From the NCBI RefSeq assembly GCF_013315695.1, contig NZ_CP054353.1: a stretch of 64,000 nucleotides of DNA. The stretch is one strand, 5' to 3'. This stretch comes from Escherichia coli (lineage in GTDB: Bacteria; Pseudomonadota; Gammaproteobacteria; Enterobacterales; Enterobacteriaceae). This document shows, piece by piece, positions 1 to 64,000 of this stretch. Below the pieces are notes generated by a model. It saw nothing but the letters and a program-made list of their open reading frames with translations. It had not been told where the DNA came from and did not search any database. How positions within the stretch are numbered: position 1 is the stretch's first letter; every line of letters begins with the position of its first letter. The position numbers were made by a program, and so were the translations under genes.

Positions 1-155
1 CAGGTGCGCAATTGATGACATGGTTCGGCGTGGCTTGCGAGCTGCACCGTGACTGGCGTAATGATATTGAAGGACTGGCGACGTTGTTCTCTAACCACAT
101 TCCTGATTATCGTAATTTGATGACCAGTTATGACACGTTAACGAAGCAGAAATAA
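1..155 (+). CDS. 3' end of an upstream gene (partial, ...NHIPDYRNLMTSYDTLTKQK*), possibly ycaC by synteny
   Basis: Open frame runs off the window start, stop at 153-155; convergent with dmsC as ycaC is in K-12 (synteny from memory). Confidence 0.4.
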   Translation, partial: GAQLMTWFGVACELHRDWRNDIEGLATLFSNHIPDYRNLMTSYDTLTKQK

Positions 156-162
156 AAGAGAA

Positions 163-180
163 CCGGGGCCGAAACCCCGG
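163..180. terminator. bidirectional intrinsic terminator hairpin between convergent genes
   Basis: ccgggg-ccgaaa-ccccgg stem-loop with A-run upstream and T-rich run downstream. Confidence 0.6.
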
Positions 181-190
181 TTGTTACTGA

Positions 191-1054
191 TTAGCTTGCG
201 ACGGCCATCCCCACGGTCATATGCAAACCATAGAATACGCCGCGACCGATTAATTCCCCTGCCAGAAGCAGAATGAATGATACGGAAAGTAGCGGAACCG
301 CAGGCTGATAACCTTTTAGCTGTGGTGCAATCCACAAGCACAGGGCAACGGCCAAAAGCACAATCCGCCAGGACATCAGCGCACCATAGTCCGGCACCAG
401 CGCTGCGGCCTGCTGCACAGAGCTATGAATAGTCGCCAGCTCTGCGCCCTGCATCACTGACATCACGCCACTCACTACCAGTGCCAGAACAGAAATGGCT
501 GGCAGCAGACGCATCGCCCAGCCATCGACGCCAGCCAGACTCAGCAACAGGTAACCCAGTAACGGGCCGCCCATAAACATCGTCAGGAAGAAGCCCGTCG
601 GTGTCCAGATGCTGTACCAGGTGGGTACTGTATCGATGCTGTTATACACACGCACCATCATCCAGACAAAGACTGCGCCAAGAACCATCGTCACCACCAG
701 CCAAAGCGTACGCAATGCCGGTGAAAGCTTTTTCAGCATTGCCAGCAACCAGCCGATGCCACCAACAGCAAAAAAGATCGAACCGCTGGCGATTTCGTTA
801 CTGAGTGCTGAAGCCCCTACCCGATTGAGCGAGTTAAAAGCGCGCATCGGTGAACCAAGATGAAGCATAGAGGCGATAAAGCCAATGCCCATCAGCACCC
901 ATAAACCCAACATGCAGGCAATAACACGCTGCTGGGCTTCTGCTCGCAGGTCGCCTTTGAGCAGCGCCAAAGCCAGAACGATAAAACCCCCCGCTACACA
1001 TTGCCCGAAGACCGTGAAGATCATCAGCGGCCATTCATGCCATCCACTTCCCAT
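191..1054 (-). CDS. dmsC: DMSO reductase membrane anchor subunit DmsC
   Basis: 287-aa hydrophobic protein starting MGSGWHEWPLMIF with RBS; ORF-track frame 191..1117 trimmed to the ATG; follows dmsAB. Confidence 0.9.
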   Translation of the reverse strand: MGSGWHEWPLMIFTVFGQCVAGGFIVLALALLKGDLRAEAQQRVIACMLGLWVLMGIGFIASMLHLGSPMRAFNSLNRVGASALSNEIASGSIFFAVGGIGWLLAMLKKLSPALRTLWLVVTMVLGAVFVWMMVRVYNSIDTVPTWYSIWTPTGFFLTMFMGGPLLGYLLLSLAGVDGWAMRLLPAISVLALVVSGVMSVMQGAELATIHSSVQQAAALVPDYGALMSWRIVLLAVALCLWIAPQLKGYQPAVPLLSVSFILLLAGELIGRGVFYGLHMTVGMAVAS

Positions 1055-1055
1055 C

Positions 1056-1673
1056 TCACACCTCCTTCGGGTTTGCCAGATAGCCAGTGGTATCCCCGGT
1101 CGGGCGGCTGTTGGCATTGGGTTTGATCACAATATTCGGTTTGGTAAAGTGAGCTCGCGGCAACGGCGCAACGGCCGCCAGATCGCCATGTTTTTTACGC
1201 AGCTCGTCGATAGGGCCGAAATCCAGCGCCCGCAGCGGGCAAGATTCAACACAGATCGGCTTTTTCCCCTCCGCAACACGGTCATAACAACCATCGCATT
1301 TGGTCATATGGCCTTTCGTTTCGTTATATTGCGGTGCGCCATACGGGCAAGCCATATGGCAGTAGCGGCAGCCAATGCACACATCTTCATCGACCACAAC
1401 AAAACCATCTTCACGTTTATGCATCGCACCGCTCGGGCAGACTTTAGTACAAGCCGGATCTTCGCAGTGGTTACATGAAATCGACAGATAGTAGGCAAAC
1501 ACGTTCTGGTGCCAGACACCGTTATCTTCCTGCCAGTCGCCGCCAGCATATTCATAAATGCGGCGGAAACTGACTTCTGGCGTCAAATCTTTGTAGTCTT
1601 TACAGGCCAGCTCGCAGGTTTTGCAACCGGTGCAACGGCTGGAATCAATAAAAAATCCATACTGGGTTGTCAT
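1056..1673 (-). CDS. dmsB: DMSO reductase iron-sulfur subunit DmsB
   Basis: 205 aa, MTTQYGFFIDSSRCTGCKTCELACKD with four ferredoxin-type Cys clusters. Confidence 0.93.
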   Translation of the reverse strand: MTTQYGFFIDSSRCTGCKTCELACKDYKDLTPEVSFRRIYEYAGGDWQEDNGVWHQNVFAYYLSISCNHCEDPACTKVCPSGAMHKREDGFVVVDEDVCIGCRYCHMACPYGAPQYNETKGHMTKCDGCYDRVAEGKKPICVESCPLRALDFGPIDELRKKHGDLAAVAPLPRAHFTKPNIVIKPNANSRPTGDTTGYLANPKEV

Positions 1674-1683
1674 CGGTTACTCC

Positions 1684-4128
1684 TTACACCTTTTCAACCT
1701 GAACAAGGTTTGTATGTGACGGATTCCCCTTAGCGAGAGGAGACGGACGTTGAGTGGTCAGTACGTTGATACAACCGCCCTTATCGACACGTTTTGTATC
1801 CGGGTCATACCAGGCACCTTCACCCAGTGCGACCACACCCGGCATCATTCGTGGCGTCACTTTCGCCTCAATATGAACCTCACCACGATCGTTAAAAATC
1901 CTGACTTTATCGCCGTTGTTGATACCGCGTTTTTGCGCATCAAGCGGGTTGATCCACATTTCCTGACGGCAAGCTGCTTTCAGCACATCAACGTTGCCGT
2001 AAGTTGAGTGAACGCGAGATTTATAGTGGAAACCCGTAAGCTGCAGCGGATACTGTTTGTTCAGCGGATCCTGATAACTTTCAAAGCCCGGCGTGTAGAT
2101 CGGCAGTGGATCGATCACATCACCTTCTGGCAATTCCCAGGTCGCGGCAATGTCAGCCAGCGCCTGCGAATAAATCTCAATTTTCCCCGATGGCGTGGTC
2201 AGTGGATTTGCCTGCGGATCTTCACGGAAAGCTTTATAAGCAACGTGATGCCCTTGTGGGTCGCGCTTTTTAAAGATCCCCTGCTTACGGAACTCTTCAA
2301 ACGTTGGCAGTTCAGGAATCGCTTCCCGCGACTGGGCATACAGATGCCGCATCCACTCTTCCTGGGTACGGCCCTCAGTAAACTGTTGCTCAACGCCAAG
2401 ACGTTTTGCCAGTTCGCTGGTCATTTCATAGATGGTCTTACATTCAAAGCGTGGTTTAATCACCTGATCGTTGAAAATCACGTAAGACATATTCCCGCAG
2501 GATGCATCCAGCGCAAAGTCCATCTGTTCGGAAGCGGTGCAGTCAGGCAGCAGGATGTCAGCGTATTTCGCCGATGAGGTCATGTGGCAGTCGATAACCA
2601 CAATCAGCTCGCACTTCTTATCATCCTGAAGGATTTCATGGGTACGGTTGATTTCAGAATGCTGATTAATCAGGCAGTTACCGGCATAGTTCCAGATCAT
2701 TTTGATCGGCACATCCAGCTTATCTTTCCCGCGCACACCATCACGCAGCGCTGTCATTTCCGGGCCACGTTCAATGGCATCGGTCCACATAAACATCGAA
2801 ATGCTGGTCTGGATCGGGTTTTCGAGGGTCGGCATACGGACAAACGGTAAGCTGTATGAACCTTCACGCGCGCCGCTGTTGCCTCCGTTAATACCAACGT
2901 TACCGGTCAGAATCGCCAGCATCGAGATAGCACGGGTTGCGATTTCACCGTTAGCGTGACGCTGCGGGCCCCATCCCTGGCTGATAAACGCCGGTTTGGT
3001 ACTACCGATTTCACGAGCCAATTTGATGATTTTGTCTGCCGGAACACCAGTGATTTGCGAGGCCCATTCCGGCGTTTTAGCCACGCCATCTGGCCCTTCA
3101 CCCAGAATATAAGCTTTATAGTGACCATTTTTCGGCGCACTGGCTGGCAGTGTTTTCTCGTCGTAGCCAACGCAATATTTATCGAGGAATGCCTGATCCA
3201 CCAGGTTTTCGGTGATCATGACATACGCCAGACCGTTAACCAGTGCGGCATCTGTTCCCGGACGAATAGGGATCCACTCATCTTCGCGCCCGGCACCGGT
3301 GTCGGTATAGCGCGGATCGATGATGATCATGCGAGCATTAGATTTCTGGCGCGCCTGTTCAAGATAGTAAGTCACCCCACCGCCACTCATTCGCGTTTCG
3401 CCAGGGTTATTACCAAACAGCACTACCAGTTTACTGTTTTCGATATCCGACGGGCTGTTACCATCTGCCCAGCCGCCGTAGGTATAGTTCAAACCTTCCG
3501 CAATTTGCGCGGAAGAGTAGTCACCGTAATGGTTCAGATAACCGCCGCAGCAGTTCATCAGGCGAGCGACCAGGGTATTTCCCGGCGGCCAGGAGCGGGT
3601 CATGGTGCCGCCCAGCGTACCGGTACCATAGTTCAGATAGATAGACTCGTTGCCGTACTCTTTGATCAGGCGCTGCATATTGGTCGCGATGATGTCGTAG
3701 GCTTCTTCCCAGCTAATGCGCTCGAATTTGCCTTCACCGCGCGCCCCGACTCGTTTCATCGGATATTTCAGGCGGTCCGGATTGTAGACACGGCGACGCA
3801 TGGAACGCCCACGCAGACAGGCGCGCACCTGGTGCAGGCCGTCATAGTTGTCATCGCCGGTATTATCCGTTTCAACATATTTAATTTCACCGTCCACAAC
3901 GTGCATACGTAGCGGGCAGCGGCTACCACAGTTAACTGTACAGGCGCTCCAGATTACCTTTTCGTCTGACTTTGCCGGAAGGGCACTATCAACAGCGTGC
4001 GCAATCCGACTAAAAGGTAATGTTAATGCGCTGCTGGCCATTGCCAGGCCGCCGATCGCTGTCGTTTTTACCAAACCACGGCGACTCACCTCAGCAGCCA
4101 ATACCGCATCAGGGATTTTCGTTTTCAT
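1684..4128 (-). CDS. dmsA: DMSO reductase catalytic subunit DmsA (molybdopterin oxidoreductase, Tat signal)
   Basis: 814 aa, N-terminal twin-arginine signal (SRRGLVKTTAIGGLAMA), molybdopterin oxidoreductase motifs. Confidence 0.95.
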   Translation of the reverse strand: MKTKIPDAVLAAEVSRRGLVKTTAIGGLAMASSALTLPFSRIAHAVDSALPAKSDEKVIWSACTVNCGSRCPLRMHVVDGEIKYVETDNTGDDNYDGLHQVRACLRGRSMRRRVYNPDRLKYPMKRVGARGEGKFERISWEEAYDIIATNMQRLIKEYGNESIYLNYGTGTLGGTMTRSWPPGNTLVARLMNCCGGYLNHYGDYSSAQIAEGLNYTYGGWADGNSPSDIENSKLVVLFGNNPGETRMSGGGVTYYLEQARQKSNARMIIIDPRYTDTGAGREDEWIPIRPGTDAALVNGLAYVMITENLVDQAFLDKYCVGYDEKTLPASAPKNGHYKAYILGEGPDGVAKTPEWASQITGVPADKIIKLAREIGSTKPAFISQGWGPQRHANGEIATRAISMLAILTGNVGINGGNSGAREGSYSLPFVRMPTLENPIQTSISMFMWTDAIERGPEMTALRDGVRGKDKLDVPIKMIWNYAGNCLINQHSEINRTHEILQDDKKCELIVVIDCHMTSSAKYADILLPDCTASEQMDFALDASCGNMSYVIFNDQVIKPRFECKTIYEMTSELAKRLGVEQQFTEGRTQEEWMRHLYAQSREAIPELPTFEEFRKQGIFKKRDPQGHHVAYKAFREDPQANPLTTPSGKIEIYSQALADIAATWELPEGDVIDPLPIYTPGFESYQDPLNKQYPLQLTGFHYKSRVHSTYGNVDVLKAACRQEMWINPLDAQKRGINNGDKVRIFNDRGEVHIEAKVTPRMMPGVVALGEGAWYDPDTKRVDKGGCINVLTTQRPSPLAKGNPSHTNLVQVEKV

Positions 4129-4298
4129 AATGGCTCACTCAAGCTTGCTCACGATTGATTCCAGTAACAAACCGTATTGTGTAATTATTTCTATAGCAGG
4201 TCGCTATATAGGATTGTATATATCGAATAATTTGAAAATCAAAGAGATAGGTAGATTTTCACTCGAAAGTAGTATTACGTGTAAGTGAGGAGTAATTA

Positions 4299-4312
4299 TT
4301 GTTCGGTATCAA
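4299..4312 (-). promoter_or_regulatory. FNR-type binding site upstream of dmsA (TTGATaccgAACAA on minus strand)
   Basis: Matches TTGAT-N4-ATCAA-like FNR consensus about 170 bp upstream of the dmsA start; dmsABC is FNR-activated (established). Confidence 0.6.
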
Positions 4313-4322
4313 AGGGAGACAA

Positions 4323-4338
4323 AAAAAGCGCCCGCAGG
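4323..4338. repeat. attL core: 16-bp direct repeat aaaaagcgcccgcagg
   Basis: Identical 16-mer at 43150-43165 next to the serS terminator; brackets the prophage with integrase adjacent. Confidence 0.65.
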
Positions 4339-4427
4339 AGATTTAACACACCTTACTCCCCTTGATGATTTACTTATTTTTCAATGACTAAATCAAAACA
4401 AGGGGAGCAAATTAACGCAAATTACAA

Positions 4428-5420
4428 CTAGTCAATGGACAGTTTATGGACACTATCAGCCAGCGGATTAAAGCTAATCGCATCCTGTAAAAAGTCCGGT
4501 GAAAAATGCGCATACGTCATCGTTTGTTGAATCGTGGCGTGCCCAAGGATTCGCTGTAACGTAACGATATTTCCGCCGTTCATCATGAAATGCGTGGCGA
4601 ACGTGTGACGCATAACGTGAGTCGCCTGACCTTTGGGTAAATCCGGTTTCACCTCCTGAAGGATATCCCGAAAACGGATGTAATCAGCCTGGTACAATAG
4701 CCCGGTTTTTCGGGTTTTTATCAACGAAAGCACCGTATCAGAAACAGGAACCGCGCGGGATTTTCCATTCTTTGTGTTAAAGAACATTACGCGGTTACCA
4801 ACGATATGCTCACCACGTAAGCCAGCTGCTTCCCCCCACCTTGCGCCAGTGGAAAGACACAGAACAGCAACACGACGCGCATCCCCCTCGAGTCGTTCAA
4901 GCAGCCGATCAATCTCATCATCTGAAAGAAAGGCCATTTCTGTATTCCTGACCTTGAGCTTACGTATTCCACGCACCGGGTTTTCGTTATGGAAAACCTC
5001 CGCATCAATCAACGCAGTAAACATTGCAGACAAGGCGCACAAATCACGATTAACACTGGAGGGCATTAATCCGGCCTGTAATTTGTCTGAACGATACCCG
5101 AGCATAAACTTTCGCGTCATCTCACTGGCGCGGGGGTCCCTCATCTCACGGTTTATTTTTTCCAGCCTGACCCTGTAAGTATCCCCGTAAGGCTGATTCC
5201 GGCCATCAAGCACCCACCAGGCATCTATCAGTTCGGATAACCGACGCTGATCAGCTGGCTTGGCCTGCCACGGTTTATCGTGGAAATTCTGCAAAACATA
5301 CCTTTCAAACTCCTGTGCCTTTGACTTCAGGGTAAAAATCTTACGGATCCGCTTTCCTTCCGTCCCTTGCGGTCTTACATCAACCTTATAACGCCCGTCT
5401 TTGAGTTGCTTAATCGACAT
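4428..5420 (-). CDS. int: tyrosine integrase, P2 Int-like
   Basis: 330 aa from ATG with GGAGGGG RBS; strong similarity to P2 Int as recalled (LSTGARWGEAA, HxLRHTFATHF, GHATIQQTMTYAHF). Confidence 0.92.
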   Translation of the reverse strand: MSIKQLKDGRYKVDVRPQGTEGKRIRKIFTLKSKAQEFERYVLQNFHDKPWQAKPADQRRLSELIDAWWVLDGRNQPYGDTYRVRLEKINREMRDPRASEMTRKFMLGYRSDKLQAGLMPSSVNRDLCALSAMFTALIDAEVFHNENPVRGIRKLKVRNTEMAFLSDDEIDRLLERLEGDARRVAVLCLSTGARWGEAAGLRGEHIVGNRVMFFNTKNGKSRAVPVSDTVLSLIKTRKTGLLYQADYIRFRDILQEVKPDLPKGQATHVMRHTFATHFMMNGGNIVTLQRILGHATIQQTMTYAHFSPDFLQDAISFNPLADSVHKLSID

Positions 5421-5489
5421 GATTAGCCCCTCCAACGGATGAATCAGCCGTACACTCTCTACGGGATGAAACCCGCTCGATGTACAGCG

Positions 5490-5831
5490 TTAGCCAGCAT
5501 TGCGACGAGATCGGGGTGATTTTTGGGTAATGCCGATTGAAACCTGATCGCCCTCCGACTGAATGGAGCCATCAAGAGAGAGAGCCGGAGCTATCTGACC
5601 GGCAGCAGGCATTGTCTTATCTTTTATTAGCCACATCATGTATTTTTCAAACCGATCAACTTGGAGAACCATCTCAACAATTTTGGCTCTGGCGCTTTTT
5701 TGCCCTGATTCATAGTTCCTTATGGCAGCTAAAGACAACCCCGTAATATCCGCAAATTCCTTTTGCGTTAGCCCTTCAGCCTTGCGTATTTGACGTAGCT
5801 TTTTTGCATAGTCTATTGACAAGATAACCAT
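5490..5831 (-). CDS. immunity repressor, P2 C-like HTH protein
   Basis: HTH (LTQKEFADITGLSLAAIRNYESG) and C-terminal GQIAPAL motif resembling P2 C as recalled; divergent from the early operon. Confidence 0.75.
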   Translation of the reverse strand: MVILSIDYAKKLRQIRKAEGLTQKEFADITGLSLAAIRNYESGQKSARAKIVEMVLQVDRFEKYMMWLIKDKTMPAAGQIAPALSLDGSIQSEGDQVSIGITQKSPRSRRNAG

Positions 5832-5852
5832 TTGAGTATTAACCTCTCGCGA

Positions 5853-5874
5853 AAGATACTCGTGCGAGTATCTT
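5853..5874. promoter_or_regulatory. candidate operator: 22-bp palindrome aagatactcg-tg-cgagtatctt in the C/early-operon divergent region
   Basis: 10-bp perfect inverted arms between divergent repressor and early genes; a related half-site tgagtatt lies at 5833-5840. Confidence 0.45.
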
Positions 5875-5935
5875 TTATAAACCTAAACAAACCTTCATGA
5901 GGCGCGACAAGCGCACCAACGCAAGAGGATAGCAA

Positions 5936-6460
5936 ATGCGGAAGTCAATTGCCGATAAAGAGTTATCTGACACACAAGCCCTTCAGGAAAACGACAGCAT
6001 CACCGAATCCGTTGGCGCGGCAAACGACGATGAACACCAAGAGGAAAAGAAAAAACGCACCTACAAAAAAGGGGCAACCTTGCGACTAGATGGCCCGGTA
6101 GCCGGACTTTGCTCACTTGAAAAAGGGGCAGCCTATATCGGGTTGACAAAAGCTGCATTGCGCGTGGCGCTTCAGCGAAATCAGATGCCTGGACACAAGA
6201 CCCGTTCAAACCCTGAAGATGAAAATTCGGATGGCGTGTGGTGGTTTAACGCCAGAGAGTGGGACAAGCTGGCTGACGAACTACCAGAATGCGAGCCGCC
6301 AGAATGGCACAACTGGAAAAGCTACTGGACATACGACCGACAGAAAAGAAAGTTTTCCCCGGCAAACAAAGAAGACTGCCAGACCATCAATGGAAAGCGG
6401 GTTTACACAGGAAGAAAGTCAAAACTGGAGCAACACCAATACAGTGGAGGCAACCAGTGA
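5936..6460 (+). CDS. first early-operon gene, Cox/excisionase-position protein with putative HTH and long C-terminal extension
   Basis: ATG with AGAGGA RBS; occupies the cox position divergent from C; 174 aa is about twice P2 Cox. Confidence 0.5.
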   Translation: MRKSIADKELSDTQALQENDSITESVGAANDDEHQEEKKKRTYKKGATLRLDGPVAGLCSLEKGAAYIGLTKAALRVALQRNQMPGHKTRSNPEDENSDGVWWFNAREWDKLADELPECEPPEWHNWKSYWTYDRQKRKFSPANKEDCQTINGKRVYTGRKSKLEQHQYSGGNQ

Positions 6461-6544
6461 CATCAAAACAAACCGGCAACAGCGAAATCCCAGGAATGAG
6501 ATTTCGCCGCAGATGCTGTGGAAAATGGTTGTTATGCAAGCAGC

Positions 6545-6955
6545 CTACCAGGCTGATGGATGATCATCATCAATATCAAACACATTTCTGTAAAAACGAG
6601 AATGTTGCAAGGGATGAATAAGCGACCCCCAACAATCATAAATATCAGCCAGTTCGAACACATCGTATGAGAGATGTTGAGCAAACGATTCGGCACCTTC
6701 AAAAGACTCAAACACCTCATCATACAAGTGAATGTTTTCAGGATACGAAAGTGACAAGCAAAAACCAGACGTAGATTCCGTAACCAAGAAGACAAGGTGA
6801 TATTTATCATTCACCAGTGACTGAGCACATTTTTTTACAGAGCGAAGAATCACAGGGGAACGCGCGCCAATACGAAAGAGTTCTGCATGAGCACGGGCAT
6901 CAACAAAACTGTGAAACCCCTCACTTCTTGCAAGCTCACGTTCGGCAGCACGCAA
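6545..6955 (-). CDS. hypothetical protein on the strand opposite the early operon (only non-ATG start available)
   Basis: 136-codon frame fills an otherwise gene-free 540 bp; first codon is TTG and there is no in-frame ATG. Confidence 0.3.
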   Translation of the reverse strand: MRAAERELARSEGFHSFVDARAHAELFRIGARSPVILRSVKKCAQSLVNDKYHLVFLVTESTSGFCLSLSYPENIHLYDEVFESFEGAESFAQHLSYDVFELADIYDCWGSLIHPLQHSRFYRNVFDIDDDHPSAW

Positions 6956-7000
6956 AACCCAAAATCACCGCCCAGATTCGGATGTAAGGATAATTTTCAT

Positions 7001-7264
7001 ATGAATAAAGAGAAATCTCCGGATTATTTTGTGAAACGATTACAGGATGCAACAGAGTCAATGTTGATTGCCCTGAATAATTACTCTTACGAAGAGGCCG
7101 TAACGGTACTTGAGTGGATAAAGGAAAAAATAACGGAAGACAGCATCGTCAAGATGCAGAGTATCAACATCTCCCGTGACAAAACATTTCCACTGCGAAT
7201 ACCGCCAAAACGACGACTGGTTTACTCGATACCAGTCTCAATGCAGTGCAAATTGCCGAAATAG
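7001..7264 (+). CDS. early-operon hypothetical protein (87 aa)
   Basis: ATG at 7001 with AAGGA RBS; ORF-track frame 6887..7264 trimmed. Confidence 0.55.
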   Translation: MNKEKSPDYFVKRLQDATESMLIALNNYSYEEAVTVLEWIKEKITEDSIVKMQSINISRDKTFPLRIPPKRRLVYSIPVSMQCKLPK

Positions 7265-7416
7265 TTTATGAGAAAACATAAATACTCCTTTGTGTGGTTG
7301 GTTATCGTTACAACAGTTCGGGCAAGAATTGCAAGGCGTAACGAAATTACCACAAAACCATGCGCCGGGCATGGCTAAAAACCCGGCACAAATTCACAGC
7401 AGCAGTAGGGATTTTT

Positions 7417-7761
7417 ATGAAGAAACCGGGAAATTTTTCACAGCAGAATTTTCGAACAAGTGCCGAACGCCACGTTGCACGCCAGCACTTCCGCAAAAAT
7501 AGTGCGACCACAACCACTGAAATCCATGCCACACCAGACGGTCACCCGGTAAAACAAACCGGCAAGCACACCTGGACGATTGGCGACACTGGCATCGTTA
7601 TTCACAAAAGTTTTCGCAGCCCTGTTACTGGCAGATTTAATTTCACCCTGACTCGCGGGGATGATTACTTCGGACAGGACTTCACATTTTTTGAAGCCTT
7701 AAGAACGGCAGACAGATTAATCAGCGGCCTGCGTTTTCAATATCCGGGAAGCAAGCACTGA
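7417..7761 (+). CDS. early-operon hypothetical protein (114 aa)
   Basis: ATG at 7417 after AGGGA; ORF-track frame 7360..7761 trimmed. Confidence 0.55.
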   Translation: MKKPGNFSQQNFRTSAERHVARQHFRKNSATTTTEIHATPDGHPVKQTGKHTWTIGDTGIVIHKSFRSPVTGRFNFTLTRGDDYFGQDFTFFEALRTADRLISGLRFQYPGSKH

Positions 7762-7779
7762 TAAATAAAGGATTCAGCC

Positions 7780-8022
7780 ATGATCGAAGCCTACAAAATA
7801 CTTATCAATAACGCGTTGCAACGTTATCACTTTGAACTCGCAAACCGGGGCGTAACTAAGGATGAAAGCCTTCGTAACTCACTGCGCGGCGCAATTATGG
7901 GGCTATACAACTGCGCACTGGGCAGCGATGACCGTGAAGCGCTGGAAGAATTAAAGTCGATTATGACAGAACTGTTTGAAGGTGAAATTGTTGAGCCTTA
8001 CTTCACAGGGGTAGCCGCATGA
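7780..8022 (+). CDS. early-operon hypothetical protein (80 aa)
   Basis: ATG start; stop overlaps the next start (ATGA). Confidence 0.55.
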   Translation: MIEAYKILINNALQRYHFELANRGVTKDESLRNSLRGAIMGLYNCALGSDDREALEELKSIMTELFEGEIVEPYFTGVAA

Positions 8023-8144
8023 GCATATTTCTTTCATGGGTAATTCTGATTATCTCCGTGCTTATGGCAATCGGCATTATGCGAATTATCTACACACTGA
8101 AGGATATCGAATTATTCTTTACCGGCGATAAACGCCGTAAATAA
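8019..8144 (+). CDS. small hydrophobic peptide (41 aa, MSIFLSWVILIISVLMAIGIMRIIYTLKDIELFFTGDKRRK), one predicted TM helix
   Basis: Below the ORF-track cutoff; ATGA-coupled to the upstream gene; single TM segment with basic C-terminus. Confidence 0.45.
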   Translation: MSIFLSWVILIISVLMAIGIMRIIYTLKDIELFFTGDKRRK

Positions 8145-8156
8145 AGCGAAAACCTT

Positions 8157-8252
8157 ATGAAGAATGTAAAAGCAATACTCACCATCGCCACTGTATGGGT
8201 GATATTTCAGGTGAGTGCGCTTATCTGGTTAGCCCTGAAGATCTGGGAATAA
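8157..8252 (+). CDS. small hydrophobic peptide (31 aa, MKNVKAILTIATVWVIFQVSALIWLALKIWE)
   Basis: Found by manual translation, 12 bp after the previous peptide; single TM segment; weak RBS. Confidence 0.35.
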   Translation: MKNVKAILTIATVWVIFQVSALIWLALKIWE

Positions 8253-8357
8253 CCTGAAGCCGAAAGCAGGCGCGGAATAACACCAGAAAACACACGAGCA
8301 ATTAATTAAGGCATTCATGCCTTCGGGTTCCCTTTGTCTTTTTTCAGGAGTCAACAA

Positions 8358-8588
8358 ATGAGAACAGCCGAATCACCCGGCAGAAAAATAACCGCCAGAC
8401 CAGCTAACCATCATGCACATATCAGCATTGCCGCAAGAAAAGCCGAGCGTGCGCATATCTGCGAATTGCTGCATGACCTGGTTAACACAGCGAGAGAGAA
8501 GCACACCTCCCCGGAGGAAACCTGTTCATCCATTGAACGACTGATTGCAATACTCGCCAACCCAGACGAACTGAAGGGGTGCGCATAA
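8358..8588 (+). CDS. early-operon hypothetical protein (76 aa)
   Basis: ATG at 8358 with AGGAG RBS; stop overlaps the exonuclease start (TAATG). Confidence 0.55.
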   Translation: MRTAESPGRKITARPANHHAHISIAARKAERAHICELLHDLVNTAREKHTSPEETCSSIERLIAILANPDELKGCA

Positions 8589-9169
8589 TGAACCATCTCA
8601 TGATTGACACCGAAACACTGGGTAACGGACCGGACGCAGCCATATTCACGATTGGGGCGGTGTTTTTCGACCCGTTCACCGGAAAGCTGGGCAAGCAGTT
8701 TGAGAAATTCATCGACCCGGTGGATTCAGAACGCAACGGCGGAACCGTCAATGCAGCCACCGCTGTATGGTGGGCCGGACAATCCGTGGAAGCCAGAGCC
8801 TGCCTGCGCAACGCAGATGGAACAGAGCTGGCAGCAGTGACCGAATTTCTGGCGTTCATTTCACGCAATATGCATGACGAAAGCCCGGGCAATTCACTGA
8901 ACATATGGTGTAAGGGCGCATCCTTCGATTTCCCGATCCTGAAATCCGCCATAACACGCACAGCCGGAGAAAAAAGCATCCCCTGGTGCTACTGGAACGA
9001 GCGCTGTATGCGCCCGCTTATCGCCATGGCTGAATCAACTGGATGGAAAATGCCAGGCAGATCAGGCAAAGAGACCATTGCTCACACCGCGCTGGGCGAC
9101 GCCGTTTACCAGGCAAAGGTCGTGTCAGAAATCTGGCAGCGCTTCACAACACCATTCCTGAACATATGA
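8588..9169 (+). CDS. 3'-5' exonuclease, DEDD (DnaQ-like) family
   Basis: 193 aa; MIDTETLG (Exo I D-x-E) and HTALGDA (Exo III) motifs. Confidence 0.75.
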   Translation: MNHLMIDTETLGNGPDAAIFTIGAVFFDPFTGKLGKQFEKFIDPVDSERNGGTVNAATAVWWAGQSVEARACLRNADGTELAAVTEFLAFISRNMHDESPGNSLNIWCKGASFDFPILKSAITRTAGEKSIPWCYWNERCMRPLIAMAESTGWKMPGRSGKETIAHTALGDAVYQAKVVSEIWQRFTTPFLNI

Positions 9170-9178
9170 GGTGAAGCC

Positions 9179-9406
9179 ATGGTCGCCATCCTGAATGTGT
9201 GTTGCTGCCCCCCCCTGAACGTGGAAAGAAAAGCCCGCGCATCGCTGCGTTTATTCCGCGACGGCGTGCGGAATTTTTCACGCATAAAACCCCACGACTA
9301 CCTGGTAATAAGAATCGGTTTTCGCTGGCGATTGCTGAGCAAAAACAACGGGGCGTCATGGGATTTATTAACGCACGAAACCTATAACAAAGAGGCCGCG
9401 TTATGA
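9179..9406 (+). CDS. hypothetical small protein (75 aa) between exonuclease and Dam
   Basis: ATG with GAGGTG RBS; stop overlaps the dam start (ATGA); odd composition (CCCPP). Confidence 0.35.
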   Translation: MVAILNVCCCPPLNVERKARASLRLFRDGVRNFSRIKPHDYLVIRIGFRWRLLSKNNGASWDLLTHETYNKEAAL

Positions 9407-10347
9407 GCAAAGAACTGTTATCCGGCACGCCGCTTAAATGGGTGGGCGGAAAAAGTCGCATCATGAACACACTGAAGGCGCATCTGCCAGAAGCAGACTG
9501 CCTGGTTGAGCCGTTTGTGGGTGGCGCATCGGTATTCATGAACACCAGTTACAAGCGTTACATCCTGGGTGATTCCAATGGTGCGCTGATTAATTTCTAC
9601 CGGCAAGCCAGGGACAACACCGACAGCCTGATCGACGAGGCGAAAACCCTGTTCCTGAACCACAACAACAGGGGTGACTATCTCATCATTCGCGAAACCT
9701 TTAACGCAGAGAATCATGCCTTCCTGAACAGCAGAACGGGAATAAGCGACCGCCGTGAACTGCGACTGGCCGCCATGTTTTTGTACCTGAACCGACACAG
9801 CTTTAACGGTTTGTTCCGCGTGAACGGAAAAGGCGATTTTAACGTGCCTTTCGGCTGCTACCGCAAGCCCTACTTCCCTGAGCGTGAAATCCGCGCATTT
9901 GCAGACAAGGCAAACAGCACCCGAACGCTGCTTATCCACGCAGATTTTAAGGATACGCTGAACTCTGCCAGTCACCTGTTCGGCATGGGCAACACGCTTT
10001 GCGTGTACTGCGATCCCCCTTACCTGCAATTCAGTGGCCGGGACAATTTTACCGCCTACGGAAAACCATTCGATGAAGACGAGCACGTTCGTCTGAGGGC
10101 AGCGCTCGACCGCCTTTCACAGGAAACGGGCGGCATGACCAGCATCACCATCTCCAATTCCGACACACCGGAAACACGACGCATTTATCGGGGTTACCGG
10201 ATGAACTGCATACAGGCACCACGAAGCGTTGGCGCAAGAACCCGGGAATCAGCACCGGAGGTTATCGCCACCCTGAGATGCATCACATCCGCCTTATCAA
10301 CGGTTCGCACTTCTGCGCCACGAACATGGAAGAAGTACGCGTGCTGA
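9403..10347 (+). CDS. dam: DNA adenine methyltransferase, Dam family
   Basis: PLKWVGGK, LVEPFVGGASVF, FLYLNRHSFNGLFR and DPPY motifs; about 35 extra C-terminal residues versus E. coli Dam. Confidence 0.85.
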   Translation: MSKELLSGTPLKWVGGKSRIMNTLKAHLPEADCLVEPFVGGASVFMNTSYKRYILGDSNGALINFYRQARDNTDSLIDEAKTLFLNHNNRGDYLIIRETFNAENHAFLNSRTGISDRRELRLAAMFLYLNRHSFNGLFRVNGKGDFNVPFGCYRKPYFPEREIRAFADKANSTRTLLIHADFKDTLNSASHLFGMGNTLCVYCDPPYLQFSGRDNFTAYGKPFDEDEHVRLRAALDRLSQETGGMTSITISNSDTPETRRIYRGYRMNCIQAPRSVGARTRESAPEVIATLRCITSALSTVRTSAPRTWKKYAC

Positions 10348-10375
10348 CAGCAACACGCAATACGGGAGGTAAAGC

Positions 10376-10726
10376 ATGGCAGTGATTTATATCGCCGGTC
10401 CCATGACCGGATGCAAAGACCACAACAGGACGGCATTTTGCGTGGAGGACCTGAAACTTCGGTGCGCCGGAAACATCGTTCTTAATCCTGCCGTACTGCC
10501 TGACGGATTAAGCCAGCAGCAGTACATGAGTATTTGTATTCCGATGCTCATGTGCGCCGATGCCATTTACTTACTGGATGGATGGGAAGAGTCCGCTGGC
10601 GCACGGGCTGAGTACGCAATGGCGCTCAAACTGAACATGCATGTGTCATTCCCGGAAAACCGGGCAGCCGGCGAAACCGTCGCGCAGCTGCTTCACAAAT
10701 CAAAAGCCGCACAGGCGACTGAGTAA
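10376..10726 (+). CDS. DUF4406 / nucleoside 2-deoxyribosyltransferase-like protein
   Basis: N-terminal MAVIYIAGPMTG signature and size typical of this fold (from memory); GGAGG RBS. Confidence 0.55.
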   Translation: MAVIYIAGPMTGCKDHNRTAFCVEDLKLRCAGNIVLNPAVLPDGLSQQQYMSICIPMLMCADAIYLLDGWEESAGARAEYAMALKLNMHVSFPENRAAGETVAQLLHKSKAAQATE

Positions 10727-11164
10727 CCGACCGGAGATCGAAACATGATTGCGCGCAGAGCTACCAACCGTCTCACAGGCTTTATTCCAGGCAAGGTTGA
10801 TCATGCACTCCATCACGGGGCTGTCACTTTCCTCAACAAAGGAGAGGCGCGCAATCATGCATTCCGGGGTGAGCATGTGGCGCTGGCTAATCAGTCTTTG
10901 ATAGCTAAGCGCCTGCCATTCAGCCTTTTCAGCTCTGATAGAAAGAGAGGAAGCCATGACCTGCCACACCAGAAAGAGCACCACACTGGCGAAAACAAAC
11001 GTTGCGCTGTCGCAAAAAATGAATGCGGCAACAATCGCAAGGAAAGCGCTAATCCTCAGAACCAAGGAAGCGCGACGGTGGAGAAGGCTTGTCATGTGTT
11101 CAAGCCAGTAGCTGTACCACAGGTCAAAAAGAATTTCGTAATCAGAAGGGAGCTTATCACTCAT
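10700..11164 (-). CDS. membrane protein (about 154 aa, two predicted TM helices) transcribed opposite to the early operon
   Basis: ATG at 11164; MSDKLPSDYEILFDLWYSYW, TM segments LVLRISAFLAIVAAFIF and FVFASVVLFLVWQVMASSL; 3' end overlaps the convergent DUF4406 gene. Confidence 0.5.
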   Translation of the reverse strand: MSDKLPSDYEILFDLWYSYWLEHMTSLLHRRASLVLRISAFLAIVAAFIFCDSATFVFASVVLFLVWQVMASSLSIRAEKAEWQALSYQRLISQRHMLTPECMIARLSFVEESDSPVMECMINLAWNKACETVGSSARNHVSISGRLLSRLCGF

Positions 11165-11347
11165 CAGAAACACCCCGCGTATGCAGACAATCACCAGTTG
11201 CCAGGTGATATTAATTCGCAACATTCTAACCACATCAGCACGCAACACAAAAACCGCTTGCCAGCGCTCGTCGTGTCAGGTTACATTTCCGCTGCACCTC
11301 ATAAAACGGGTGCCGGGTTTCGCAGCCTGCTGACAACCAAAGCGCAC

Positions 11348-11368
11348 AACCGCGCCAGCGGTTTTTTT
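11348..11368 (+). terminator. intrinsic terminator-like hairpin plus T-run (aaccgc-gcca-gcggtt-ttttt) in repeat copy 1
   Basis: 6-bp GC-rich stem followed by T7, nested in outer symmetry cgcacaa...ttgtgcg. Confidence 0.5.
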
Positions 11369-11547
11369 GTGCGTACTGTATTGCCACGTCTTTTTCGCGT
11401 CAGAATTATGGCGGGGCGTACGGGGCCGACTTCGGTCGGGCCGGGTTCTTTGCTAGCCGGTACTGCGAACCTCGTACGTCTCGCCACCCACAGTTTCGCA
11501 GCTCTGGATGGTGAGTTTTCACAACTTACTAGCAAAGAGGCCACACC

Positions 11548-11769
11548 ATGGCAAACCGCAAGCAACAGCGCGCCCGCGCTGAGCGTCTTCACATCCGCAG
11601 CGAAATCAACCGCAGACTTTTCCGCGCAACACGCGTCGCGCAAATCATGCATATCAACATGCTGCATGAGCGCACGCACGCACTATCAAACCGTTACTGC
11701 GCTGCTGTCTTCAGCTATCTCGCCGAAGATCTGGCAGAACTGCAAAGCCTCATCAACCAGCACCGATAA
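11548..11769 (+). CDS. small basic protein (73 aa, MANRKQQRARAERLHIRSEINRR...), repeat copy 1
   Basis: ATG with AAAGAGG RBS; identical copy at 12377-12598. Confidence 0.5.
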   Translation: MANRKQQRARAERLHIRSEINRRLFRATRVAQIMHINMLHERTHALSNRYCAAVFSYLAEDLAELQSLINQHR

Positions 11770-11837
11770 ACCACATCCGGAAGCTATCCCACACCTGCAC
11801 GCGGGAGGCTTCCGCACGTCTGTTACCGGAGGTTCTC

Positions 11838-12009
11838 ATGAAGAGCGTTAAGGGACTTTCAGATATTCAGGACTTCTTTAACTGGATGTGGGCGGTGGAT
11901 CCCCTGCTGGCTTCCCGCCTGAACAACTGGCACGACTATTACCGCCGCGCCTGTAAACAGGCTGCCCGCAGCGTCACCACATACGGGGCTTTCTCCTTCA
12001 CCGTTGACT
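11838..12009 (+). pseudogene. truncated 5' duplicate (about 57 codons) of the 138-aa gene, broken at the duplication junction
   Basis: Same RBS and first 57 codons as 12667-13083, then reads into repeat copy 2. Confidence 0.55.
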
Positions 12010-12176
12010 ATGCAGACAATCACCAGTTGCCAGGTGATATTAATTCGCAACATTCTAACCACATCAGCACGCAACACAAAAACCGCTTGCCAGCGCTCGT
12101 CGTGTCGGGTTACATTTCCGCTGCACCTCATAAAACGGGTGCCGGGTTTCGCAGCCTGCCGACTAGCAAAGCGCAC

Positions 12177-12197
12177 AACCGCGCCAGCGGTTTTTTT
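12177..12197 (+). terminator. same terminator-like hairpin in repeat copy 2
   Basis: Identical sequence at +829. Confidence 0.5.
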
Positions 12198-12376
12198 GTG
12201 CGTACTGTATTGCCACGTCTTTTTCGCGTCAGAATTATGGCGGGGCGTACGGGGCCGACTTCGGTCGGGCCGGGTTCTTTGCTAGCCGGTACTGCGAACC
12301 TCGTACGTCTCGCCACCCACAGTTTCGCAGCTCTGGATGGTGAGTTTTCACAACTTACTAGCAAAGAGGCCACACC

Positions 12377-12598
12377 ATGGCAAACCGCAAGCAACAGCGC
12401 GCCCGCGCTGAGCGTCTTCACATCCGCAGCGAAATCAACCGCAGACTTTTCCGCGCAACACGCGTCGCGCAAATCATGCATATCAACATGCTGCATGAGC
12501 GCACGCACGCACTATCAAACCGTTACTGCGCTGCTGTCTTCAGCTATCTCGCCGAAGATCTGGCAGAACTGCAAAGCCTCATCAACCAGCACCGATAA
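12377..12598 (+). CDS. small basic protein (73 aa), repeat copy 2
   Basis: Identical to 11548-11769. Confidence 0.5.
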   Translation: MANRKQQRARAERLHIRSEINRRLFRATRVAQIMHINMLHERTHALSNRYCAAVFSYLAEDLAELQSLINQHR

Positions 12599-12666
12599 AC
12601 CACATCCGGAAGCTATCCCACACCTGCACGCGGGAGGCTTCCGCACGTCTGTTACCGGAGGTTCTC

Positions 12667-13083
12667 ATGAAGAGCGTTAAGGGACTTTCAGATATTCAGG
12701 ACTTCTTTAACTGGATGTGGGCGGTGGATCCCCTGCTGGCTTCCCGCCTGAACAACTGGCACGACTATTACCGCCGCGCCTGTAAACAGGCTGCCCGCAG
12801 CGTCACCACATACGGGGATTTCTCCTTCACCGTGGACGGTCGTTACCGCGTGGACGTGAAAGGTGATGGTGATGGACTGGGTTTATTTCACATCAACGGC
12901 ACCGACAGTACCGCCATCAGCTGGTCGTCATCAGAGATGGCGCTGGTTCTGGAAATGACAACCCACAGCGTGGCCGTGAAAGGTATATACACCGCAGAAG
13001 GTTTTATCGGCGAATACCAGCGCCTTCTCGTGCTGTACCGCGCGGCGTTTCAGGTGGCAACTGCCGGGGAGTGCGACGCATGA
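12667..13083 (+). CDS. hypothetical protein (138 aa) immediately upstream of and coupled to gene A
   Basis: ATG with GGAGG RBS; stop overlaps the A start (ATGA). Confidence 0.6.
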   Translation: MKSVKGLSDIQDFFNWMWAVDPLLASRLNNWHDYYRRACKQAARSVTTYGDFSFTVDGRYRVDVKGDGDGLGLFHINGTDSTAISWSSSEMALVLEMTTHSVAVKGIYTAEGFIGEYQRLLVLYRAAFQVATAGECDA

Positions 13084-15593
13084 GCGACCATAACGCACAA
13101 CTGGCGTACCCGTGGAACGCCCCGCTACCGGTTATCGATCCTGAAACGTTCGGCAGAGCACAGCCAACCGCATTACGCCAGGCCATTCAGAGCTACATCA
13201 ACGAGGACATTCGCATTGATGCCAGACTGGATGAAGAAACCGTCGCCTTTCTGACAACCACAGACGAAGGGAAGCGAATTAATTCGCACCTTCACCACAA
13301 CGAAGAGCGTCGGATCAGACTGGAAAAACTGGCGCGGCACAAACGCGAGAATCCGCCCACGGTGGTATCGGAAGCCATGGCAGAACTTCGCGCCCTGCCC
13401 TCGTTTCTTGGCAACGCGCTCATTCGTGATCTGGCGCGTTTAAACCGCAAACAGCAAAGCGCCCGCCATGAAGGCGTGAAAAACAACAATACACACGTGG
13501 CTGATAACTTTGTTCGCCGTGGACTGCGCACACGCCTGAAACGCATCGAACAGGTGAATGAATGCTTCGCCACGACGGCATTCAAAGCCACCGCAGCACG
13601 CCATCGCCTTGATGAATTACTCATGCTGCCACAACTCAACCGTGATCAAATTCAGCGCCTTGCCACACTAACGGCGGCGGCATTTTCCACCGAACTGGAA
13701 CGCATATGTGATGAAGTTACTGAGCGGACAGGAAAAGGCGACGATAACCTGTTTACCTGGTTGCTGACTTACCAGCAGCTGGCGCGCATGGCAATAAAAC
13801 TGGGCGTGAACCCACCATACTGGCCGTCACTCGAGATCAGACGTGACCGCCGCACGGCACCAGACCCTGAACTGGTACCGGGCGCGGTAATGCGTATCAC
13901 CTGCGCCACCTGGTGGAACAACCAGCTGCGCCACCTCGCTGATCTCTGGCGGGAGGAATTACTGCGTGCCGCCGGAAGAGTATCGCGCAAGGCATCCCCC
14001 TACATCAGCCATGAGTCACTCCAGGAATTCCGGGAGAAACGCCAGCGCACCCGTGATTTTCTCAAAAGCTGGGACATTGAAAACGAAGACGGTGAACGCC
14101 TGAGCCTGGAGGACGTGTACTGGTCAGGGCTGGGGAATCCGCGCAACCGCCGCAACGAGATGATGGCCTGCGTCAGAGGGATGGAACAGGTCGCCGAATC
14201 GCGTGGTGACTCCGCGTTCTTCGTGACAGTGACCTGCCCTTCCCGCTTTCACAGCGTAAACGAGGACGGCAGCCTGAACCCGAAATACAACGGTGCCACC
14301 GTGCGCGATGCCAGTGATTATCTGGTTTACGACGTCTTTGCAGCTGCAAGAAAAAAACTCAACAAAGAAGGCCTGAGCTGGTACGGGGTGCGCACCGTTG
14401 AGCCACACCATGACGGCACACCGCACTGGCACATGCTGGTATTCACCGCCCCGGACAATGAAGAACGCATCATTGAAATCATGCGTGACGCAGCAATCAA
14501 ATCAGATCGCGCAGAACTGGGGAATGATATTTCTCCGCGCTTCAAGTGCGAAAAAATCGACCCGGCAAAAGGCACACCGGCAAGCTACATCGCAACCTAT
14601 ATTGGCAAGAACCTGGACGCCAGCACCTTTCACGACAATGACCCGAAAACCGGCAAACCTTACGCCGATAAAGAATCGGGAAAAACCATGGCGGAAACCG
14701 TGGAAAACGCCATTGCCTGGGCGAGTCTCCACCGCATCCGGCAGTTCCAGTTCTTCGGTATCCCGCCCCGCCAGGTATGGCGTGAACTCCGCCGCCTTGC
14801 CGGACAAATGGAGCGTAACCCCGCATCACCGAAGCGCCTGGACCATGACGACATTGACGCCATTCTGGCCGCCGCTGACGTGGGGTGTTTTGCCACCTAC
14901 ATCAACCGTCAGGGCGGCGTGCTCATTCCACGCAACCTGTACCTGATCCGCACCGCATACGAAACCGCAGATGAGGCCAACGACTACGGCGAATTCCCGC
15001 AGCGCATCTACGGAATTTGTGCCCCGTCGCTCGGCGAGCGCTACACCATCTGCACCCATCCGGACGAGTGGAAACTGGTCAGAAAAGAAGCGAAAGCCGA
15101 CAACAGCACGGACGAGGATTTTGACGTTGGGGGCGGCTTCGCCGCACCTTGGACTCGTGGCAATAACTGTCGCCATGATGAAAAAACAGACACCGAAGAG
15201 GGTAAAAACCCACCACCGGAAACCAGGAAAGAACAAAAACTGGTCGTCCCGGAAGGTGATTTGGGCGAGTGGTTAAGGTCACTGACCCCCACAGAGCGAA
15301 AACAACTCACCAGGCAGCTGAAAGATGCGCCATCTGACACAAAAACCGTGAAAACCGGCGGCCCCACCACGCCCGATGACGTCATACATGTGCGTACCGC
15401 ATTGCCGCTGGCTGACGTCACCACCACCGTGATCAAGTCGGCACTGAGCACGACGGGCGAGGAGCTGCACAGTGGCGCGGCACTTTCCGTACACAGAGGT
15501 GCACGCGTTCGCCTGCCTGACGGGCGGATTGTGCACTGGGATGAGAAATCACGAAGCCTGGTGGCAGCAGATCAACCGGAGGTGAACCCATGA
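13080..15593 (+). CDS. replication initiation endonuclease, P2 gpA-like (HUH rolling-circle initiator)
   Basis: 837 aa; GTPHWHMLVF H-hydrophobic-H motif; size and position as P2/186 A. Confidence 0.88.
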   Translation: MSDHNAQLAYPWNAPLPVIDPETFGRAQPTALRQAIQSYINEDIRIDARLDEETVAFLTTTDEGKRINSHLHHNEERRIRLEKLARHKRENPPTVVSEAMAELRALPSFLGNALIRDLARLNRKQQSARHEGVKNNNTHVADNFVRRGLRTRLKRIEQVNECFATTAFKATAARHRLDELLMLPQLNRDQIQRLATLTAAAFSTELERICDEVTERTGKGDDNLFTWLLTYQQLARMAIKLGVNPPYWPSLEIRRDRRTAPDPELVPGAVMRITCATWWNNQLRHLADLWREELLRAAGRVSRKASPYISHESLQEFREKRQRTRDFLKSWDIENEDGERLSLEDVYWSGLGNPRNRRNEMMACVRGMEQVAESRGDSAFFVTVTCPSRFHSVNEDGSLNPKYNGATVRDASDYLVYDVFAAARKKLNKEGLSWYGVRTVEPHHDGTPHWHMLVFTAPDNEERIIEIMRDAAIKSDRAELGNDISPRFKCEKIDPAKGTPASYIATYIGKNLDASTFHDNDPKTGKPYADKESGKTMAETVENAIAWASLHRIRQFQFFGIPPRQVWRELRRLAGQMERNPASPKRLDHDDIDAILAAADVGCFATYINRQGGVLIPRNLYLIRTAYETADEANDYGEFPQRIYGICAPSLGERYTICTHPDEWKLVRKEAKADNSTDEDFDVGGGFAAPWTRGNNCRHDEKTDTEEGKNPPPETRKEQKLVVPEGDLGEWLRSLTPTERKQLTRQLKDAPSDTKTVKTGGPTTPDDVIHVRTALPLADVTTTVIKSALSTTGEELHSGAALSVHRGARVRLPDGRIVHWDEKSRSLVAADQPEVNP

Positions 15594-15994
15594 CACGATT
15601 CCATTGCGTACTCCAGCGCCATGATTTCAGCACCATCATGAGTGGACGCATTCCGGCACTGACGCTGAGCGGCGTCAGTGTTCGGCCACAGCCAGGCGAC
15701 GAACTGGAGATCACGATCGCAAACCCCGATCGCAGCACAGATACCGTCATGACCGACATCCTGACTGCAAGAATCAACGCCGACAGAAGCGCATTCATCG
15801 TTGCCGTGCGTCCTCGTCGCGCCATATCAGAGCCTGAACCACTGACCCCCGTCGGAAAAATCATGCAGGCATACCACGAAAAACAGACCAGAAAACTCAA
15901 TGAAGAGCTGGCAAGAACGTTGGCCGTCGTTAACCGAAAAGCGGCAATTGCCCGCTATGTGCATTCAGCCGCCAACAGGCAATCACGCAGGTAA
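15590..15994 (+). CDS. hypothetical protein (134 aa) coupled to the A stop
   Basis: ATGA overlap with A; no recognisable motif. Confidence 0.5.
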   Translation: MTRFHCVLQRHDFSTIMSGRIPALTLSGVSVRPQPGDELEITIANPDRSTDTVMTDILTARINADRSAFIVAVRPRRAISEPEPLTPVGKIMQAYHEKQTRKLNEELARTLAVVNRKAAIARYVHSAANRQSRR

Positions 15995-16042
15995 CAAAAG
16001 ACCATGAACATGACCAAAAACACCAAACTGAAGGAGCACACC

Positions 16043-16213
16043 ATGAACGACATCAGGAAGATCAGCGACAAAGACCTGAAGAAAATGATTGAGTCGGCGC
16101 AGCAGCTGCTCTCACGACGAAATCCGGTTGTGGAAGAAACATGGTGGGAAAATTTACTGGCAGCGCTGACCGAACTCCGCGAACGCCGGAACAACGAAGG
16201 AGCTGCCAAATGA
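16043..16213 (+). CDS. hypothetical small protein (56 aa)
   Basis: ATG with AAGGAG RBS inside ORF-track frame 16004..16213; stop overlaps the next start. Confidence 0.45.
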   Translation: MNDIRKISDKDLKKMIESAQQLLSRRNPVVEETWWENLLAALTELRERRNNEGAAK

Positions 16214-16548
16214 AGACACCCAGAATGACCGGAAAGGAAATCATTTTACGCTACCTGAAAACGCACGCACGCTTCAGCGCACCAGAGCTGGTTGAAAAAC
16301 TGGGCGTGAAAAGGACCGTCATTAATCAGGCTGCCGGAAAGATGGTGCGCGAAGGGCTGCTGGTTGTGGATGGGTACACGGACAAGATAACGCATTACCG
16401 GAAGCCAACGAAAAAGGAGCTGCGGGAGCTGAAACGACGGGCAGAATGGCAACAGGAGCCGTCAGTAATTGAAGCCTGCAAGCGCAGCGAAATCATGAAG
16501 AGAATTCTGTTTATCTACGGCGCTGGCGAAGAGCTGCCCGTCATCTGA
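16210..16548 (+). CDS. putative winged-helix DNA-binding protein (112 aa)
   Basis: ATGA-coupled; HTH-like segment SAPELVEKLGVKRTVINQAAGKMVREGLLVV. Confidence 0.5.
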   Translation: MKTPRMTGKEIILRYLKTHARFSAPELVEKLGVKRTVINQAAGKMVREGLLVVDGYTDKITHYRKPTKKELRELKRRAEWQQEPSVIEACKRSEIMKRILFIYGAGEELPVI

Positions 16549-16580
16549 ACCCAACAATAAAACCAACACGGGAGACAAAT

Positions 16581-16898
16581 ATGCCAACACAGGTTGCAAC
16601 AGAGGGACGACTGGCAGCAGACCCGAACACAAGGAGAACAGCCAAAGGTACCAGCGTCACAACAGCACAACTGGCGGTATCACTACCCTGCCATGGCGCA
16701 GAACAGCCAACCACAATGTGGCTTTACCTTATCGCGTTCGGGAAGCAACACGAAGAACTGGCAAAACACAGAAAAGGCGATCTGATCCTGGTGCACGGGA
16801 ACTTGCAGGTAAACAGGTATCAGGACAAGTACGAGCAACAGAAAGAGGGCTGGCAGCTGCTGACGCAAAGCATTATCAGCTCAAGAACCGGGCGATGA
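16581..16898 (+). CDS. SSB-like OB-fold protein lacking the acidic C-terminal tail (105 aa)
   Basis: GGGAGA RBS; aligns by eye to the E. coli SSB OB fold ([25 protein letters not shown] vs [59 protein letters not shown] vs [35 protein letters not shown]); ends right after the fold. Confidence 0.6.
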   Translation: [105 protein letters not shown]

Positions 16899-16908
16899 CT
16901 TCACGCAT

Positions 16909-16947
16909 GTTACCCTCAGCAGCGAGGGTAACACAGGATTTCTTTTT
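16909..16947. terminator. bidirectional terminator between the convergent SSB-like gene and membrane-protein gene
   Basis: gttaccctc-agcagc-gagggtaac hairpin followed by a T-run. Confidence 0.6.
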
Positions 16948-17592
16948 TCAGTCAAACCGAAATCGGCCGCTTGTCGCGTATGCATAGGTGACCACCGCAC
17001 CCAGCGCATTCACACGCTTCTTCACATAAATCACATTACCATCCTGATAGTCACCGTATGGGTAGCAAATAAAGATTGTTTTTTGCAAATCAGGATCATC
17101 AACAAATGCCCCTGAACAACTTTTTGAGCTACCGCGACTGTACTCATAGGGAGCGGAATAGAATGAATCTTCACCCGGAAGAAAATATATCAGCGTAACC
17201 AGGAGGGTAAACAGAATCATCCAGGTAAGAAGGCACATACCCGAAAAAAACTTAAGATACGATGTAACCCCGGTAAATTTAGACCGATCAACCAGGTTCT
17301 TTTTCAACAGGCACAGTGAGACAAAAACCGAAAGCACCACAGACACTGAAACAAGGCAGTTTGTCGTGAACGAATAAAGGTAGGTAATTCTGTAAACATC
17401 GTTTCGCCACCAAATAAAAAGAAAAATCCCCCCCAAAACAGAAAGCGTGACAAAAGTTAAATAAGGATATGAGTAATTTTTCACAGTTCTCACCCGGCAA
17501 TACACCACTGATTCAGACAGATGATTATCATCACCACCCACCCCCAAAAATCGCAAGATAAAAAATGCACAAAAGCGCACGAAATTGCACAA
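16948..17592 (-). CDS. AT-rich cargo gene: multi-pass membrane protein (3-4 predicted TM helices) with about 70-aa soluble C-terminal domain; start codon unresolved
   Basis: ORF-track frame starts at TTG; first in-frame ATG gives only 96 aa; a GTG with GGTGA upstream gives about 177 aa; local GC far below flanks; sits where P2 carries old/tin. Confidence 0.5.
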   Translation of the reverse strand: MCNFVRFCAFFILRFLGVGGDDNHLSESVVYCRVRTVKNYSYPYLTFVTLSVLGGIFLFIWWRNDVYRITYLYSFTTNCLVSVSVVLSVFVSLCLLKKNLVDRSKFTGVTSYLKFFSGMCLLTWMILFTLLVTLIYFLPGEDSFYSAPYEYSRGSSKSCSGAFVDDPDLQKTIFICYPYGDYQDGNVIYVKKRVNALGAVVTYAYATSGRFRFD

Positions 17593-17688
17593 TTTTTCTT
17601 ATGTGTTTCATCCCCATTCAGCCCAGTAACGGCGCTGGCTGAGGCCGGTTTGCACGGTGCACGAAAAACGAGGCAATTGCAGCGCGCA

Positions 17689-17707
17689 GGCGACGAGGGA
17701 AGGGCGC
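17689..17707. other. candidate cos cohesive-end region (ggcgacgagggaagggcgc)
   Basis: GC-rich segment between the A-side cargo and the portal gene; resembles the P2 cos sequence as I recall it. Confidence 0.3.
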
Positions 17708-18038
17708 CCGAATTGAGGGGTGGAAGGCAGGTTGCTTTATTTGGGGTCGTATTGCGCGTGATACGCACGCAGTGAAGCCGGTTCTGAAAAAACCACACCG
17801 AAACAGAGTCAGAAAAACAGGCCGCCAGAATGCGTCTGGTTGAGTTTTACGGGGTCGGGATTAAATGCGGAAACATCACACCGCAGGCATGACGCGAAAA
17901 AGAGAAAAACCACAGCAAAACATAATGTTAAATGTTATTGATGAGTTGAGAAGCGAGAGGTGTATTGCGTTGACAGAGCTGGAGAGTCGGGGCATAAATT
18001 TTTTATGCCCCGGCGAAGCAGCCGACAAGCGAAGCGCG

Positions 18039-19082
18039 TCAGCTGGCGTTATCCTGAAGCAACGCATAGGGGTTAAAGCGCATTACCTCGCTTCCCAGCC
18101 ATTCATTGACATGCTTCATGGCCTCCATGACAGGTTGCAGCTCGTTGATGAAAAACACCCTCGCCGCTTTCTCAACGTCACCGAGCGCCGCGTTCCCGTC
18201 AGGCATTGCCCCCATCAGCTGAGGCGGTACACGGTGAGCCGCAAGGATATCGTCACGGGCGGTACCCTTGATGTTAAGGAATTCGTCCTTCGCGGTGATT
18301 TGCTGGAACGGCAGTATTTGCACACCATCCTTGCCGCCACCTGGCGCGTGCAGAAGGATATTGCGGAACGCCCCCTTGCCACGGGATTCCGTGAGGGTTT
18401 TCTTTACCGCCTCCACGCTTTCAGCGTTTGCCTGGGCGGCCCCGACATAGACAATGCACCCGGCATGTGAGCCGTTGTCATAGTAGAGCTTGCGGAACGT
18501 GTCCGCCGAGTTCGACAGGCTCACCGACAGCAGCCCACCGATATACTCCGGCATCCCGTAGATTTCCTGGTTGATATCAGGGTTCAGAACATGGCACACA
18601 GCCCCCTTCCGGAACGCGAATTCAGAACCATCATCATTGAGGTACCAGTACGTATCGAGATCACTGCCCCGCCGCGTGTATTTCGCCAGCGCCGGGCGGA
18701 GCGCAATGGGCTCACCGAACCTGTTACGGCGCACCTCAAGATAGGCATTACCGAACACAAACCAGTCGAGTGCAAACGCTGAAAACGCCTGGCGGGACAG
18801 GAGCGGATGAGGAACAAAGCACCCGTTCAGGGCGTTGCGCTTAAAATACAGGGCCGACTGGTGCCATGACGCACGACGGGAGGCGCGAGCAATGGCGTTC
18901 CAGTCCATGGGGGTGTCATAGTAGCGGCCATTATCGGCGCACGACATATTATCAAGAAGATCAAGACGGCTTGCTTCATAAGGACCGTCAAACGTGAAAG
19001 CACTGAGTGACGGCGCTGATTTCAGTGCATCGGCCAGTGAGCCCGTGCCGCGCTTTCCGGTGTATTTTTTACGTTTACTCAT
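18039..19082 (-). CDS. portal protein, P2 gpQ-like
   Basis: 347 aa; size and position next to terminase ATPase. Confidence 0.85.
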   Translation of the reverse strand: MSKRKKYTGKRGTGSLADALKSAPSLSAFTFDGPYEASRLDLLDNMSCADNGRYYDTPMDWNAIARASRRASWHQSALYFKRNALNGCFVPHPLLSRQAFSAFALDWFVFGNAYLEVRRNRFGEPIALRPALAKYTRRGSDLDTYWYLNDDGSEFAFRKGAVCHVLNPDINQEIYGMPEYIGGLLSVSLSNSADTFRKLYYDNGSHAGCIVYVGAAQANAESVEAVKKTLTESRGKGAFRNILLHAPGGGKDGVQILPFQQITAKDEFLNIKGTARDDILAAHRVPPQLMGAMPDGNAALGDVEKAARVFFINELQPVMEAMKHVNEWLGSEVMRFNPYALLQDNAS

Positions 19083-19087
19083 TGTGT

Positions 19088-20821
19088 TCAGAACTCCATT
19101 GCAAAGCCACGATTATCCTCACGCTCTGCGCCGATTGGCTCATTGATAACAGCAAGCATGGTTGCCCAGGCGAGATCACCATGACTGACACCCCGGGAGC
19201 GGTCAGTGTCATAGGTGATATAGCCGCCGGGCGTCTGTATTTTTCGCACCGATGAAAATGCCTGTATCAGGTCGCGTTCGCTGCGGTCATACTCCCACCG
19301 TCCGGCGCGGACCACCTGAAGCATCTTCATGACCAGCGCCCGTTTGGACGCGATATTGAAGTTGTACGGAACAGCCAGGGGGAAGAGCTTTTTCACAATC
19401 TGATAAACCCCTTCGCCGTTACCACCGGTCACATCAATACCAATATGTTTCACGTTATATTTCTTCGTGTACTCCTCGATCAGGGCAGCTTGTTGTTCAA
19501 ACTCCATACCCTGAACCCTGACTGTCTCCACCGTGCGAAAACGCCCACCGGCAACAAGGGGTGGCACGCACACCGACAGCGCCCCGCAGTCCCCTTTCCC
19601 GCTGCTGCCGTTGGCATCATAGCCAAGCCAGACCTCCCGAACGCCCATCGGACGGGACGCAAAAGGTTTCCAGTCAGGCCATTCATCGTAACCATCCACG
19701 CCGCAGCCGATGAGCGCATTCAGGCTGAAGGCCGCCTCACCATCACGGACAAATTCGCACATGTACAGATTGCGAAATTCACTTTCTGTATTCTCATCGC
19801 GAATATCATCAATACTGGTGAACTGCCATCCGTTAGCGACAGCATCCTCGATAGTGACAATCTGCCGCCACGTTTTATCGGGAAAGAGCACGCCCCCCTT
19901 CAGGTGGGCATGTGAAACATCAAATTCATTGCGTTTTGAGCGCGGCCGCTCGCTGTTCCAGCGGTCCCCTGTCCAGAACTGATACGCCTCATGCGTCTCA
20001 CCTGACGGCGTAGAGAAGTAAGTGCGCGTAAGCCCTTTCAGCGTCGCCATTGCCCCGGCAACCTTCCTGAGGTTCACAAAGTTACTGACCCAGAAAAATT
20101 CGTCGAATTTCAGATGACCGGTATAGGACTGCGCGGTGGCAGCTGACGTACCGAGGAAGTGCAGCTCGGCACCGTTGGACAGCACAATTTTGTCGCCGCC
20201 TTTGAGCTCAACATCCACCTCCTGAGCAGCCTGCTGAATGAAATGCTTGAACTGATACGCCTGACGACGGGAGGCGGACAAAAATATCTGGTTGCGCTGA
20301 TACCCGGCGGAGACATCATCACGCAGTGCATCAAGGAGCGCCTCGCGCGCAAAATACCAGGTCGCACCAATCTGACGCGACTTCAGGATCATGCGGTTGC
20401 GGTGGTGGCGGTTTTCGTACCATTCGCGTTGATGCCAGGCCAGTGACGGCAGGATTTTTTCCCTGAGCGCAGCAATCTGTTCTTCGGTGAAGTGATTTTT
20501 CAGTCTGCGTTTACGGGGCTTTTTACCGGAAACGGCATGCTCTCCCTGACTGTCATTCAGTTTTTTCAGCTGGCGCGTGAGAAGGTCAATTTCCTTAAAA
20601 TCGCTGCCGCTTTTCTCTGTTTTTGTGGTGAGCTGGATGAGGCGCGCATCAATGGACTGGGTGACCCGCTGGATCGGGGGGGTGGCATCCCACTCATCGC
20701 GTTTTTTCCATGAGTAAATCGTGTTCTGGCTGATCCCCATCAGTTGCGAGATTTCCGCAGGCGTGTACCCTTGCCAGTAAAGTTGTCTCGCTCCTATGCG
20801 GACAAATGCATCCTGAATCAT
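19088..20821 (-). CDS. terminase large (ATPase) subunit, P2 gpP-like
   Basis: 577 aa; divergent from the capsid operon as in P2. Confidence 0.85.
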   Translation of the reverse strand: MIQDAFVRIGARQLYWQGYTPAEISQLMGISQNTIYSWKKRDEWDATPPIQRVTQSIDARLIQLTTKTEKSGSDFKEIDLLTRQLKKLNDSQGEHAVSGKKPRKRRLKNHFTEEQIAALREKILPSLAWHQREWYENRHHRNRMILKSRQIGATWYFAREALLDALRDDVSAGYQRNQIFLSASRRQAYQFKHFIQQAAQEVDVELKGGDKIVLSNGAELHFLGTSAATAQSYTGHLKFDEFFWVSNFVNLRKVAGAMATLKGLTRTYFSTPSGETHEAYQFWTGDRWNSERPRSKRNEFDVSHAHLKGGVLFPDKTWRQIVTIEDAVANGWQFTSIDDIRDENTESEFRNLYMCEFVRDGEAAFSLNALIGCGVDGYDEWPDWKPFASRPMGVREVWLGYDANGSSGKGDCGALSVCVPPLVAGGRFRTVETVRVQGMEFEQQAALIEEYTKKYNVKHIGIDVTGGNGEGVYQIVKKLFPLAVPYNFNIASKRALVMKMLQVVRAGRWEYDRSERDLIQAFSSVRKIQTPGGYITYDTDRSRGVSHGDLAWATMLAVINEPIGAEREDNRGFAMEF

Positions 20822-20887
20822 GCGCCCCCCTTCATTAGCTGAAACAAAGAGTAAACGCCCCGCCCTTTACCGGATATTCGGCGCCGT

Positions 20888-20905
20888 TGTAGCGGTGTTC
20901 TTACA
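20888..20905. promoter_or_regulatory. Ogr-type late promoter element TGT-N12-ACA (tgtagcggtgttcttaca)
   Basis: Dyad in the divergent P/O intergenic region; shares GTTCTTACAAC with the element at 41115-41132. Confidence 0.6.
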
Positions 20906-20977
20906 ACAACCCCGCCTTGAGATGCCATCCCCTCCCCCCGCATGATGGAATACACCATTCCGGAAAGGAGATTTTTC

Positions 20978-21814
20978 ATGGCATCCAAAAACGCGCCAGT
21001 ACGAAAAAAATTCCGCGTCGCCGTCTCGGGCACAACCATCGACGGACGTGAAATTTCAGGCCAGATGTTGCGTCAGGCCGCAGAGAACTACGACCCGGAC
21101 GTGTGGGGATCACGGGTGAACGTGGAGCATATGCTTTCACGAATGCCGTCCAGTGAATTCAGTGCTGTGGGGGATGTGATTTCACTCTCCACCAAAGAAA
21201 TCACGGAAGGCAAGCTGGCCGGTCGCACCGCACTGTATGCCGAAATAGAGCCAACCCACCGTATGACGGAGATGTTGCGAGACGGCAAGAAAATCTACTC
21301 AAGCATCGAGCTTGAACCCAACATTGATGCCGTTGGCGGACCTTACGTAACCGGCCTGGCAATGACCGACACCCCGGCAAGTCTCGGCACTGAACGACTG
21401 AAATTTGCCGCTCAACAGCGCGCCAGCATCATGCAGTTCAGCAACCGCGCCGGTGAAGTTGCCATGTTCACCGAATGCATGGAAGCGGAACTGGTGGCAT
21501 CCGTCCAGGACAGCAGCGAAGAAAGCCGGAAGTGGTTTTCGCGCGTCATGGCACTCATCAGCAAAACCCGTGACACGGACAGCGAGCAGTTCGCTCACGT
21601 GCGCGAAGCCGTCGAGAGCATTGCCACGGAACAGGCCGGCCTTCTGGATCGCTTCCATGCGATGGAAGAGCAACAGCGCAGTGATAAGGCATCAATGGAA
21701 GCCCTGACCCGCGAACTGACTGAACTGAAGGCGCAGCTGAAAACCGAAGACGCAGACAAGGAACAGCGCTTTGCTTCAACCGGTGGCAACAGCCACGCCC
21801 TGGCTGATTTTTAA
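20978..21814 (+). CDS. capsid scaffolding protein, P2 gpO-like
   Basis: ATG with GGAG RBS; 278 aa; precedes major capsid gene. Confidence 0.82.
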   Translation: MASKNAPVRKKFRVAVSGTTIDGREISGQMLRQAAENYDPDVWGSRVNVEHMLSRMPSSEFSAVGDVISLSTKEITEGKLAGRTALYAEIEPTHRMTEMLRDGKKIYSSIELEPNIDAVGGPYVTGLAMTDTPASLGTERLKFAAQQRASIMQFSNRAGEVAMFTECMEAELVASVQDSSEESRKWFSRVMALISKTRDTDSEQFAHVREAVESIATEQAGLLDRFHAMEEQQRSDKASMEALTRELTELKAQLKTEDADKEQRFASTGGNSHALADF

Positions 21815-21829
21815 CAGAGGAACAAAATC

Positions 21830-22924
21830 ATGGGAAACCGCTTAACGCTTTCTCGCGAAGGCCGCAGCAATCTTGAGGCCTATCTTGCACGCCAGGCAGA
21901 ACTGGCCGAAACCACCGTAGAACGACTGGGGAAAACCTTCAGCGTTGATCCGGCTGTTCATCAGAAGATGGAAAACGCCATCAAAGAGAGCGACGAGCTG
22001 CTGAAAAGAATCAACAGCATCGGAGTTGACGATCAGGAGGGTGAAAAAGTCCTGGTGAATACCAGCGGCCCCATCGCCAGCACCAACTCAACCAGTGACG
22101 GCGTGAAGCGACGCAATCCAGCTGACGTCTCTGATCTGGCATCACGTCGTTATCGCTGCGAACAGGTGAACTACGACACTTTCATCAGCTACGCACAGAT
22201 TGACGCGTGGAGCAGCCAGAAAAACTTCCAGCAACTGCTGAGTGCACAAATCACCCGACAGATTGCACTGGACCGTATCATGATTGGCTTTAACGGTGAG
22301 TCGCACGCCCTCATCTCCGATCGTTCTGCCAACCAGAAACTTCAGGACGTTAACACCGGGTGGCTGAAACACATCCGTGAACACGCCGCGACGCGTGTCG
22401 TGAAGGCAATGACGCTGACCCGTCGCGATCATGAAAACAAACTGGTTGCAAAAGGCGACTACGGCAACGCTGACGCGATGGTTAACGACATTCGCTCTTC
22501 CGTACTGGATGAGTGGCACAAGGACGCCCCGGATCTGGTTGTTGTCATGGGCCGCAACCTGTTCAACACGCTGCGTCTGCCTATGATTAACGCCATCAGC
22601 ACCACCAACCCGAACACGGAGCTGGTCGCTGGACAGCTGATTACAGCCTCCCGCACCATTGGCGCGCTGCCAACCTTCTTTGCGCCGTACTTCCCGGACG
22701 ATGCCATGCTGATCACGTCGTTCAGCAACCTTTCGGTGTACTTCCAGAAAGGGTCACTGCGTCGCTTCATCCGTGAAGAGCCGGAGTACAACCGCATCGC
22801 CACCTACCAGTCCATGAACGACTGCTACGTGGTGGAAGACTACGGCAAATGTGCGCTGATTGAGGGTATTTCTTTCGCCGGTGAAGATCCGGAAGACAAG
22901 GAAGAGCCAGAAGAACGGGCGTAA
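21830..22924 (+). CDS. major capsid protein, P2 gpN-like
   Basis: 364 aa; C-terminal region matches recalled P2 N (YFPDDAMLITSFSNLSVYF, YVVEDYG). Confidence 0.88.
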   Translation: MGNRLTLSREGRSNLEAYLARQAELAETTVERLGKTFSVDPAVHQKMENAIKESDELLKRINSIGVDDQEGEKVLVNTSGPIASTNSTSDGVKRRNPADVSDLASRRYRCEQVNYDTFISYAQIDAWSSQKNFQQLLSAQITRQIALDRIMIGFNGESHALISDRSANQKLQDVNTGWLKHIREHAATRVVKAMTLTRRDHENKLVAKGDYGNADAMVNDIRSSVLDEWHKDAPDLVVVMGRNLFNTLRLPMINAISTTNPNTELVAGQLITASRTIGALPTFFAPYFPDDAMLITSFSNLSVYFQKGSLRRFIREEPEYNRIATYQSMNDCYVVEDYGKCALIEGISFAGEDPEDKEEPEERA

Positions 22925-22973
22925 CGCATCATGGCGGGCACATGCGCCCGCCGGTTAATCAGGAGTCGAACAC

Positions 22974-23783
22974 ATGCTGACACCGGCACAACGATACCTT
23001 CAGCGCACGATGGCGCATCATAGGGCTGATCCATTCAATCGCGAAGAGCAGAGAACACGAACGGCACATGAACAGGTTCTTCACCAGTTACGCCTCGCAC
23101 AGTTGCAGCTGAAGGGCGTGCAGTCAAACATCGCGAAAGCGGAGCTGAAGAAGCACCTGATACCGAATTTTGAAGGCTGGATCGACGGCACACTGGCAGG
23201 CGACAGCGGACGCCAGGACGAAGTCATTACCACCATGATGGTGTGGGCCATTGACTGCCGGGATTATCCGCTGGCGCTGCGTATCGGTGAGTACGTTATT
23301 CGTCACCGGCTGGCACTGCCGGACAACTTCGGGCGCGATGCGGCGACCGTACTCACCGAAGAAATTGCCGAAGTTGTGCTGACAGAAGCCGCCACCAACA
23401 GCGAAACCGACTTATCCGGCTATATCCGTATGCTGGACGAGCTGGATGCACTGGTTCACGACCAGGACATGCCGGATCAGGTCCGTGCAAAACTGCATAA
23501 GGCGCGGGCATTTTCACGACGCGCATCAGGCAGCACGGAAGACCTGACTGTGTCGCTTGGTCTGCTGCGTGAAGCCATGCGCATCAATCCGGCTGCGGGC
23601 GTGAAACGTGAAATCGCCACGCTGGCCAGAAAAGTGTCAAAGGTTCAGCCGGAACAGGAAAAACCGGCAGAAGAGAAAAGTAAATCGAAAGCAACATCAG
23701 GGCGCAAAAAGCCGGCTACAAAAGCGACGGCCAGAAAAGCCACGAAAAAAACCGCCGCAAAAGCGGCGCGTAAGGCGACCTGA
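22974..23783 (+). CDS. terminase small (endonuclease) subunit, P2 gpM-like
   Basis: 269 aa with lysine-rich C-terminus; P2 gene order. Confidence 0.8.
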   Translation: MLTPAQRYLQRTMAHHRADPFNREEQRTRTAHEQVLHQLRLAQLQLKGVQSNIAKAELKKHLIPNFEGWIDGTLAGDSGRQDEVITTMMVWAIDCRDYPLALRIGEYVIRHRLALPDNFGRDAATVLTEEIAEVVLTEAATNSETDLSGYIRMLDELDALVHDQDMPDQVRAKLHKARAFSRRASGSTEDLTVSLGLLREAMRINPAAGVKREIATLARKVSKVQPEQEKPAEEKSKSKATSGRKKPATKATARKATKKTAAKAARKAT

Positions 23784-23891
23784 TAACACCGGACCCGACC
23801 TCGTCGGCAGGCGGCGCGACCGGTGATCTGATCGCTGACTCCCGGTCATTTTCACCAGTCGCCCACCGCCTGATCTACAGGAGAAGACACC

Positions 23892-24386
23892 ATGAGCATG
23901 GTAGCCAGACCCCGTGTGAACGACGCCACGGATGACACGACAGACACCGAAGACGGCGAAGCGCGCATCAGTACAGACGCGTTCTGGCCGGATATCGTGC
24001 TGAAGGAGCTGCGGCTTGCCATGCGTATCCCGGGGCGAACCACAACGTCACGTCTGCTGCATGCCGCCACCGAAGCTGTTGCTCATGTGACGGCAGAGCT
24101 TGACGCCTGGAAGCAGGAACAGGAGGCGGCGGGACGGTCGACACTGGCGGACGTTCCGGCAGCACACATCAACGGTGAGAGCGTGAACGTGCACCGGTAC
24201 CGCCGGGCGGTGTATGCACTGACCCGTGCGGGTGTTCTTGAGCGTTCCCGGGATGTGGACACCACCGACAAAGGTGATCGCCGTGCCGATGCCCTGGACA
24301 TGCAGATTGAAGATATGTGGCGCGATGCGCGATGGGCCATATCGGACATCCGGGGCGTGAAACGGATTTATGCGGAGCTGATTTAA
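23892..24386 (+). CDS. head completion protein, P2 gpL-like
   Basis: 164 aa; P2 gene order. Confidence 0.75.
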   Translation: MSMVARPRVNDATDDTTDTEDGEARISTDAFWPDIVLKELRLAMRIPGRTTTSRLLHAATEAVAHVTAELDAWKQEQEAAGRSTLADVPAAHINGESVNVHRYRRAVYALTRAGVLERSRDVDTTDKGDRRADALDMQIEDMWRDARWAISDIRGVKRIYAELI

Positions 24387-24586
24387 TGAAAGTGATAGCG
24401 CAGGATGGCGACACCGTTGATTTACTCTGCCAGCGTCATTACGGCATGACAAAAGGCGTGACGGAGCGCGTCCTGGCAGCCAATCCGGGGCTGAGCAGCA
24501 CCGTATTTCTGGCGACAGGTCAGGAAGTGGAGCTGCCGGAAATCACACAGGAAAAACAGCGCGAAACCGTTCAGTTGTGGGATTGA
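24386..24586 (+). CDS. tail protein X, P2 gpX-like (LysM-like)
   Basis: 66 aa MKVIAQDGDTVDLLCQRHYG...AANPGL...; coupled to L stop. Confidence 0.8.
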   Translation: MKVIAQDGDTVDLLCQRHYGMTKGVTERVLAANPGLSSTVFLATGQEVELPEITQEKQRETVQLWD

Positions 24587-24588
24587 TT

Positions 24589-24879
24589 ATGTTTCAGAGA
24601 ATTTACGACCACATTACGTTTTTCACATCCGTCATGGTCACCGGTATAGGGGTTATGACGCTGAGCGAGAAGATGGCGCTGGCCGGGCTGATTCTGGGGG
24701 CTCTTTCTCTGCTGCGTGGATGGATGCACAGAACACGTATGGAGCAGGCACAGGAGCGCCGCAACGAGCTTATTGCACGCATAGCCGACCAGATGCAGCA
24801 ACGACCACTAAAAGGCAGCGAGAAACGCGCTCTGGAGGCGCTGAAAGCAGACGGAGATACTCATGGGAAACCAGGTTAA
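24589..24879 (+). CDS. holin (96 aa, two TM segments)
   Basis: Position before the endolysin; TM segments ITFFTSVMVTGIGVM and MALAGLILGALSLL. Confidence 0.7.
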   Translation: MFQRIYDHITFFTSVMVTGIGVMTLSEKMALAGLILGALSLLRGWMHRTRMEQAQERRNELIARIADQMQQRPLKGSEKRALEALKADGDTHGKPG

Positions 24880-25402
24880 ACGTTATACCGTTGCCGCCAT
24901 CGTGGCGCTGGGTTTTTCGCTGGCCCCCGGGGAACTGAGAACCTCACAGGAGGCACAGGAAAAAATAGCCACGTGGGAAGACTGCCGGGCCGTTCCGTAC
25001 AGGGATATCGCCGGGGTGAAAACCGTGGGCTGCGGCTCAACGGGAAACGTGCCCGACCGCCACCACACCCAACAGGAGGTTGCCGGTCGCTGGGTGAATG
25101 ATTTGCGACGGGCAGAGAACTGCATCAATCAGAACTTCAATGGCCGCGACATGCCACAGCGCCACTTCGAGGCAATGACGGATGCCGCCTTTAATCTGGG
25201 GTGCAAAGGTCTGATGTGGTTTAAGGGGCGTGACGGGAGAATGCACAGAACAACCATCTGGAAGTTCGCTCAGGGAAAGAACTGGAACGCAATGTGCGGC
25301 AGGCTGACGGATTTTGTGAACAGCGGCGGACGCTATTCACAGGGGCTGTTTAACCGACGGGACGACTTCCGGAAATGGTGTTCACAGGAGAACAAAACAT
25401 GA
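24863..25402 (+). CDS. SAR endolysin, GH24 lysozyme with N-terminal signal-anchor-release domain
   Basis: N-terminal weakly hydrophobic segment (YTVAAIVALGFSLAPG) then E-x8-D-x5-T catalytic triad (WEDCRAVPYRDIAGVKT). Confidence 0.8.
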   Translation: MGNQVKRYTVAAIVALGFSLAPGELRTSQEAQEKIATWEDCRAVPYRDIAGVKTVGCGSTGNVPDRHHTQQEVAGRWVNDLRRAENCINQNFNGRDMPQRHFEAMTDAAFNLGCKGLMWFKGRDGRMHRTTIWKFAQGKNWNAMCGRLTDFVNSGGRYSQGLFNRRDDFRKWCSQENKT

Positions 25403-25842
25403 GAGTCACCGTCATCATTGTCTGGCTGGTTGTGACGCTTCTGTTATGTGGGCTGGTCGGCTGGGAAGCATACCGCAAGGGGCAGGAAAGTCTGGGGAGA
25501 CAACAAATGATGGATGTCATCGAGGACAACCGGGCCGCCATGCATGAAGTCCGCGAGGCATACAGCGATTTTTCGCGGGTGATTAACATCATCCGGATCC
25601 TGGACCAGCAACGCATCACCGAAGGAGAGCAACGACGTGAAGCTATGCAGAAGGCCGCACAGAATGATGCGTGTGCTGGCGCTCATCCTCCTGGCGCTGT
25701 CACTGAGCGGCTGCAACAGCACATCGCACACGTTGAAAACCAGACTCGTTTACGAGCCGGTGCCGGAAGTACTGACAAGGCAGACGCCGATCCCCTTTCT
25801 GGAGCGACCGGTGACCTGGTACCGGATAACCGAATGGAGTGA
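25399..25842 (+). CDS. i-spanin (Rz/LysB-like, N-terminal TM anchor)
   Basis: MRVTVIIVWLVVTLLLCGLVG TM then coiled-coil-like region; ATGA-coupled to endolysin. Confidence 0.7.
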   Translation: MRVTVIIVWLVVTLLLCGLVGWEAYRKGQESLGRQQMMDVIEDNRAAMHEVREAYSDFSRVINIIRILDQQRITEGEQRREAMQKAAQNDACAGAHPPGAVTERLQQHIAHVENQTRLRAGAGSTDKADADPLSGATGDLVPDNRME

Positions 25843-25948
25843 CCAGTTACTGGCTGCGCTGGATACATGCAACACAGACAAAGCCGCAATAGCCTGGCTG
25901 GACAAGCAGAGGGCAGAACGGGCGCAAGATGCACCCAATCAGGAGTAG
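25664..25948 (+). CDS. o-spanin lipoprotein (Rz1/LysC-like), overlapping the i-spanin in another frame
   Basis: MMRVLALILLALSLSGC with lipobox LSGC; overlapping architecture typical of spanin pairs. Confidence 0.7.
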   Translation: MMRVLALILLALSLSGCNSTSHTLKTRLVYEPVPEVLTRQTPIPFLERPVTWYRITEWSDQLLAALDTCNTDKAAIAWLDKQRAERAQDAPNQE

Positions 25949-25951
25949 ACG

Positions 25952-27889
25952 ATGAGCAAAAAACATTTTGAGTTGATTACCGCCATGAGCCGTACGGAGC
26001 TGGCTGAGAAAGTTAACGAACGTCTGGCGCTGGGCTGGCAGCTTCAGGGCGACGCACAGGTTGCGTCAGAGCCGGGCGTGCCGTGGTATTTGATGCAGGC
26101 CATGACCGGTGATCAGCCCGTCACCGACGAGCCGCAAATTGCTGTGGATGACGAAGGGAACACAATCAACGAACCGGAATACTACTTCGTCATTGCTCTG
26201 GCCGGGCAATCCAACGGCATGGCGTATGGCGAAGGTCTGCCGCTGCCTGAGACATACGATCGCCCCGATCAGCGCATTAAGCAACTGGCACGCCGCAGTA
26301 CTGTCACGCCGGGTGGTGCGTCCTGTAATTACAACGACATTATTCCTGCGGACCACTGCCTGCATGATGTTCAGGATTTGAGTAAGTTTTCACACCCGAA
26401 AGCCAGCGCAGCTCAGTATGGATGCGTGGGGCAGGGATTACATATCGCGAAGAAATTGTTGCCGTTTATTCCGGCGAATGCGGGCATTCTTCTGGTTCCG
26501 TGCTGTCGTGGTGGATCTGCGTTTACTACAGGGGGTGATGGCGCTTTCAGTGAAACAACCGGTGCAACAGAAGCATCGTCTCGTTGGGGGGTCGATAAAC
26601 CGTTATACAAGGATCTACTCACCCGAACAAAAGCCGCACTGAAAACCAACCCTAAAAACATTCTGCTTGCAGTGGTCTGGATGCAGGGCGAGTTTGACTT
26701 AAAACAAACAACGGCATATTCCAACCAGCCAGCGGCGTTTGATGCCATGGTGGCAAAATACCGCTCCGATCTGGCGGGCGTATCAGGTCAGTGCGTTGGT
26801 GGCTCTTCATCATCAGTACCCTGGATTTGTGGTGATACAACTTATTACTGGAAAGAGACATATCCAACCGAGTACGGTGTTGTCTATGGCGCATACAAAA
26901 ACAAGCAGGCTAAAAACATCTTCTTTGTGCCGTTTATGACGGATGAAAACGGTCAGAATGTTGGCACCAACGAGCCAGATGAAGATCCTGATATCACTGA
27001 AATCGACTATTACGGTTCTGGATGGCGCAAAGATAAAACCACATGGACAACGGCAGATCGTAAAACTCACTTTGGCTCATGGGCACGTCGGGGAATTATT
27101 TCAGATCGTCTTGCTACAGCAATAATTGAGCATGCAGGTAAAACGGAAGCACTTGTTTATGGCAGGGTAACGCTCAGTAAAGAGGAAGAGCGCCCGGAAG
27201 AGGAAGATGAACCCATTGTAAAACCCACAGCTGAACAGTCAGTTATACTTTACGACGCTAAAAATGCCTCAGATACCAATTTACAGGCGCTGAACTGGGA
27301 GTTGAAGGATGTCACCCCCTCTCTGATTCAGGAGGGAAGTAATAAGGCGTTGCGTCTTGAGAAAAGCAACAGTGCGAAACCATGGTCATTACTTCATAGT
27401 ATTGCAGCCGAAAAATCAGGACAACTTCTGGAAAAAGGCGGAGAAATTTCCGTTCGCTTCAAAATACCTGAAAACACCTCTCTTGATACAGGAAAAAATA
27501 AGTATGTGTTAGGGCTGTACTGGAAAATAGCGGGATGGCCAGGTGATGGCGGAGAAGGCTATCTGAGTTCTTTTCTTGTTCAGACAGATAAAGCAAACCT
27601 GGATGTTGTTTACCATTACAACAGTAATCAACTGAAAGATATTGGTACATTTGATGAGTTTGATCATGACTGGCATACGCTCGCATTCAGGTTTGAAGGC
27701 GGTAACAGCCTCAGCGTTACACCGGTGCTCGATGGTAAAGATGGTCAGGCGTTTGATCTTGTTAAGTGGACTAATTCAGCTAATGAGGCCAATAAGTTTA
27801 TTTTGACCGATATTACTGGCACAGCTGAAACGTATCCTGTCCTTATTGAGACAATCGAAGTTAAAGCAAACCAGGCAGCAGCGAAATAA
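25952..27889 (+). CDS. sialate O-acetylesterase, NanS-p-like (SGNH/SASA domain with C-terminal lectin-like region)
   Basis: 645 aa; GQSN block (ALAGQSNGMAYGEG); size and domain order match prophage NanS-p esterases as recalled; inserted between lysis and tail genes. Confidence 0.7.
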   Translation: MSKKHFELITAMSRTELAEKVNERLALGWQLQGDAQVASEPGVPWYLMQAMTGDQPVTDEPQIAVDDEGNTINEPEYYFVIALAGQSNGMAYGEGLPLPETYDRPDQRIKQLARRSTVTPGGASCNYNDIIPADHCLHDVQDLSKFSHPKASAAQYGCVGQGLHIAKKLLPFIPANAGILLVPCCRGGSAFTTGGDGAFSETTGATEASSRWGVDKPLYKDLLTRTKAALKTNPKNILLAVVWMQGEFDLKQTTAYSNQPAAFDAMVAKYRSDLAGVSGQCVGGSSSSVPWICGDTTYYWKETYPTEYGVVYGAYKNKQAKNIFFVPFMTDENGQNVGTNEPDEDPDITEIDYYGSGWRKDKTTWTTADRKTHFGSWARRGIISDRLATAIIEHAGKTEALVYGRVTLSKEEERPEEEDEPIVKPTAEQSVILYDAKNASDTNLQALNWELKDVTPSLIQEGSNKALRLEKSNSAKPWSLLHSIAAEKSGQLLEKGGEISVRFKIPENTSLDTGKNKYVLGLYWKIAGWPGDGGEGYLSSFLVQTDKANLDVVYHYNSNQLKDIGTFDEFDHDWHTLAFRFEGGNSLSVTPVLDGKDGQAFDLVKWTNSANEANKFILTDITGTAETYPVLIETIEVKANQAAAK

Positions 27890-27896
27890 TAAAAAA

Positions 27897-27919
27897 CCCC
27901 CTCCGGCATTCGGAGGGGG
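27897..27919. other. strong GC stem-loop (ccccctccg-gcatt-cggaggggg) after the esterase gene
   Basis: 9-bp stem; A-run on the 5' side, so the T-run is on the minus strand. Confidence 0.5.
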
Positions 27920-28189
27920 AGAGAAACTAACCATTAAAAACGAATATCTATAAGCATCTCAATTCTGGCGTTTTACACCATCACACGCAATGCAAAGGAG
28001 CAATGTATGAATTTATTTCAACAGTCCATGTTGTATTTCAGTGCTGCAGTATGCGTCATATGGGTGTGATAAGGCAGACAGAACTTCCGGAACAAAAAAC
28101 AAATAAGGCAGCAGTAAGAAAAGCAGCTGGCGGTACAACTAACCGATCCTGAAATAGCCTGCCATACACAACAAACAGACGGTGTTTTT

Positions 28190-28660
28190 ATGCTGAAAAT
28201 GAACTCATTACGCGAAGCACTGACCAGCAACTGCCGGTGGTGCAAAGCCAATCCGGAAAAATTCACGGTATTCACTGAGTCCGGAGGCATTGAGACCACC
28301 GCAGAAAGACCGTCATTTCTGTATCGCTACAACCTGGTCGTTTTCATCATGGATTTCACGGAAAGCATCGACAACATCATGCTGCCGGTAATGGCGTGGC
28401 TGTACCGCAACCAGCCTGACCTGCTGCTTAATCCGGAGAAGAACAAAAGCATTAAATTTTCGACGGCCATTAACGACGATGACAGCGCCGATATCCTGCT
28501 GGAAATCCCGGTATGGGAACGCGTGATTGTACGCCGCAACGATGACGGCACGGTAACGGCAGAGCATATCGGTGAGCCACCGATAAGCCGGGCACTGGAA
28601 GCATGGCGAGTGGTCTTTGAAGACATGACATGGAAAACCGCAGAAGAGGCCGGGGCATGA
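28190..28660 (+). CDS. tail completion protein, P2 gpR-like
   Basis: 156 aa; MLKMNSLREALT start resembles P2 R; P2 gene order. Confidence 0.8.
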   Translation: MLKMNSLREALTSNCRWCKANPEKFTVFTESGGIETTAERPSFLYRYNLVVFIMDFTESIDNIMLPVMAWLYRNQPDLLLNPEKNKSIKFSTAINDDDSADILLEIPVWERVIVRRNDDGTVTAEHIGEPPISRALEAWRVVFEDMTWKTAEEAGA

Positions 28661-29292
28661 GAGACGCTCACGAACTGGATGCCATCTTTCAGGATATTCT
28701 TTCCGGCCTGTCGGCTGCTGGCATTCAGCGCACAGCAATGAACGTGGGTAAGATTATCCGGCAGCAACAGGCCAGGCGCATCAGAAACCAGGTATCCCCG
28801 GAAGGCCAGCCCTGGGAGAAACGAAAACGCCGCATAATGCGTATACAAAAAGGCGTGAAGTTTATCTGGAAAGACGGACAGGTGAGAAACCTGAAAAACT
28901 GGAGCACATCCCGGGGACGGTTCGGGCAGAAAATTACCGGCTACGATACAGACACCGGGGGTATCCGGACGTTTTACAAAGCGGATATCGAAGATTACCT
29001 GGAAATTAACACTCTGCGTGTTGGCGCGAAAACAACTCGCCCTTCCCCCATGTTTGAAAAGCTGAGAACGCCGCGCTTCATGAAAATAACCCCGGCTCCT
29101 GACGGCGTAAGCGTTGGGTTTCAGGGGCGGGCCGCGCGTATTGCCAGGGTACATCAGTTCGGAGAAGTGAGCCTGGTATCACCCGGGAACGCCACGAAAT
29201 ACCCCGTGCGCGAGCTGCTGGGCCTGAACGGGAAAGACAAACAGCAAATCACAGAAACCGTGATAGCCGGACTGGGGAAAGCGACGAAATGA
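28657..29292 (+). CDS. tail completion protein, P2 gpS-like
   Basis: ATGA-coupled to R; size and order. Confidence 0.75.
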   Translation: MRDAHELDAIFQDILSGLSAAGIQRTAMNVGKIIRQQQARRIRNQVSPEGQPWEKRKRRIMRIQKGVKFIWKDGQVRNLKNWSTSRGRFGQKITGYDTDTGGIRTFYKADIEDYLEINTLRVGAKTTRPSPMFEKLRTPRFMKITPAPDGVSVGFQGRAARIARVHQFGEVSLVSPGNATKYPVRELLGLNGKDKQQITETVIAGLGKATK

Positions 29293-29870
29293 ACATCGAG
29301 CTTATGCGACTGCTGCACAACATTGTCCGCATTGGCGTGGTCACAGAAATCAACACCGACAACTGGGAGGTTCGCGTGCAGAGCGGCGGACTGACCACCA
29401 ACTGGATCAGATGGAACTGCGGGCGGGCCGGAAAATTCAGAATCTGGATCCCGCCATCACCGGGCGAACAGGTGCTTATCCTGTGCCCCGGCGGCAACCC
29501 GGAAACCGCCGTCAGCGCGGGTAGCCTGTACAGTAATGACAACCCACCGCCGGACTCGCTGGAAAACGAAATGGTCATCACCGCACCGGACGGTGCAGTG
29601 TTTCGCTATAACGCACAGGAAAGCGCGCTGACTGCAACAGGCATTAAAACCGCAACCATCACAGCGGAAACCCGCATCACGCTGGACACGCCAAGGGTGG
29701 AATGCACGCAGCACCTGAAGGCAAAAACATTCGAGCTGACCGAAGGCGGGAAGATGACCGGTAACATCACGCACACCGGAGGAAGCCTGACCTCCAACGG
29801 CATCACGGTACACAGCCACGTACACGGCGGAGTCAGAAGCGGCGGAGACACAAGCGGAGGTCCACAGTGA
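29289..29870 (+). CDS. baseplate spike/assembly protein, P2 gpV-like
   Basis: 193 aa; order and coupling. Confidence 0.8.
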   Translation: MNIELMRLLHNIVRIGVVTEINTDNWEVRVQSGGLTTNWIRWNCGRAGKFRIWIPPSPGEQVLILCPGGNPETAVSAGSLYSNDNPPPDSLENEMVITAPDGAVFRYNAQESALTATGIKTATITAETRITLDTPRVECTQHLKAKTFELTEGGKMTGNITHTGGSLTSNGITVHSHVHGGVRSGGDTSGGPQ

Positions 29871-30235
29871 GCATTGACTACACCGGCATGAATCCGCACG
29901 GCACGGGAACAATTTCAGGGCACGAACACCTGAAGAACGCCATCATGGACATCATCATGACACCTGTCGGAACACGCGTCATGAGACGGGACTATGGCAG
30001 CCTGGTTCCCGGACTCATCGACAGCCCGATGAATGATGTAACCCGCCTTCAGTGCATGAGTGCAGCTGTAATAGCAATCAGCCGCTGGGAGCCGCGCGTG
30101 GCCGTGAGCGCCGTTGATGTGGCATGGGATAAACAGGGGCGGGCCATGCTGTCCCTGAACTGCCTGATTGTAAACACCATGGAAAAACTGGAGTTTTCTG
30201 TAGAGATGGGAGGAAAGGCGGATGCCGGCCATTGA
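29867..30235 (+). CDS. baseplate wedge protein, P2 gpW-like (gp25 fold)
   Basis: 122 aa; order and coupling. Confidence 0.8.
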   Translation: MSIDYTGMNPHGTGTISGHEHLKNAIMDIIMTPVGTRVMRRDYGSLVPGLIDSPMNDVTRLQCMSAAVIAISRWEPRVAVSAVDVAWDKQGRAMLSLNCLIVNTMEKLEFSVEMGGKADAGH

Positions 30236-31118
30236 TTTATCTGAACTGCCAAAACCGAACGTTATCGAAACGCTGGATTACGAGGTGATACTGGCAGAAA
30301 CGAAAGCATTCATCACCGGTCTTTACCCGGCAGAAATGCAGGCAGCCGTCACTGCCGCAATGACGCTGGAATCAGAACCCCTGAACATTATTGCCCAGGG
30401 CATGGCTTTTCGTGAGCTCATTATTCGCCAGAGAATCAATGACGCCGCAGGTGCCGTTTTGCTGAGCCATGCGGTATCCACAGACCTGGATCATGTTGCC
30501 GCGAACCTGAACACCATTCGCCTTGTCACCACACCTGCAACAGATACCCGTGACGCCATCATGGAAAGTGATACCGCTCTGCGTCTTCGGGCACAGTCTG
30601 CCTTTGACGGACTGAGTGTTGCCGGACCGGCAGGTGCATATGAGTATTTTGCCCGAAGTGTGAGCGGAAGCATTGCCGATGTAAGGGCGACGAGCCCATC
30701 CCCCGCCCAGGTCACCGTGGCAGTATTGTCCACTGACGGCGACGGCAGAGCTTCCGAAGACTTGATCGAAAAAGTCAGAACCGCACTGAGCGCGGAGGAC
30801 GTCCGCCCGGTGGGAGACCGTCTTACCGTAAAGAGCGCTGAAATCATTAACTACCAAATCAACGCCAGACTCTATTTTTATCCGGGACCGGAATCAGAGC
30901 CGATACTGAATGCGGCAAAAAACAACCTGGAAGCCTGGATCAGGGAGCAAAGAAAGATAGGCCGTGACGTTGCGCTTTCGGCCATCATGGCGGTACTGCA
31001 TGTTCAGGGGGTTCAGCGGGTGGAGCTGATTGAGCCAAAGCAAAACATTACCGTCAGTGATGTGCAGTCAGCCTATTGCACGTCATTCAATGTAAGCACC
31101 GGGGGAACCAATGAATAA
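30222..31118 (+). CDS. baseplate protein, P2 gpJ-like
   Basis: 298 aa; order. Confidence 0.82.
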   Translation: MPAIDLSELPKPNVIETLDYEVILAETKAFITGLYPAEMQAAVTAAMTLESEPLNIIAQGMAFRELIIRQRINDAAGAVLLSHAVSTDLDHVAANLNTIRLVTTPATDTRDAIMESDTALRLRAQSAFDGLSVAGPAGAYEYFARSVSGSIADVRATSPSPAQVTVAVLSTDGDGRASEDLIEKVRTALSAEDVRPVGDRLTVKSAEIINYQINARLYFYPGPESEPILNAAKNNLEAWIREQRKIGRDVALSAIMAVLHVQGVQRVELIEPKQNITVSDVQSAYCTSFNVSTGGTNE

Positions 31119-31644
31119 GACATCATTGCTGCCCCCTTCCGCCACAGAATTCATACGCAAAGCAGAGCGTGGCGGTGAACGGTTAATGGCGCTGCCCGTC
31201 GGTATTCGCCATCTCTGGGATCCTGACTCATGCCCCGTGCAGCTGCTGCCTTATCTGGCATGGGCGTTGTCGGTTGACAGATGGGATCAGAACTGGCCGG
31301 AGGAAACCAAGCGGCAGGTCATTCGCGATTCATGGGATATTCACCGGCATAAAGGCACCATCAAAGCCATTCGCCGGGTTGTTGAGCCGTTTGGTTATGT
31401 GATCAGGGTAACCGAATGGTGGGAAACCAACGAAACACCAGGAACATTCCGGCTGGATATCGGCGTACTGGATATCGGGATCACCGAAGAGATGTACAGG
31501 GAAGTCGAACGCCTGGTGGCCGACGCGCGCCCGGTCAGTCGCCACCTGATCGGCCTGAACATCATTCAGGACGTACCGGGTTACATGTACACCGGCGGCA
31601 TCGCCTACGACGGCGACATCATTACAATTTATCCGGCAGAGTAG
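31111..31644 (+). CDS. baseplate protein, P2 gpI-like
   Basis: 177 aa; order. Confidence 0.8.
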   Translation: MNKTSLLPPSATEFIRKAERGGERLMALPVGIRHLWDPDSCPVQLLPYLAWALSVDRWDQNWPEETKRQVIRDSWDIHRHKGTIKAIRRVVEPFGYVIRVTEWWETNETPGTFRLDIGVLDIGITEEMYREVERLVADARPVSRHLIGLNIIQDVPGYMYTGGIAYDGDIITIYPAE

Positions 31645-31650
31645 AGCACT

Positions 31651-34632
31651 ATGAGCGTGAAATTTAAAACTGTGATCACTAAAAGCGGCGCAGCAAAAAT
31701 CGCCGCAGCGACCAGCGCATCAGGAAAAAAAGTCAACATCACGCACATGGCCGTTGGTGATGGTGACGGTAATTTACCTACCCCCTCCTCATCCCAGAAA
31801 AAACTTATTCGTGAGGTCTGGCGCGGCACACCAAATAAGGTCGTTCAGGACAGCAAAAAACCAAACCAGATTATTGCTGAGCTGGTCATCCCTCCTGATG
31901 CCGGTGGATTCTGGATGCGTGAAATTGGGTTGTTTGATGACTCGGGAACGCTGATCGCTGTTGCCAATATGGCCGAAAGCTACAAACCGCTGCTGTCTGA
32001 AGGTTCCGGCAGGGCGATGACATGCCGCATGGTTATTGTCATCAGCGATGTAAGCGCGGTGAAGGTGTCTGTGGACACCACGACGATTATGGCAACCCAG
32101 GATTACGTTGATGATAAAATCGCTGAGCATGAGCAGTCGCGCCGACATCCCGATGCCACCCTGACCCAGAAAGGCTTCACCCAACTGGACAGCTCGGTAA
32201 ACAGTAGCAGTGAGGCGAAAGCTGCAACACCAAAAGCAGTAAAAACACTGAACGATACAAAGGCCCCGCTGAACAGCCCTAAGCTGACCGGAACACCGAC
32301 TGCCCCCACGGCAGCAAAAGGGGTCAACAACACCCAGATAGCGACAACCGCTTACGTGATGGCAGCAATCGCTAATTTAGTGGACTCATCACCGGACGCC
32401 CTGAATACGCTGAACGAGCTGGCGCAGGCGCTGGGAGATGACCCAAACTTTTCTGCCACCATGACAAAGGCACTGGCCGGAAAGCAACCCCTTGACGCCA
32501 CGCTGACAGCAATAGCAGCACTGGCTACAGCAGCTGATAAACTGCCTTACTTCACCGGAAGCGACAAGGCAGCACTGACAGCGCTGACGAAAGTTGGCCG
32601 GGACATTCTCGGGAAGGCATCCGTCAGTGAGGTCATTACATACCTGGGCCTCACTAACACCATCACGCAGGCATCGGGCGCACTTCAGAAAGCACAGAAC
32701 GGTAAAGACATCCCGAATAAAGCAACTTTTCTGACGAACATTGGCGTTACCAGCCAGACATTCATGAAGCACAACGGAGAACTGCCCGAAGATGCGGACC
32801 TGAATACCTATGGCCCGGTTGCGGCAACACTGGGAACATGGGGAAAAGCCTCATCAACCAATGCAACGATCGCTAAAAATTTCCCGGAAGAGAGCGCTGT
32901 GGGGATACTGGAAGTCCTTACTGGCGGATCATTTAACGGAACGCAAAGGTACACCTGCCGCAGCGGGAATATTTATGTTCGGACCCTGACCGCCAGATGG
33001 AACGGTACAAACGGACCATGGGGAGTGTGGCGAAACGTACAGATGGCGACCAGGCCACTTAGCACAACCATTGATCTGAATACCCTGGGGAATGCAGGTG
33101 ATATCGGCATATGGAGGAACAGTAACGCCAGTATTGCTTCATTCACCAGAAACTACCCCGAAGAAGGCAATAATGCCCAGGGGATTCTCGAGCTTATGGA
33201 AGGGGGTGCGTATGGGCGAACCCAGCGCTACACGACCATTCTCGGGAACGTGTATATTCGCACCCTTACAACAACATGGGACGCGTCCGCGCCGAAATGG
33301 GGAGGGTGGCACAGAGTCGGACATCAGTCTGACGGGGCATATCGTGATGATGACCTGAACACCATGAAAACGCCGGGCATTTACAGTGTGACCAACAAGG
33401 CAAAAAACGGCCCCATGAAGAGCGGAAATGAAAATTTGCTGGGGATCCTTGAAGTCATAAGGCGACTGGATGGCAGAACCTTTGTGCAGCGTTACACCAC
33501 AGCCGGAACGGCGACACTGACCCGGGGGCGATCTTTTGAAAGAACCTTCAGCGGTGACGCCTGGACAGAATGGCGGGAAATCTATAACTCATTCAGTCTT
33601 GCCCAGAGTCTGGGGATGGGTCGTGCGGTAGCAAGACTATCCAGCCTGGACTGGCAGACCTACGACTTTGTACCTGGCAGTTTGATCACCGTTCGGCTGG
33701 ATGACATGACCAACATTCCTGACAGCATGGACTGGGGGGTTATCGATGGCAACATAATAAATATTGCCGTTGGCCCGAGTGAGGATTCAGGTTCTGGCAG
33801 GTCAGTAATGGTATGGCGCGGTACAGTAAGTAAAGCGAACTACCGTTTCTTTATGGCACGAATTGCCGGGAATCCGGGAAATCGCACGATCACAACAAGA
33901 CGAGTACCAATTATTGATGAAGCCCAGACGTGGGGGGCAAAACAGATATTCAGTTCTGGCCTTTCAGGTGAGTTATCCGGCAACGCATCAACTGCAACAA
34001 AACTTAAAACCGCTCGCAAGATTAACGGCGTTGCGTTTGATGGTTCGGCAAATATTGAAGCGTTTCCCCCCGGCGTTCCACTGCCGTGGCCATCAGATAC
34101 ACCACCTGCTGGCTATGCCATTATGCAGGGGCAAACCTTCGACAAGGCAAAATACCCGAAACTTGCCATTGCCTACCCGTCAGGAAAGCTTCCTGATATG
34201 CGGGGATGGACAATCAAGGGGAAACCCGCCAGCGGTCGGGCGGTATTATCGCAGGAGCAGGACGGTATTAAATCGCATACCCATACGGCCAGCGTGTCAA
34301 AGACCGATCTGGGTTCGAAAACGACCAGTTCATTTAATTATGGAACCAAAACAACCAGCACAGGCGGGAGACACGAGCATGATGTTCCGCTCAAGTATCA
34401 GAACGGTGGCGGTGTAAACTTTGACTGGCTGGACGGAGCATCAAACAGTGGTGTTATTGCATACGGTAAAGTACCTGCCGCCGGTGAACACACCCACACC
34501 GTGGCAATCGGGGAGCACACTCATACCGTCCCATTGGGATCACACGGGCACGGCGTGACCGTTAACGCCACAGGCAACACGGAAAACACCGTGAAAAACA
34601 TTGCGTTTAACTACATCGTGAGGCTTGCATAA
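31651..34632 (+). CDS. tail fiber protein, P2 gpH-like N-terminus with long divergent C-terminal domain
   Basis: 993 aa; N-terminus [23 protein letters not shown] resembles P2 H; C-terminal HxH repeats ([24 protein letters not shown]). Confidence 0.85.
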
Positions 34633-35378
34633 TGACCTTTACAATGGAAGACGAAGCCAGAATGCTTCACGTATTTCATATTCACCCGGAAACCAGCGAA
34701 CTGACTGGAGAAAGCGACGTATATATCCCACCGTATACCGGGTTGCCCGCAGGCTGTACGACGACCGAGCCGCCACATATCCCGGAAGGGTTCGTGGCGC
34801 TTTTTGATGACGTGCGCCAGCGCTGGGAGCTTGCAGAAGATCACCGGGGAAAAGTGGTGTGGAATACGGCATCCGGGGATGAGATCGCAATTACGGAAAT
34901 CGGACCGCTACCTGAAAATACAACAACGGCAGCCCCGTCAACAGCCGCAGACAAGTTTATTGATGGCGAGTGGAGAGAAGATCGCAGTCTGGCAATCAGC
35001 ATAAAAAATAACGAGATAAACGAATGGCGAAGCACCATGGAAGCCGCGAATTACGTTTTCACGTTCAATGGTCGTAGCTGGGATTACGGAAAAGAAACCC
35101 AGTCCCGGCTGGATCCATCAGTGACAGCCGCAAAGTCCGGGTTATTACCGGAGGGATTTTTCTGGACGGATGCCGATAACAACGATATCCCGGTTACCGC
35201 AGATGAATTGATCGCACTGAGCAATGCTGCATCTGCTGCAATGTTTACCAAGGGAATGGAAATACATATCCGGCAACGGGAAATGAAAAAAGCCATAGAG
35301 GAATTACAGGACCCCGGCGAAATCATGGCATACCCGGTGGGATGGAAAACAGATACCGGAGACGGTGCCGGTGAGTGA
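34632..35378 (+). CDS. tail fiber assembly chaperone (gpG/Tfa-like)
   Basis: 248 aa directly after and overlapping the fiber gene. Confidence 0.7.
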   Translation: MTFTMEDEARMLHVFHIHPETSELTGESDVYIPPYTGLPAGCTTTEPPHIPEGFVALFDDVRQRWELAEDHRGKVVWNTASGDEIAITEIGPLPENTTTAAPSTAADKFIDGEWREDRSLAISIKNNEINEWRSTMEAANYVFTFNGRSWDYGKETQSRLDPSVTAAKSGLLPEGFFWTDADNNDIPVTADELIALSNAASAAMFTKGMEIHIRQREMKKAIEELQDPGEIMAYPVGWKTDTGDGAGE

Positions 35379-35383
35379 AAGTT

Positions 35384-35408
35384 AAAACGCCCGACTGACG
35401 GGCGTTTT
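35384..35408. terminator. bidirectional terminator between convergent G and U (aaaacgcccg-actgac-gggcgtttt)
   Basis: Perfect 6-bp GC stem flanked by A-run and T-run. Confidence 0.7.
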
Positions 35409-35410
35409 AA

Positions 35411-35887
35411 TTATCTTACCAGCGCCAGCGCAGAACTGATGCCGGACTTAATATTATTTGTCAGATCTCCCAGAGATGAAGACTGAAGACGTTCGCGGAG
35501 ATCTTCATTCACACGCTGAAAGGTCACCGTAAACTCAATCTTCCGCGCCTTGCCATAGCGATCAAGCTCTGAACGCGTGGTATTCAGAGCGGTAATAACG
35601 TACATACCGTAAATCTGCCCGACACCATCAATCAGCGGCCATGGACGTCCAGCATACGCCTGAGTTGTCAGCGCGGTAAGTGAGACTTCACCGCCTGTAA
35701 TTTCCGGGTAGAGAAGACCGGAAAGCGTGATGGTATCGTCACCCGCGCCGATATACTGCCAGCTGGCCGAGCGATTGATTCGCTCATTCTTCACGTGGCG
35801 CCAGTTACGGGACTGCTGTATTTGTTGGTGTGGCAGCGTGCTTAACTGAAAAACAAACATGCCGTAAATCATCATCATAATCACCAC
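35411..35887 (-). CDS. tail protein, P2 gpU-like
   Basis: About 155 aa; last gene of the FI-FII-E-T-U order; exact start among several Met codons unresolved. Confidence 0.75.
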   Translation of the reverse strand: MVIMMMIYGMFVFQLSTLPHQQIQQSRNWRHVKNERINRSASWQYIGAGDDTITLSGLLYPEITGGEVSLTALTTQAYAGRPWPLIDGVGQIYGMYVITALNTTRSELDRYGKARKIEFTVTFQRVNEDLRERLQSSSLGDLTNNIKSGISSALALVR

Positions 35888-35889
35888 TC

Positions 35890-38748
35890 CTAATCACGAT
35901 CGCGGAAGCTGTTCATCCCGGCGGATTGTCTGCGAATTTCTTCCCGTACAGCCTCCCCCACCATTCTGGCAAGGTCGCGCGGGTTCTGCGTCGCCACGTT
36001 GTGAAGATGAACGTGGATTTCCCCACCGAACACAGACGACGGTTCAGGAGAGCGCGAAGCCTCCCGGGTAGCCGGGGAGACTGGCGCCCACTGCTTAACC
36101 TCCACGGAACGGGAAGCATCCCGGGAGACCTCCGGAGGCACAGGCGAAACCGGAGGCATAACCGGTAGTCCTGGCGCAACAGTCGGCTCATTCCACTGCC
36201 CGCGAACAGCCAGCGCACGGGGGAGGTTTTTAAACACGATATCGCCGGGACCGATACGCTTGCGGGCTTCATGAAGCATGCCCGACGTATTACCCTCGAT
36301 ACCTTTAAGCCTGCGAAGAACGGCGCTGTTACCGCTGGTTATGCCGGGGGGATTGCTGGTTTTACCGTCATTCTGTGGATTACCATTCCCGTTGTTATTA
36401 TTGCTGACAGGAGCGGCCGGAGTGGGTACCCAGGACTTCTGAACCATTTTTTTCTGAACAGGGTCCCACTCCCACATAACCGGAGCCTTTGCAACTGCCT
36501 CAGCACGATTTTTCGCCCGCTCAACTTCAGAAGGGAGCACGCCGAGTTTTTCCAGCACCCATGCCAGGCCGTCCATCAACGCCTGAAGAGGAGTAAGCGC
36601 AAGCGATATCGCCCCGCTGAGCACGCGACCAAAAGTTTCCCCGACCGAGGCACACCGTTCAAGAGATTCATGGCTGGTCTGAACAGGTGTGAGTAACCGC
36701 CTGAACCAGTCATACACCGTGGACACCGCACCCGATACCAGATCAAACAGCGGCGCAAACTGAGCAACACCTTCACGAACAGGCGCAAGGCCAGCCCACA
36801 GCGCCCGGAATGTTCCGAGCATAAAAGCCTTAACCTGTTCCCAGTGACGCCATATGAGCAGCGCTCCACCGGCAAGGGCAGCAACCACGAGACCAACAGG
36901 ACTGAGAAGACCGGCAAGCGCCCCGCCCAGCACTGAAACCGCACCGGATACCATCCCCCACAGTGCCGGAAGGCCAGACAGGCGAAGGGCAAGACCACCA
37001 ACGCCAGTTGCAACAGAGGAAAACCCGCCACCAAGAAGCGCAGAGCCAAGCTGAAGTTTTGCAAAAATACCGGTCAGCACCCCGGAGGTCAGGGACAACG
37101 CCCCAAGGGCTGTCGTGGCCGCAAGAACACCACCGGCAACAATCGCCAGAGTACGCACCAGTTGCGGATTATCCTGAACCCATCCTCTGAGCCGTTCACC
37201 CCATGATACCGCTACCTGAACAAGTTCGCGGAGGTCATCGGTGACAAGGGCAACGACATCACTGCGTATACCGGAGAAGACACCAGACAGGCGATCGGCA
37301 TCACCGCCAAGGTTATCCCGCAGAACATCACCCATACGCCGGGCGGTTCCCTGCACCTGCCCCATACGGTCAGACACCGTTGCCAGCGAGCGGAGAAAAT
37401 CCGGGATCTGATCAACGGCCAGATCTTCGATGGGTGTGCCGAACAGCGCTATCGCCGCATTGGCTCGTTCCGCAGGATCCTGAATCTTCAGCAGCCCGGC
37501 AGCCGTTCGCTGCATTGCCTCGCGAGCAGCCGCGCCTCCGCTGGCAATCGCTGACAACATTTTTTCCGCATTAAGGCCAATCAGCCCATAAGCCTCAACG
37601 CTTGCTTTGGACATATCCGAGCCACGAATACTGAATTCCTTGACGGCATCGCCGGTTTTATCCAGGGCGAATTTCCCCTGCTGCGCCATGCTGACAAGCA
37701 GCGTCATGGTTTCAGAGCCGGAGAGCCCCATATTGCGGAAATGCGTGGAATACTCATGCAGAATTTCAGGAAGTTCGCCGCGCATTTCGGCGGACATTTT
37801 CTGCATGCCTGCCGCCATCAGGTCCACGGCCTCACCTGCATTTGCAGCGAGACCGTTTTTCAGCATGATGCCGGCCGCCTGAACCTGTTCAGCCACATTA
37901 CCGCCGGTGACCTGAGCAAGATCGATTGCCTGCCGTGTCACCCTCTCTAGTTCTTCAGTCCCTACAGTACCCAGTGCGCCAAGCGTGCTTTGCGCCGCAG
38001 CTGCCGCTTCGGAAATCATCGCGATATCCGTAGCCGCACCTGACGCACGGATGTTCTGAATCATACGGCTGTAGCGCTGGCCGTCTTCTGCGCTGCCTCC
38101 ACTCTGTGCCGCAATGAGCGCACCCTGCCGTTGCTCTTCAACAACAGGTGCAACCGCACGTCCGGCGGCGTACAGACCAGCACTGCCCGCTGCCATGGCA
38201 AGCGCACCGCGCTGGCTGAGTTTACCGGCGATATCCTGAACACGATCGTAACGTTGTTGTGCCTGCGTGACGCGCGCAAGCTGAGCCTGCTGGCGCTCAA
38301 GCTGATCGTTGTATTCCTGCGTTCGCCTGATTGCTTCTTCAGTGGTGCGGTTACTTCCGTCCGCCCGTATACCGTGAGACTCCAGCTCACGACCGGCTTC
38401 CCGTAGCCGGGACTGGTGAAGGGCGTAAACGGTATTAAGACGCTCAATCTTTGCAGTCAGTGAGCGGATAGCTTCCTGCTGTTTTTCCGTCAGTGTCGTG
38501 CCAGTACGCTGGACCTCCAGGAGGCGCTGAAGTCGCCCACGCGCCTCGTTCAGGCTGTTTTCAGTCGAGGCAACCTGCTGACGGGCACGGGAAAACGCAT
38601 CACTGCTTCGCTGGAGTGACTTAAGAGCGTTCTGCGTGGAGGAAAGAGATTCGGAAAGCGCGCCGGTCATTTCCCGGGCGCGCCTGACGGGTTGGGTGAG
38701 ACGGTCGACCGCAGTGAGGGCTACACGTATCTGGAGATTATTACTCAT
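35890..38748 (-). CDS. tail tape measure protein, P2 gpT-like
   Basis: 952 aa from ATG (MSNNLQIRV); Ala/Gly-rich helical protein; ORF-track frame extends to 38802. Confidence 0.85.
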   Translation of the reverse strand: MSNNLQIRVALTAVDRLTQPVRRAREMTGALSESLSSTQNALKSLQRSSDAFSRARQQVASTENSLNEARGRLQRLLEVQRTGTTLTEKQQEAIRSLTAKIERLNTVYALHQSRLREAGRELESHGIRADGSNRTTEEAIRRTQEYNDQLERQQAQLARVTQAQQRYDRVQDIAGKLSQRGALAMAAGSAGLYAAGRAVAPVVEEQRQGALIAAQSGGSAEDGQRYSRMIQNIRASGAATDIAMISEAAAAAQSTLGALGTVGTEELERVTRQAIDLAQVTGGNVAEQVQAAGIMLKNGLAANAGEAVDLMAAGMQKMSAEMRGELPEILHEYSTHFRNMGLSGSETMTLLVSMAQQGKFALDKTGDAVKEFSIRGSDMSKASVEAYGLIGLNAEKMLSAIASGGAAAREAMQRTAAGLLKIQDPAERANAAIALFGTPIEDLAVDQIPDFLRSLATVSDRMGQVQGTARRMGDVLRDNLGGDADRLSGVFSGIRSDVVALVTDDLRELVQVAVSWGERLRGWVQDNPQLVRTLAIVAGGVLAATTALGALSLTSGVLTGIFAKLQLGSALLGGGFSSVATGVGGLALRLSGLPALWGMVSGAVSVLGGALAGLLSPVGLVVAALAGGALLIWRHWEQVKAFMLGTFRALWAGLAPVREGVAQFAPLFDLVSGAVSTVYDWFRRLLTPVQTSHESLERCASVGETFGRVLSGAISLALTPLQALMDGLAWVLEKLGVLPSEVERAKNRAEAVAKAPVMWEWDPVQKKMVQKSWVPTPAAPVSNNNNGNGNPQNDGKTSNPPGITSGNSAVLRRLKGIEGNTSGMLHEARKRIGPGDIVFKNLPRALAVRGQWNEPTVAPGLPVMPPVSPVPPEVSRDASRSVEVKQWAPVSPATREASRSPEPSSVFGGEIHVHLHNVATQNPRDLARMVGEAVREEIRRQSAGMNSFRDRD

Positions 38749-39288
38749 CGTTATGATTCCCGGATCTGGCAGCCGCCCGCTCTCGCCAGGCAACAACCTC
38801 ACCAGGACTCATACCGAATATCTCTGCGGGCGACCAGTTAAAGACAACAGCGATATCAGCGACAAGCTCTTCGATATCGTCAAACAGGAGACGAATTACA
38901 TCACACCTGTATTCGTCTTTTTCTTGCCGGGCAAGGCCTTCGGCGAGAAAAAATACGTTGCCGCCGTGGAAAGCGCCCCGAAATCCTCCGTGCGCATGGT
39001 CGACAGTTCCGCTTCAGTAAGGCGGGGCTCTGTAACACGGCTGAGATAAACGCACATCGCGTTAAAGTTCAGGCTGTACAGGTGAGCCAGAGACAGACCA
39101 CGCAGTGAACCACTCTGACGGGCACGTTCGCCAATCTTCACATGTGTAATAACCTGTTCACCACGGACAACCGGAACGGTTAACTCAATGGGCTCACCGT
39201 TATAGGCAACCTCATTACCATCAGCAACATCAAAGTTGTCGACGTTATCAGCACCGGCAACCAGTACTTCGTTTTGTTTTTTTGACAT
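38741..39288 (-). CDS. predicted E+E' -1 frameshift product of the tail chaperone
   Basis: The -1 frame from the TTTTTTC site (plus 38947-38953) stays open to a TAA that overlaps the tape-measure ATG (ATGAGTAA). Confidence 0.5.
38896..39288 (-). CDS. tail assembly chaperone, P2 gpE-like (frame 0 product)
   Basis: 130 aa; lies between tail tube and tape measure; contains slippery heptamer T TTT TTC. Confidence 0.7.
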   Translation of the reverse strand: MSKKQNEVLVAGADNVDNFDVADGNEVAYNGEPIELTVPVVRGEQVITHVKIGERARQSGSLRGLSLAHLYSLNFNAMCVYLSRVTEPRLTEAELSTMRTEDFGALSTAATYFFSPKALPGKKKTNTGVM

Positions 39289-39333
39289 TGTGAAATTCTC
39301 CTGGCGGCCACACGACCGCCGTCAGTCAGTTAA

Positions 39334-39846
39334 TCAGCCAAGTCCCAGCATGGAGCGGGTGCGATCAGGCAGCACATCCTTGCCATCAACGCGCCAGATG
39401 AAGTTCAGCACGTCGATTTCAATAACATCGCTGTTATCAACGCTGAGCTTGTACCAGGTGCATTTCATCGCGTAGGTGTGTTCGGTATCTTCACCCTGTT
39501 TGGCCTCGCCCTTGTCGATTTCGACAATGCGACCACGGGCTTCAATATCGACGTACTCAATCCCTTCTTCGGAATAGTATTCACCCGAGAAGCGCACGCG
39601 TACCGCATCAATGCCAGCGGCATATTTGGCAAAGATGTGACGATCCATACCGCCAACCGCAAAGGAGAGATCCAGCGCACCATCATCAAGACCGAGATCC
39701 ACCGCCGCAGAGCCTGGCATACCCGCACCACGATATGCTTCCGTCTTGCGGGTCAGTTTCGGTGGGGTGAAGGAGGTCACCTTACCCAGTTTGTTGTCAC
39801 CGTCCACAAAGACGGTAAACACACGAAGTTTTTTTGGTACGGCCAT
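39334..39846 (-). CDS. tail tube protein, P2 gpFII-like
   Basis: 170 aa directly after the sheath gene. Confidence 0.82.
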   Translation of the reverse strand: MAVPKKLRVFTVFVDGDNKLGKVTSFTPPKLTRKTEAYRGAGMPGSAAVDLGLDDGALDLSFAVGGMDRHIFAKYAAGIDAVRVRFSGEYYSEEGIEYVDIEARGRIVEIDKGEAKQGEDTEHTYAMKCTWYKLSVDNSDVIEIDVLNFIWRVDGKDVLPDRTRSMLGLG

Positions 39847-41039
39847 CAGCTACCTCCCAGAGATGCAAAAGCAGAGCCAAAGAACTCGTCGGTAAACGTC
39901 TGATAGAGTTCCATGCATTCCATCGGTGGTACGGGCGTGTATTTGTAGCGAATGCGCACAATGCCCTGACGAAGACTGGTCGTGTTGTTGTCGACAATAT
40001 CGAACCAGCATTCCGCCCCAATGAGTTTTCCGGCCGTGACCAGGGAATCCAGTTTCGCCTTGATGGCACTTACTGCATCTTTCGCATTGGAAGGTGTCAG
40101 AGGCGAATCCACCACCTGAAGCTGCGCCTCTGCGATACTGTCAGCCAGTTGTTGCGCCGTGCGGGTGTACACCTCAAAGATATACTCCGCTGTTTCCGGC
40201 GTACGGTTCCCCCAGAAACGGAAGGAGCCGTCACCCTGGTGAATAATCGTGGTCACCTCACTGCTGTTCAGCGTGTTGGCATCGCTGTTTTCATCCTGAA
40301 GCGACCAGGAAACCGACGCAGAGATCCCGAGAACATTCTTCACAGGGATGTTTGAAAGAGAGCGATGCCAGCCCTGTTCGTGGTCGATTCGGGCACGAAG
40401 ACCGCACGCATACGCCGCAGCCGGGAAAGTTTCACTTTTACCGGACACGGGGTTGAACGCCGTGAAATCAGGCCACAGGAGCATGATTTCACGCCCGGAA
40501 ATCTTTTTGCGGAATGCAATGGCATCGGACGGTTTTGTGCATGCCGGACAGCCGGAATACGCAAAAGCTCGCATTTTGCCCGCAATCGTCACCAGTGCCG
40601 CCGTAACGGCATCGGACTCAAGACCGGGCGCTGCCAGGATACGCGGACGACAGCCAATCCCCTCCATCTGTTCAGCGACCAGAAGGGCCTGCATCCCCGT
40701 GTAACTGCCATCAGACTCCACAGTACCAATAACAAGCTGGTCCTGTGTCTTCTGGTCTTCCGCCTCCTTCGCTTCGGCAACACGCACGACGATAACGCGC
40801 GTGCTGACCTGATCGGAGATAGCCTTAAGGGATTTGTAGAGCGTCCCCTTTGTGCCAGCCTTACCCAGAACATTATTGACTCGTGTTAACAGCACCGGCG
40901 TGTCAAGCGGGAACTGCTCTTCGTCAGCATCATCTGCAACAGCAATAAGCCCAATGACGCTGGAATCAACGTCATTAATTGCCGTCACCAGATCGGTGTT
41001 TTCCCTGACGCGCACACCGTGAAATCGTGTTTCAGCCAT
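39846..41039 (-). CDS. tail sheath protein, P2 gpFI-like
   Basis: 397 aa; similarity to recalled P2 FI (WPDF, GLRARIDHEQGWH, FRFWGNRT, YTRTAQ). Confidence 0.88.
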   Translation of the reverse strand: MAETRFHGVRVRENTDLVTAINDVDSSVIGLIAVADDADEEQFPLDTPVLLTRVNNVLGKAGTKGTLYKSLKAISDQVSTRVIVVRVAEAKEAEDQKTQDQLVIGTVESDGSYTGMQALLVAEQMEGIGCRPRILAAPGLESDAVTAALVTIAGKMRAFAYSGCPACTKPSDAIAFRKKISGREIMLLWPDFTAFNPVSGKSETFPAAAYACGLRARIDHEQGWHRSLSNIPVKNVLGISASVSWSLQDENSDANTLNSSEVTTIIHQGDGSFRFWGNRTPETAEYIFEVYTRTAQQLADSIAEAQLQVVDSPLTPSNAKDAVSAIKAKLDSLVTAGKLIGAECWFDIVDNNTTSLRQGIVRIRYKYTPVPPMECMELYQTFTDEFFGSAFASLGGS

Positions 41040-41114
41040 ACGATTCACCATCAGTTGTGTTTATGTTCGCCGGAATCATCCATGACTGGCGCGCAGATCT
41101 CACGCGTTGGGGGG

Positions 41115-41132
41115 TGTGAGGGGGTTCTTACA
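41115..41132. promoter_or_regulatory. Ogr-type late promoter element TGT-N12-ACA (tgtgagggggttcttaca)
   Basis: Dyad between divergent FI and D; shares GTTCTTACAAC with 20888-20905. Confidence 0.6.
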
Positions 41133-41191
41133 ACAGAACCGAACGGAAACGACCGGAACTGCGTGGGATGATACGTATACGGGAGGGCTGC

Positions 41192-42337
41192 ATGAACATC
41201 ACTGAATCACTGACACTTCACATCAACAGTGCACTGGATACCGCAGAAGACACAGTGCGGGTACCGGATTTCAGTATCACACTGGAAGGGCGGGATGCCA
41301 GCCTGAAAAACATCACGCAGCGCATCATGCGTCTCACCATGACAGACAACAGGGGATTTGAGGCCGACAGGGTGACACTGGAAATCGACGACGCTGACGG
41401 TGAGGTGGTTCTTCCGGAACGCGGCACCCGATTATCGCTGACCATGGGATGGAAAGGGGGAAGCCTGACAAACAAAGGGACGTTTGTTGTGGATGAAGTG
41501 GCGCACGACGGACCACCGGATAAGCTCACCATCTCCGCGAACAGCGCGGATTTTCGCGAAGAGTTTAACGTGAAACGCGAAGTCTCCTGGCATGACGTGA
41601 CGGTGGAGCGCGTGGTGTCTGCCATTGCCCACCGTTACGGACTGAAGGCACAAATCAGCGAGATGTTGATGGATATTGAAATCGACCATGCAGACCAGAC
41701 AGAGGAAAGTGATATGTCATTCCTCACTCGCATGGCCGACATGCTGGGTGCAATAGCCACCGTAAAAAACGGGTGTCTGCTGTTCATTCTGCCGGGAGGC
41801 GGCGTCACCGCCAGCGGTCGCGCCCTCCCCTCATTCGCCCTGACCCGCTCTGACGGAGACGGCCACCGCTTTCGCATTGCTGACAGAAACGCCTATACCG
41901 GAGTGAAGGCCCACTGGCTGGATTTAAAGTTCGGTCAGAAGAAGGCCGTGAACGTGAAAAAGCGAAACGCGCAAACCACGAAGAAGCCGGAGAAAAGCAG
42001 TGCGCGGGAAGGTGGTTACATGGAAGGCGCAGAGGGTAACGTGTATGTACTGAGAAAAACCTACCCGAACGAAGAAGCCGCGCGTCGTGCAGCTGCCGCA
42101 CGCTGGCAGCAACTTCAGCGGGGCGCAGCGGAATTCAGTATCACGCTGGCGCGCGGACGTGCTGACCTGTATCCGGAGATGCACGGCACGGTATCCGGAT
42201 TCAAGAGCGACATTGACAACCAGGACTGGATTATTTCGCGCATTGAGCACGTCATCGACGACAGCGGCTTCACCACCAGACTGGAGCTGGAAGCAAAAAT
42301 CGCAGACTGGATAGCAGAGAGTAACACGACTGGCTAG
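41192..42337 (+). CDS. tail protein / late control gene D, P2 gpD-like
   Basis: 381 aa from ATG with GGGAGGG RBS; adjacent to ogr. Confidence 0.82.
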   Translation: MNITESLTLHINSALDTAEDTVRVPDFSITLEGRDASLKNITQRIMRLTMTDNRGFEADRVTLEIDDADGEVVLPERGTRLSLTMGWKGGSLTNKGTFVVDEVAHDGPPDKLTISANSADFREEFNVKREVSWHDVTVERVVSAIAHRYGLKAQISEMLMDIEIDHADQTEESDMSFLTRMADMLGAIATVKNGCLLFILPGGGVTASGRALPSFALTRSDGDGHRFRIADRNAYTGVKAHWLDLKFGQKKAVNVKKRNAQTTKKPEKSSAREGGYMEGAEGNVYVLRKTYPNEEAARRAAAARWQQLQRGAAEFSITLARGRADLYPEMHGTVSGFKSDIDNQDWIISRIEHVIDDSGFTTRLELEAKIADWIAESNTTG

Positions 42338-42378
42338 AATGAGCGCGAGCCCACCCCGTTTCAGCCAGGGGGACCATC

Positions 42379-42681
42379 ATGCATCCTTGCCCATACTGCG
42401 GAGCAAGCACCCGCACCAGAACAAGCCGCAACGCCAACGACACAGGAACAATCAGGGAGAAATACTATCAGTGCAACAACATTGAATGCAGCGCAACCTT
42501 TGTGACGCACGAGTTTGTCGTGAGAACCGTATGCCGTCCGCAACCCACCGAAGAACGGGGAATCATCCCCACAGACGCTTTCAAATCATGCCACCGGGGA
42601 AGGGAACAACTCAGCCTCCCCCTGGGCGATTGCTCCTCCCAGTCAAAAACTGTACATTACGCGCGGGTGCCTTTCGGCTGA
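42379..42681 (+). CDS. ogr: late transcription activator Ogr (zinc finger)
   Basis: MHPCPYCGAS...YYQCNNIECSATF: CxxC-N22-CxxxxC motif; N-terminal 70 aa resemble P2 Ogr as recalled. Confidence 0.8.
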   Translation: MHPCPYCGASTRTRTSRNANDTGTIREKYYQCNNIECSATFVTHEFVVRTVCRPQPTEERGIIPTDAFKSCHRGREQLSLPLGDCSSQSKTVHYARVPFG

Positions 42682-42812
42682 CGGCTGGAAGGATTACCTG
42701 AAGGCCGGATGTGGAAAGGCCCCGAGTCAAACATATTGTTTAACCCGAGGCCCTAACCATCCAACCGTGACAAGTGGAAGGTTAGCGCCTCTTTGAAAAA
42801 GGAGCAAGCGCT

Positions 42813-42953
42813 ATGCCGCAAAAAACGATCATCGTGAGCATTTTATGCTTAACCATGTTGTTGACCGTCTGGATGATACACCGTTCGCCGTGTGAATTCA
42901 GACTTAACATCATGTGGTCAGAATTTGCGGCGTTCTTGCAGTGTAAACCGTAA
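42813..42953 (+). CDS. Hok/Gef-family type I toxin peptide, HokA-like (46 aa)
   Basis: Below ORF-track cutoff; AAGGAG RBS; MPQKTIIVSILCLTMLLTVWMIHRSPCEFRLNIMWSEFAAFLQCKP resembles E. coli HokA as recalled (MPQK..., WMI, LCE, AAFL.CK). Confidence 0.65.
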   Translation: MPQKTIIVSILCLTMLLTVWMIHRSPCEFRLNIMWSEFAAFLQCKP

Positions 42954-42962
42954 GAAACCGCA

Positions 42963-42995
42963 GCGGGGGTGAAAGCCCCCGCTATCCGGTTGTTA
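42963..42995 (+). terminator. hairpin after the hok-like gene (gcggggg-tgaaa-gcccccgc)
   Basis: 7-bp GC stem 10 bp after the stop. Confidence 0.5.
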
Positions 42996-43047
42996 AAGGT
43001 TCAGTCGAAAGTCGCACCCTTGCATGCAAGTCACAAAGAAAAAACAA

Positions 43048-43080
43048 AGCCCGTAGCGTAAAAACTGCGGGCTTTTTTGT
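43048..43080. terminator. bidirectional terminator hairpin (agcccg...cgggct with flanking A/T runs)
   Basis: Stem-loop with T6 downstream and A-run upstream. Confidence 0.55.
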
Positions 43081-43149
43081 TTCAAAGATGGACGTTATAT
43101 GGACACCTGAAAATAAATTCCTTTTATTTTCAATTAATTAACATAATGC

Positions 43150-43165
43150 AAAAAGCGCCCGCAGG
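43150..43165. repeat. attR core: 16-bp direct repeat aaaaagcgcccgcagg, part of the serS terminator hairpin
   Basis: Identical to 4323-4338; continues as gcgcccgcaggcgc hairpin plus T-run on the serS strand. Confidence 0.65.
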
Positions 43166-43193
43166 CGCTTTTTAGATTCAGAAAAATTGGGTA

Positions 43194-44507
<1,314 letters not shown>

Positions 44508-44576
44508 TTAAATGGGAGATGTGGCCACAGCCTGCGACCACAGGGATACAGTAACAACATTACCGCAACGATAACA

Positions 44577-45920
44577 TTAACGGTAGCGTTTTATGGGGCT
44601 ATTTTGATCCTGTTCAGCCAGCCAGGCGAGCTTTTCGCCAATCTTGCCTTCAAGGCCCCTGTTTGTCGGGAAATAATAGCGTGTTTGTGCTATTTCCGGC
44701 GGGAAATAAACCTCACCGGCAGCATAAGCGTTTGCTTCATCATGAGCGTAACGATATTCCTGCCCGTAGCCCATTTCCTTCATTAATTTCGTCGGCGCAT
44801 TACGCAAATGAACCGGCACGTCATAATCCGGACGTTCGCGAGCATCGGCCAGCGCGGCTTTAAACGCGGTGTAGACAGCGTTGCTTTTTGGCGCGCAGGC
44901 GAGGTAAACAATCGCCTGAGCAATGGCGCGTTCACCTTCCGCCGGGCCAACGCGAGTAAAGCAATCCCAGGCCGCAATTGCCACCTGCATCGCTCGTGGA
45001 TCAGCATTACCCACATCTTCCGACGCTATCGCCAGACAGCGACGCGCGACATATAACGGATCGCCTCCGGCAGTAATAATTCGCGCATACCAGTACAGCG
45101 CCGCATCGGGTGCGCTACCACGTACCGACTTATGCAGTGCGGAAATGAGATCGTAAAAGCGATCGCCTTTGTTATCAAAGCGGGCGCTACGTTCACCGGC
45201 GATTTCGGTCAGTAATTCAGGTTTCAGGACCCGCTTACCGCTATCATCGACTTCGGCCATATCCGCCATCATTTCCAGCGTATTTAACGCCCGGCGCGCG
45301 TCGCCATTCACCAGTTCAGCAATGGCGCGTCGTGTTTCATCTGGCAGAACAATATCCTGACCACCATAGCCACGGGTCTTGTCTTCCATCGCCTGAGTTA
45401 GTACTTGCTCAATATCCTTTGTACTGAGGGATTTCAGCAGATAGACACGGGCACGGGAAAGCAGTGCCGAATTAAGCTCAAATGACGGGTTTTCAGTGGT
45501 TGCGCCAATAAAAGTGATGGTGCCGTCTTCAATATGTGGCAGAAATGCATCCTGCTGGCTTTTGTTGAAACGGTGAACTTCGTCAACAAAAAGAATAGTG
45601 CGGCGACCTGCATTGCGGTTTTGCCGAGCGCGCTCAATCGCCTCGCGAATCTCTTTCACGCCAGAGGTGACAGCAGAAATACGTTCCACATCAGCGTTCG
45701 CATAGCGGGCAATCACTTCAGCGAGGGTTGTTTTGCCGGTACCCGGTGGCCCCCAGAGGATCATAGAATGCAAATGCCCGGCTTCGATAGCGCGCGGCAA
45801 CGGCTTCCCCGCAGCCAGCAAATGTTGCTGGCCGATATACTGTGCTAAATTTTCTGGCCGCATACGCGCGGCCAGAGGTTGAAAAGTATTATCCGAAAAA
45901 TCGAGCGACAGATTGCTCAC
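44577..45920 (-). CDS. rarA: replication-associated recombination protein A (AAA+ ATPase)
   Basis: 447 aa, Walker [10 protein letters not shown]; position between serS and lolA. Confidence 0.93.
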
Positions 45921-45930
45921 TCAGGTGCCT

Positions 45931-46542
45931 CTACTTACGTTGATCATCTACCGTGACGCCTTGCGGCGGGGTGAAGGTAAATTTCGCTGCATCCACAGCC
46001 CCATTTTGCTGGGATTTCAGCTGATAACTGCTGCGCTGATCGTCCTGCTCCACCGCGCTAAACTGATGGATTGTGCCATCACGTCCCACGTTAATGGTGA
46101 ACTGCTTCAGATTGCCATTGCTGGCTTTCGGCGTCAGGACAAAGTCATCGCCATTCTGTTTGATATTGTACTGCTGCCAGTCGCTGGACTGGTTGCGGGC
46201 AATCAGCATAAACGGCGTATTACCGGTGGCATCTTTCAGCCAGGTTGCCGTAGCTTGCTCAACGAACGGGTTATAGAACCACAGTGTTTTACCGTCAGAA
46301 ACCAGAATGCTTTCGTCAGGTTGAGTCATATGCCAGTTGAATAAGTTTGGACGTTTCACCCACAGATCGCCCTGACCTTCCTGCACCGCCGCGCCGCTAC
46401 CGTCAGTCACTTTTTGTGTGAAGCTGGCGTGGAAGCTGCTGACTTTATCCAGGCGGCTTTTCAGATCGCTTGCGGCATCAGCCCAAACGCTGCTTGCTAC
46501 TAAGCTTGAGAGTAATGCACAGGTGATAGCAATTTTTTTCAT
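45931..46542 (-). CDS. lolA: outer-membrane lipoprotein carrier protein LolA
   Basis: 203 aa with signal peptide [21 protein letters not shown]. Confidence 0.93.
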
Positions 46543-46700
46543 CATTATTCCTCAAATTACGTCACTCCCGACCGGGAGCTCCCTCTACTCTCTATTCCAG
46601 GCTAATAATCAGCTTGAGGAAAGAAGAAAATACTGAATTTTCAGTTGATAGAGTGCCGGATGCGACGCTACCGCGCCTTTTCCGGCATACGATGCATTAA

Positions 46701-49700
46701 TTAGTCAAACGGCGGTGGGGCCAGCACTTCACGATTACCGTTGTGCCCCTGTTCGCTGACAATCCCCTGCGCTTCCATCTGTTCGATAATACGCGCTGCA
46801 CGGTTATAACCAATGCGGAACTGACGCTGTACGCCAGAAATTGATGCTTTGCGTTTTTCAGTGACAAACTGCACCGCCTGATCGAACAACGGATCCAGTT
46901 CTTCAGCGCCATCGAAACCGCCCGCGCCACCTTCGCTTTCACTGTCGGAGGTGATGCCATCAACATACTGTGGGCGGCCACGCGCTTTCCAGTCCTGCAC
47001 CACGGCATGAACTTCCTGATCGCGAACAAAAGCACCATGAACACGTACCGGCAACGTGGAGTTCGGCCCAGAGTAAAGCATATCCCCCATACCCAGCAGT
47101 GATTCCGCGCCAGCCTGATCAAGAATGGTACGTGAGTCAATCTTACTGGATACGGTAAAGGCGATACGGGTCGGAATATTCGCTTTAATCAGACCAGTAA
47201 TAACATCAACCGATGGACGCTGCGTTGCCAGTACGAGGTGGATACCCGCGGCACGGGCTTTTTGCGCCAGACGTGCTATCAGCTCTTCCACTTTTTTACC
47301 TACCGTCATCATCAGGTCGGCAAATTCGTCCACCAACACCACAATGTACGGTTCTTTTTTCAGCACCGGATGCTGGGCATCCATACTGTCACCCGGCTTC
47401 CAGTACGGGTCTGGAATCGGACGCATCATCCTATCGGCTTCAGCAATTTTTTCGTTATAACCCGCCAGATTACGCACACCCAGCGCAGACATCAGTTTAT
47501 AACGACGCTCCATCTCGTTAACACACCAGCGCAGCGCGTTGGCGGCATCTTTCATATCAGTAACGACTTCCGTTAACAGATGCGGAATGCCTTCATAAAC
47601 CGAAAGCTCCAGCATTTTCGGGTCGATCATGATGAAACGAACATCTTCTGGCTGTGCTTTATAAAGCATGCTCAGGATCATCGCGTTCACACCGACAGAC
47701 TTACCGGAACCGGTAGTCCCCGCAACCAACAAGTGCGGCATTTTTGCCAGATCGGCAACCACCGGCTCACCGGCGATATCTTTACCCAGCACCACGGTTA
47801 ATGGCGACGGATTATCGCGGAATTTGGCGTTATCCAAAACTTCGCGCAGATAAACGGTTTGTCGTTTTTTATTCGGTAACTCCAGACCTACATAGGGTTT
47901 GCCAGGAATAACTTCAACGACACGCACCGCCACCGTCGAAAGTGAACGGGCAAGGTCCCGTGACAAGTTAGAAATGCGCGCCGCTTTTACGCCAGGTGCC
48001 AGGTTAAGTTCAAAGCGAGTGATAACTGGCCCCGGAGAGTAATTGACGACATCGGCTTTAATACGGAAATCAGCCAGACGCGCTTCCACCAGACGCGCCA
48101 TTTGTTCAAGCGCAAAGGTATCTACCGGCTCCACTTCGCTCGGCGGAGGTGTCAACAAATCCAGAGAAGGCAGCGGCGTCGTCGGTTTATGCAACGGACG
48201 GCTGTCGCCATTACGCATCAACAGCGGATGAAGCAGGGTATCCTGCGGCTGTGGCGCAACTGGCTGTTGTGGCTGCTGATACTGCGGCTGCGGCGCAACT
48301 GGCTGTTGTGGCTGCTGATATTGCTGCTGCGGCGCAACCGGTTGTTGTGGCTGCTGATACTGCGGCTGCGGCGCAACTGGCTGTTGCGGCTGCTGATATT
48401 GCGGCTGTGGTGCAACCGGCTGTTGCGGCTGCTGATATTGCTGCTGCGGTGCAACCGGCTGTTGCGGCTGCTGATATTGCTGCTGCGGTGCAACCGGCTG
48501 TTGCGGCTGCTGATACTGCGGCTGCGGCGCAACTGGTTGCTGCGGCTGCTGATACTGTTGCTGCGGTGCAATCGGTTGTTGCGGCTGCTGTACAGGTTCA
48601 ACAATTGGCGTAAACAGCGGTTCGTGTGGACCATCATCCAGCAATGCTTTCATTGGCGAAAATTCAAAATCATCCAGAGTGAACGGATTCGCCCCAGCCG
48701 GTTGTTCGCCGGAATAACGTTGTTGTTGAGTTTGAGCAAACTGACGAGCCAGTTCAGCCTCTGCCGCAGCATCTGCATCTTCTGCGTTCACGGGCACATC
48801 ATGTTGATACTGTTCGCCGTAGCGTTGCTGCTGTGTCTGGGCGAATTGACGCGCCAGTTCATCCTGCTGCATCGCATCGATTTCATCATCGTTATACTGA
48901 TCGCCAGAATCATACTGATTGCGCTGGGCTTCACGGGCTTTTTCTTCTGCCGCACGCTGTGAGGGCAGCTTAATACCGTAAGACGCCAGTTCACGACGAG
49001 TTGGCACGCGGATGCGTTTCGGTCGTGGCAACTGGGGGCCAATCCCCTCTTTGACCTGTGGACGCGGTCCACCGCTATTTGCCAGACTGAAGACTGGCGC
49101 GGCAACGGTTGCGGCAGCCCCCGTCGCCAGTGTCGCTTTTTTCACGCCAGATGCCAGCGGAGAAACGGCGGCAGCGGCTTCCACTGGAGGTACTGCTGCA
49201 ACAGAAGGTGCTTTTAGCGAAGATTTGATCGGTTCTGGTTCTTTAACAGGTTCTGGAATCGGTTGATACCAGGCCGCAAGTTGTTCACGTTCACGGGCAC
49301 GCTTCTCTTCCACTTCTTCAAAATAGTAAAGCGGCGGACGCGCGGGTTTTGTCTCTTCTACAACGGGTTCAGGCTCCACAACAGGCTGCTGTTCAACGGG
49401 TTGCGGCTGTTGGTACAACGGCTCCTGAGCGGCTGGCTGCTGATAAGTTTGCTCCGTCTGGTATGTAGACTGTGGAGCAAAAGTGGATTGCTGCTCTTCG
49501 GCTTGCCAGGCGTTACCTGCCACCGATTGTTCTGGCGCAGGGGCGTAATACGGCTGTTGCGCAGACTGTTCCGGCGCAGGAGCGTAGTAAGGTTGTTGCG
49601 CAGATTGTTCAGCTGCAGGTGCATAATACGGCTGCTGTGGCTGTACTGGTTGTTGCAGCGGCTCATTATATTGCACTGCAGGCTGCGCATATTGTGGCTG

Positions 49701-50849
49701 CTGTGGGTAACCTTCCGGTGCAGGAGCAATAACCGGCTCTCCCGTTTGTGGCCCCGGTACAGGCTGCCAGGCTACTGTAGGTTGTGCAGGTGGAACATCA
49801 ACAGAGGCAACAGGCGGCGTCTGAGTCACAGGTTCAACCGGCGCAGCCCAGCTTTGTGTCGCCGTGGTAGCAGCAGCTGCTACAGCAACAGGTTCGGTAA
49901 TTGGCGCACCGTTTAATAATGGATCGTACTCGTCATATTCTGGCTGCGTTGCACGATTGCCCGAAAAGAGGACGTCGTCAGGGTCGGCAGCCACACCGCG
50001 TGCAGTGTAGGTAATCTCTTCGTCATCATCCATCCGCTTACCGGAGAACAACGCAGCGTCTGTTTGCCGCCCCATCGGATTAATGAATTTTTCCGCCAAC
50101 CGTTTACGACGCGCTAGCGCGCCGCGAAGAATACGGGCACGGCGTGATTCATGCTGTTTGCCGTGACTTTCATCTTCTTCATATTCTTCGTCGTCTTCAT
50201 ACTCATCTTCATCGACCCAGGTATCATCGCGACGGGTACGATTACTGGCGAAGGTAAGAATATTTAAAATCCAGCCGCCGAGTTTTTCAGCAATGGTCAC
50301 CCATGACCAACCGGTGAACAGCGTCAGGCCCGCTGCCCAAACGCAGAGCAGTGCAATAGTTCCCCCGCTACTGTGTAGCAGTGGTTGTAGCGTAGTGCTC
50401 AGTAAGCTGCCAATGACGCCACCGGAGGCAAAATACCAGATATCGTCAGCGTTGATTGCCGCCAGACCACAGGAGGTAAGGATGAGCGCCAAAACGCCAA
50501 TGATGCGTAGCGAAACGGCAAAATAATCAATGTATTCGTCGCTGGACTGATGACGCCAGGCAAACCAACAACCGCCGACAATAATGACGGGAATGGTGTA
50601 AGCCATCACGCCAAAAATAAAGAACAGCGTATCTGCCAGCCATGCACCGGGCATCCCACCTAAATTATGGATAGGTTCATGCCAGGCCGTTTGCGACCAG
50701 CTGGGGTCCGAAGGGTTAAAGCTTAGTAAGGCAGCCATCAACCAGACGGCAAACAGGACAATAAGGATCAGCAACGCCTCCAGAAGGCGGCGGCCGCTAC
50801 TTAACTTTGTCAATGTGACTTCTTTGTCTTCAGTGTATTCCTGGCTCAA
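46701..50849 (-). CDS. ftsK: DNA translocase FtsK
   Basis: 1382 aa; N-terminal membrane domain, Pro/Gln-rich linker, C-terminal motor with Walker A. Confidence 0.95.
48235..48600. repeat. in-frame tandem 33-bp repeats in the FtsK linker ([13 protein letters not shown] units, about 10 copies)
   Basis: Repeated CAGCCGCAACAGCCGGTTGCACC units visible in DNA and protein; locus is about 50 codons longer than the K-12 length I recall. Confidence 0.8.
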
Positions 50850-50927
50850 GAAAGGCTCTCCAGGTTACAGGCTTTTCCTGCCCGATGCTAAAACGGACAA
50901 CAGTACCAGGTTACCCCAGTACTGTTG

Positions 50928-50943
50928 CTGTATGGATTAACAG
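50928..50943. promoter_or_regulatory. LexA box (CTGT-N8-ACAG) upstream of ftsK
   Basis: ctgtatggattaacag about 80 bp upstream of the ftsK start; ftsK has an SOS-inducible promoter (established). Confidence 0.55.
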
Positions 50944-50983
50944 GAGTGTAATCAAAATACGCCGATTTTGCACCTGTTCCGTG

Positions 50984-51478
50984 TTAGCGCGTCTTAATAA
51001 CCAGACGATTACTCTGCTTGACTTCTTCCATAACAACGTATGTCCGTGTGTCATTGACGCCAGGCAGACGCAGCAGGGTTTCCCCCAGCAACTTACGGTA
51101 AGCTGACATATCCGGCACGCGTGTTTTCAACAGGTAGTCGAAATCACCGGACACTAAATGACACTCCTGAATTTCTTCAAGTTTTTGTACAGCGGTATTG
51201 AATTGTTCAAACACATCCGGTGCGCCACGATTCAGAGTAATCTCAACGAATACCAGAAGTGATGCATCCAGATAATGGGGGTTCAGCAGCGCCGTATAGC
51301 CCTGAATAAACCCTTGTCTTTCCAGCCGACGCACACGCTCAAGGCACGGCGTTGGGGAAAGTCCCACACGTTTAGAAAGCTCGACGTTAGAAATACGCCC
51401 ATCCTTTTGCAACTCATTAAGAATGTTACGATCGATACGGTCGAGATCTTTGCCAGGGCGCTTCTTGCTATCTACCAT
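50984..51478 (-). CDS. lrp: leucine-responsive regulatory protein Lrp
   Basis: 164 aa from MVDSKKRPGKDLDRIDRNILNELQKDGR; ORF-track frame is longer upstream. Confidence 0.95.
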   Translation of the reverse strand: MVDSKKRPGKDLDRIDRNILNELQKDGRISNVELSKRVGLSPTPCLERVRRLERQGFIQGYTALLNPHYLDASLLVFVEITLNRGAPDVFEQFNTAVQKLEEIQECHLVSGDFDYLLKTRVPDMSAYRKLLGETLLRLPGVNDTRTYVVMEEVKQSNRLVIKTR

Positions 51479-51905
51479 TATTATTGTCTCTCTGTATTCC
51501 TTCCCTACTCCTGTCTGACCCTGAAACATCACTGTTCAGAGTCGCTACCCGTCACGATAGACCGAAATCATGAAGATTCACGGCGCGCAATGCCTGGGTC
51601 TACGGTGAGAAGACCGTTGCCTTGTGGCAGCTATCGACATCACGAATGGCGTCTGTCCACGCCATACGTAGATTTCACTAGCACGGTAAACATGGTATTT
51701 ACATGCATGATTATGCGCATATAAGAATACTGTTTTTTTTCTTCCTAGAATGTTTTCGCAAAACACCAGGGGATTGTCAAAGCAAAACATCGATTTTTAG
51801 TACAACATGCCAGATATTCATTAACAGGGGCGTTTATTCATCATTTAATCGGCTTATAAAGCGGGAAATTTAAGTAGCAGAGGTGATAATGACGGGAGAA
51901 TTTGA

Positions 51906-52988
<1,083 letters not shown>

Positions 52989-53015
52989 TTTTACAAATCA
53001 GTAACAAAAGTAAAG

Positions 53016-53054
53016 AAGGCGACACCATGCGACTATGGGTCGCCTTTATTTTTT
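53016..53054 (+). terminator. trxB intrinsic terminator
   Basis: aaggcgaccca...tgggtcgcctt hairpin plus T-run. Confidence 0.65.
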
Positions 53055-53110
53055 CCTCGTTGTAACATTGCTCTGCAAATAATTCTGATAACTCACCTGC
53101 TAAGCGTGCA

Positions 53111-54877
53111 ATGAATAAATCCCGTCAAAAAGAGTTAACCCGCTGGTTAAAACAGCAAAGCGTCATCTCCCAACGTTGGCTGAATATTTCTCGTCTGCTG
53201 GGCTTTGTGAGCGGCATATTGATCATTGCCCAGGCCTGGTTCATGGCGCGAATTCTGCAACATATGATTATGGAGAATATTCCCCGTGAAGCCCTGCTGC
53301 TTCCCTTTACGTTACTGGTTCTGACCTTTGTACTGCGCGCATGGGTGGTCTGGTTACGCGAACGGGTGGGTTATCACGCCGGGCAGCATATCCGCTTTGC
53401 CATCCGCCGTCAGGTTCTCGACCGTCTGCAACAAGCAGGGCCAGCGTGGATTCAGGGTAAACCGGCGGGGAGCTGGGCGACGCTGGTACTCGAGCAAATT
53501 GACGATATGCATGATTACTATGCACGCTACCTGCCGCAAATGGCGCTGGCAGTGTCGGTGCCGTTGCTGATTGTGGTGGCTATCTTCCCCTCTAACTGGG
53601 CTGCGGCGCTCATTCTGCTGGGCACTGCTCCGTTAATTCCGTTGTTTATGGCGCTGGTTGGAATGGGGGCTGCCGATGCTAACCGACGTAACTTTCTCGC
53701 TCTTGCTCGCTTAAGTGGGCATTTTCTCGATCGCCTGCGCGGCATGGAAACATTGCGTATTTTTGGTCGTGGTGAAGCTGAAATTGAAAGTATTCGTTCT
53801 GCTTCGGAAGATTTCCGCCAACGGACAATGGAAGTGCTACGGCTGGCGTTTTTATCCTCCGGCATTCTCGAATTTTTTACCTCGCTGTCAATTGCTCTGG
53901 TGGCGGTCTACTTTGGTTTTTCCTACCTCGGCGAGCTGGATTTTGGTCACTACGATACTGGCGTGACGCTGGCTGCGGGTTTTCTGGCCCTGATCCTTGC
54001 GCCAGAGTTTTTCCAGCCATTACGCGATCTCGGTACGTTTTATCATGCTAAAGCCCAGGCTGTTGGTGCAGCTGACAGTTTGAAAACGTTTATGGAAACC
54101 CCGCTCGCCCATCCGCAGCGCGGTGAGGCGGAATTAGCATCGACCGAGCCGGTGACCATTGAAGCCGAGGATCTGTTTATCACGTCGCCGGAAGGTAAAA
54201 CGCTGGCCGGACCGCTGAATTTTACTTTGCCAGCAGGCCAACGAGCAGTGTTGGTTGGTCGCAGCGGTTCAGGTAAAAGTTCACTGTTGAACGCGCTTTC
54301 TGGTTTTCTCTCATATCAGGGATCGCTACGAATCAACGGGATAGAATTACGCGATTTATCACCGGAATCATGGCGTAAGCATCTCTCCTGGGTTGGGCAA
54401 AACCCACAATTACCGGCAGCAACACTACGGGATAACGTACTACTGGCACGACCTGATGCCAGCGAACACGAGTTACAAACAGCGCTGGATAACGCTTGGG
54501 TCAGTGAGTTTCTACCGCTCCTGCCACAAGGCGTTGATACGCCTGTTGGCGACCAGGCTGCCCGCCTTTCCGTGGGGCAGGCACAGCGCGTGGCGGTGGC
54601 CCGTGCGTTACTAAATCCCTGTTCGCTATTACTGTTGGATGAACCCGCTGCCAGCCTTGATGCTCACAGTGAACAGCGCGTAATGGAGGCGCTGAATGCC
54701 GCCTCTCTGCGCCAGACAACGTTAATGGTCACCCACCAGTTAGAAGATCTTGCTGACTGGGATGTCATTTGGGTAATGCAGGATGGTCAGATTATTGAGC
54801 AAGGACGTTACGCGGAATTAAGCGTGGCTGGTGGTCCTTTCGCCACATTGCTGGCCCATCGTCAGGAGGAGATTTAA
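53111..54877 (+). CDS. cydD: cysteine/glutathione ABC exporter subunit CydD
   Basis: 588 aa; six TM segments plus ABC ATPase (GRSGSGKSS, LSVGQAQR). Confidence 0.95.
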   Translation: MNKSRQKELTRWLKQQSVISQRWLNISRLLGFVSGILIIAQAWFMARILQHMIMENIPREALLLPFTLLVLTFVLRAWVVWLRERVGYHAGQHIRFAIRRQVLDRLQQAGPAWIQGKPAGSWATLVLEQIDDMHDYYARYLPQMALAVSVPLLIVVAIFPSNWAAALILLGTAPLIPLFMALVGMGAADANRRNFLALARLSGHFLDRLRGMETLRIFGRGEAEIESIRSASEDFRQRTMEVLRLAFLSSGILEFFTSLSIALVAVYFGFSYLGELDFGHYDTGVTLAAGFLALILAPEFFQPLRDLGTFYHAKAQAVGAADSLKTFMETPLAHPQRGEAELASTEPVTIEAEDLFITSPEGKTLAGPLNFTLPAGQRAVLVGRSGSGKSSLLNALSGFLSYQGSLRINGIELRDLSPESWRKHLSWVGQNPQLPAATLRDNVLLARPDASEHELQTALDNAWVSEFLPLLPQGVDTPVGDQAARLSVGQAQRVAVARALLNPCSLLLLDEPAASLDAHSEQRVMEALNAASLRQTTLMVTHQLEDLADWDVIWVMQDGQIIEQGRYAELSVAGGPFATLLAHRQEEI

Positions 54878-56599
54878 ATGCGCGCTTTGCTACCCTATCT
54901 GGCACTGTATAAACGTCATAAATGGATGTTAAGTCTTGGTATTGTGCTGGCAATTGTCACGCTGCTCGCCAGTATCGGTCTGTTGACACTTTCCGGCTGG
55001 TTCCTCTCCGCCTCAGCGGTAGCGGGGGTTGCCGGACTGTACAGCTTCAACTATATGCTACCCGCTGCGGGCGTGCGTGGCGCAGCAATCACCCGTACTG
55101 CCGGGCGCTATTTTGAACGTCTGGTAAGTCACGACGCGACTTTCCGCGTGTTGCAGCATCTGCGCATTTATACCTTCAGCAAATTGCTGCCCCTCTCCCC
55201 TGCCGGACTGGCGCGCTATCGTCAGGGCGAATTGCTCAACCGCGTGGTGGCGGATGTTGATACGCTCGATCATCTTTACCTGCGCGTTATCTCGCCGCTG
55301 GTGGGCGCTTTTGTGGTGATTATGGTGGTGACAATCGGGTTAAGTTTCCTTGATTTCACCCTCGCCTTTACGCTGGGCGGCATTATGTTACTGACGCTTT
55401 TCCTTATGCCACCACTGTTTTATCGTGCGGGAAAAAGCACCGGGCAAAATCTGACTCATCTTCGCGGGCAGTATCGCCAACAACTGACGGCCTGGCTGCA
55501 AGGGCAAGCTGAGCTGACCATTTTTGGTGCCAGCGATCGTTATCGCACGCAGTTAGAGAATACCGAAATTCAGTGGCTGGAAGCGCAACGTCGTCAATCT
55601 GAACTCACCGCATTGTCGCAAGCGATAATGCTGCTCATTGGCGCGTTAGCGGTGATCCTGATGCTGTGGATGGCGTCTGGCGGCGTTGGCGGCAATGCTC
55701 AACCCGGCGCGTTAATTGCCCTGTTTGTCTTCTGCGCGTTAGCCGCGTTTGAAGCACTGGCACCAGTAACGGGTGCATTTCAGCATCTGGGGCAAGTCAT
55801 TGCCTCTGCCGTACGGATCACTGACTTAACGGATCAAAAACCGGAGGTCACCTTCCCTGATACCCAAACTCGTGTTGCCGATCGCGTTTCGCTGACGTTA
55901 CGGGATGTTCAGTTCACTTATCCGGAGCAATCCCAACAGGCACTTGAAGGGATTTCTCTTCAGGTAAACGCCGGAGAACATATAGCGATTCTCGGGCGAA
56001 CCGGATGCGGCAAATCAACATTGTTACAACTGCTGACCCGCGCATGGGACCCGCAACAGGGCGAGATTTTGCTTAACGATAGCCCCATAGCCAGCCTGAA
56101 TGAAGCGACTCTACGACAGACCATCAGCGTTGTGCCACAGCGAGTGCATCTGTTTAGCGCCACGCTGCGTGATAATCTGTTACTCGCCTCACCTGGCAGT
56201 AGTGATGAGGCTCTGGCGGAGATCTTACGTCGCGTTGGTCTGGAGAAGCTGCTCGAGGATGCAGGTCTCAACAGTTGGTTAGGTGAAGGCGGACGCCAGC
56301 TCTCCGGTGGTGAACTGCGCCGTCTGGCTATCGCCCGTGCGCTGTTACATGATGCGCCGCTGGTATTGCTGGATGAACCTACAGAAGGCTTAGATGCCAC
56401 AACCGAAAGTCAGATCCTTGAATTGCTTGCAGAAATGATGTGCGAGAAAACGGTGTTAATGGTCACCCATCGACTTCGCGGACTCTCTCGTTTCCAACAA
56501 ATAATAGTGATGGACAACGGGCAAATTATTGAGCAAGGTACTCACGCAGAACTGCTTGCCAGACAGGGGCGTTATTACCAGTTTAAGCAGGGTTTGTAA
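54878..56599 (+). CDS. cydC: cysteine/glutathione ABC exporter subunit CydC
   Basis: 573 aa; ABC motifs (GRTGCGKST, LSGGELRR); coupled to cydD. Confidence 0.95.
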   Translation: MRALLPYLALYKRHKWMLSLGIVLAIVTLLASIGLLTLSGWFLSASAVAGVAGLYSFNYMLPAAGVRGAAITRTAGRYFERLVSHDATFRVLQHLRIYTFSKLLPLSPAGLARYRQGELLNRVVADVDTLDHLYLRVISPLVGAFVVIMVVTIGLSFLDFTLAFTLGGIMLLTLFLMPPLFYRAGKSTGQNLTHLRGQYRQQLTAWLQGQAELTIFGASDRYRTQLENTEIQWLEAQRRQSELTALSQAIMLLIGALAVILMLWMASGGVGGNAQPGALIALFVFCALAAFEALAPVTGAFQHLGQVIASAVRITDLTDQKPEVTFPDTQTRVADRVSLTLRDVQFTYPEQSQQALEGISLQVNAGEHIAILGRTGCGKSTLLQLLTRAWDPQQGEILLNDSPIASLNEATLRQTISVVPQRVHLFSATLRDNLLLASPGSSDEALAEILRRVGLEKLLEDAGLNSWLGEGGRQLSGGELRRLAIARALLHDAPLVLLDEPTEGLDATTESQILELLAEMMCEKTVLMVTHRLRGLSRFQQIIVMDNGQIIEQGTHAELLARQGRYYQFKQGL

Positions 56600-56640
56600 G
56601 CTATTATTGAACGATCCGACTTGCGTGGAGTTTTGCGGTC

Positions 56641-57345
56641 ATGCGCCTGGTTCAGCTTTCTCGCCATTCAATAGCCTTCCCTTCCCCGGAAGGCGCATTA
56701 CGTGAGCCTAACGGCCTGCTGGCACTGGGGGGCGATCTTAGCCCTGCGCGCCTGTTAATGGCTTATCAGCGTGGTATTTTCCCGTGGTTTTCTCCAGGCG
56801 ACCCCATCCTCTGGTGGTCGCCCGATCCTCGCGCGGTACTATGGCCTGAATCATTGCATATCAGCCGTAGTATGAAACGATTTCATAAACGCTCGCCCTA
56901 TCGTGTCACGATGAATTACGCCTTTGGTCAGGTCATTGAAGGCTGTGCCAGCGATCGCGAAGAAGGAACCTGGATCACGCGTGGCGTGGTCGAAGCCTAC
57001 CATCGTCTTCACGAACTCGGTCATGCCCACTCCATCGAAGTCTGGTGTGAAGATGAGCTTGTTGGCGGTATGTACGGTGTGGCCCAGGGAACACTATTTT
57101 GTGGCGAGTCCATGTTCAGCCGGATGGAAAATGCGTCTAAAACGGCGCTTCTGGTATTCTGTGAGGAATTTATCGGTCATGGCGGTAAACTTATCGACTG
57201 CCAGGTCCTTAACGATCACACAGCGTCGCTTGGTGCCTGCGAAATTCCCCGCCGGGATTACCTCAATTATCTCAATCAAATGCGCCTCGGACGATTGCCG
57301 AATAATTTCTGGGTACCACGGTGCTTGTTTTCACCACAAGAATGA
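56641..57345 (+). CDS. aat: leucyl/phenylalanyl-tRNA-protein transferase
   Basis: 234 aa; position between cydC and infA. Confidence 0.9.
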
Positions 57346-57625
57346 ATGTTTTCGGCACATTTCTCCCCAGAGTGTTATAATTGCGGTCGCAGAGTTGGTT
57401 ACGCTCATTACCCCGCTGCCGATAAGGAATTTTCGCGTCAGGTAACGCCTATCGTTTATCTCACCGCTCCCTTATACGTTGCGCTTTTGGTGCGGCTTAG
57501 CCGTGTGTTTTCGGAGTAATGTGCCGAACCTGTTTGTTGCGATTTAGCGCGCAAATCTTTACTTATTTACAGAACTTCGGCATTATCTTGCCGGTTCAAA
57601 TTACGGTAGTGATACCCCAGAGGAT

Positions 57626-57847
<222 letters not shown>

Positions 57848-57887
57848 TTGTTTTACCGCCTGATGGGCGAAGAGAAAGAACGAGTAA

Positions 57888-57915
57888 AAGGTCGGTTTAA
57901 CCGGCCTTTTTATTT
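57888..57915 (+). terminator. infA intrinsic terminator
   Basis: ggtcgg-tttaa-ccggcc hairpin plus T-run. Confidence 0.6.
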
Positions 57916-58100
57916 TGTGATATGTAGGAAGTACTTTGGAAGTATAAGTCCATAACTTGTCTCGATGTAGATATACTGCACAACTTGTTTACAGTATGAG
58001 CAAACAATAATTATCATTAAAATTCTTCTTGACCGTTTTACTCCAACTCCCTATAGTAGCGCCCCGTTGCCCCCCATGAGGTCAGGCAGCAAAACAATTT

Positions 58101-58188
58101 GGTGAGGTGTCCGAGTGGCTGAAGGAGCACGCCTGGAAAGTGTGTATACGGCAACGTATCGGGGGTTCGAATCCCCCCCTCACCGCCA
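58101..58188 (+). tRNA. serW: tRNA-Ser (anticodon GGA)
   Basis: 88 nt GGTGAGGTGTCCGAGTGG...GGTTCGAATCCCCCCCTCACCGCCA with long variable arm; anticodon loop cctGGAaag. Confidence 0.92.
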
Positions 58189-58202
58189 TATTCAAAGAAG
58201 AG

Positions 58203-58228
58203 CTCGTACGAAAGTACGAGTTTTTTTT
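58203..58228 (+). terminator. serW intrinsic terminator
   Basis: ctcgtac-gaaa-gtacgag hairpin followed by T8. Confidence 0.7.
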
Positions 58229-58238
58229 CGCATTTTAT

Positions 58239-58318
58239 CTGCCTGTACGGCAGTGAACGGTATAAAAATCGAGTTTTTCTTTCGGTTGGCTTTCTAAGCT
58301 GCCTGTACGGCAGTGAAC
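58239..58318. repeat. two copies of a 20-bp hairpin-forming motif (ctgcctgtacggcagtgaac) 60 bp apart
   Basis: Exact direct repeat in the serW-clpA intergenic region, each able to fold (ctgcc-tgtac-ggcag). Confidence 0.6.
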
Positions 58319-58529
58319 TCAAATACTACACGTTTAGCTCGTTGTTGATAAAGAAAAATCATCTCATTTTCCTGCCGCACCCTTTTTTATTCTTACCTTC
58401 CAGCACCATTAATTATCAACAACTTACCTTCACATCCAAAAATAGGGTTTTCACCGTTCCACCCTACAAACAAAAAGTCCGTAACCTCTTTCGAGATTAC
58501 GGACTTCACCAACCTACCTAACAATTAGA

Positions 58530-60806
58530 TTAATGCGCTGCTTCCGCCTTGTGCTTTTGTGCACTCTGGAATCCGTAAGTCAGCTCATTTTTCTCTTTAT
58601 CCAGCGCAACCGTCACCTGACCGCCGTCCACCAGCGAACCAAACAACAGTTCGTTGGCGAGCGGTTTTTTCAGGTTGTCCTGGATGACACGCGCCATCGG
58701 ACGTGCGCCCATTGCCCGGTCGTAACCTTTCTCGGCCAGCCAGTTACGCGCTTCCTGGCTCACTTCCAGAGAAACACCTTTCTGATCCAGCTGAACCTGC
58801 AACTCGACGATGAATTTATCCACTACCTGATGGATCACGTCGGTGGAGAGATGATCGAACCAGATAATGTTGTCGAGACGGTTACGAAACTCCGGCGTAA
58901 AGATCTTCTTGATCTCTTCCATCGCATCGGTGCTGTTGTCCTGGTGGATAAGACCAATCGATTTACGCTCAGTTTCTCGTACCCCAGCGTTGGTGGTCAT
59001 CACCAATACCACGTTACGGAAGTCCGCTTTGCGTCCGTTGTTATCGGTCAGCGTACCGTTGTCCATCACCTGCAACAGAATATTGAACACGTCCGGATGC
59101 GCTTTCTCGATTTCGTCCAGCAGCAGTACCGCGTGCGGATGCTTGATTACCGCATCGGTCAGCAGCCCCCCCTGATCAAAACCAACGTATCCCGGAGGCG
59201 CACCAATCAGACGGCTGACGGTATGGCGTTCCATATACTCGGACATATCAAAGCGCAGAAGCTCAATGCCCAAAGCTTTCGAAAGCTGTACCGTCACCTC
59301 TGTTTTCCCGACCCCGGTAGGGCCGGCAAACAGGAACGAACCGACCGGTTTATGTTCGTGACCTAAACCTGCACGCGCCATCTTAATGGCTTCAGTCAGC
59401 GCCTCAATGGCTTTATCCTGACCGAAGACCAGCATTTTCAGGCGATCGCCGAGGTTTTTCAGGGTATCGCGGTCACTCTGAGAAACACTCTTCTCTGGAA
59501 TGCGTGCAATACGGGCCACCACGGACTCAATATCCGCCACATTAACGGTTTTCTTGCGTTTGCTGACCGGCATCAGACGCGCGCGAGCGCCCGCTTCGTC
59601 GATAACATCAATCGCTTTATCCGGCAGATGACGATCGTTAATGTATTTCACCGCCAACTCTACCGCCGCACGCACCGCTTTTGCGGTATAACGCACGTCG
59701 TGGTGCGCTTCATACTTCGGTTTCAGGCCATTGATGATTTGAACAGTTTCTTCGATCGACGGTTCAGTAATATCAATTTTCTGGAAGCGACGCGCCAGAG
59801 CACGGTCTTTCTCGAAAATGTTGCTGAACTCCTGATAGGTTGTCGAACCAATTACGCGAATTTTACCGCTGGAGAGCAGCGGTTTGATCAGGTTAGCCGC
59901 ATCGACCTGGCCACCAGACGCTGCACCCGCACCGATAATGGTGTGGATCTCATCAATAAACAGGATGCTGTTAGTGTCCTGCTCCAGCTGCTTGAGCAAC
60001 GCTTTAAAACGTTTTTCAAAGTCGCCGCGATATTTTGTGCCCGCTAACAGAGAACCGATATCGAGAGAGTAAATCGTACAGTCAGCCATCACTTCCGGCA
60101 CATCGCCCTGAACAATTCGCCAGGCAAGACCTTCCGCAATCGCGGTTTTACCGACACCAGACTCCCCCACCAGCAGCGGGTTGTTTTTACGGCGACGGCA
60201 GAGAACCTGAATAGCACGCTCCAGCTCCTTCTCACGACCAATCAGTGGGTCGATTCCGCCCACTCGCGCAAGCTGATTCAGGTTCGTCGTGAAATTCTCC
60301 ATACGTTCCTCCCCACCAGCTTGTTCTTCGCTGTTTGGCTGGCTGCCAGGATCAGAAGACTGTGTCGGCTCGTCTTTACGCGTGCCATGAGAGATAAAGT
60401 TCACCACATCGAGACGGCTGACTTCATGTTTACGCAACAGATATGCCGCCTGCGACTCCTGTTCGCTAAAGATAGCGACCAGAACGTTTGCACCGGTAAC
60501 CTCATTGCGACCGGAGGACTGGACATGGAAGACCGCACGTTGCAGTACACGCTGAAAACTCAGCGTCGGCTGTGTGTCGCGCTCCTCTTCACTGGCAGGC
60601 AGAACGGGTGTGGTTTGTTCAATAAAGGCTTCCAGTTCCTGACGGAGCGCAACCAAATCCACAGAACACGCTTCCAGCGCCTCCCGGGCAGATGGGTTAC
60701 TGAGCAGCGCCAGTAACAAGTGCTCGACGGTCATAAACTCATGACGGTGCTCGCGCGCTCTGGCGAAAGCCATATTTAAACTGAGTTCCAGTTCTTGATT
60801 GAGCAT
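58530..60806 (-). CDS. clpA: ATP-dependent Clp protease ATP-binding subunit ClpA
   Basis: 758 aa from [22 protein letters not shown]; two AAA+ modules; ORF-track frame starts 5 codons upstream. Confidence 0.95.
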
Positions 60807-60836
60807 AGGCACCTCCCCCAATTTTTATGCCTGCAT

Positions 60837-61157
60837 TCAGGCTTTTTCTAGCGTACACAGCAATGGATGCTCATTCTCCCTCGCGTACTTGTTCACCATC
60901 GCCACTTTGGTTTCTGCAACCTCGGCGGTAAAGACTCCGCAAATGGCCTTCCCCTGGTAGTGAACAGCGAGCATCAATTGCGTTGCACGTTCTACATCAT
61001 AAGAAAAGAATTTTTGTAACACGTCAATAACAAACTCCATCGGAGTGTAATCATCATTGACTAATATCACTTTATACATAGATGGCGGTTTTAGCGCGTC
61101 GCGAACTTTTTCTTCCGCCAGTTGATCAAAGTCCAGCCAGTCGTTCGTTTTACCCAT
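60837..61157 (-). CDS. clpS: ClpA adaptor protein ClpS
   Basis: 106 aa [42 protein letters not shown]. Confidence 0.95.
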
Positions 61158-61779
61158 TGTCAGTTATCATCTTCGGTTACGGTTATCGGCAGAACGCCCT
61201 GCCGCTGACAAGAGCTTATTTGCCTGACCAATCTACTCCACATGATAGATAACTATCATTTATAACATCTCATTGATTAGTCTTTATTTTTCATTGTGTT
61301 ACAAATAACAGCTCTGTCAAAAACAGCGAAATTAACTACACCATTAACTACACCGTTTCACGAACAATATCGAACAACCACGAACAAAGATCAACACGCT
61401 TTAACCGTTATCATTTTCCGGCTATCCGTTATGAAGCTGGTGGATGTTCCCCGATATGGGGATCCCCACCTACCGGAATTTTTGCCAGGTTAAATGTTAA
61501 CCTCTGCCCTGTTAACATTTTTACCAAAAAGGTAGTTAACATTTTTTGCACGCAACCAGATGAATCATAAAGAAAAAATCAACAACAACGCTTCATCAGG
61601 CAGTTAACATGTTAACTACTACGAAACGGTAATTTTTTCTCTGCGTGAGAGGGGGCGCGGTGTCCAGCTTATTCGTTGTTCGTGGCTAACCACTCCCCCC
61701 CCATGCCGGATTTTTTTTCCGGTTAACTGTTAATCAGGCTGGTGGGTTTTACATACCCTTGATCACCGTAATGATGATC

Positions 61780-62000
61780 CAGATCTGCACATTTCCACCA
61801 ATGGTGGAAAAGCCCACAGCAGGCCGCCCAGCCTCCACCAATGGGGTAAAAGCATCAACCGTAACGAAAGTCGTTATGGTTGCCACCGATACCCCAAATT
61901 TGGGTATCACGAGTAAGCCCCAAAATCTGGGTGTTACTCTTACCACCCAAACTACGGGTAGTTTCCGTAGTTTCATGGTCGAGTTGCAGATCTGCAACTC
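61780..62000. promoter_or_regulatory. cluster of palindromic motifs (ccaccaatggtgg x2, acccaaatttgggt-like x3, tgcagatctgca)
   Basis: Several near-perfect 12-16 bp palindromes within 220 bp; the overlapping ORFs look non-coding. Confidence 0.35.
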
Positions 62001-62293
62001 CCCCATTAACCACAGGCGAATTTCCGCCTTCGGTCATTCCTTAATCATCTGCGTAATCATAATGATTATTCAGCAAGCGCAATTTTGCGCTTTGCTTAAA
62101 GTTCAGCGAGTTACCGCGCCGACTTCCTCAAATTGAGGTTTCCGAAAATATCAGCGGGTTAGCGATTAAGCTGATCATTAATTAAACTGCGAAAATTTCG
62201 TAGTTTGTGACTGTCTTTCAGGCAGCTTGTTAACAGTCCTCAGAAGCGAGGGATGTAGCCACCCATTTTTGGTCCGTCGGGAATATCAACCAG

Positions 62294-62575
62294 TTACCGC
62301 CGCAACCGCTCCGGCTTCTTCCAGTGGTACGTTATTTTCTCCTTCTCCCGATACATCTCCACGCGGCGACGGTAGGCCAGCAACTCAAGAACTCTGGTTC
62401 GTATGTTGCGCATATCCACGCCATTAAGTTCTATACCATCACGGCGCATCACCTCCGCAACAACACGCGCATAATTTTCAGCGGTCACGCTGTCCGGCTG
62501 CGTGGCCTGTTCGTCAACCTGCTGGCTGATTCCGGCAACGCGGCGGATTAATCCCAGTATTTCGGCTTCTGTCAT
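62294..62575 (-). CDS. hypothetical protein (93 aa, MTEAEILGLIRRVAGISQQVDEQ...)
   Basis: ATG-initiated ORF with protein-like composition; my hand count places the ATG one base from the ORF-track start. Confidence 0.45.
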   Translation of the reverse strand: MTEAEILGLIRRVAGISQQVDEQATQPDSVTAENYARVVAEVMRRDGIELNGVDMRNIRTRVLELLAYRRRVEMYREKEKITYHWKKPERLRR

Positions 62576-62610
62576 TGTGCCCCCATCGTTCTGATAGTCT
62601 GGTGTCGTCG

Positions 62611-63210
62611 GGTCCTTCCTGGAATTATGGCCCGTTACGGGGCGGCGACCTCGCGGTTTTTCGCTATTTATGAGATTTTTTGAGGGGGTGGTTGTTGTTT
62701 AATTGTTTGGTATATCTAATTGATAAGTAAGGTAAAAATAAAATAAATACAACAACCTTACGATGTATTTTGATGTCATTAATGTGAAAAAATTCAATGA
62801 TATCAAATGGTTTTGTAAAAACACATGGTTGTTGTATCGCGTATTTGATGGCGTAACAGAAAGTGATTTTTAACTTTACCGCTCTGTAACTACGGATTAT
62901 TCCATGCTGGCACGGAGAACGGCTACGGCATGACGCCACCCAGCCTATACAGCACAGTAAAGCCGATAAATTGTTAATCACGCGCAGCAATGCGTGTGAT
63001 TTTTGCACACTTCCGGTTAACGGGTACGATGTCCGGTTTTAGTGTCTGTTTTTTGCGCATGTCCGGTTCATAGAAAGCATGTTTTTATATTTTTCATATG
63101 GTTAACTTGCAGAGAAACCGGACATGGATCCCGGAAAATTTTCATAAATAGTGAAAACGCGCGAGGTCGCCGCCCCGTAACGGGTCCATATGCCGGAAAG
63201 GACCCGTAAA
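62611..63210. repeat. ~50-bp imperfect inverted repeats (25-bp perfect core cccgttacggggcggcgacctcgcg / cgcgaggtcgccgccccgtaacggg) flanking a ~500-bp AT-rich segment
   Basis: Left arm 62611-62660, right arm 63157-63210 in reverse complement; interior holds atgtccggtt repeats and no convincing ORF. Confidence 0.7.
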
Positions 63211-63232
63211 AAAAAGCCGGATTTCTCCGGCC
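63208..63232 (-). terminator. intrinsic terminator for the minus-strand operon (gccgga-tttct-ccggc plus T8 on minus strand)
   Basis: Hairpin immediately after the 137-aa gene stop, followed by a T-run on the transcribed strand. Confidence 0.65.
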
Positions 63233-63237
63233 TTGTC

Positions 63238-63651
63238 TCAGATGGTTTTCAGTATGCGATCGATGTCGCCGTCATCGCCCTGGTTTCTGCCATCGTACGC
63301 CATGCCAGCTGATACGGCTTGCGGGCTGTGCATGTCCATAAAGTTTTCAAAGGCTGCGGTAAGCTCTGGTGCAACCTTTGGGCGCTCCTGCTCTATGGTC
63401 ATGTTCAGGATTTCACGAGCATTATCGACGCTAATACATGGCACGTTTGCCATTGCACGTAACAGCGGCTGATAGTCGTTATGTTCATGAAGCGCCATAA
63501 TCGCATCAGCGCGCGGCTTGTCCTGTTCTTCCAGTTTGTTGAGTTGATATACGGCCTCGTAGGTTGATAAACCTCTGTCAGCCATTGCCCGCGCTTCTGC
63601 TTTAAATTTACTCGCCAGCGGTAGCGCCATGATGCTTTCATTCGTTGCCAT
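63238..63651 (-). CDS. hypothetical protein (137 aa) co-transcribed with the decoration-protein homolog
   Basis: ATG with AGGGGAAA RBS 12 bp after the upstream stop; terminator follows. Confidence 0.6.
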   Translation of the reverse strand: MATNESIMALPLASKFKAEARAMADRGLSTYEAVYQLNKLEEQDKPRADAIMALHEHNDYQPLLRAMANVPCISVDNAREILNMTIEQERPKVAPELTAAFENFMDMHSPQAVSAGMAYDGRNQGDDGDIDRILKTI

Positions 63652-63663
63652 CGTTTCCCCTGC

Positions 63664-64000
63664 TTATCGCGCCAGCGGCTGAACGGATACGCCAGAACCC
63701 GCAAAGGCGGCGCATTTTTTCGCGTCAGTGTCGGCGCTCTCAGGCCAGTTTACGGCGGCGATATTAAATATCCCCGTCTTGTAACACTGTGCTGATTTCT
63801 GCTTTGACGTGTCCACGGGGTACGAAGTCAGATAAACAGCCTTGCCAGATTCCTGACCATCCCACGGCTTAAACTCGCCATTGTCCGCCAGCATCAGCGG
63901 GGTAAATTCCTGAATAACGCCAGCATCAGCGGCAAAATGTACCAGCGTCGTGGATACCTGCTGACTGCCTGCAAATAACTCAATGTATGGAGTGTCCATA
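63664..64000 (-). CDS. phage head decoration protein, lambda gpD-like (5' end outside window)
   Basis: TPLMLADNGEFKPWDG...YKTGIFNIAAVNWPESADTDAKKCAAFAGSGVSV aligns with recalled lambda gpD (TPLMLD...WDG...[35 protein letters not shown]). Confidence 0.65.
   Translation of the reverse strand, partial: MDTPYIELFAGSQQVSTTLVHFAADAGVIQEFTPLMLADNGEFKPWDGQESGKAVYLTSYPVDTSKQKSAQCYKTGIFNIAAVNWPESADTDAKKCAAFAGSGVSVQPLAR

Follow-up and report, generated by a model that had tools for sequence, protein, structure and literature searches.

Probable tandem duplication of an IsrK-C4 RNA-immunity cassette in a P88-like prophage of Escherichia coli

This work describes an 829-bp direct repeat in a 64,000-nucleotide stretch of Escherichia coli DNA (contig NZ_CP054353.1; referred to here as the window). 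The repeat is very probably a genuine, inherited tandem duplication of an IsrK-C4 RNA-immunity cassette, together with the gene that the cassette would control, in a P88-like prophage. The prophage is of the P2-like P88 type (Xuanwuvirus, Peduoviridae), and the cassettes lie just upstream of a 138-aa gene and the replication gene A (Table 1). The prophage module shares 81.7 to 89.2% nucleotide identity with P88, P884B11, and others and has the gene order of P88; the prophage carries a gpA-type nickase (phrog_91) as well as C- and Cox-type regulators.

The two units stand head to tail and differ at 6 positions (11278, 11331, 11335, 11337, 11989, and 12005 in copy-1 coordinates), giving 99.3% identity. 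The preliminary description had placed two near-identical 829-bp copies at 11181 to 12838; these are borne out, with the units starting one base further to the left. Each copy had also been said to hold a terminator-like hairpin, three TTGCCA hexamers, a GC-rich multistem RNA, and a basic 73-aa open reading frame (ORF). All of these were recovered in both copies, the hexamers at 11198, 11258, and 11381, each repeated at +829. The units meet at GAC/TAT without microhomology, and the 138-aa gene is interrupted there, following codon 57, leaving the truncated fragment reported earlier and an intact gene further downstream. A near-identical tandem repeat of 829 bp is far beyond what chance could produce. 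Tandem Repeats Finder misses it because the period is >500.

As judged by covariance-model matches, the "terminator" of the earlier account is the 75-nt RNA IsrK (RF01394) and the "structured RNA" is C4 (RF01695); both are curated families and not new. Gathering-level matches to isrK and C4 were obtained for both window copies and for all relatives checked. IsrK contains boxes a1 and b1 and ends in its own intrinsic terminator. A transcript of ~70 nt ending at 11368 and 12197 had been anticipated, and at the sequence level these ends coincide exactly with those of the Rfam isrK matches. Since the folding energy of IsrK is indistinguishable from that of shuffled sequences (z = −0.9 and −0.6), its assignment is based on the covariance-model match together with the terminator and the boxes. 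For C4, folding gave the strong structure expected from the preliminary description (minimum free energy [MFE], −47.6 kcal/mol; z = −4.75 versus shuffles), with a 17-bp outer stem around a UUCG hairpin and a second hairpin. This MFE structure agrees with the RF01695 model, which has a tRNA-like outer stem and two hairpins. The sequence ACC follows the tRNA-like stem; a tRNA or tmRNA reading of the stem-loops was rejected, as ARAGORN returned no match there. A second promoter-like site lies at 11381 to 11409, and a promoter belonging to C4 itself is doubtful because the −35 match of this site is lost (TCGCCA) in half of the relatives.

Table 1. Features of the duplicated region (positions in the window)
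Feature	Position	Strand	Basis or remark
Divergent 155-aa gene, phrog_6315	10700-11167	−	ORF, PHROG; abuts left end of unit
Tandem unit, copy 1 (829 bp)	11180-12008	+	unit and junction also in L001, L003, L127
Promoter-like site of IsrK-1 (TTGCCA, 18-nt spacer, TACATT)	11258-11287	+	predicted; 7 nt upstream of Rfam isrK start
IsrK-1 sRNA, P4 seqA-type	11294-11368	+	RF01394, 65.9 bits (gathering score 50)
IsrK-1 box a1, TTCGCAG	11319-11325	+	box analysis
IsrK-1 box b1, CAACCAAAG, foreign B4-type allele	11334-11342	+	box analysis
Terminator-like hairpin AACCGCGCCAGCGGTT, then T-run	11348-11363 and 12177-12192	+	sequence
C4-1 antisense RNA, P4 CI-type	11404-11491	+	RF01695, 82.8 bits (gathering score 45), full-length match
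C4-1 box b', CTTTGCTAG	11448-11456	+	loop of hairpin 2
C4-1 box a', CTGCGAA	11463-11469	+	3' single strand
Target leader, copy 1	11495-11540	+	a2 TTCGCAG (11495-11501), b2 CTAGCAAAG (11529-11537)
Shine-Dalgarno AAGAGG of 73-aa gene, copy 1	11535-11540	+	overlapped by b2
73-aa epsilon-like gene (derepression family), copy 1	11548-11769	+	PF25738, E 1.8e-6; phrog_3688
5' fragment (57 codons) of 138-aa gene	11838-12008	+	cut by junction
Tandem unit, copy 2 (829 bp)	12009-12837	+	all copy-1 features repeated at +829
Promoter-like site of IsrK-2	12087-12116	+	predicted; copy-2 equivalent
IsrK-2 sRNA	12123-12197	+	RF01394, 64.3 bits (gathering score 50)
IsrK-2 box a1	12148-12154	+	
IsrK-2 box b1, CTAGCAAAG	12163-12171	+	cognate to C4
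C4-2 antisense RNA	12233-12320	+	RF01695, 82.8 bits; identical to C4-1
Target leader, copy 2	12324-12369	+	a2 12324-12330, b2 12358-12366
Shine-Dalgarno, copy 2	12364-12369	+	overlapped by b2
73-aa epsilon-like gene, copy 2	12377-12598	+	ORF, Pfam; protein identical to copy 1
Intact 138-aa gene, phrog_3237	12667-13083	+	stop overlaps ATG of gene A (ATGA, 13080-13083)
Replication endonuclease A, P2 gpA type	13080-15593	+	phrog_91, E 1.9e-244; PGAP annotation of sister prophages; last gene downstream of cassettes

Box b' of C4 is complementary to b2 across the Shine-Dalgarno sequence of the 73-aa gene, and a' is complementary to a2; both are also complementary to b1 and a1 in IsrK. In copy 2, complementarity is perfect at all box sites, and in copy 1 all boxes are perfect except b1 (7/9). 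Boxes were typed by a sliding match over 126 related modules. In this set, the three copies of each box covary, with 13 a-types and 22 b-types. Most modules (110 of 126) are self-consistent, with a1 and a2 agreeing with a' at 7/7 and b1 and b2 matching b' at no fewer than 8/9; there are 31 distinct specificity combinations. Cognate box scores exceed noncognate scores, and duplex energies run from −19.4 to −26.2 kcal/mol for cognate pairs and from −8 to −21 kcal/mol for noncognate pairs within the same array. The window C4 duplex is calculated at −16.1 kcal/mol with IsrK-1 and −24.8 kcal/mol with IsrK-2. The few mismatches between the copies had been read as the mark of a real duplication; that reading stands, but random drift does not describe them, as 3 of the 6 lie in or adjoin box b1 of IsrK-1, giving it the sequence of a foreign allele that occurs in nature. 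Over positions 11290 to 11389, IsrK-1 is identical to the IsrK of self-consistent A1B4 modules. Because it is predicted to pair poorly with its own C4 and perfectly with a C4 of the common A1B4 type, IsrK-1 might, on a tentative reading, serve as a decoy against A1B4 immunity.

The 73-aa product has a pI of 11.3, and its PF25738 match covers residues 10 to 65. BLAST comparison with P4 epsilon gave an E value of 8e-8 with 32% identity over 50 aa, and the P88 counterpart is annotated as "derepression protein." On these sequence comparisons, the gene is a homologue, of modest similarity, of the P4 epsilon derepression protein. As a putative member of the epsilon/derepression family, the product may bind and inactivate a C-type repressor of the P2 kind; the predicted repressor of the window prophage (5490 to 5831, minus strand) falls in PHROG 147, as does the P88 "C protein." The 73-aa ORF was also considered as P1 Icd and rejected, as BLASTP gave no alignment at E ≤ 100 and the equal length is a coincidence. 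The 138-aa protein has no Pfam match, and NCBIfam gave no family for any of the five neighboring proteins. For the divergent 155-aa gene, longer start choices exist at 11224 or 11248, within the unit.

Each cassette would read promoter, IsrK (a1, b1, and terminator), C4 (~80 nt), a2/b2 leader, and 73-aa epsilon-like gene. From homology with P4 (seqA/CI/seqC) and P1 (a1b1/c4/a2b2), we infer that C4 would be excised from read-through transcripts by RNase P, accumulating as a stable RNA of ~77 to 80 nt, and that its b' and a' boxes would pair with b2 and a2, which would mask the ribosome-binding site of the 73-aa gene. The antirepressor is proposed to stay off because the untranslated RNA would be terminated, in lysogens and equally in incoming phages that share their specificity; expression of the 138-aa gene and A would probably be prevented too. 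The a1 and b1 boxes of IsrK would be target mimics able to pair with C4. In P4, the same RNA system prevents replication-gene expression, and gating of the downstream genes by the cassette, A included, is plausible from the order of the genes, the overlap at ATGA, and the parallel with P4. The preliminary description had proposed that a terminator plus structured leader could attenuate A or encode a small RNA. Small RNAs are indeed predicted, and P4 homology makes an effect on A plausible, but the terminator is part of IsrK rather than an attenuator in its own right.

Near-identical repeats are a classic cause of assembly errors, and a single-copy region might have been expanded by the assembler. 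Such an artefact is scarcely credible here because the identical junction, with different allele content inside it, recurs in three independent complete E. coli genomes from two studies (G6/7, G8, and STEC2018-607) and in one metagenome contig (OAUP01000013); the 6 differences between the copies also speak against it. The duplication is real, as had been proposed, and the window is distinct from the junction-bearing genomes, with 95.8 to 98.6% identity. If the element worked in cis alone, as a terminator/attenuator leader of gene A that yields no small RNA acting in trans, this would account for finding an intrinsic terminator and a stable leader fold ahead of the 138-aa gene and A, and P4 C4-type RNAs do also act on their own transcript. 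We nevertheless consider this cis-only reading improbable: the family is defined by the trans-acting immunity RNAs of P1, P7, and P4, the IsrK of Gifsy-1 acts in trans, and the three-way box covariation, which extends to a mimic in an sRNA with its own terminator, agrees with pairing between molecules. It is very improbable that the region is protein coding rather than RNA coding, with the frames 10745 to 11851 and 11838 to 12680 and the frame from ATG 11408 representing real proteins. In favor of coding, some 53 of the 60 distinct epsilon-type modules keep the ATG 11408 frame open for 147 to 149 codons, the corresponding "orf45" of Gifsy-1 is translated, and entire lambdoid units are annotated by PGAP as single Rha coding sequences. 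However, the openness of frames is weak evidence because the compared modules are closely related, and the conservation is explained by the covariance-model matches and box covariation. Furthermore, intercopy substitutions are synonymous in the 73-aa frame but not in the overlapping frame; the two G6/7 copies of the 73-aa gene differ at 6 nucleotides, all synonymous.

For an inherited duplication of the cassette, the shared junction of all carriers points to a single origin, which would have been by illegitimate recombination. The copies would later have exchanged specificity boxes by recombination, leaving relatives with two specificities in tandem. In the window, copy 1 would have been homogenized to copy 2 except for a 60-bp tract (11278 to 11337) that keeps the foreign b1 box; the result would be two identical C4 RNAs, two identical antirepressor genes, and an IsrK that is a poor partner for the C4 of its own cassette. 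The four lineages are compatible with either direction of events, homogenization or later diversification. The window has no dual specificity because both C4 RNAs are identical, and here the duplication may be neutral. More generally, the repeat could be a neutral, short-lived by-product of recombination and the odd b1 box a scar with no selected role, a reading that we rate at appreciably below even chances. The junction is found in only 3 of 5426 complete E. coli genomes, strain MSB1_4I carries a nearly identical prophage with a single cassette at the same chromosomal site, and the specificity is the same in both copies in 2 of the 4 junction lineages. Tandem repeats are, moreover, easily lost through homologous recombination. 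Yet the junction has been kept in lineages that differ by 1 to 4% in flanking prophage sequence, and two lineages retain cassettes that are fully self-consistent and mutually noncognate. Lambdoid and P4-like phages have independent arrays of their own, made up of two to three cassettes that differ in specificity; because the copies differ in all of these arrays, the pattern is not expected from random transient duplications alone.

Two lambdoid arrays in E. coli were verified by hand; the BLAST listing of such arrays gives no count, as single modules also yield two joined pieces. As its RNAs are textbook P1/P4 biology, the window contributes no molecule of a new kind. The parts of the cassette are known, and the arrays appear to be undescribed; searches of the literature on tandem C4/antirepressor arrays and on the P88 immunity region found nothing relevant. 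Only tentatively do we suggest that tandem IsrK-C4 arrays are a natural stacking of RNA-immunity specificities; we think this rather doubtful. If it is true, two or three C4 RNAs with different keys would let a prophage silence the antirepressor and replication genes of several phage types, and its own antirepressor copies, each behind a different lock, would be silenced only by a resident holding all keys. Unequal crossing-over and gene conversion within arrays would then create new key/lock combinations and mismatched cassettes. Array members usually differ in specificity and visibly swap boxes. If selection favors the arrays, they would amount to a simple case, found in nature, of multiplexed, programmable RNA immunity and to a ready set of orthogonal antisense/target pairs, with 31 combinations here. 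In addition, a full P2-like, helper-type phage holds the RNA-immunity-plus-epsilon cassette that satellite P4 uses against P2, which bears on the origin of the satellite's weapon and on mutual silencing of helper and satellite through shared box types.

The P4 immunity region (seqA - CI RNA - seqC … epsilon … alpha) has the same order as the window cassette, with isrK standing for seqA and C4 for CI; the seqA/CI region of P4 itself matches both of these Rfam models. Both share the a1-b1, b'-a', a2-b2 layout with b2 on the Shine-Dalgarno sequence of the first ORF, a homologous epsilon/derepression protein, and a replication gene at the operon end. In the window, however, the carrier is a complete P2-like phage that has a C-type repressor of its own and a replication nickase of the gpA type, whereas P4 is a primase-encoding satellite. 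The epsilon-like gene is first after C4 in the window, while another ORF comes first in P4; the 138-aa gene and P4 orf151 are unrelated, their proteins showing no similarity; and the window cassette is tandemly duplicated.

The immI region of P1 and P7 (c4 - icd - ant1/2) likewise has a1, b1, a terminator-like hairpin, c4, a2, b2, and a 73-codon first ORF, and the P1 record annotates a1, b1, c4, a2, and b2 in the order of the cassette. There, too, the a and b boxes set specificity, reportedly the basis of P1 versus P7 heteroimmunity according to Citron and Schuster in 1990. P1 differs in having one cassette; the 73-aa ORF of the window is not Icd, and its downstream genes are not Ant1/2. The Salmonella Gifsy-1 locus isrK - orf45 (STnc1160) - anrP resembles the cassette in its upstream, self-terminated IsrK with read-through, followed by a processed ~80-nt RNA complementary to IsrK and then an antirepressor-like gene. 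Its cargo is of the Rha/Ant type rather than epsilon-like, it is present in single copy, and its published model emphasizes that IsrK activates in trans and that orf45 is translated. In many Stx and lambdoid phages, the isrK-C4 arrangement likewise precedes Ant/Rha genes.

The tandem duplication consists of two 829-bp units, each shifted left by one base relative to the coordinates given in the preliminary description. All of the details listed there are present: each copy has a terminator hairpin with a T-run, three TTGCCA hexamers, GC-rich stems with a UUCG tetraloop, and a basic 73-aa ORF, and the junction truncates a 138-aa gene, severing it after codon 57. The nested GC-rich stems fold at -47.6 kcal/mol (z = -4.75). 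Six positions (11278, 11331, 11335, 11337, 11989, and 12005 in copy-1 coordinates) distinguish the copies, and no microhomology was found at the duplication junction.

Cassette features and box alleles in the window and in related loci
Locus	Feature	Copy 1	Copy 2	Remarks
Window	Tandem unit	11180-12008	12009-12837	829 bp each; head to tail
Window	isrK (RF01394)	11294-11368	12123-12197	Rfam
Window	C4 antisense RNA (RF01695)	11404-11491	12233-12320	Rfam
Window	Box a2 (TTCGCAG)	11495-11501
Window	Box b2 (CTAGCAAAG)	11529-11537		reaches into Shine-Dalgarno AAGAGG of 73-aa gene
Window	'orf45'-type frame	11408-11851	12237-12680	ATG at C4 5' end
Window	Box types	A1, b1 type B4, b'/b2 type B1	A1B1
G6/7 and G8	Box types	A2B2	A1B1
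STEC2018-607	Box types	A3B1	A1B2'
OAUP01000013	Box types	A2B2	A2B2	metagenome contig
L103	Array			three units
L075, L012, L088	Array			two units each
L039	Array			1197-2051; three C4 genes, ~385-bp spacing

Three complete E. coli genomes (two German, G6/7 and G8, and one Swiss, STEC2018-607) and one metagenome contig contain the 141-bp junction with 100% identity; these carriers are 95.8-98.6% identical to the window, so none is the window itself. Because all carriers have this junction in common, together with the variants close to it at 11989 and 12005, the comparison points to one ancestral event rather than an assembly error. The contents of the copies vary from lineage to lineage. Strain MSB1_4I carries a prophage at the same site as in the window (chromosomal flank 100% identical, prophage 99.4-99.8% identical) with one A2B2 cassette only; copy number and allele therefore change quickly.

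At curated gathering thresholds, Rfam models place two known RNA families, isrK and C4, in each copy. What had been read as a terminator is the IsrK 3' end, and the structured RNA is C4. The preliminary observation is confirmed and its interpretation is right in part: the duplication is real and contains small RNAs, although these belong to known families rather than being new. In C4, b' (CTTTGCTAG) forms the second hairpin's loop and complements b2, and single-stranded a' (CTGCGAA) complements a2; a second set of both targets, a1 and b1, lies within IsrK. The three copies of each box vary in concert in eight related modules. Across 126 modules from IMG/VR and E. coli, we found 13 a-types, 22 b-types, and 31 combinations, with 110 modules fully self-consistent. 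Cognate box sets outscore non-cognate sets; duplex energies are predicted to range from -19.4 to -26.2 kcal/mol when the paired boxes are cognate and from -8 to -21 kcal/mol when they are non-cognate boxes of one array. This cross-module comparison supports the predicted b'/b2, a'/a2, and IsrK target pairings.

The copy-1 b1 (CAACCAAAG) is exactly that of self-consistent A1B4 modules (15 IMG/VR loci), whose IsrK has the same sequence as IsrK-1 over 11290-11389; three mismatches out of the six are therefore left over from another specificity allele. The copies are identical on both sides of the 60-bp tract at 11278-11337, which looks like gene conversion. Because this tract carries the foreign b1, the predicted C4 duplex is weaker with IsrK-1 (-16.1 kcal/mol) than with IsrK-2 (-24.8 kcal/mol).

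The host prophage lies in an E. coli chromosome and is related to P2; it is P88-like (Xuanwuvirus) and encodes C- and Cox-type regulators. Pfam places the 73-aa ORF in its "Derepression protein" family (E 1.8e-6); the ORF also matches P4 epsilon (32% over 50 residues, E 8e-8) and is annotated "derepression protein" in P88-type phages. Its assignment as P1 Icd was ruled out by comparison with Icd. No known function was found for the 138-aa gene, whose stop overlaps the ATG of A, the gpA-type replication nickase. The frame starting at the C4 5' end corresponds to Gifsy-1 'orf45'; among 60 distinct epsilon-type modules, ~53 keep it open over 147-149 codons. It spans the entire 73-aa gene, which is read in a different frame, and ends 11 nt past the 138-aa gene ATG, where translational coupling could occur. 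At the junction, the 138-aa gene fragment runs from its codon 57 in frame into the copy-2 version, giving a 280-aa ORF (11838-12680) through IsrK-2 and C4-2.

Elsewhere in the window, ~480 bp present in all sister prophages (L001, L002, L003, L126, and L127) are absent at ~10272-10278. The missing segment takes in the dam methylase gene 3' end, an ORF of 237 bp, and the beginning of another of 219 bp, which makes the dam ORF at 9403-10347 a fusion. At 10402-10504, 34 mismatches to the otherwise 99.8% identical MSB1_4I prophage fall in a DUF4406 (nucleoside deoxyribosyltransferase-like) gene and look like a short recombination tract. A full-length match to the enterobacterial sRNA STnc130 (4219-4353, 126 bits) directly adjoins the prophage integrase ORF (4428-5435, minus strand) and may mark the attachment-site side of the prophage. 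A single CRISPR-DR4 match of 28 nt (58291-58318, minus strand) has tRNA-Ser(GGA) (58101-58188) on one side and a minus-strand ORF of 763 aa on the other; it resembles an orphan type I-F repeat.

Five tandem arrays were retrieved when 120 IMG/VR loci were surveyed with nhmmer, and lambdoid two-unit arrays were verified in two complete E. coli genomes (RM10809-3 and EH53). These arrays from other groups are independent of the window duplication. Copies differ in at least the b box in seven of seven arrays, and unit 3 of L103 is a further mosaic with a foreign b2. In P88-type arrays, the two copies encode identical anti-repressor-like proteins (the G6/7 copies are separated by six nucleotide changes, each of them synonymous), and the difference lies in the RNA "locks" alone. 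No publication describing arrays of this kind was found in the literature that could be searched; its coverage is incomplete, which makes this an absence of evidence. L039 is the densest array seen; every unit has a P4-like leader, an IsrK-like terminator of its own, and a and b boxes distinct from those of the others. Locus L092 holds two identical isrK-C4 pairs in inverted orientation (1852-2041, plus strand; 7028-7217, minus strand), each near a sok antitoxin RNA match; the arrangement is a large inverted repeat or else a feature of the assembly. Since PGAP calls whole lambdoid cassettes (IsrK, C4, and Rha gene) single 'Rha family' CDSs (L128, 2551-3708; L129, 2797-4547), RNA genes are hidden inside RefSeq protein annotations.

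For the window, the most likely effects of duplication are a doubled dosage of C4 and the anti-repressor gene, plus an additional IsrK whose match to its own C4 has been lost; the duplication may equally be neutral. More generally, arrays might stack immunity specificities and create new key/lock combinations, an unproven reading that is supported by relatives carrying arrays with different specificities.

Beyond box pairing, the proposed mechanism follows what is known of P4, P1, and Gifsy-1. By analogy, C4 would be cut from read-through transcripts and stop first-ORF translation, and termination of the untranslated RNA would keep the anti-repressor-like gene off, both in the lysogen and in incoming phages that share its specificity. 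Their place in the gene order makes it probable that the 138-aa gene and A would be off too. IsrK could pair with C4 and modulate silencing.

The P4 locus (L125) has its elements at 8420-8507 and 8615-8692 (minus strand). Its box a (GTGAGAA/TTCTCAC) is of the same a-type as lambdoid L075 unit 1 and L129 unit 2, and its leader and first codons (GGCTGCCATCATGGCTAC...) are shared with lambdoid Rha cassettes; both hint at exchange, and possible cross-talk, between the cassettes of satellites and phages. The isrK and C4 model pair that matches the window also matches the P4 immunity region; in this satellite phage, the elements are named seqA and CI RNA, and their equivalence to isrK/C4 has already been published (PMC3632133, PMC4825925). 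The curated P1 record lists, in the order seen in the window, a1, b1, c4, a2, b2, and a first ORF of 73 codons. On every feature that can be tested in sequence, the window cassette is a member of the IsrK-C4 immunity family (P4 seqA/CI, P1 c4).

What the first reader, a model, noticed from the sequence alone, without database searches (positions are those of the whole stretch)
15590..16947. Four-gene translationally coupled operon after gene A with a tail-less SSB-like protein
Four small genes follow A with overlapping stop/start codons and end at a bidirectional terminator: 134 aa (no motif), 56 aa, a 112-aa winged-helix-like protein and a 105-aa SSB-type OB-fold protein that stops right after the fold. 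A tail-less SSB could bind ssDNA without recruiting host partners, or act as a PriB-like replication accessory. P2 has only orf91 here, so this is variable cargo; whether the four act together is untested.
Basis: partly seen in the sequence, partly recalled or inferred. Interest (0 to 1): 0.65.

Follow-up and report, generated by a model that had tools for sequence, protein, structure and literature searches.

The report
P2-like phage early genes, tail-less SSB
The four small genes after the replication gene of this E. coli P2-like prophage are real, but they are a patchwork of early-lytic accessory genes rather than one four-part machine: an Orf91-type ASCH-fold protein, an orphan peptide, a homologue of phage lambda Ren, and an SSB DNA-binding core that lost its partner-recruiting tail.

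Summary
The window holds an E. coli P2-like prophage. All four ORFs after gene A are real, each with a strong Shine-Dalgarno site. Only two of the four junctions overlap (A/o1 and o2/o3, both ATGA).

- **o1 (134 aa):** no sequence motif, but it folds as an ASCH/PUA barrel plus a long helix. It sits exactly where P2 Orf91 (DUF3850/ASCH) sits.
- **o2 (56 aa):** an orphan found only in E. coli.
- **o3 (112 aa):** a full-length homologue of lambda Ren (44% identity), start-coupled to the preceding gene as in lambda.
- **o4 (105 aa):** a true SSB OB fold (Pfam 2e-13; model TM about 0.8 to solved SSBs). It ends at the fold.

The nearest relatives of o4 (about 50% identity) are 138-155 aa SSBs. Most of them end in an acidic tip such as PPFDDDIPF. 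They lie after the primase of satellite-like integrative elements. So o4 is a tail-deleted derivative. It is kept under purifying selection (dN/dS 0.2-0.3), yet it is lost, IS-disrupted or internally deleted in some lineages.

The genes are nested rather than co-varying: o1 occurs in more loci than o2, o2 in more than o3, and o3 in more than o4. The truly variable cargo lies downstream of o4. PADLOC reported no defence family for o1, o2 or o4, and only weak winged-helix matches for o3. No internal promoter was found. The cassette was already catalogued, untested, in Rousset et al. 2022. Interest is modest.

The parts
13071..15593 (+). Gene A, P2-type replication endonuclease (840 aa); the last essential gene of the early operon, and the four ORFs are appended to it
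   Evidence: ORF. RefSeq annotates the 99.9%-identical locus as 'replication endonuclease'.
15590..15994 (+). o1, 134 aa: N-terminal ASCH/PUA-like beta-barrel (about residues 1-75) plus a long C-terminal helix (87-133). Positional and fold analogue of P2 Orf91. Start overlaps the A stop (ATGA).
16043..16213 (+). o2, 56 aa, not characterised here; an orphan found only in E. coli. AAGGAG SD 7 nt upstream of the start.
   Evidence: PHROG 14672 aligns 1-56 of 56. No Pfam match. All 75 database homologues that carry a name are from E. coli, at 75-100% identity. No match in isolated phages. Occurs without o3 in L019, L022, L023 and L025.
16210..16548 (+). o3, 112 aa: homologue of phage lambda Ren (winged helix). 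Start overlaps the o2 stop (ATGA), as lambda ren overlaps P.
   Evidence: PHROG 142 'Ren-like exclusion protein', E 1.2e-29. tblastn to lambda and many lambdoid phages, 42-45% identity. Pairwise alignment with lambda Ren residues 1-93 of 96, 44% identity, E 3e-26. Lambda P/ren overlap. MarR_2 E 3.5e-5.
16581..16898 (+). o4, 105 aa: bacterial-type SSB OB-fold core with no linker and no acidic tip
   Evidence: Pfam SSB E 1.9e-13. TIGR00621 45.6 bits, below its 53.95 cut-off. PDB sequence hits are all SSBs. AF2 pLDDT 86. Foldseek TM about 0.8 to SSB cores. W47, F53 and Y80 align with EcSSB W54, F60 and W88. Tailed relatives. dN/dS 0.21-0.34, p about 8e-4.
16908..16948 (+). 10-bp hairpin (16908-16917 / 16924-16933) followed after 5 nt by UUUCUUUUUU; the likely end of the early transcript. 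The hairpin is shared with the convergent gene, but there is no U-run for the minus strand.
   Evidence: Fold. Not called by the terminator scan. Conserved in L007 and L003 but replaced by a different hairpin in L004 and L029.
16948..17592 (-). Convergent ORF of unknown function (214-aa ORF; RefSeq aa from 17484). This is the actual variable cargo of the A-Q hotspot in this prophage.
   Evidence: PHROG 1416, unknown function. No PADLOC match. Replaced by a TumE-family toxin-antitoxin pair, Ogr or other genes in related loci.
18039..19082 (-). Portal protein Q, the right-hand boundary of the A-Q interval

Best explanation
The block is the 3' extension of the early lytic (replication) operon of a rare lineage of E. 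coli P2-like prophages. It is a mosaic of accessory early genes stacked between gene A and the cos-proximal variable region. It is not a single four-component system.

- **o1** is this lineage's version of P2 Orf91: an ASCH-fold protein, probably nucleic-acid-binding, translationally coupled to A.
- **o2 and o3** form a coupled pair. o3 is a lambda Ren homologue. Like Ren in lambda, it closes the replication gene cluster and probably modulates replication or protects the phage from Rex-type exclusion.
- **o4** is the OB-fold core of a mobile-element SSB family. That family normally sits just after the primase of satellite-like integrative elements, and most members carry an acidic tip.

In the P2-like lineage the gene was cut exactly at the end of the fold, at the edge of the recombination-prone region. 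Inferred, not shown: during lytic growth o4 coats the single strand displaced by A-initiated rolling-circle replication. It would shield that DNA without recruiting the host proteins that dock on the SSB tip.

Shown here: gene structures, folds, homologies, distribution, purifying selection, and the absence of a predicted internal promoter. Inferred: co-transcription with A, ssDNA binding, and every biological role.
For: - **Same strand as A, with coupling:** ATGA overlaps at A/o1 and o2/o3, strong SDs, and no + strand promoter-like site in 12500-18200.
- **o1:** follows A in every locus recovered with o1 as the query, with A at 50-100% identity in the loci where A was on the contig. ASCH fold, matching P2 Orf91's family and position.
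- **o3:** full-length Ren homologue. Lambda ren is likewise ATGA-coupled to the last replication gene. Thomason et al. (doi 10.1101/2021.04.19.439022) call ren 'likely involved in DNA replication' and report two-hybrid contacts of Rex proteins with O and Ren.
- **o4:** SSB fold, with three of the four EcSSB DNA-stacking aromatic positions retained.
- **Relatives of o4:** 138-155 aa; in the loci fetched from species-representative genomes most end PPFDDEAPF, PPFDDDIPF or PPFDDETPF. In 15 of the 18 fetched loci they lie directly after a primase-helicase.
- **Breakpoints:** homology between variants breaks exactly at the o4 stop and at the o3 stop.
- **Selection:** o4 dN/dS is 0.21-0.34, similar to A, o1, o2 and o3. 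The nonsynonymous fraction is 0.54 against 0.77 expected under neutrality, p = 8e-4.
- **Length:** all three E. coli clusters, at 76-95% identity, are exactly 105 aa.
- **Defence models:** no PADLOC family for o1, o2 or o4.
- **Variable cargo** lies downstream of o4.
Against: - No expression, binding or phenotype data exist.
- o4 is dispensable. It is absent from L002, L008 and L009, IS-interrupted in L006/L031, and carries a 20-aa in-frame deletion of beta strands in L003/L032.
- A tail-less SSB could hinder lagging-strand priming, which depends on SSB-tip contacts, so a simple 'helper of replication' role is not self-evident.
- The o1 model is confident in only one of five AF2 models.
- The promoter scan is a crude consensus scan.
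- Ren's own mechanism is unknown, so homology transfers little mechanism.
Confidence: 0.6

Rival explanations
1. o4 is a functionless relic. It would be the 5' stump of a tailed SSB gene left behind when hotspot recombination removed its 3' end, still open only because the event is recent.
For: - Truncation coincides with a homology breakpoint.
- o4 is absent, IS-disrupted or internally deleted in several related prophages.
- Only 26 of the 66 E. coli genomes that carry o1 keep all four genes.
- Tip erosion recurs in the tailed relatives: P0008 ends ...EEYD, P0006 and P0009 end ...EEDS, and the Kosakonia protein is 121 aa without a tip.
Against: - The ORF is intact and exactly 105 aa in three clusters down to 76% identity.
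- dS reaches about 0.36 with dN/dS about 0.3, significantly below neutrality.
- Strong SD.
- DNA-contact aromatic residues are kept.
Confidence: 0.15
2. The genes, or o3 and o4 alone, are counter-defence or conflict factors rather than replication helpers. Ren-like o3 would neutralise a Rex-type abortive system. OB-only o4 would act as a shield or dominant-negative: it would coat phage ssDNA so that tip-dependent host nucleases, helicases or ssDNA/SSB-sensing defences cannot engage, or it would poison the tailed SSB of co-resident satellites by forming mixed oligomers.
For: - Lambda Ren is defined genetically by escape from Rex exclusion (own knowledge: Toothman and Herskowitz 1980), and Rex-Ren two-hybrid contact is reported.
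- The same SSB subfamily, at about 50% identity, is carried in tailed form by primase-bearing, satellite-like elements.
- The genes sit next to a known arms-race hotspot (PMC9122126).
- Early lytic expression suits counter-defence.
Against: - There is no direct evidence.
- None of the fetched E. coli loci shows a tailed copy of this SSB subfamily; the tailed relatives recovered come from Klebsiella, Enterobacter, Buttiauxella and similar genera.
- Frequent loss of o4.
Confidence: 0.15
3. The four genes form a prophage-encoded anti-phage defence system, that is, cargo of the gpA-gpQ hotspot expressed in the lysogen.
For: - They lie between gpA and gpQ, the interval treated as a defence hotspot.
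- The exact cassette is listed among hotspot loci in that paper's supplement.
- o2-o4 are variably present.
Against: - Same strand as A and coupled to it. By contrast tin/old in P2 and the cargo ORF in this prophage are on the opposite strand.
- No promoter-like site on the + strand.
- No PADLOC family for o1, o2 or o4, and only weak generic winged-helix hits for o3.
- The distribution is nested rather than all-or-none.
- The component families (Orf91-type, Ren, SSB) are lytic-cycle genes elsewhere.
Confidence: 0.07
4. o4 is a PriB-like primosome accessory that works with host PriA/DnaT in replication restart or in lagging-strand origin assembly for the phage.
For: Same size as PriB (104 aa) and also tail-less. 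Weak TIGR04418 hit, E 0.036.
Against: - 14.2 bits against a cut-off of 72.
- The top 50 structural neighbours are all SSBs.
- The closest relatives are tailed SSBs.
Confidence: 0.03

Closest known systems
Bacterial-type homotetrameric SSB (Pfam PF00436; E. coli SSB). The nearest relatives are the 138-155 aa SSBs encoded after the primase of integrase-AlpA-primase satellite-like elements of Enterobacterales.
   Same: OB-fold core with SSB topology. W, F and an aromatic residue sit at the positions of EcSSB W54, F60 and W88. About 50% identity to the mobile-element subfamily. Placed as the last gene of a replication module, next to a cos-proximal variable region.
   Different: No linker and no acidic tip: the protein ends at residue 105, at the end of the fold. 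EcSSB W40 and H55 are not conserved. Scores below the TIGR00621 cut-off. Follows a rolling-circle initiator (A) rather than a primase.
Naturally tail-less SSB paralogues: B. subtilis SsbB (PDB 3vdy) and E. coli PriB
   Same: About 105-113 aa OB-only proteins derived from SSB. 3vdy is among the sequence and fold hits.
   Different: Those are chromosomal genes with dedicated roles (competence, primosome). This one is phage-borne and descends from a different, tailed subfamily. PriB family membership fails.
Phage lambda Ren (PHROG 142)
   Same: Full-length homology (44% identity). Winged-helix N-terminal half. Conserved C-terminal ...MKR(I/V)L..YG motif. The start codon overlaps the stop of the preceding gene at the 3' end of the replication cluster.
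   Different: Resides in a P2-like (Peduoviridae-type) genome, after a 56-aa orphan rather than after P. Has 5 extra N-terminal residues and about 8 extra C-terminal residues. The Rex-escape function is untested.
P2 Orf91 (DUF3850/ASCH)
   Same: First gene after A, with its start overlapping the A stop. ASCH/PUA-like barrel.
   Different: No detectable sequence similarity (hhalign probability 0.1%). o1 adds a helix of about 47 residues, presumably a coiled coil. The o1 family is tiny: 3 clusters at 50% identity among 1.84 billion representatives.
P2 gpA-gpQ defence hotspot (Rousset et al. 2022, PMC9122126)
   Same: Same interval; the cassette is listed in their locus table.
   Different: The four genes belong to the conserved, ragged left edge of the interval and are on the early-operon strand. 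The swapped cargo lies to their right.

Membership tests
Bacterial-type SSB (PF00436 / TIGR00621) | OB fold with SSB sequence profile | tested here: met
   Pfam E 1.9e-13. PHROG 44 E 1.3e-22. 25 PDB SSB sequences matched. AF2 model with Foldseek TM about 0.8.
Bacterial-type SSB (PF00436 / TIGR00621) | Reaches the curated NCBIfam cut-off for ssb | tested here: not met
   45.6 bits against a cut-off of 53.95.
Bacterial-type SSB (PF00436 / TIGR00621) | Disordered linker plus C-terminal acidic tip (D-D-D-I-P-F type) that recruits partner proteins | tested here: not met
   The protein ends ...SIISSRTGR at the last strand of the fold. Read-through of the TGA stop would add LHACYPQQRG, with no acidic tip (read directly from the sequence). 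Tailed relatives are shown.
Bacterial-type SSB (PF00436 / TIGR00621) | Aromatic ssDNA-stacking residues (EcSSB W40, W54, F60, W88) | tested here: inconclusive
Bacterial-type SSB (PF00436 / TIGR00621) | Binds ssDNA as a homotetramer | not testable with these tools
   Needs biochemistry or multimer modelling.
PriB (TIGR04418) | Profile match above cut-off | tested here: not met
   14.2 bits against a cut-off of 72. 15% identity to E. coli PriB.
PriB (TIGR04418) | Chromosomal rpsF-priB-rpsR context | tested here: not met
   Located in a P2-like prophage after gene A. The rpsF-priB-rpsR context is recalled from own knowledge.
Lambda Ren family (PHROG 142) | Full-length sequence homology to lambda Ren | tested here: met
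   PHROG E 1.2e-29, covering 3-108. BLASTP to lambda Ren residues 1-93 of 96, 44% identity, E 3e-26.
Lambda Ren family (PHROG 142) | Sits at the 3' end of the replication gene cluster, with its start overlapping the previous stop | tested here: met
   o2/o3 ATGA overlap. Lambda P/ren overlap, 2201-2204 of L059.
Lambda Ren family (PHROG 142) | Confers resistance to RexAB exclusion | not testable with these tools
   This is a genetic phenotype.
ASCH / DUF3850 (P2 Orf91 type) | Pfam profile match | tested here: not met
   No Pfam hit even at E <= 10. hhalign against Orf91 gives probability 0.1%.
ASCH / DUF3850 (P2 Orf91 type) | ASCH/PUA-like beta-barrel fold | tested here: met
ASCH / DUF3850 (P2 Orf91 type) | First gene after A, overlapping its stop | tested here: met
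Prophage defence system in the gpA-gpQ hotspot | Match to a known or candidate defence protein model | tested here: not met
   PADLOC: no family for o1, o2 or o4; only weak generic winged-helix hits for o3, best E 1e-3.
Prophage defence system in the gpA-gpQ hotspot | Swapped as a unit between otherwise similar prophages | tested here: not met
   Presence is nested (o1, then o2, then o3, then o4), with breakpoints at individual gene ends.
Prophage defence system in the gpA-gpQ hotspot | Independent expression in the lysogen | tested here: inconclusive
   No sigma-70-like site on the + strand, but the scan is crude and there are no expression data.

The most novel reading that the evidence does not exclude
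The OB-only SSB is an evolved conflict protein of the helper phage, a natural 'tip-less' SSB. It would either hide replicating phage ssDNA from host or defence factors that dock on the SSB tip, or poison the tailed SSB of co-resident P4-type satellites. Those satellites carry the same subfamily next to their primase, so mixed oligomers are conceivable. Repeated erosion of the tip in this mobile-element SSB subfamily would then reflect selection rather than decay.
Probability: 0.07. Interest if true: 0.7.

Novelty: new member of a known kind. Interest (0 to 1): 0.3.

Why it matters
If the reading is right, the left part of the much-mined gpA-gpQ 'defence hotspot' of P2-like prophages is not defence cargo. 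It is an extension of the early replication operon, so hotspot surveys that take every gene between A and Q will mislabel such genes.

It also places a Ren homologue outside lambdoid phages, in the same operon position. That supports the idea that Ren is tied to replication modules.

It offers a compact natural test case for what an SSB does when its partner-recruiting tip is removed: a 105-aa OB-only protein under purifying selection, with tailed siblings at 50% identity.

None of this overturns current understanding. Each component belongs to a known family.

Tried and rejected
- **Isolated phages.** Megablast, blastn and tblastn of the block, o1 and o2 against 50,697 phage genomes found no match. 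This lineage has no sequenced isolate, so no annotation could be borrowed.
- **o1 in species representatives.** A scan of 100,044 species-representative genomes with the o1 alignment found nothing. The exhaustive phmmer found only 3 real clusters plus two spurious repeat proteins.
- **o1 versus P2 Orf91 by profile.** No sequence similarity. The link rests on fold and position only.
- **o2 versus the C-terminus of lambda P.** No alignment, so o2 is not a remnant of P. Pfam and NCBIfam gave nothing significant for o2.
- **PADLOC on all four proteins and their neighbours.** Nothing meaningful.
- **PriB reading.** Rejected.
- **A hidden tail reached by read-through.** Read-through of the TGA stop gives LHACYPQQRG and then a second stop, with no acidic tip (read from the sequence).
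- **Literature.** The search for tip-less phage SSBs found nothing directly relevant.
- **'Bidirectional terminator'.** Kept only as a shared hairpin whose U-run serves the + strand.

Full report
**Context.** The block is 99.9% identical to a chromosomal locus of E. coli strain MSB1_4I. There it lies in a P2-like prophage next to dmsABC. The prophage has an integrase, repressor-side genes, a 'replication endonuclease' (gene A), and then portal, terminase, GPO scaffold, P2-family capsid and tail genes. The block occurs in 37 of 5,426 complete E. coli genomes by megablast, always on the chromosome. It has no match in 50,697 isolated phage genomes.

**Observation.** The four ORFs are present as described:

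| ORF | Coordinates | Length |
|---|---|---|
| o1 | 15590-15994 | 134 aa |
| o2 | 16043-16213 | 56 aa |
| o3 | 16210-16548 | 112 aa |
| o4 | 16581-16898 | 105 aa |

- Each start is preceded by a good Shine-Dalgarno sequence (read).
- The 56-aa start of o2 is favoured by its AAGGAG site and by a 56-position PHROG profile aligned end to end.
- Only the A/o1 and o2/o3 junctions are ATGA overlaps. The o1-o2 gap is 48 nt and the o3-o4 gap is 32 nt.
- After o4 there is a 10-bp hairpin at 16908-16933 (dG -23.5 kcal/mol, z = -4.2 against shuffles). A U-run follows, starting 5 nt downstream.
- The reverse strand has no U-run, and the consensus scan did not call the hairpin a terminator. 'Bidirectional' is therefore only partly right.
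- The same scan found no promoter-like site on the + strand anywhere between 12500 and 18200. This is consistent with read-through from gene A, but it does not prove it.

**o4, the SSB.**
- Sequence matches: Pfam SSB at E 1.9e-13 over residues 4-90; PHROG 44 'single strand DNA binding protein' at 1.3e-22; 25 solved SSBs by sequence.
- An AlphaFold model (pLDDT 86) shows the expected strand-strand-strand-strand-helix-strand-strand OB fold.
- Its 50 best PDB neighbours are all bacterial SSB cores, with TM about 0.7-0.8.
W40 and the tetramer residue H55 are not conserved.
- The protein ends seven residues after the last strand. It scores just below the curated ssb cut-off, 45.6 against 53.95 bits.
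- The PriB idea is weak: 14 bits against a cut-off of 72 and 15% identity.

**Where the tail went.**
- A search of 5.8 billion proteins found three E. coli clusters at 76-95% identity, all exactly 105 aa.
- The next relatives, at about 50% identity, are 138-155 aa proteins from Klebsiella.
- A scan of species-representative genomes added Pluralibacter, Enterobacter, Buttiauxella, Budvicia, Edwardsiella and Kosakonia.
- These relatives continue past ...SARTxR into a short linker. In the species-representative loci most end in a canonical tip: PPFDDEAPF, PPFDDETPF, PPFDDDIPF or PYDDDF.
- So o4 is a derived truncation of a tailed family.
- In 15 of the 18 fetched loci, the tailed relatives lie directly after a large primase-helicase. 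Where the upstream DNA was characterised, the element also carries an integrase, AlpA and an Ash-family gene, a satellite-like layout.
- In five Klebsiella loci the SSB is followed by a C-terminal fragment of a P2-type portal. I read this as captured helper DNA flanking cos.
- In both element types the SSB is the last gene of the replication module, bordering the cos-proximal variable region.
- Alignments of E. coli variants show that homology breaks exactly at the o4 stop. In SSB-less relatives it breaks at or just before the o3 stop.
- A breakpoint in the linker-coding region at the edge of a recombination-prone interval is therefore the simplest origin of the truncation (inference).
- Tip erosion has also happened within the satellite copies...EEYD...EEDS, and a 121-aa Kosakonia form.

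**Is o4 still used?**
- For use: pairwise dN/dS between the window and variants with dS up to 0.36 is 0.21-0.34. That is the same range as A, o1, o2 and o3.
- For use: the nonsynonymous share of changes is 0.54 against 0.77 expected under neutrality, binomial p = 8e-4.
- Against use: o4 is absent from L002, L008 and L009. An IS splits it in L006/L031. In L003/L032 it carries an in-frame 20-aa deletion that removes two strands of the fold.
- Conclusion: o4 is constrained but dispensable.

**o3.**
- Beyond generic winged-helix hits, o3 matches PHROG 142 'Ren-like exclusion protein' at 1.2e-29.
- It hits 170 phage records at the protein level. All of those listed with annotation are lambda-type ren genes next to P or a DnaC-type loader.
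- Pairwise with lambda Ren it aligns over residues 1-93 of 96 at 44% identity, E 3e-26.
- In lambda, ren starts with an ATGA overlap on the stop of P. Here o3 does the same on o2.
- Thomason et al. describe ren as 'likely involved in DNA replication'. They report two-hybrid contacts of Rex proteins with O and Ren (doi 10.1101/2021.04.19.439022).
- The classical Rex-escape phenotype is from my own knowledge (Toothman and Herskowitz 1980).

**o1.**
- No Pfam or NCBIfam family matches.
- The family is tiny: three genuine clusters among 1.84 billion representatives, and none in 100,044 species-representative genomes.
- The best AlphaFold model (pLDDT 83; the other four scored 50-64) has a small barrel at residues 1-75 and a 47-residue helix.
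- BFVD hits include phage proteins named DUF3850 and ASCH.
- P2 Orf91 is itself DUF3850/ASCH, and it is the gene whose start overlaps the stop of A in P2.
- There is no sequence similarity between o1 and Orf91, so membership is claimed at fold and position level only.
- An o1 homologue follows A in every locus recovered with o1 as the query. In the loci where A was on the contig, A ranged from 50% to 100% identity.

**o2.** This is an orphan with no domain match. All database homologues that carry a name are from E. coli, at 75-100% identity. It is unrelated to lambda P.

**Do the four travel together?**
- Across 32 loci: o1 is found alone (for example L010-L018), o1+o2 (L019, L022, L023, L025), o1+o2+o3 (L002, L008, L009) and all four.
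- o4 is never found in a P2-like context without o3.
- In complete E. coli genomes, 66 carry at least part of o1 and 26 carry at least 80% of the block. Coverage classes stop at about query positions 365, 599, 936-955 and 1300-1358.
- The pattern is nested, with breakpoints at gene ends. It is not all-or-none.
- Downstream of whichever gene comes last lie the truly swapped genes:
  - a convergent ORF of unknown function in this window;
  - a TumE-family toxin-antitoxin pair;
  - Ogr;
  - a small protein carrying a ClpX-type zinc-binding domain;
  - others.

**Relation to the known hotspot.** Rousset et al. 2022 defined the whole gpA-gpQ interval as a defence hotspot. Their locus table lists this very cassette, WP_016236098 to WP_016236101, as 'hypothetical + SSB + hypothetical ...' with no functional test. 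PADLOC models do not recognise o1, o2 or o4, and give o3 only weak generic winged-helix hits. Strand, coupling to A, the lack of a predicted promoter and the nature of the families all argue that these are early lytic genes at the ragged left edge of the interval, not lysogen-expressed defence cargo.

**Mechanism.**
- My committed reading, at about 0.6 for the general statement, is an early-operon accessory mosaic.
- For o4 specifically (about one in three, inferred), I propose that it coats the strand displaced by A-initiated rolling-circle replication without recruiting proteins that depend on the SSB tip.
- Rival readings: a decaying relic, a counter-defence or anti-satellite role, a defence system, and a PriB-like accessory.

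**Verdict.** The finding is real and was read correctly in part, but it is ordinary in kind. Each component is a new member of a known family. The cassette was already catalogued. The co-function premise is not supported. Three points keep it from being dull:
- a Ren homologue in a P2-like phage;
- the fold link between o1 and Orf91;
- a tip-less SSB under purifying selection whose tailed siblings live in satellite-like elements.

Noticed in passing
window 11177-12837: An 829-bp tandem duplication lies upstream of gene A (copies at 11180-11479 and 12009-12308 are 99% identical). Each copy carries an isrK sRNA (11294-11368; 12123-12197) and a C4 antisense RNA (11404-11491; 12233-12320). The second copy holds the 'derepression protein' ORF at 12377-12598. 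The duplication also creates a fused ORF (11838-12680) that begins with the same first 50 residues as the 138-aa gene before A. An exact 60-nt probe found only one copy of the unit in the otherwise 99.9%-identical strain MSB1_4I.
   Followed up: partly
L033 8472-8804; L034-L036 about 8473-8793; L039 8484-8792: In Klebsiella satellite-like elements the tailed SSB is followed, on the same strand, by an ORF of about 110 aa. It is the C-terminal third (residues 239-341) of a P2-type portal protein, at 47-53% identity (PHROG 68 E 1e-52). It may be helper DNA captured together with cos, or a portal-mimic gene.
   Followed up: partly
L008 6982-7311 (also L009): Where o4 is missing, a 109-aa ORF takes its place. 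Its C-terminal 45 residues match the N-terminal zinc-binding domain of ClpX (TIGR00382 positions 7-50, E 7.5e-13). This looks like a free-standing ClpX-ZBD mimic in the hotspot.
   Followed up: partly
L006/L031 3768-5116; L003 5753-6010 and L032 568-822: o4 is split by an IS. The IS transposase ORFs (272 and 100 aa) differ at only two residues from those of the element inserted in L014. In two other lineages o4 carries an in-frame deletion of residues 13-32, which removes beta strands of the OB fold.
   Followed up: partly
window 16825 and 16834: The only two nucleotide differences from strain MSB1_4I across the 1,358-bp block are both nonsynonymous A/G changes in o4, 10 nt apart (D82G and E85G in the loop between the last two strands).
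   Followed up: no
window 13071-15593: Gene A encodes 840 aa against 761 in P2 and 694 in phage 186.
   Followed up: no
window about 17689-17707: GGCGACGAGGGAAGGGCGC loosely resembles the P2 cohesive end GGCGAGGCGGGGAAAGCAC and is probably cos. If so, the variable cargo of this prophage is the single convergent ORF between the hairpin and cos.
   Followed up: no
L003 6130-6878; L004 6313-7061: In related prophages the cargo after o4 is a TumE-family toxin plus an HVO_A0114-family DNA-binding protein, on the same strand as the early operon.
   Followed up: no

What the first reader, a model, noticed from the sequence alone, without database searches (positions are those of the whole stretch)
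16948..17700. AT-rich membrane-protein moron at the old/tin-equivalent position of the prophage
Between the SSB-like operon and cos/portal lies a single minus-strand gene in a visibly AT-rich patch, encoding 3-4 TM helices plus a ~70-aa soluble tail (…YPYGDYQDGNVIYVKKRVNALGAVVTYAYATSGRFRFD). In P2 this A-to-Q junction carries old and tin, which exclude other phages. I recognise no family, and the start codon is unresolved (TTG, GTG or a late ATG), so this is a candidate lysogen-expressed exclusion gene without a name.
Basis: partly seen in the sequence, partly recalled or inferred. Interest (0 to 1): 0.75.

Follow-up and report, generated by a model that had tools for sequence, protein, structure and literature searches.

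The report
Unnamed membrane-protein cargo in prophage hotspot
A P2-like prophage carries, exactly where phage P2 keeps its anti-phage genes old and tin, a swappable gene for an uncharacterised inner-membrane protein with a small periplasm-facing domain; it is a good but untested candidate for a new kind of phage-exclusion protein.

Summary
A minus-strand gene lies in a low-GC patch (42% against 55% in the flanks) between the gpA/SSB early operon and cos/portal of a P2-like (P88-type) prophage.

The start codon is now resolved: GTG at 17484, giving 178 aa (16948-17484). The protein has 3 TM helices, not 4, then a roughly 75-aa beta domain with two invariant cysteines. The predicted topology is N-in/C-out, so that domain faces the periplasm.

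The gene sits in a 673-bp cassette (16889-17561). Sister prophages carry a DUF4760 gene, a TumE toxin-antitoxin pair or nothing in the same slot.

Homologues at 48-58% identity occupy the same gpA-gpQ slot in other E. coli, Salmonella and Klebsiella P2-like prophages. A 52% paralogue is a reverse-oriented moron in phage 434 and in 17% of complete E. coli genomes (Sakai ECs_0804).

No Pfam, NCBIfam, PADLOC, PDB or viral-structure match exists; the only hit is PHROG 1416, of unknown function. Rousset et al. 2022 already list this exact protein as "hypothetical" hotspot cargo, and it has not been tested.

Function is inferred only. Envelope-level superinfection exclusion is the most likely reading (about 0.4). 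Non-defence envelope roles and a Cap15-like abortive effector remain open.

The parts
16948..17484 (-). CDS of 178 aa (GTG start; identical to RefSeq WP_000801013.1). It has 3 TM helices (about residues 6-33, 38-61, 73-101) and a C-terminal beta domain (residues 102-178) with invariant C123 and C140.
17489..17495 (-). Shine-Dalgarno-like GGGTGAG, 4 nt before the GTG start.
   Evidence: Sequence. Analogous GGGAG motifs lie upstream of distant homologues.
17485..17592 (-). In-frame upstream extension of the long ORF. It is not coding: it is not conserved in homologues and shows 10% divergence between copies whose CDS is about 100% identical.
16889..17561 (.). Swappable cargo cassette (673 bp, 43% GC). 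Flanks on both sides are shared with sister prophages that carry different cargo.
16907..16934 (.). An 11-bp-stem hairpin between the convergent SSB and target genes (-20.6 kcal/mol, z = -5). A T-run follows on the + strand only, so it is probably the terminator of the early operon and a barrier for the target transcript.
17566..17593 (-). Three phased direct repeats, ATTGTGCAA-TTTC-GTGCG-CTTT-TGTGCA, at the cos-side edge of the cassette. The start of the repeat block (ATTGTGCAA, 17593) lies 109 nt upstream of the start codon. They are conserved in all sister prophages whatever the cargo, in other P2-like lineages, and in diverged form upstream of the phage 434 paralogue. They resemble the three ATGCA repeats around the mapped old-tin promoter of P2. 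Candidate promoter or operator, or a recombination junction.
17689..17707 (.). Probable cohesive-end (cos) sequence: GCGCCCTTCCCTCGTCGCC on the - strand, matching P2 cosR at 13 of 19 positions and aligning with it and with two other P2-like prophages.
   Evidence: The P2 cos pattern itself is not found at up to 3 mismatches, so this is inferred by alignment only.
17428..17434 (-). G7 homopolymer inside the CDS (codons for L-G-G-I). It is G9 in strain STEC17-183, which frameshifts the gene; PGAP annotates no gene there.

Best explanation
Shown.
- The feature is a horizontally exchanged accessory gene (moron) in the cos-proximal gpA-gpQ diversity hotspot of a P2-like (P88/Xuanwuvirus-type) prophage.
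- It has the position and orientation of P2 old/tin.
- It encodes a conserved 178-aa protein with 3 predicted TM helices and a C-terminal beta domain.

Inferred from sequence statistics and the AF2 model.
- Topology is N-terminus and the K/R-rich loop 2 in the cytoplasm, with loop 1 and the roughly 75-aa beta domain in the periplasm.
- The beta domain is probably stabilised by a disulfide between the two invariant cysteines.

Inferred by analogy to P2 old/tin.
- The gene is transcribed leftward from the cos-proximal region and is expressed in the lysogen.

Inferred, not tested.
- The protein acts alone at the inner-membrane/periplasm interface to exclude superinfecting phages.
- It would do so by blocking genome entry, for example by engaging an inner-membrane entry factor or the incoming tail-tip or ejection proteins, rather than by killing the cell.
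For: Position, orientation and variability.
- gpA...SSB (+) | target (-) | cos | Q, P (-).
- The same slot holds a DUF4760 gene, a TumE/HVO_A0114 toxin-antitoxin pair or nothing in sister prophages with the same flanks.
- P2 old and tin are on the same strand next to cosR, with mapped mRNA starts between old and cos. The window aligns to that cos-proximal region.

Recurrence.
- Homologues at 48-58% identity sit in the gpA-gpQ slot of other P2-like prophages of E. coli, Salmonella and Klebsiella. They lie beside varying neighbours: StbAB, YafO, an AAA_16 two-gene system.
- A 52% paralogue is a reverse-oriented moron between xis and exo in phage 434.
- That paralogue occurs in 907 of 5426 E. coli genomes. 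It stays intact in the degraded O157 prophage Sp3, where int and bet are pseudogenes.

A real protein under constraint.
- About 59 clusters at 50% identity share one architecture.
- C140 and G162 are invariant. C123, G118, G125, I137 and K156 are conserved in at least 90% of sequences.
- 29 of 31 members have exactly two Cys in the C-domain.
- The AF2 model has pLDDT 94 and pTM 0.83.

Topology.
- K+R density is 0.20 (N-terminus) and 0.27 (loop 2), against 0.14 (loop 1) and 0.115 (C-domain), over 31 sequences.
- The model pairs a loop-1 strand (residues 34-36) with the C-domain.

Stand-alone action.
- No partner gene is conserved across contexts.

Prior.
- The gpA-gpQ locus is an experimentally validated anti-phage hotspot (PMC9122126).
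- 6 of 8 randomly chosen unknown-function P4 hotspot loci gave protection (bioRxiv 10.64898/2026.02.27.708500).
Against: - There is no experimental datum on expression or phenotype. No paper mentions WP_000801013, WP_000120056 or ECs0804.
- There is no similarity to any known exclusion or defence protein. PADLOC gives 0 hits, PHROGs only an unknown-function family, hhalign against P22 SieA gives probability 0.3%, and BFVD and PDB give nothing.
- No convincing sigma-70 promoter was found upstream.
- P2 hotspots also carry non-defence cargo such as partition systems and cytolethal distending toxin. Machine-learning scoring in the 2026 preprint flags only 15-32% of unknown P2 hotspot proteins as antiviral.
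- Distant family members are stand-alone chromosomal genes next to housekeeping operons, such as the sucrose regulon and ABC transporters. This shows the family is not restricted to phages.
Confidence: 0.4

Rival explanations
1. A non-defence lysogenic-conversion or general envelope protein. In this reading it is an inner-membrane protein whose periplasmic domain serves host physiology, for example immunity to a bacteriocin or a periplasm-acting toxin, modulation of a sensor or transporter, or envelope stress tolerance. Prophages would carry it because it benefits the host.
For: - Distant family members (20-42% identity to the window protein) are single chromosomal genes in Pantoea, Hafnia, Pseudomonas, Proteus and others. 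They lie beside unrelated housekeeping genes with no phage genes nearby.
- P2 hotspots are known to hold non-defence cargo.
- No defence-model hit was found.
- The small multi-pass membrane format resembles orphan immunity proteins (own knowledge, not tested).
Against: - The closest relatives (48-58% identity) are all in prophage hotspots or moron positions.
- Some neighbours are defence-like: an AAA_16 pair in Klebsiella and DUF4062-STAND/TPR genes beside P0048.
- No cognate toxin gene is adjacent in any context.
Confidence: 0.3
2. An abortive-infection membrane effector of the TM-plus-beta-barrel type (Cap15/OptE, S-2TMbeta-like). On a phage cue it would oligomerise and permeabilise the inner membrane.
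For: - In the Foldseek search of AFDB50, beyond the sequence family, the model's neighbours are roughly 190-aa TM+beta proteins at 16-20% identity. One of them (A0AAU6U6D7, TMq 0.65, E = 2.4e-7) is annotated as a SMODS-associating 2TM beta-strand-rich effector.
- Cap15 and OptE are two-pass TM proteins fused to a beta-barrel, and they disrupt membranes (PMC12657218).
Against: - Pfam S_2TMBeta is not matched by any of the 31 family members, and PADLOC CBASS effector models do not hit.
- The protein has 3 TM helices, not 2. That places the beta domain on the opposite side from the N-terminus, and positive-inside counts and the conserved Cys pair put it in the periplasm, where it could not sense a cytoplasmic nucleotide.
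- No cyclase or other sensor gene is adjacent in any of about 15 contexts.
- The Foldseek hit was obtained with the lower-quality first model (pLDDT 73).
Confidence: 0.12
3. A lytic-cycle helper rather than a lysogen-expressed gene. It would be transcribed by read-through from the co-directional late P-Q operon across cos in circular or replicating DNA, and would act in lysis timing, envelope remodelling or protection of the infected cell late in infection.
For: - The gene is on the same strand as, and downstream of, P and Q.
- The hairpin after Q has no U-run.
- No strong autonomous promoter was detected.
Against: - The gene is dispensable and swappable.
- In phage 434 it is opposite to the early-left operon and far from late genes.
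- It is retained intact in a decayed prophage.
- P2 old and tin share this orientation yet have their own mapped promoter and are lysogenic-conversion genes.
Confidence: 0.08
4. A non-functional or spurious ORF in an AT-rich remnant.
For: - The start codon is GTG and the promoter is weak.
- One copy (STEC17-183) is frameshifted at a G7 tract.
- Annotated lengths are inconsistent across records: 178, 210 and 235 aa.
Against: - Full-length conservation holds across about 59 clusters at 50% identity down to 20% identity, with invariant Cys and Gly positions.
- The AF2 model is confident (pLDDT 94).
- Between E. coli copies the CDS carries 0-1 substitutions while the adjacent non-coding DNA carries 10%.
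Confidence: 0.03

Closest known systems
P2 old and tin (lysogenic-conversion exclusion genes in the gpA-gpQ, cos-proximal hotspot; Rousset et al. 2022, PMC9122126)
   Same: - Same slot between the replication gene A block and cos/Q.
- Same strand, convergent with A.
- Accessory and swapped between related prophages.
- The cos-proximal upstream DNA aligns with the region that holds the mapped old-tin mRNA starts.
   Different: - There is no sequence or domain relationship. Old is an AAA/Toprim nuclease and Tin is a cytoplasmic protein, whereas this is a 3-TM inner-membrane protein with a periplasmic domain.
- Its function is untested.
Prophage-encoded inner-membrane superinfection-exclusion proteins (P22 SieA, T4 Imm/Sp, HK97 gp15)
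   Same: - Small, single-gene membrane protein.
- A moron oriented against neighbouring phage operons. P22 sieA is likewise a reverse-oriented gene with its own promoter.
- Predicted to act at the inner membrane or periplasm.
   Different: - No homology: hhalign against SieA gives probability 0.3%, and no PHROG annotated as exclusion matches.
- The architecture differs. It has a 3-TM anchor plus a disulfide-containing beta domain, which SieA and Imm lack, to my own knowledge.
S-2TMbeta effectors (CBASS Cap15, Panoptes OptE)
   Same: An N-terminal TM hairpin or bundle followed by a small beta-rich domain, in a protein of about 170-200 aa. One AFDB structural neighbour carries this annotation.
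   Different: - 3 TM helices rather than 2.
- The beta domain is predicted periplasmic rather than cytoplasmic.
- There is no Pfam or PADLOC match and no adjacent nucleotide synthase.
PHROG 1416, phage 434 CPT_434B_36 and E. coli O157 Sakai ECs_0804 (uncharacterised 'putative membrane protein')
   Same: True homologues. PHROG 1416 matches at E = 1.2e-49, identity is 52% over 94% of the length, and the architecture and invariant residues are the same.
   Different: - They sit in lambdoid prophages between xis and exo rather than in a P2-type hotspot.
- They are equally uncharacterised.
- The PHROG profile covers only the C-terminal 90 residues.

Membership tests
P2-type gpA-gpQ hotspot cargo (Rousset et al. 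2022) | Located between the replication endonuclease gpA and the portal gpQ of a P2-like prophage | tested here: met
   The exact protein WP_000801013 is listed in Table S5A of PMC9122126.
P2-type gpA-gpQ hotspot cargo (Rousset et al. 2022) | Gene content of the slot varies between prophages that share the flanks | tested here: met
   DUF4760 gene, TumE+HVO_A0114 pair, or empty. Boundaries are 16889 and 17561.
P2-type gpA-gpQ hotspot cargo (Rousset et al. 2022) | Confers anti-phage protection when cloned | not testable with these tools
   Not among the systems tested in PMC9122126. No literature exists.
PHROG 1416 / 3TM-beta family | Significant match to the family profile and shared architecture | tested here: met
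   E = 1.2e-49. 59 representative clusters have one architecture.
P22 SieA-type exclusion proteins | Sequence or profile homology to SieA | tested here: not met
   hhalign probability 0.3%.
Superinfection-exclusion proteins (functional class) | Expressed from the prophage in the lysogen | tested here: inconclusive
   The orientation and the cos-proximal region homologous to the P2 old-tin promoter region argue for it. No consensus promoter was found.
Superinfection-exclusion proteins (functional class) | Blocks adsorption or DNA entry of incoming phage without cell death | not testable with these tools
   Needs plating, adsorption and DNA-entry assays.
S-2TMbeta (Cap15/OptE) effectors | Match to Pfam S_2TMBeta or PADLOC CBASS effector models | tested here: not met
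   No hit for any of 31 members. PADLOC gives 0 hits.
S-2TMbeta (Cap15/OptE) effectors | Two TM helices with a cytoplasmic nucleotide-binding beta-barrel | tested here: not met
   Three TM helices. Positive-inside counts and the conserved Cys pair place the domain in the periplasm. This rests on prediction only.
S-2TMbeta (Cap15/OptE) effectors | Operon partner that makes a nucleotide signal (CD-NTase or mCpol) | tested here: not met
   None is present in any context examined.
MliC/PliC lysozyme inhibitors | Profile homology. The lead was the S-x-S-G-A motif. | tested here: not met
   hhalign against E. coli MliC gives probability 0.3%. Pfam shows no MliC hit.

The most novel reading that the evidence does not exclude
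The protein is the founding, testable member of a new family of periplasm-facing, single-gene superinfection-exclusion proteins. The family would be shared between P2-like hotspots and lambdoid morons, and the 434-type paralogue is present in about 17% of complete E. coli genomes, including O157 Sakai ECs_0804. Its disulfide-bonded beta domain would block phage genome translocation at the inner membrane by a mechanism unrelated to SieA, Imm, Sp or gp15.
Probability: 0.3. Interest if true: 0.65.

Novelty: new variant of a known kind. Interest (0 to 1): 0.45.

Why it matters
If the exclusion function is real, a very common but unnamed prophage gene family would gain a function. The family occurs in P2-like prophages of E. 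coli, Salmonella and Klebsiella, and in lambdoid prophages in roughly one in six E. coli genomes, including EHEC. It would also add a structurally new, single-gene, envelope-level defence to the catalogue. Current tools (PADLOC, and Pfam-based annotation) miss it.

It would also illustrate transfer of one cargo cassette, with its upstream repeat element, between P2-type and lambda-type phages.

If the function is not antiviral, the finding is an ordinary hypothetical membrane protein in a known hotspot.

Tried and rejected
Searches that found nothing.
- PADLOC, NCBIfam and Pfam gave no hit, either on the protein or on all 31 family members.
- A PDB sequence-profile search gave nothing below E = 0.15.
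- Foldseek against BFVD viral structures gave nothing (best E = 3.6e-3, TM below 0.3).
- A second profile search of the 5.8-billion-protein set added no annotated relative and no Pfam-labelled hit.
- Rfam found no RNA family in 16800-18100.
- Literature searches for WP_000801013, WP_000120056, ECs0804 and phage 434 exclusion found nothing relevant. DUF4760 appears in one unrelated paper.

Hypotheses rejected.
- Homology to P22 SieA was rejected.
- Homology to MliC, prompted by the SCSGA motif, was rejected.
- The TTG 17592 start and the late ATG start (the 90-aa version used by PHROG 1416) were rejected on conservation and substitution pattern.
- A possible Fur-box-like GATGATAATCAT at 17521-17532 was judged chance. 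It is mutated in the other allele and absent from homologues.

Leads that stayed inconclusive.
- Consensus sigma-70 scans upstream of this gene and of 10 homologues gave no site at 9 of 12 or better. The best site in the window is TTGCGA-18-GATGAT, 8 of 12.
- The P2 cos 19-mer is not found at up to 3 mismatches. cos was therefore placed only by alignment.

Full report
**1. What is there**

The 64-kb window holds a P2-like prophage. Around the finding the order of genes is:
- replication endonuclease gpA, 13071-15593 (+);
- three small ORFs, including a MarR-like gene;
- a 105-aa SSB, 16581-16898 (+);
- one minus-strand ORF;
- a roughly 550-bp non-coding stretch;
- portal Q, 18039-19082 (-), and terminase P, 19088-20821 (-), followed by scaffold O (+).

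RefSeq annotation of a 100%-identical copy in E. coli SW071611 gives the same gene names. The nearest isolated phages are P88/Xuanwuvirus types, but they share only about 70 bp next to the portal with this region.

The minus-strand ORF is 42.1% GC, against 55% for both flanking blocks. It lies in the lowest 2.3% of equal-sized windows across the 64 kb.

**2. The gene model**

The longest ORF (TTG 17592, 214 aa) is not the gene. Five lines of evidence agree on a GTG start at 17484.
- In 31 diverse homologues, conservation starts exactly at M-K-(K/N)-x-S-Y, which corresponds to GTG 17484. The sequence upstream of it is unrelated between lineages.
- GGGTGAG lies 4 nt before this GTG, and distant homologues have GGGAG at the same place.
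- Among E. coli copies, the 537-bp CDS differs at 0-1 positions (two synonymous changes and one V55A overall). The next 108 bp upstream differ at 11 positions.
- PGAP calls the same 178-aa product, WP_000801013.1, which has been seen on about 1000 contigs.
- The late-ATG version (90 aa) is what PHROG 1416 was built on, which explains why that profile covers only the C-terminal half.

**3. The protein**

With a 31-sequence alignment, AlphaFold2 gives pLDDT 94 and pTM 0.83. The model has helices 6-33, 38-61 and 73-101, a short strand at 34-36, and then five strands between 105 and 171.

Hydropathy finds three TM segments. K+R density over the 31 sequences is 0.20 (N-terminus) and 0.27 (loop 2), against 0.14 (loop 1) and 0.115 (C-domain). 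By the positive-inside rule this gives N-in/C-out. The loop-1 strand packs on the C-domain in the model, which fits both being on the same, periplasmic, side.

C140 and G162 are invariant. C123, G118, G125, I137, K156 and W26 are conserved in at least 90% of sequences. 29 of 31 proteins have exactly two cysteines in the C-domain. A periplasmic disulfide is the natural reading, but it is an inference.

**4. It is swappable hotspot cargo**

The MarR/SSB flank occurs in 31 of 5426 complete E. coli genomes, and the gene occurs in 21.

Sister prophages share DNA up to 16888 on one side and from 17562 on the other, but carry other cargo:
- a minus-strand DUF4760 gene (JNEC-KY179);
- a plus-strand TumE toxin with an HVO_A0114 DNA-binding partner (Bongo, LZSFT34);
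- nothing (2013C-3033).

The cassette is thus 16889-17561, 673 bp at 43% GC. Copies of the cassette that are 100% identical sit in flanks only 94% identical to the window's, which indicates recombination.

One copy (STEC17-183) is frameshifted by G7 to G9 at 17428-17434.

**5. Relation to P2 old/tin**

In P2, tin and old lie on the minus strand between orf91/A and cosR. The old-tin mRNA 5' ends are mapped about 150-170 nt from the cohesive end.

The window's minus-strand sequence GCGCCCTTCCCTCGTCGCC (17707-17689) aligns with P2 cosR (13 of 19 positions) and with the same element in two other P2-like prophages.

About 95 nt further on lie three phased repeats, ATTGTGCAA/GTGCG/TGTGCA (17593-17566).
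- They occur once in the window and zero times in shuffles.
- They end exactly at the cassette boundary.
- They are conserved in every sister prophage whatever its cargo.
- They resemble P2's three ATGCA repeats that overlap the old -35 region.

A cos-proximal leftward promoter is plausible by homology. No good sigma-70 consensus could be located, however, so expression in the lysogen remains inferred.

**6. The family elsewhere**

At 50% clustering the family has about 59 representatives, nearly all 165-190 aa with the same architecture. They come from Enterobacterales and Pseudomonas.

The closest relatives are again prophage cargo in the gpA-gpQ slot, on the portal strand:
- an E. coli P2-like prophage, beside StbA/StbB;
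- three Salmonella contexts, one beside YafO;
- Klebsiella michiganensis, beside an AAA_16 two-gene module.

A 52% paralogue is a reverse-oriented gene between xis and exo in phages 434, 2B8 and mEp332.
- It is present in 907 of 5426 E. coli genomes.
- One example is O157 Sakai Sp3 (ECs_0804), where int and bet are pseudogenes but this gene is intact.
- The 434 copy carries about 130 nt of upstream leader that is homologous to the P2-like copies, including a diverged version of the three repeats. This suggests the cassette moved between P2-type and lambdoid phages together with a piece of hotspot edge.

More distant members are solitary chromosomal genes in varied neighbourhoods. Examples are the sucrose regulon, an integrase-bounded islet, and a site next to DUF4062-STAND/TPR genes. 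No partner gene is conserved.

**7. Comparison with known families**

- There is no match in Pfam, NCBIfam, PADLOC or PDB sequences.
- P22 SieA and MliC are unrelated by hhalign.
- Foldseek against AFDB50, run with the first and weaker model, returned family members and then roughly 190-aa uncharacterised TM+beta proteins. One of those is annotated S-2TMbeta.
- That family (Cap15, OptE) has two TM helices and a cytoplasmic nucleotide-binding barrel partnered with a cyclase (PMC12657218). Here there are three helices, a predicted periplasmic domain, no Pfam match and no cyclase. Membership is therefore not supported, although a distant fold relationship cannot be excluded.
- Rousset et al. 2022 list this exact protein as 'hypothetical' in their table of P2 hotspot loci but did not test it.
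- A 2026 preprint reports that 19% of P2-like elements have only unknown genes at the main defence locus. It also reports that 6 of 8 random unknown P4 loci protected, and that machine-learning scoring flags 15-32% of unknown P2 proteins as antiviral.

**8. Mechanism and verdict**

Shown:
- the gene is a real, conserved, single-gene membrane protein;
- it is accessory and swappable;
- it sits in the old/tin slot in the old/tin orientation;
- it recurs in prophage hotspots.

Inferred:
- N-in/C-out topology with a disulfide-bonded periplasmic beta domain;
- expression from the cos-proximal region in the lysogen;
- action at the envelope.

The best-supported mechanism is superinfection exclusion by interference with genome entry at the inner membrane (about 0.4). 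The rivals are a non-defence envelope or immunity role (about 0.3), a Cap15-like abortive effector (about 0.12), a late-cycle helper (about 0.08) and a non-functional ORF (about 0.03).

The locus type is already known and this protein is already catalogued, so the surprise is moderate. The value lies in a cleanly delimited, easily testable candidate from a common but unnamed family.

Noticed in passing
window 17566-17593 (-): Three phased direct repeats, ATTGTGCAA-N4-GTGCG-N4-TGTGCA, lie exactly at the cos-side boundary of the cargo cassette. They are conserved in sister prophages with different cargo and in other P2-like lineages, and in diverged form upstream of the phage 434 paralogue. They resemble the ATGCA repeats around the P2 old-tin promoter. 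They could be a shared 'slot' promoter or operator, or the recombination junction for cassette exchange.
   Followed up: partly
window 17689-17707: A probable cohesive-end sequence of this prophage (+ strand GGCGACGAGGGAAGGGCGC) aligns with P2 cosR at 13 of 19 positions. This makes the target the last gene at the right end of the virion chromosome.
   Followed up: partly
window 17973-18043: A roughly 70-bp block just past the portal stop codon contains the hairpin GGGGCATAAAAAATTTATGCCCC. It is 95-97% identical in hundreds of E. coli genomes, even where the adjacent portal gene is only about 72% identical or is not matched at all. It is probably a conserved tQ-like terminator or packaging-related element.
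   Followed up: no
window 17428-17434: A G7 homopolymer lies inside the CDS. It is G9 (a frameshift) in strain STEC17-183. This is either pseudogenisation, slippage-prone switching or a sequencing error. The tract is absent from the 434-type paralogue.
   Followed up: partly
L013:5251-5748 (-) and L013:6469-6972 (+); L015:4444-5192 (+): The alternative cargo of the same slot is a DUF4760 protein plus a 167-aa hypothetical protein (WP_000017881), or a TumE-family toxin with an HVO_A0114 DNA-binding protein. PADLOC has no hit at E <= 0.01 for the first three; the HVO_A0114 protein gives only weak CARF/CasR-like matches (best E = 5.7e-4). None amounts to a recognised defence system, so these are further untested hotspot candidates.
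   Followed up: partly
L001:4755-4925 (+) (phage 434): A 56-aa predicted membrane protein gene lies directly upstream of the 434 paralogue on the same strand. It has no counterpart in the window cassette.
   Followed up: no
window 25952-27889 (+), low-GC patch about 26976-28363: A second low-GC patch in the prophage covers the C-terminal half of a 645-aa ORF with a GQSNG-type (SGNH/esterase-like) motif. It may be another accessory or host-range module. It was not analysed.
   Followed up: no
L003/L004 1-5510: A distant family member (P0048) sits beside two large DUF4062-AAA-TPR (STAND-like) genes and, in some contigs, a Lactamase_B/Apyc1-like gene. The neighbourhood looks like a defence island.
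   Followed up: no

Follow-up and report, generated by a model that had tools for sequence, protein, structure and literature searches.

The question raised by this locus is which kind of lysis system has been placed among the late genes of a P2-like prophage of Escherichia coli, and how the muralytic enzyme of such a system might be kept silent until lysis. The window, that is, the whole stretch of 64,000 nucleotides analyzed here (one strand of contig NZ_CP054353.1), harbors at positions 24589-25948, on the plus strand, four intact and tightly coupled genes coding for a holin, a lysozyme, an i-spanin and an o-spanin. The initial annotation had described this region as a lysis cassette, and all four of its open reading frames lie exactly where they had been placed; they are not chance products, since each of them matches a lysis family (Pfam/PHROG), while the NCBIfam search was uninformative for all four. 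P2-type head and tail genes are found on both sides (gpM, gpL and gpX upstream; R, S and V downstream), and no promoter-like site was found within the cassette. It is likely that the region represents a lysis module of a P2-like prophage (Peduoviridae), located in its late operon (O-type) and organized according to the HP1 and phage 21 plan instead of the P2 plan, with a pinholin and SAR mechanism. The region 24589-25948 is 99.9% identical to the corresponding DNA of E. coli MSB1_4I, in whose chromosome RefSeq has the same genes, and DNA at least 80% identical to the cassette is present in 15 of the 5,426 complete E. coli genomes. A megablast search against 50,697 phage records returned no DNA-level match, the relatives in that set being found at the protein level only.

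The comparison with P2 (Y-K-lysA-lysB-lysC) revealed a shared position and a different content. In both cases the genes occupy the late-operon slot between the tail genes X and R, and both possess overlapped spanins with an o-spanin of the LysC family (the PF23793 model matches both). However, P2 Y is a three-TMD holin belonging to PF04550, to which the window holin does not belong, and no homolog of the P2 lysA lies between the window lysozyme and the spanins. Moreover, the endolysin K of P2 is soluble and similar to lambda R, without a PF00959 match, without an N-terminal hydrophobic anchor and without an E-x8-D-x5-T motif, whereas the window lysozyme has all three. The idea that this lysozyme differs from P2 K is therefore correct, and neither a Y-family holin, nor a lambda-R-like K, nor a LysA is encoded by the window cassette.

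The hol-lys genes of the Haemophilus phage HP1 (Peduoviridae; Adamczyk-Poplawska et al. 2020, PMC7312051) resemble the window genes in that the phage is P2-like and a two-TMD holin gene overlaps the gene of a P1-Lyz-type SAR lysozyme, which is followed by a LysB-like gene; both cassettes are also devoid of a dual-start motif and of an antiholin. The two lysozymes share 38% identity, but the P1-type Cys set of HP1 Lys (in the anchor and at E+2 and E+9, counting from the catalytic Glu) is not that of the window lysozyme, and the HP1 cassette follows the tail tube gene, whereas the window cassette follows gene X, as in P2. The nearest phage records are those of Enterobacter phage phiT5282H and Klebsiella phage ST16-OXA48phi5.4 (Peduoviridae), whose holins and lysozymes are 50-55% and 63-65% identical, respectively, to those of the window and whose gene order is the same; the cassette of Klebsiella KP12 (PMC9902359) groups with them. 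The lysozymes of this group keep the P1-type Cys triad, unlike that of the window.

The lysozyme (24863-25402, plus strand; 179 aa), whose ORF overlaps that of the holin by 17 nt, exhibits the T4-lysozyme (GH24) fold and belongs to the P1 Lyz family of SAR endolysins (PF00959, 2.9e-20). The GH24 triad proposed in the initial annotation can be read directly in the translation as E39 (24977-24979), D48 (25004-25006) and T54 (25022-25024), which together form an E-x8-D-x5-T motif (24977-25024, plus strand) aligning with E42/C51/T57 of P1 Lyz; the muralytic domain expected of a SAR endolysin is therefore present. The prototype SAR endolysin P1 Lyz (PDB 1XJT/1XJU; Xu et al. 2004, 2005) is also the closest solved structure, the alignment with 1XJT (5.8e-34) beginning at residue 13, inside the anchor. 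The AF2 model of the lysozyme has a pLDDT of 88.6, with values of about 93 for the N-terminal helix (blocks 11-30), and its best Foldseek match is 1XJT, the active form of P1 Lyz (TM 0.83, rmsd 2.2 Å, 170 columns, anchor helix included), whereas 1XJU, the “secreted inactive form”, fits the model far less well (TM 0.57, rmsd 7.8 Å); AF2 may, however, echo the active conformation merely because 1XJT was in its training set.

The SAR segment itself corresponds to residues Y8-G23 (YTVAAIVALGFSLAPG; 24884-24931, plus strand), as judged from composition, hydropathy, conservation and the AF2 helix. It consists of 16 uncharged residues, 50% of which are Gly, Ala, Ser or Thr, just preceded by the basic residues K6 and R7, and it scores much lower in hydropathy than the TMD of the i-spanin, in agreement with the weakly hydrophobic, G/A/S/T-rich TMD of SAR endolysins. 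In the AF2 model, residues 10-20 form a confident helix packed onto the body of the enzyme. The mean column identity of the anchor is 0.74, as compared with 0.78-0.80 for the catalytic domain, and Pro22 is invariant. The claim that the lysozyme carries a SAR segment is thus supported by the homology with P1 Lyz, by the match of the model with the active form and by the conservation of the anchor, Pro22 included; on the basis of sequence and model, the anchor would remain uncleaved, and the lysozyme would be tethered and inactive until depolarization.

The most peculiar trait of the enzyme concerns its cysteines. An N-terminal SAR anchor, the Cys at E+2 and another four cysteines are common to P1 Lyz and the window lysozyme, but P1 Lyz has seven cysteines, including Cys13 in the anchor and the catalytic Cys51, and is activated by disulfide isomerization, whereas the window lysozyme carries Tyr8 and Asp48 in their place, together with a new Cys57, for a total of six cysteines, none of them in residues 1-40. 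In terms of the P1 Lyz subclass, therefore, the SAR segment has no Cys (Tyr8), and the position E+9, occupied in that subclass by a catalytic Cys caged by the one at E+2, is occupied by Asp48, while Cys41 is kept at E+2. The Lyz103 subclass reportedly relies on the disulfide caging of the catalytic Glu, with Cys residues at E-1, at E+2 and in the SAR segment; the window lysozyme, in which E-1 is Trp38 and the anchor lacks a Cys, does not conform to it either, and the C-E-x-C arrangement is found in relatives (P0117, P0131 and P0213). Across 32 close homologs the covariation is perfect, the state Y8/D48/C57 being opposed to C8/C48/[ILMV]57. The clade of the window lysozyme is nested within the P1-type enzymes, and three residues were exchanged together in it: the anchor Cys to Tyr, the catalytic Cys to Asp, and the residue at E+18 to the new Cys57. 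The Y8/D48/C57 state arises independently twice more, that is, in three lineages. The number of cysteines is even in 17 of the 18 window-type proteins and odd in 112 of the 119 P1-type ones. Given the even number of cysteines and the lack of both an anchor thiol and a catalytic Cys, the P1 disulfide-isomerization switch cannot operate in the window lysozyme. Covariation, Cys parity and the recurrence of this state in three lineages point to Cys41 (24983-24985, corresponding to Cys44 of P1 Lyz) and the clade-specific Cys57 (25031-25033) as a predicted disulfide pair (24983-25033, plus strand), whose bond would bracket the hairpin carrying D48 and T54; the six periplasmic cysteines are accordingly predicted, from the sequences, to be fully paired, leaving no free thiol.

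Two alternative interpretations of the lysozyme must be considered, one for each of these features. The N-terminal segment might be an ordinary cleavable Sec signal peptide, giving rise to a soluble periplasmic lysozyme controlled in some other way, like Lys44 of the oenococcal phage fOg44. Its hydrophobic core of only about 14-16 residues falls within the usual size of cleavable Sec signal peptides as well, it is preceded by the basic residues K6 and R7 and followed by the small residues S19, A21 and G23, and SignalP calls signal peptides in the SAR segments of the homologous HP1 Lys (PMC7312051). Nevertheless, this interpretation appears very improbable. In P1 Lyz, the closest studied homolog, signal peptidase does not remove the anchor (PMC6116005), which is visible in the very crystal structure matched by the lysozyme model. 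The conservation of the anchor, near that of the catalytic domain, is unlike that of fast-evolving signal peptides. In addition, the sister proteins, 60-65% identical, have a Cys in the N-terminal segment together with the P1-type Cys pair, an arrangement that makes sense only if the mature protein retains this segment. By inspection, the invariant Pro22 would be the +1 residue of an S-L-A site and the -2 residue of an A-P-G site, so that the plausible cleavage sites are spoiled; signal peptidase I disfavors Pro at both positions.

As for the cysteines, Cys41 and Cys57 might not form a fixed structural disulfide but either stay reduced or constitute an inhibitory “cage” around D48 and T54, to be opened by a host oxidoreductase. 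In the DSSP register of the model the two residues appear to be diagonal, rather than direct cross-strand neighbors, and disulfide caging of an active site is reported to have a precedent in Lyz103. We regard this idea as improbable, although less so than that of a cleaved signal peptide: in the three separate lineages the Cys at E+18 is found only together with a Cys at E+2, an Asp at E+9 and a Cys-free anchor, and the even Cys number noted above for such proteins is what would be expected if all of them were paired in the oxidizing periplasm. Furthermore, with no free thiol the lysozyme would have no built-in means to open a cage when the anchor exits the membrane.

The first gene of the cassette (24589-24879, plus strand) codes for a 96-aa class II holin, probably a pinholin, identified from its ORF, its match with PHROG 1350 (“holin”, 4e-24) and its hydropathy. 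The latter indicates two TMDs (about residues 9-25 and 29-46) separated by a 3-residue loop and followed by a basic C-terminal tail, which, according to the positive-inside rule, would correspond to an N-in/C-in topology; the G33xxxG37 motif of TMD2 is invariant among the family members aligned. A possible alternative start is located at 24577-24588 (plus strand), where GTG GGA TTG ATT would place “MGLI” ahead of Met1, and relatives are annotated from the position equivalent to GTG 24577 (“MGLSFFQR” in phiT5282H, “MELNIFQR” in P0191). Since this upstream start adds no charged residue, there is no dual-start motif, and an antiholin of the lambda or phage 21 type was rejected. A role similar to that of the Mu-type releasins was likewise rejected for the 96-aa protein: releasins belong to DUF2730, cross the membrane once in an N-out orientation and have an acidic cytoplasmic domain (PMC9239132), whereas this protein, which DUF2730 does not match, possesses two TMDs and a tail that is basic. 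Concerning its affiliation, PF16080 (Phage_holin_2_3, the HP1 holin family) is the top Pfam match for all eight of the eight family members, always below threshold (best E 1.9e-4); the window holin scores 18.6 bits against a gathering threshold of 28.8 and is therefore treated as a distant relative rather than as a member. In agreement with this relation, hhalign aligned the holin family with HP1 Hol over 59 collinear columns (probability 50%, E 1.6e-4), whereas it revealed no relation to P2 Y (probability 3%), to LydD, the lyz-linked pinholin of P1, or to S21 68, the last comparison being only indicative.

The pinholin assignment would thus rest on the two-TMD class II topology, the SAR endolysin encoded next door, the absence of a lysA-type antiholin and the sub-threshold relation to the HP1 holins; since the size of the hole cannot be read from a sequence, one might suppose that the 96-aa product makes large holes as canonical holins do (or holes of undefined size) and is paired by chance with a SAR endolysin. 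Canonical holins can indeed serve SAR endolysins: LydA does so for P1 Lyz, and R21 works in this way in lambda (PMC9025707). TMD1 is moderately, not weakly, hydrophobic, unlike that of S21 68 (summed Hessa score of 0.9 as compared with 6.2, figures that are indicative only), and, with the same caveat for S21 68, there is no detectable likeness to this proven pinholin or to LydD. Even so, we consider this possibility doubtful, although not negligible. The class II topology argues against it, as do the conserved G-xxx-G of TMD2 and the lack of a LysA-type antiholin in the cassette, and, as is customary for pinholins, the holin gene adjoins and translationally overlaps the gene of the SAR endolysin. 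The HP1 holin family, moreover, is the consistent best match, and in experiments HP1 Hol and Lys act like a pinholin and a SAR endolysin, with no release of beta-galactosidase by HP1 Hol (PMC7312051).

The last two genes encode the spanins. The 147-aa i-spanin (25399-25842, plus strand), whose start overlaps the lysozyme stop (ATGA), has a strongly hydrophobic N-terminal TMD (residues 4-20) followed by a periplasmic helical domain and matches PHROG 214 (“Rz-like spanin”, 2.4e-23). The o-spanin (25637-25948, plus strand) is a lipoprotein of 103 aa from its GTG, with the lipobox L-S-G-C at 25703-25714 and Asn at +2; it matches PHROG 456 (3.9e-23) and the PF23793 LysC (Rz1-like) family (8.4e-12), with 45.3 bits against a gathering threshold of 27. 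A Shine-Dalgarno sequence, AAGGAG (25622-25627, plus strand), lies 9 nt upstream of this GTG, which is located 26 codons before the lipobox Cys and is conserved in E. coli G1/2 and in phiT5282H; alternative ATG starts occur at 25664 and 25667. It had been claimed that the o-spanin starts within the i-spanin in another frame and runs past its stop, and this is the case: relative to the i-spanin it is read in the +1 frame, the two genes have 206 nt in common, and the o-spanin continues for 106 nt beyond the i-spanin stop (stops at 25948 and 25842, respectively). The word “embedded” used for the pair was wrong for this very reason, since an o-spanin extending past the i-spanin stop is “overlapped” (PMC6139136), and an o-spanin wholly inside the i-spanin gene, as in the lambda Rz/Rz1 pair, is not what is found here. 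With the i-spanin TMD, the LSGC lipobox, the different frame and the o-spanin end past the i-spanin stop, the pair is an overlapped two-component spanin. BLASTP revealed no significant similarity between the i-spanin and P2 LysB, nor between the o-spanin and P2 LysC, even though the PF23793 model matches both o-spanins.

The following scenario might then be depicted for lysis. The lysozyme would be exported by Sec and held, inactive, at the inner membrane by its short and weakly hydrophobic SAR segment, while the two-TMD holin builds up in the membrane and then triggers, most likely forming the small holes of a pinholin and causing the collapse of the membrane potential. Upon depolarization, the SAR segment would exit the bilayer and fold onto the catalytic body, as in active P1 Lyz, and the enzyme, with E39, D48 and T54, would cut the peptidoglycan, the predicted Cys41-Cys57 bond stapling the catalytic hairpin. 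Released from the wall meshwork, the complex of i-spanin and o-spanin might finally disrupt the outer membrane. Since the lysozyme has neither an anchor thiol nor a catalytic Cys, its control, like that of phage 21 R, would involve nothing more than tethering and refolding. In R21, which is said to be a SAR endolysin without Cys control, the released anchor reportedly becomes part of the folded enzyme. Presumably, the window lysozyme is activated in the same way, its freed anchor folding back on the rest of the enzyme. Phage 21 (S21 68 and R21; PDB 3HDE/3HDF) shares its functional plan with the window cassette, and neither of the two anchors carries a thiol; the packing of the window anchor is that of the AF2 model, and the two lysozymes are only distantly related in sequence (E 2.5e-4, the R21 sequence comparison being only indicative; model TM about 0.6). 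The spanins of phage 21, in addition, are of the lambda type, unlike the overlapped LysC-family pair of the window.

The cassette belongs, on the whole, to a known kind of system, and its sole unusual feature is a lysozyme that has lost the Cys-based switch of P1 Lyz, the nearest relative to have been studied. The chances appear to us evenly balanced that this lysozyme stands for a separate mode of regulation within the P1 Lyz family, derived from a thiol-switch ancestor through three linked substitutions (Tyr for the anchor Cys, Asp for the catalytic Cys, and Cys for the Ile at E+18) that would have converted a changeable regulatory disulfide into a permanent Cys41-Cys57 staple and left control entirely to membrane tethering and refolding. 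Such a state would have had at least three independent origins, and the P1-type scheme, the Lyz103-type cage and this one would coexist in a single enterobacterial clade. For the P2-like prophages of E. coli, the data imply two non-homologous lysis plans, the one found in the window being the rarer, and poorly served by automatic annotation: its holin is called “hypothetical” or “phage tail protein”, its i-spanin “hypothetical”, and its intact o-spanin a pseudogene. Neither the annotation nor the lysis-biology aspect overturns current understanding. If the proposed conversion did occur, however, the regulation of SAR endolysins would be an evolutionarily interchangeable module; and lysozymes 60-65% identical to one another, with or without the P1 thiol switch, represent a natural comparison set which, through the three swapped positions, could reveal what control the disulfide switch adds beyond tethering.

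The four plus-strand ORFs at 24589-25948 follow one another without gaps and encode a holin (24589-24879; 96 aa; PHROG 1350, 4e-24), a lysozyme (24863-25402; 179 aa; PF00959, 2.9e-20), an i-spanin (25399-25842; 147 aa; PHROG 214, 2.4e-23) and an o-spanin (25637-25948; 103 aa; PF23793 LysC, 45.3 bits against a cut-off of 27, and PHROG 456); all four products match lysis families in Pfam/PHROG. The holin and lysozyme ORFs overlap by 17 nt, the lysozyme stop overlaps the i-spanin start in an ATGA, and neither promoter-like sites nor minus-strand ORFs with a family match were seen within the cassette. The flanks are of P2 type: the cassette is preceded by the genes for the small terminase (gpM) and head completion (gpL) and by tail gene X, and it is followed by the tail genes R and S. 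The prophage of E. coli MSB1_4I is 99.9% identical to the window, and an 87%-identical version occurs in 14 further complete E. coli genomes (15 of 5,426 in total), while phage records gave no DNA-level match to the cassette. On the basis of these ORFs, family matches, flanks and genome occurrence, the lysis cassette recognized in the initial annotation is real and correctly placed. A second site in the MSB1_4I chromosome (NZ_LR898874.1) also matches the cassette query, which suggests that this chromosome carries a second, related P2-like prophage.

The plan of the cassette is that known from HP1 (also a member of the Peduoviridae), phage 21 and the P1 lyz-lydD operon, and therefore the cassette belongs to an already known kind of lysis system; a near-equivalent one is known from Klebsiella phage KP12 (PMC9902359). 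The cassette shares with P2 its place in the operon, overlapped spanins and the LysC family, but it lacks lysA, and its holin and endolysin have replaced those of P2 without being homologous to them, which bears out the remark that the lysozyme is unlike P2 K.

Hydropathy shows a strongly hydrophobic TMD at the N-terminus of the i-spanin. The o-spanin lies in frame +1 relative to the i-spanin, shares 206 nt with it and runs 106 nt beyond its stop. Thus, the o-spanin does start inside the i-spanin in another frame and extend past its stop, as had been claimed, but the term “embedded” used for the pair does not hold, since it denotes the lambda type, and an o-spanin running past the i-spanin stop (P2 lysB/lysC type) is “overlapped” (PMC6139136). 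The most likely o-spanin start is GTG 25637, which stands 9 nt after an AAGGAG and 26 codons ahead of the lipid-modified Cys of an L-S-G-C lipobox with Asn at +2; this GTG is kept in E. coli G1/2, where no ATG alternative exists, and in Enterobacter phage phiT5282H. RefSeq/PGAP labels the o-spanin of the MSB1_4I prophage a pseudogene (“missing N-terminus”) and calls a truncated 71-aa product in G1/2, but both strains have an intact ORF that includes the conserved GTG start, a signal peptide and a lipobox (window 25637-25948; L001 7458-7649). The pseudogene label is an annotation artefact, of a kind already documented (PMC6139136).

Directly after the cassette, between lysC (the o-spanin gene) and tail gene R, the plus strand encodes a NanS-p-type sialate O-acetylesterase of 645 aa (25952-27889; DUF1737, SASA, DUF6645), matching NanS 3PT5 (1e-116) and the NanS-p C-domain 6YP6 (3e-38). 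This gene looks like acquired cargo: at 0.48, its GC content lies below the roughly 0.56 of its neighbours; NanS-p-type genes are known in Stx lambdoid phages, also adjoining lysis genes (PMC10462455). A strong, GC-rich hairpin (27897-27919; 8 of its 9 bp are GC, and the minus strand has a T-run) stands directly after the nanS-p stop and could be a terminator that delimits the inserted gene.

Concerning the holin, hydropathy revealed two hydrophobic segments (9-25 and 29-46), a Ser-Glu-Lys linker and a basic tail, for which the positive-inside rule predicts a class II, N-in/C-in topology. No relation was detected to P2 Y (PF04550, three TMDs; hhalign, Pfam), to P1 LydD (hhalign) or to S21 68 (hhalign; indicative only). 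In 8/8 members of its small family the top Pfam match is PF16080, the HP1 holin family, although below cut-off (best E 1.9e-4); hhalign with HP1 Hol gave 59 collinear columns that cover the two TMDs and reach into the beginning of the tail (probability 50%, E 1.6e-4), and a G-xxx-G in TMD2 is common to both. HP1 Hol kills cells without beta-galactosidase release, is required for HP1 release, and is termed in that study a pinholin with a SAR endolysin as its partner (PMC7312051). A pinholin is encoded by most phages that have a SAR endolysin, usually by a gene next to that of the endolysin, and canonical holins also work with SAR endolysins (PMC9239132; PMC9025707). We lean, with some reserve, towards a pinholin; the latter point and a TMD1 that is only moderately weak speak for another holin type, which appears rather unlikely, and any further identity would be very improbable. 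Releasin identity was rejected, as was a dual-start antiholin, the upstream GTG adding only uncharged residues. Translation from this GTG (24577-24591), which is in frame, 12 nt ahead of the ATG and in a 10-nt overlap with the end of gene X, would yield a 100-aa form with four extra residues; relatives are annotated with the same start (phiT5282H, “MGLSFFQR”). RefSeq calls the holin “hypothetical”, and NCBI protein names list it as a “phage tail protein”.

The reading of the lysozyme as a SAR endolysin with a GH24 triad is supported by the triad itself (E39-x8-D48-x5-T54 in the translation), by a conserved anchor and by homology to P1 Lyz, its best solved relative (1XJT, E 5.8e-34, the alignment beginning at residue 13, within the anchor); R21 and RrrD are distant matches. 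The AlphaFold model, built from 32 homologues (mean pLDDT 88.6; N-terminal helix at residues 10-20, blocks scoring 93), fits 1XJT (TM 0.83, rmsd 2.2 Å, 170 columns) much better than 1XJU (TM 0.57, rmsd 7.8 Å) in Foldseek; the PDB titles are “active form of P1 phage endolysin Lyz” and “secreted inactive form”, respectively. After K6 and R7, the N-terminus continues with an uncharged stretch of 16 residues, YTVAAIVALGFSLAPG, of which half are Gly/Ala/Ser/Thr; this stretch is far less hydrophobic than the i-spanin TMD. The short hydrophobic core would suit a cleaved signal peptide, which we nevertheless regard as very improbable. Indeed, mean column identity in the segment (0.74) is near that of the enzyme body (0.78-0.80), and sister proteins bear a Cys in it together with the P1-type Cys pair, which makes sense only for a segment that the mature protein retains. 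Moreover, Pro is excluded from -3 to +1 of signal-peptidase sites, and the invariant Pro22 falls at +1 or -2 of the sole plausible ones (by inspection). Finally, the homologous signal of P1 Lyz is not removed (PMC6116005). We infer that the anchor is retained uncleaved.

In the alignment of 32 close homologues, three columns covary perfectly (E+n being counted from E39). Group A, i.e., the window lysozyme and 15 others, mostly from E. coli, has Tyr8, Asp48 and Cys57; group B, with phiT5282H, Klebsiella phage ST16-OXA48phi5.4, HP1, proteins of Dickeya, Serratia and others, combines a Cys in the anchor with Cys at E+9 and Ile/Leu/Met/Val at E+18. Both groups keep Cys41 (E+2; P1 Cys44) without exception. 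To pass from one state to the other takes at least five nucleotide changes, and there are no intermediates among the near-clade proteins sampled. A neighbour-joining tree was built from 86 homologues that bear the anchor, masking the three columns and the N-terminus; in it, group A forms one clade nested within the enterobacterial P1-type clade; its state (no anchor Cys, Cys E+2, Asp E+9, Cys E+18) recurs in two unrelated places, represented by the homologues P0054/P0072 and P0113. Among 162 homologues, the Cys count is odd, usually 7, in 112/119 P1-type proteins and even, usually 6, in 17/18 window-type ones; in P0113 the last Cys pair is missing as a whole, which fits pairwise bonding. This Cys arrangement is the only feature of the cassette for which no description was found, in a literature search short of the two likeliest primary papers.

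The isomerisation of P1 Lyz is driven, as Xu et al. reportedly showed in 2005, by the thiol of the released anchor. P1 Lyz is inactive while its catalytic Cys is held in a disulfide, until activation (PMC3556154). Since the window lysozyme lacks both a free thiol and a caged catalytic Cys, its sequence implies that the P1 disulfide switch cannot work in it. Most likely, Cys41 and Cys57 form a bond closing the loop around D48 and T54. In the DSSP string of the model, residues 46-47 pair with 53-54, so that 41 and 57 would be diagonal neighbours on adjoining strands; a position 8 beside Cys41 would be compatible with the isolated bridge residues at 7 and 42. Activation would then occur by release and refolding of the anchor alone, as Sun et al. 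are said to have described for R21 in 2009. An anchor Cys with Cys E+2 and Asp E+9 is found in 13/162 homologues, all with 7 Cys, and some of these, among them P0213, P0117 and P0131, carry a Lyz103-like C-E-x-C motif. Because P0213, 56% identical to the window lysozyme and in the same enterobacterial clade, has this motif, three different cysteine schemes, as read from the sequences, coexist in one enterobacterial lysozyme clade.
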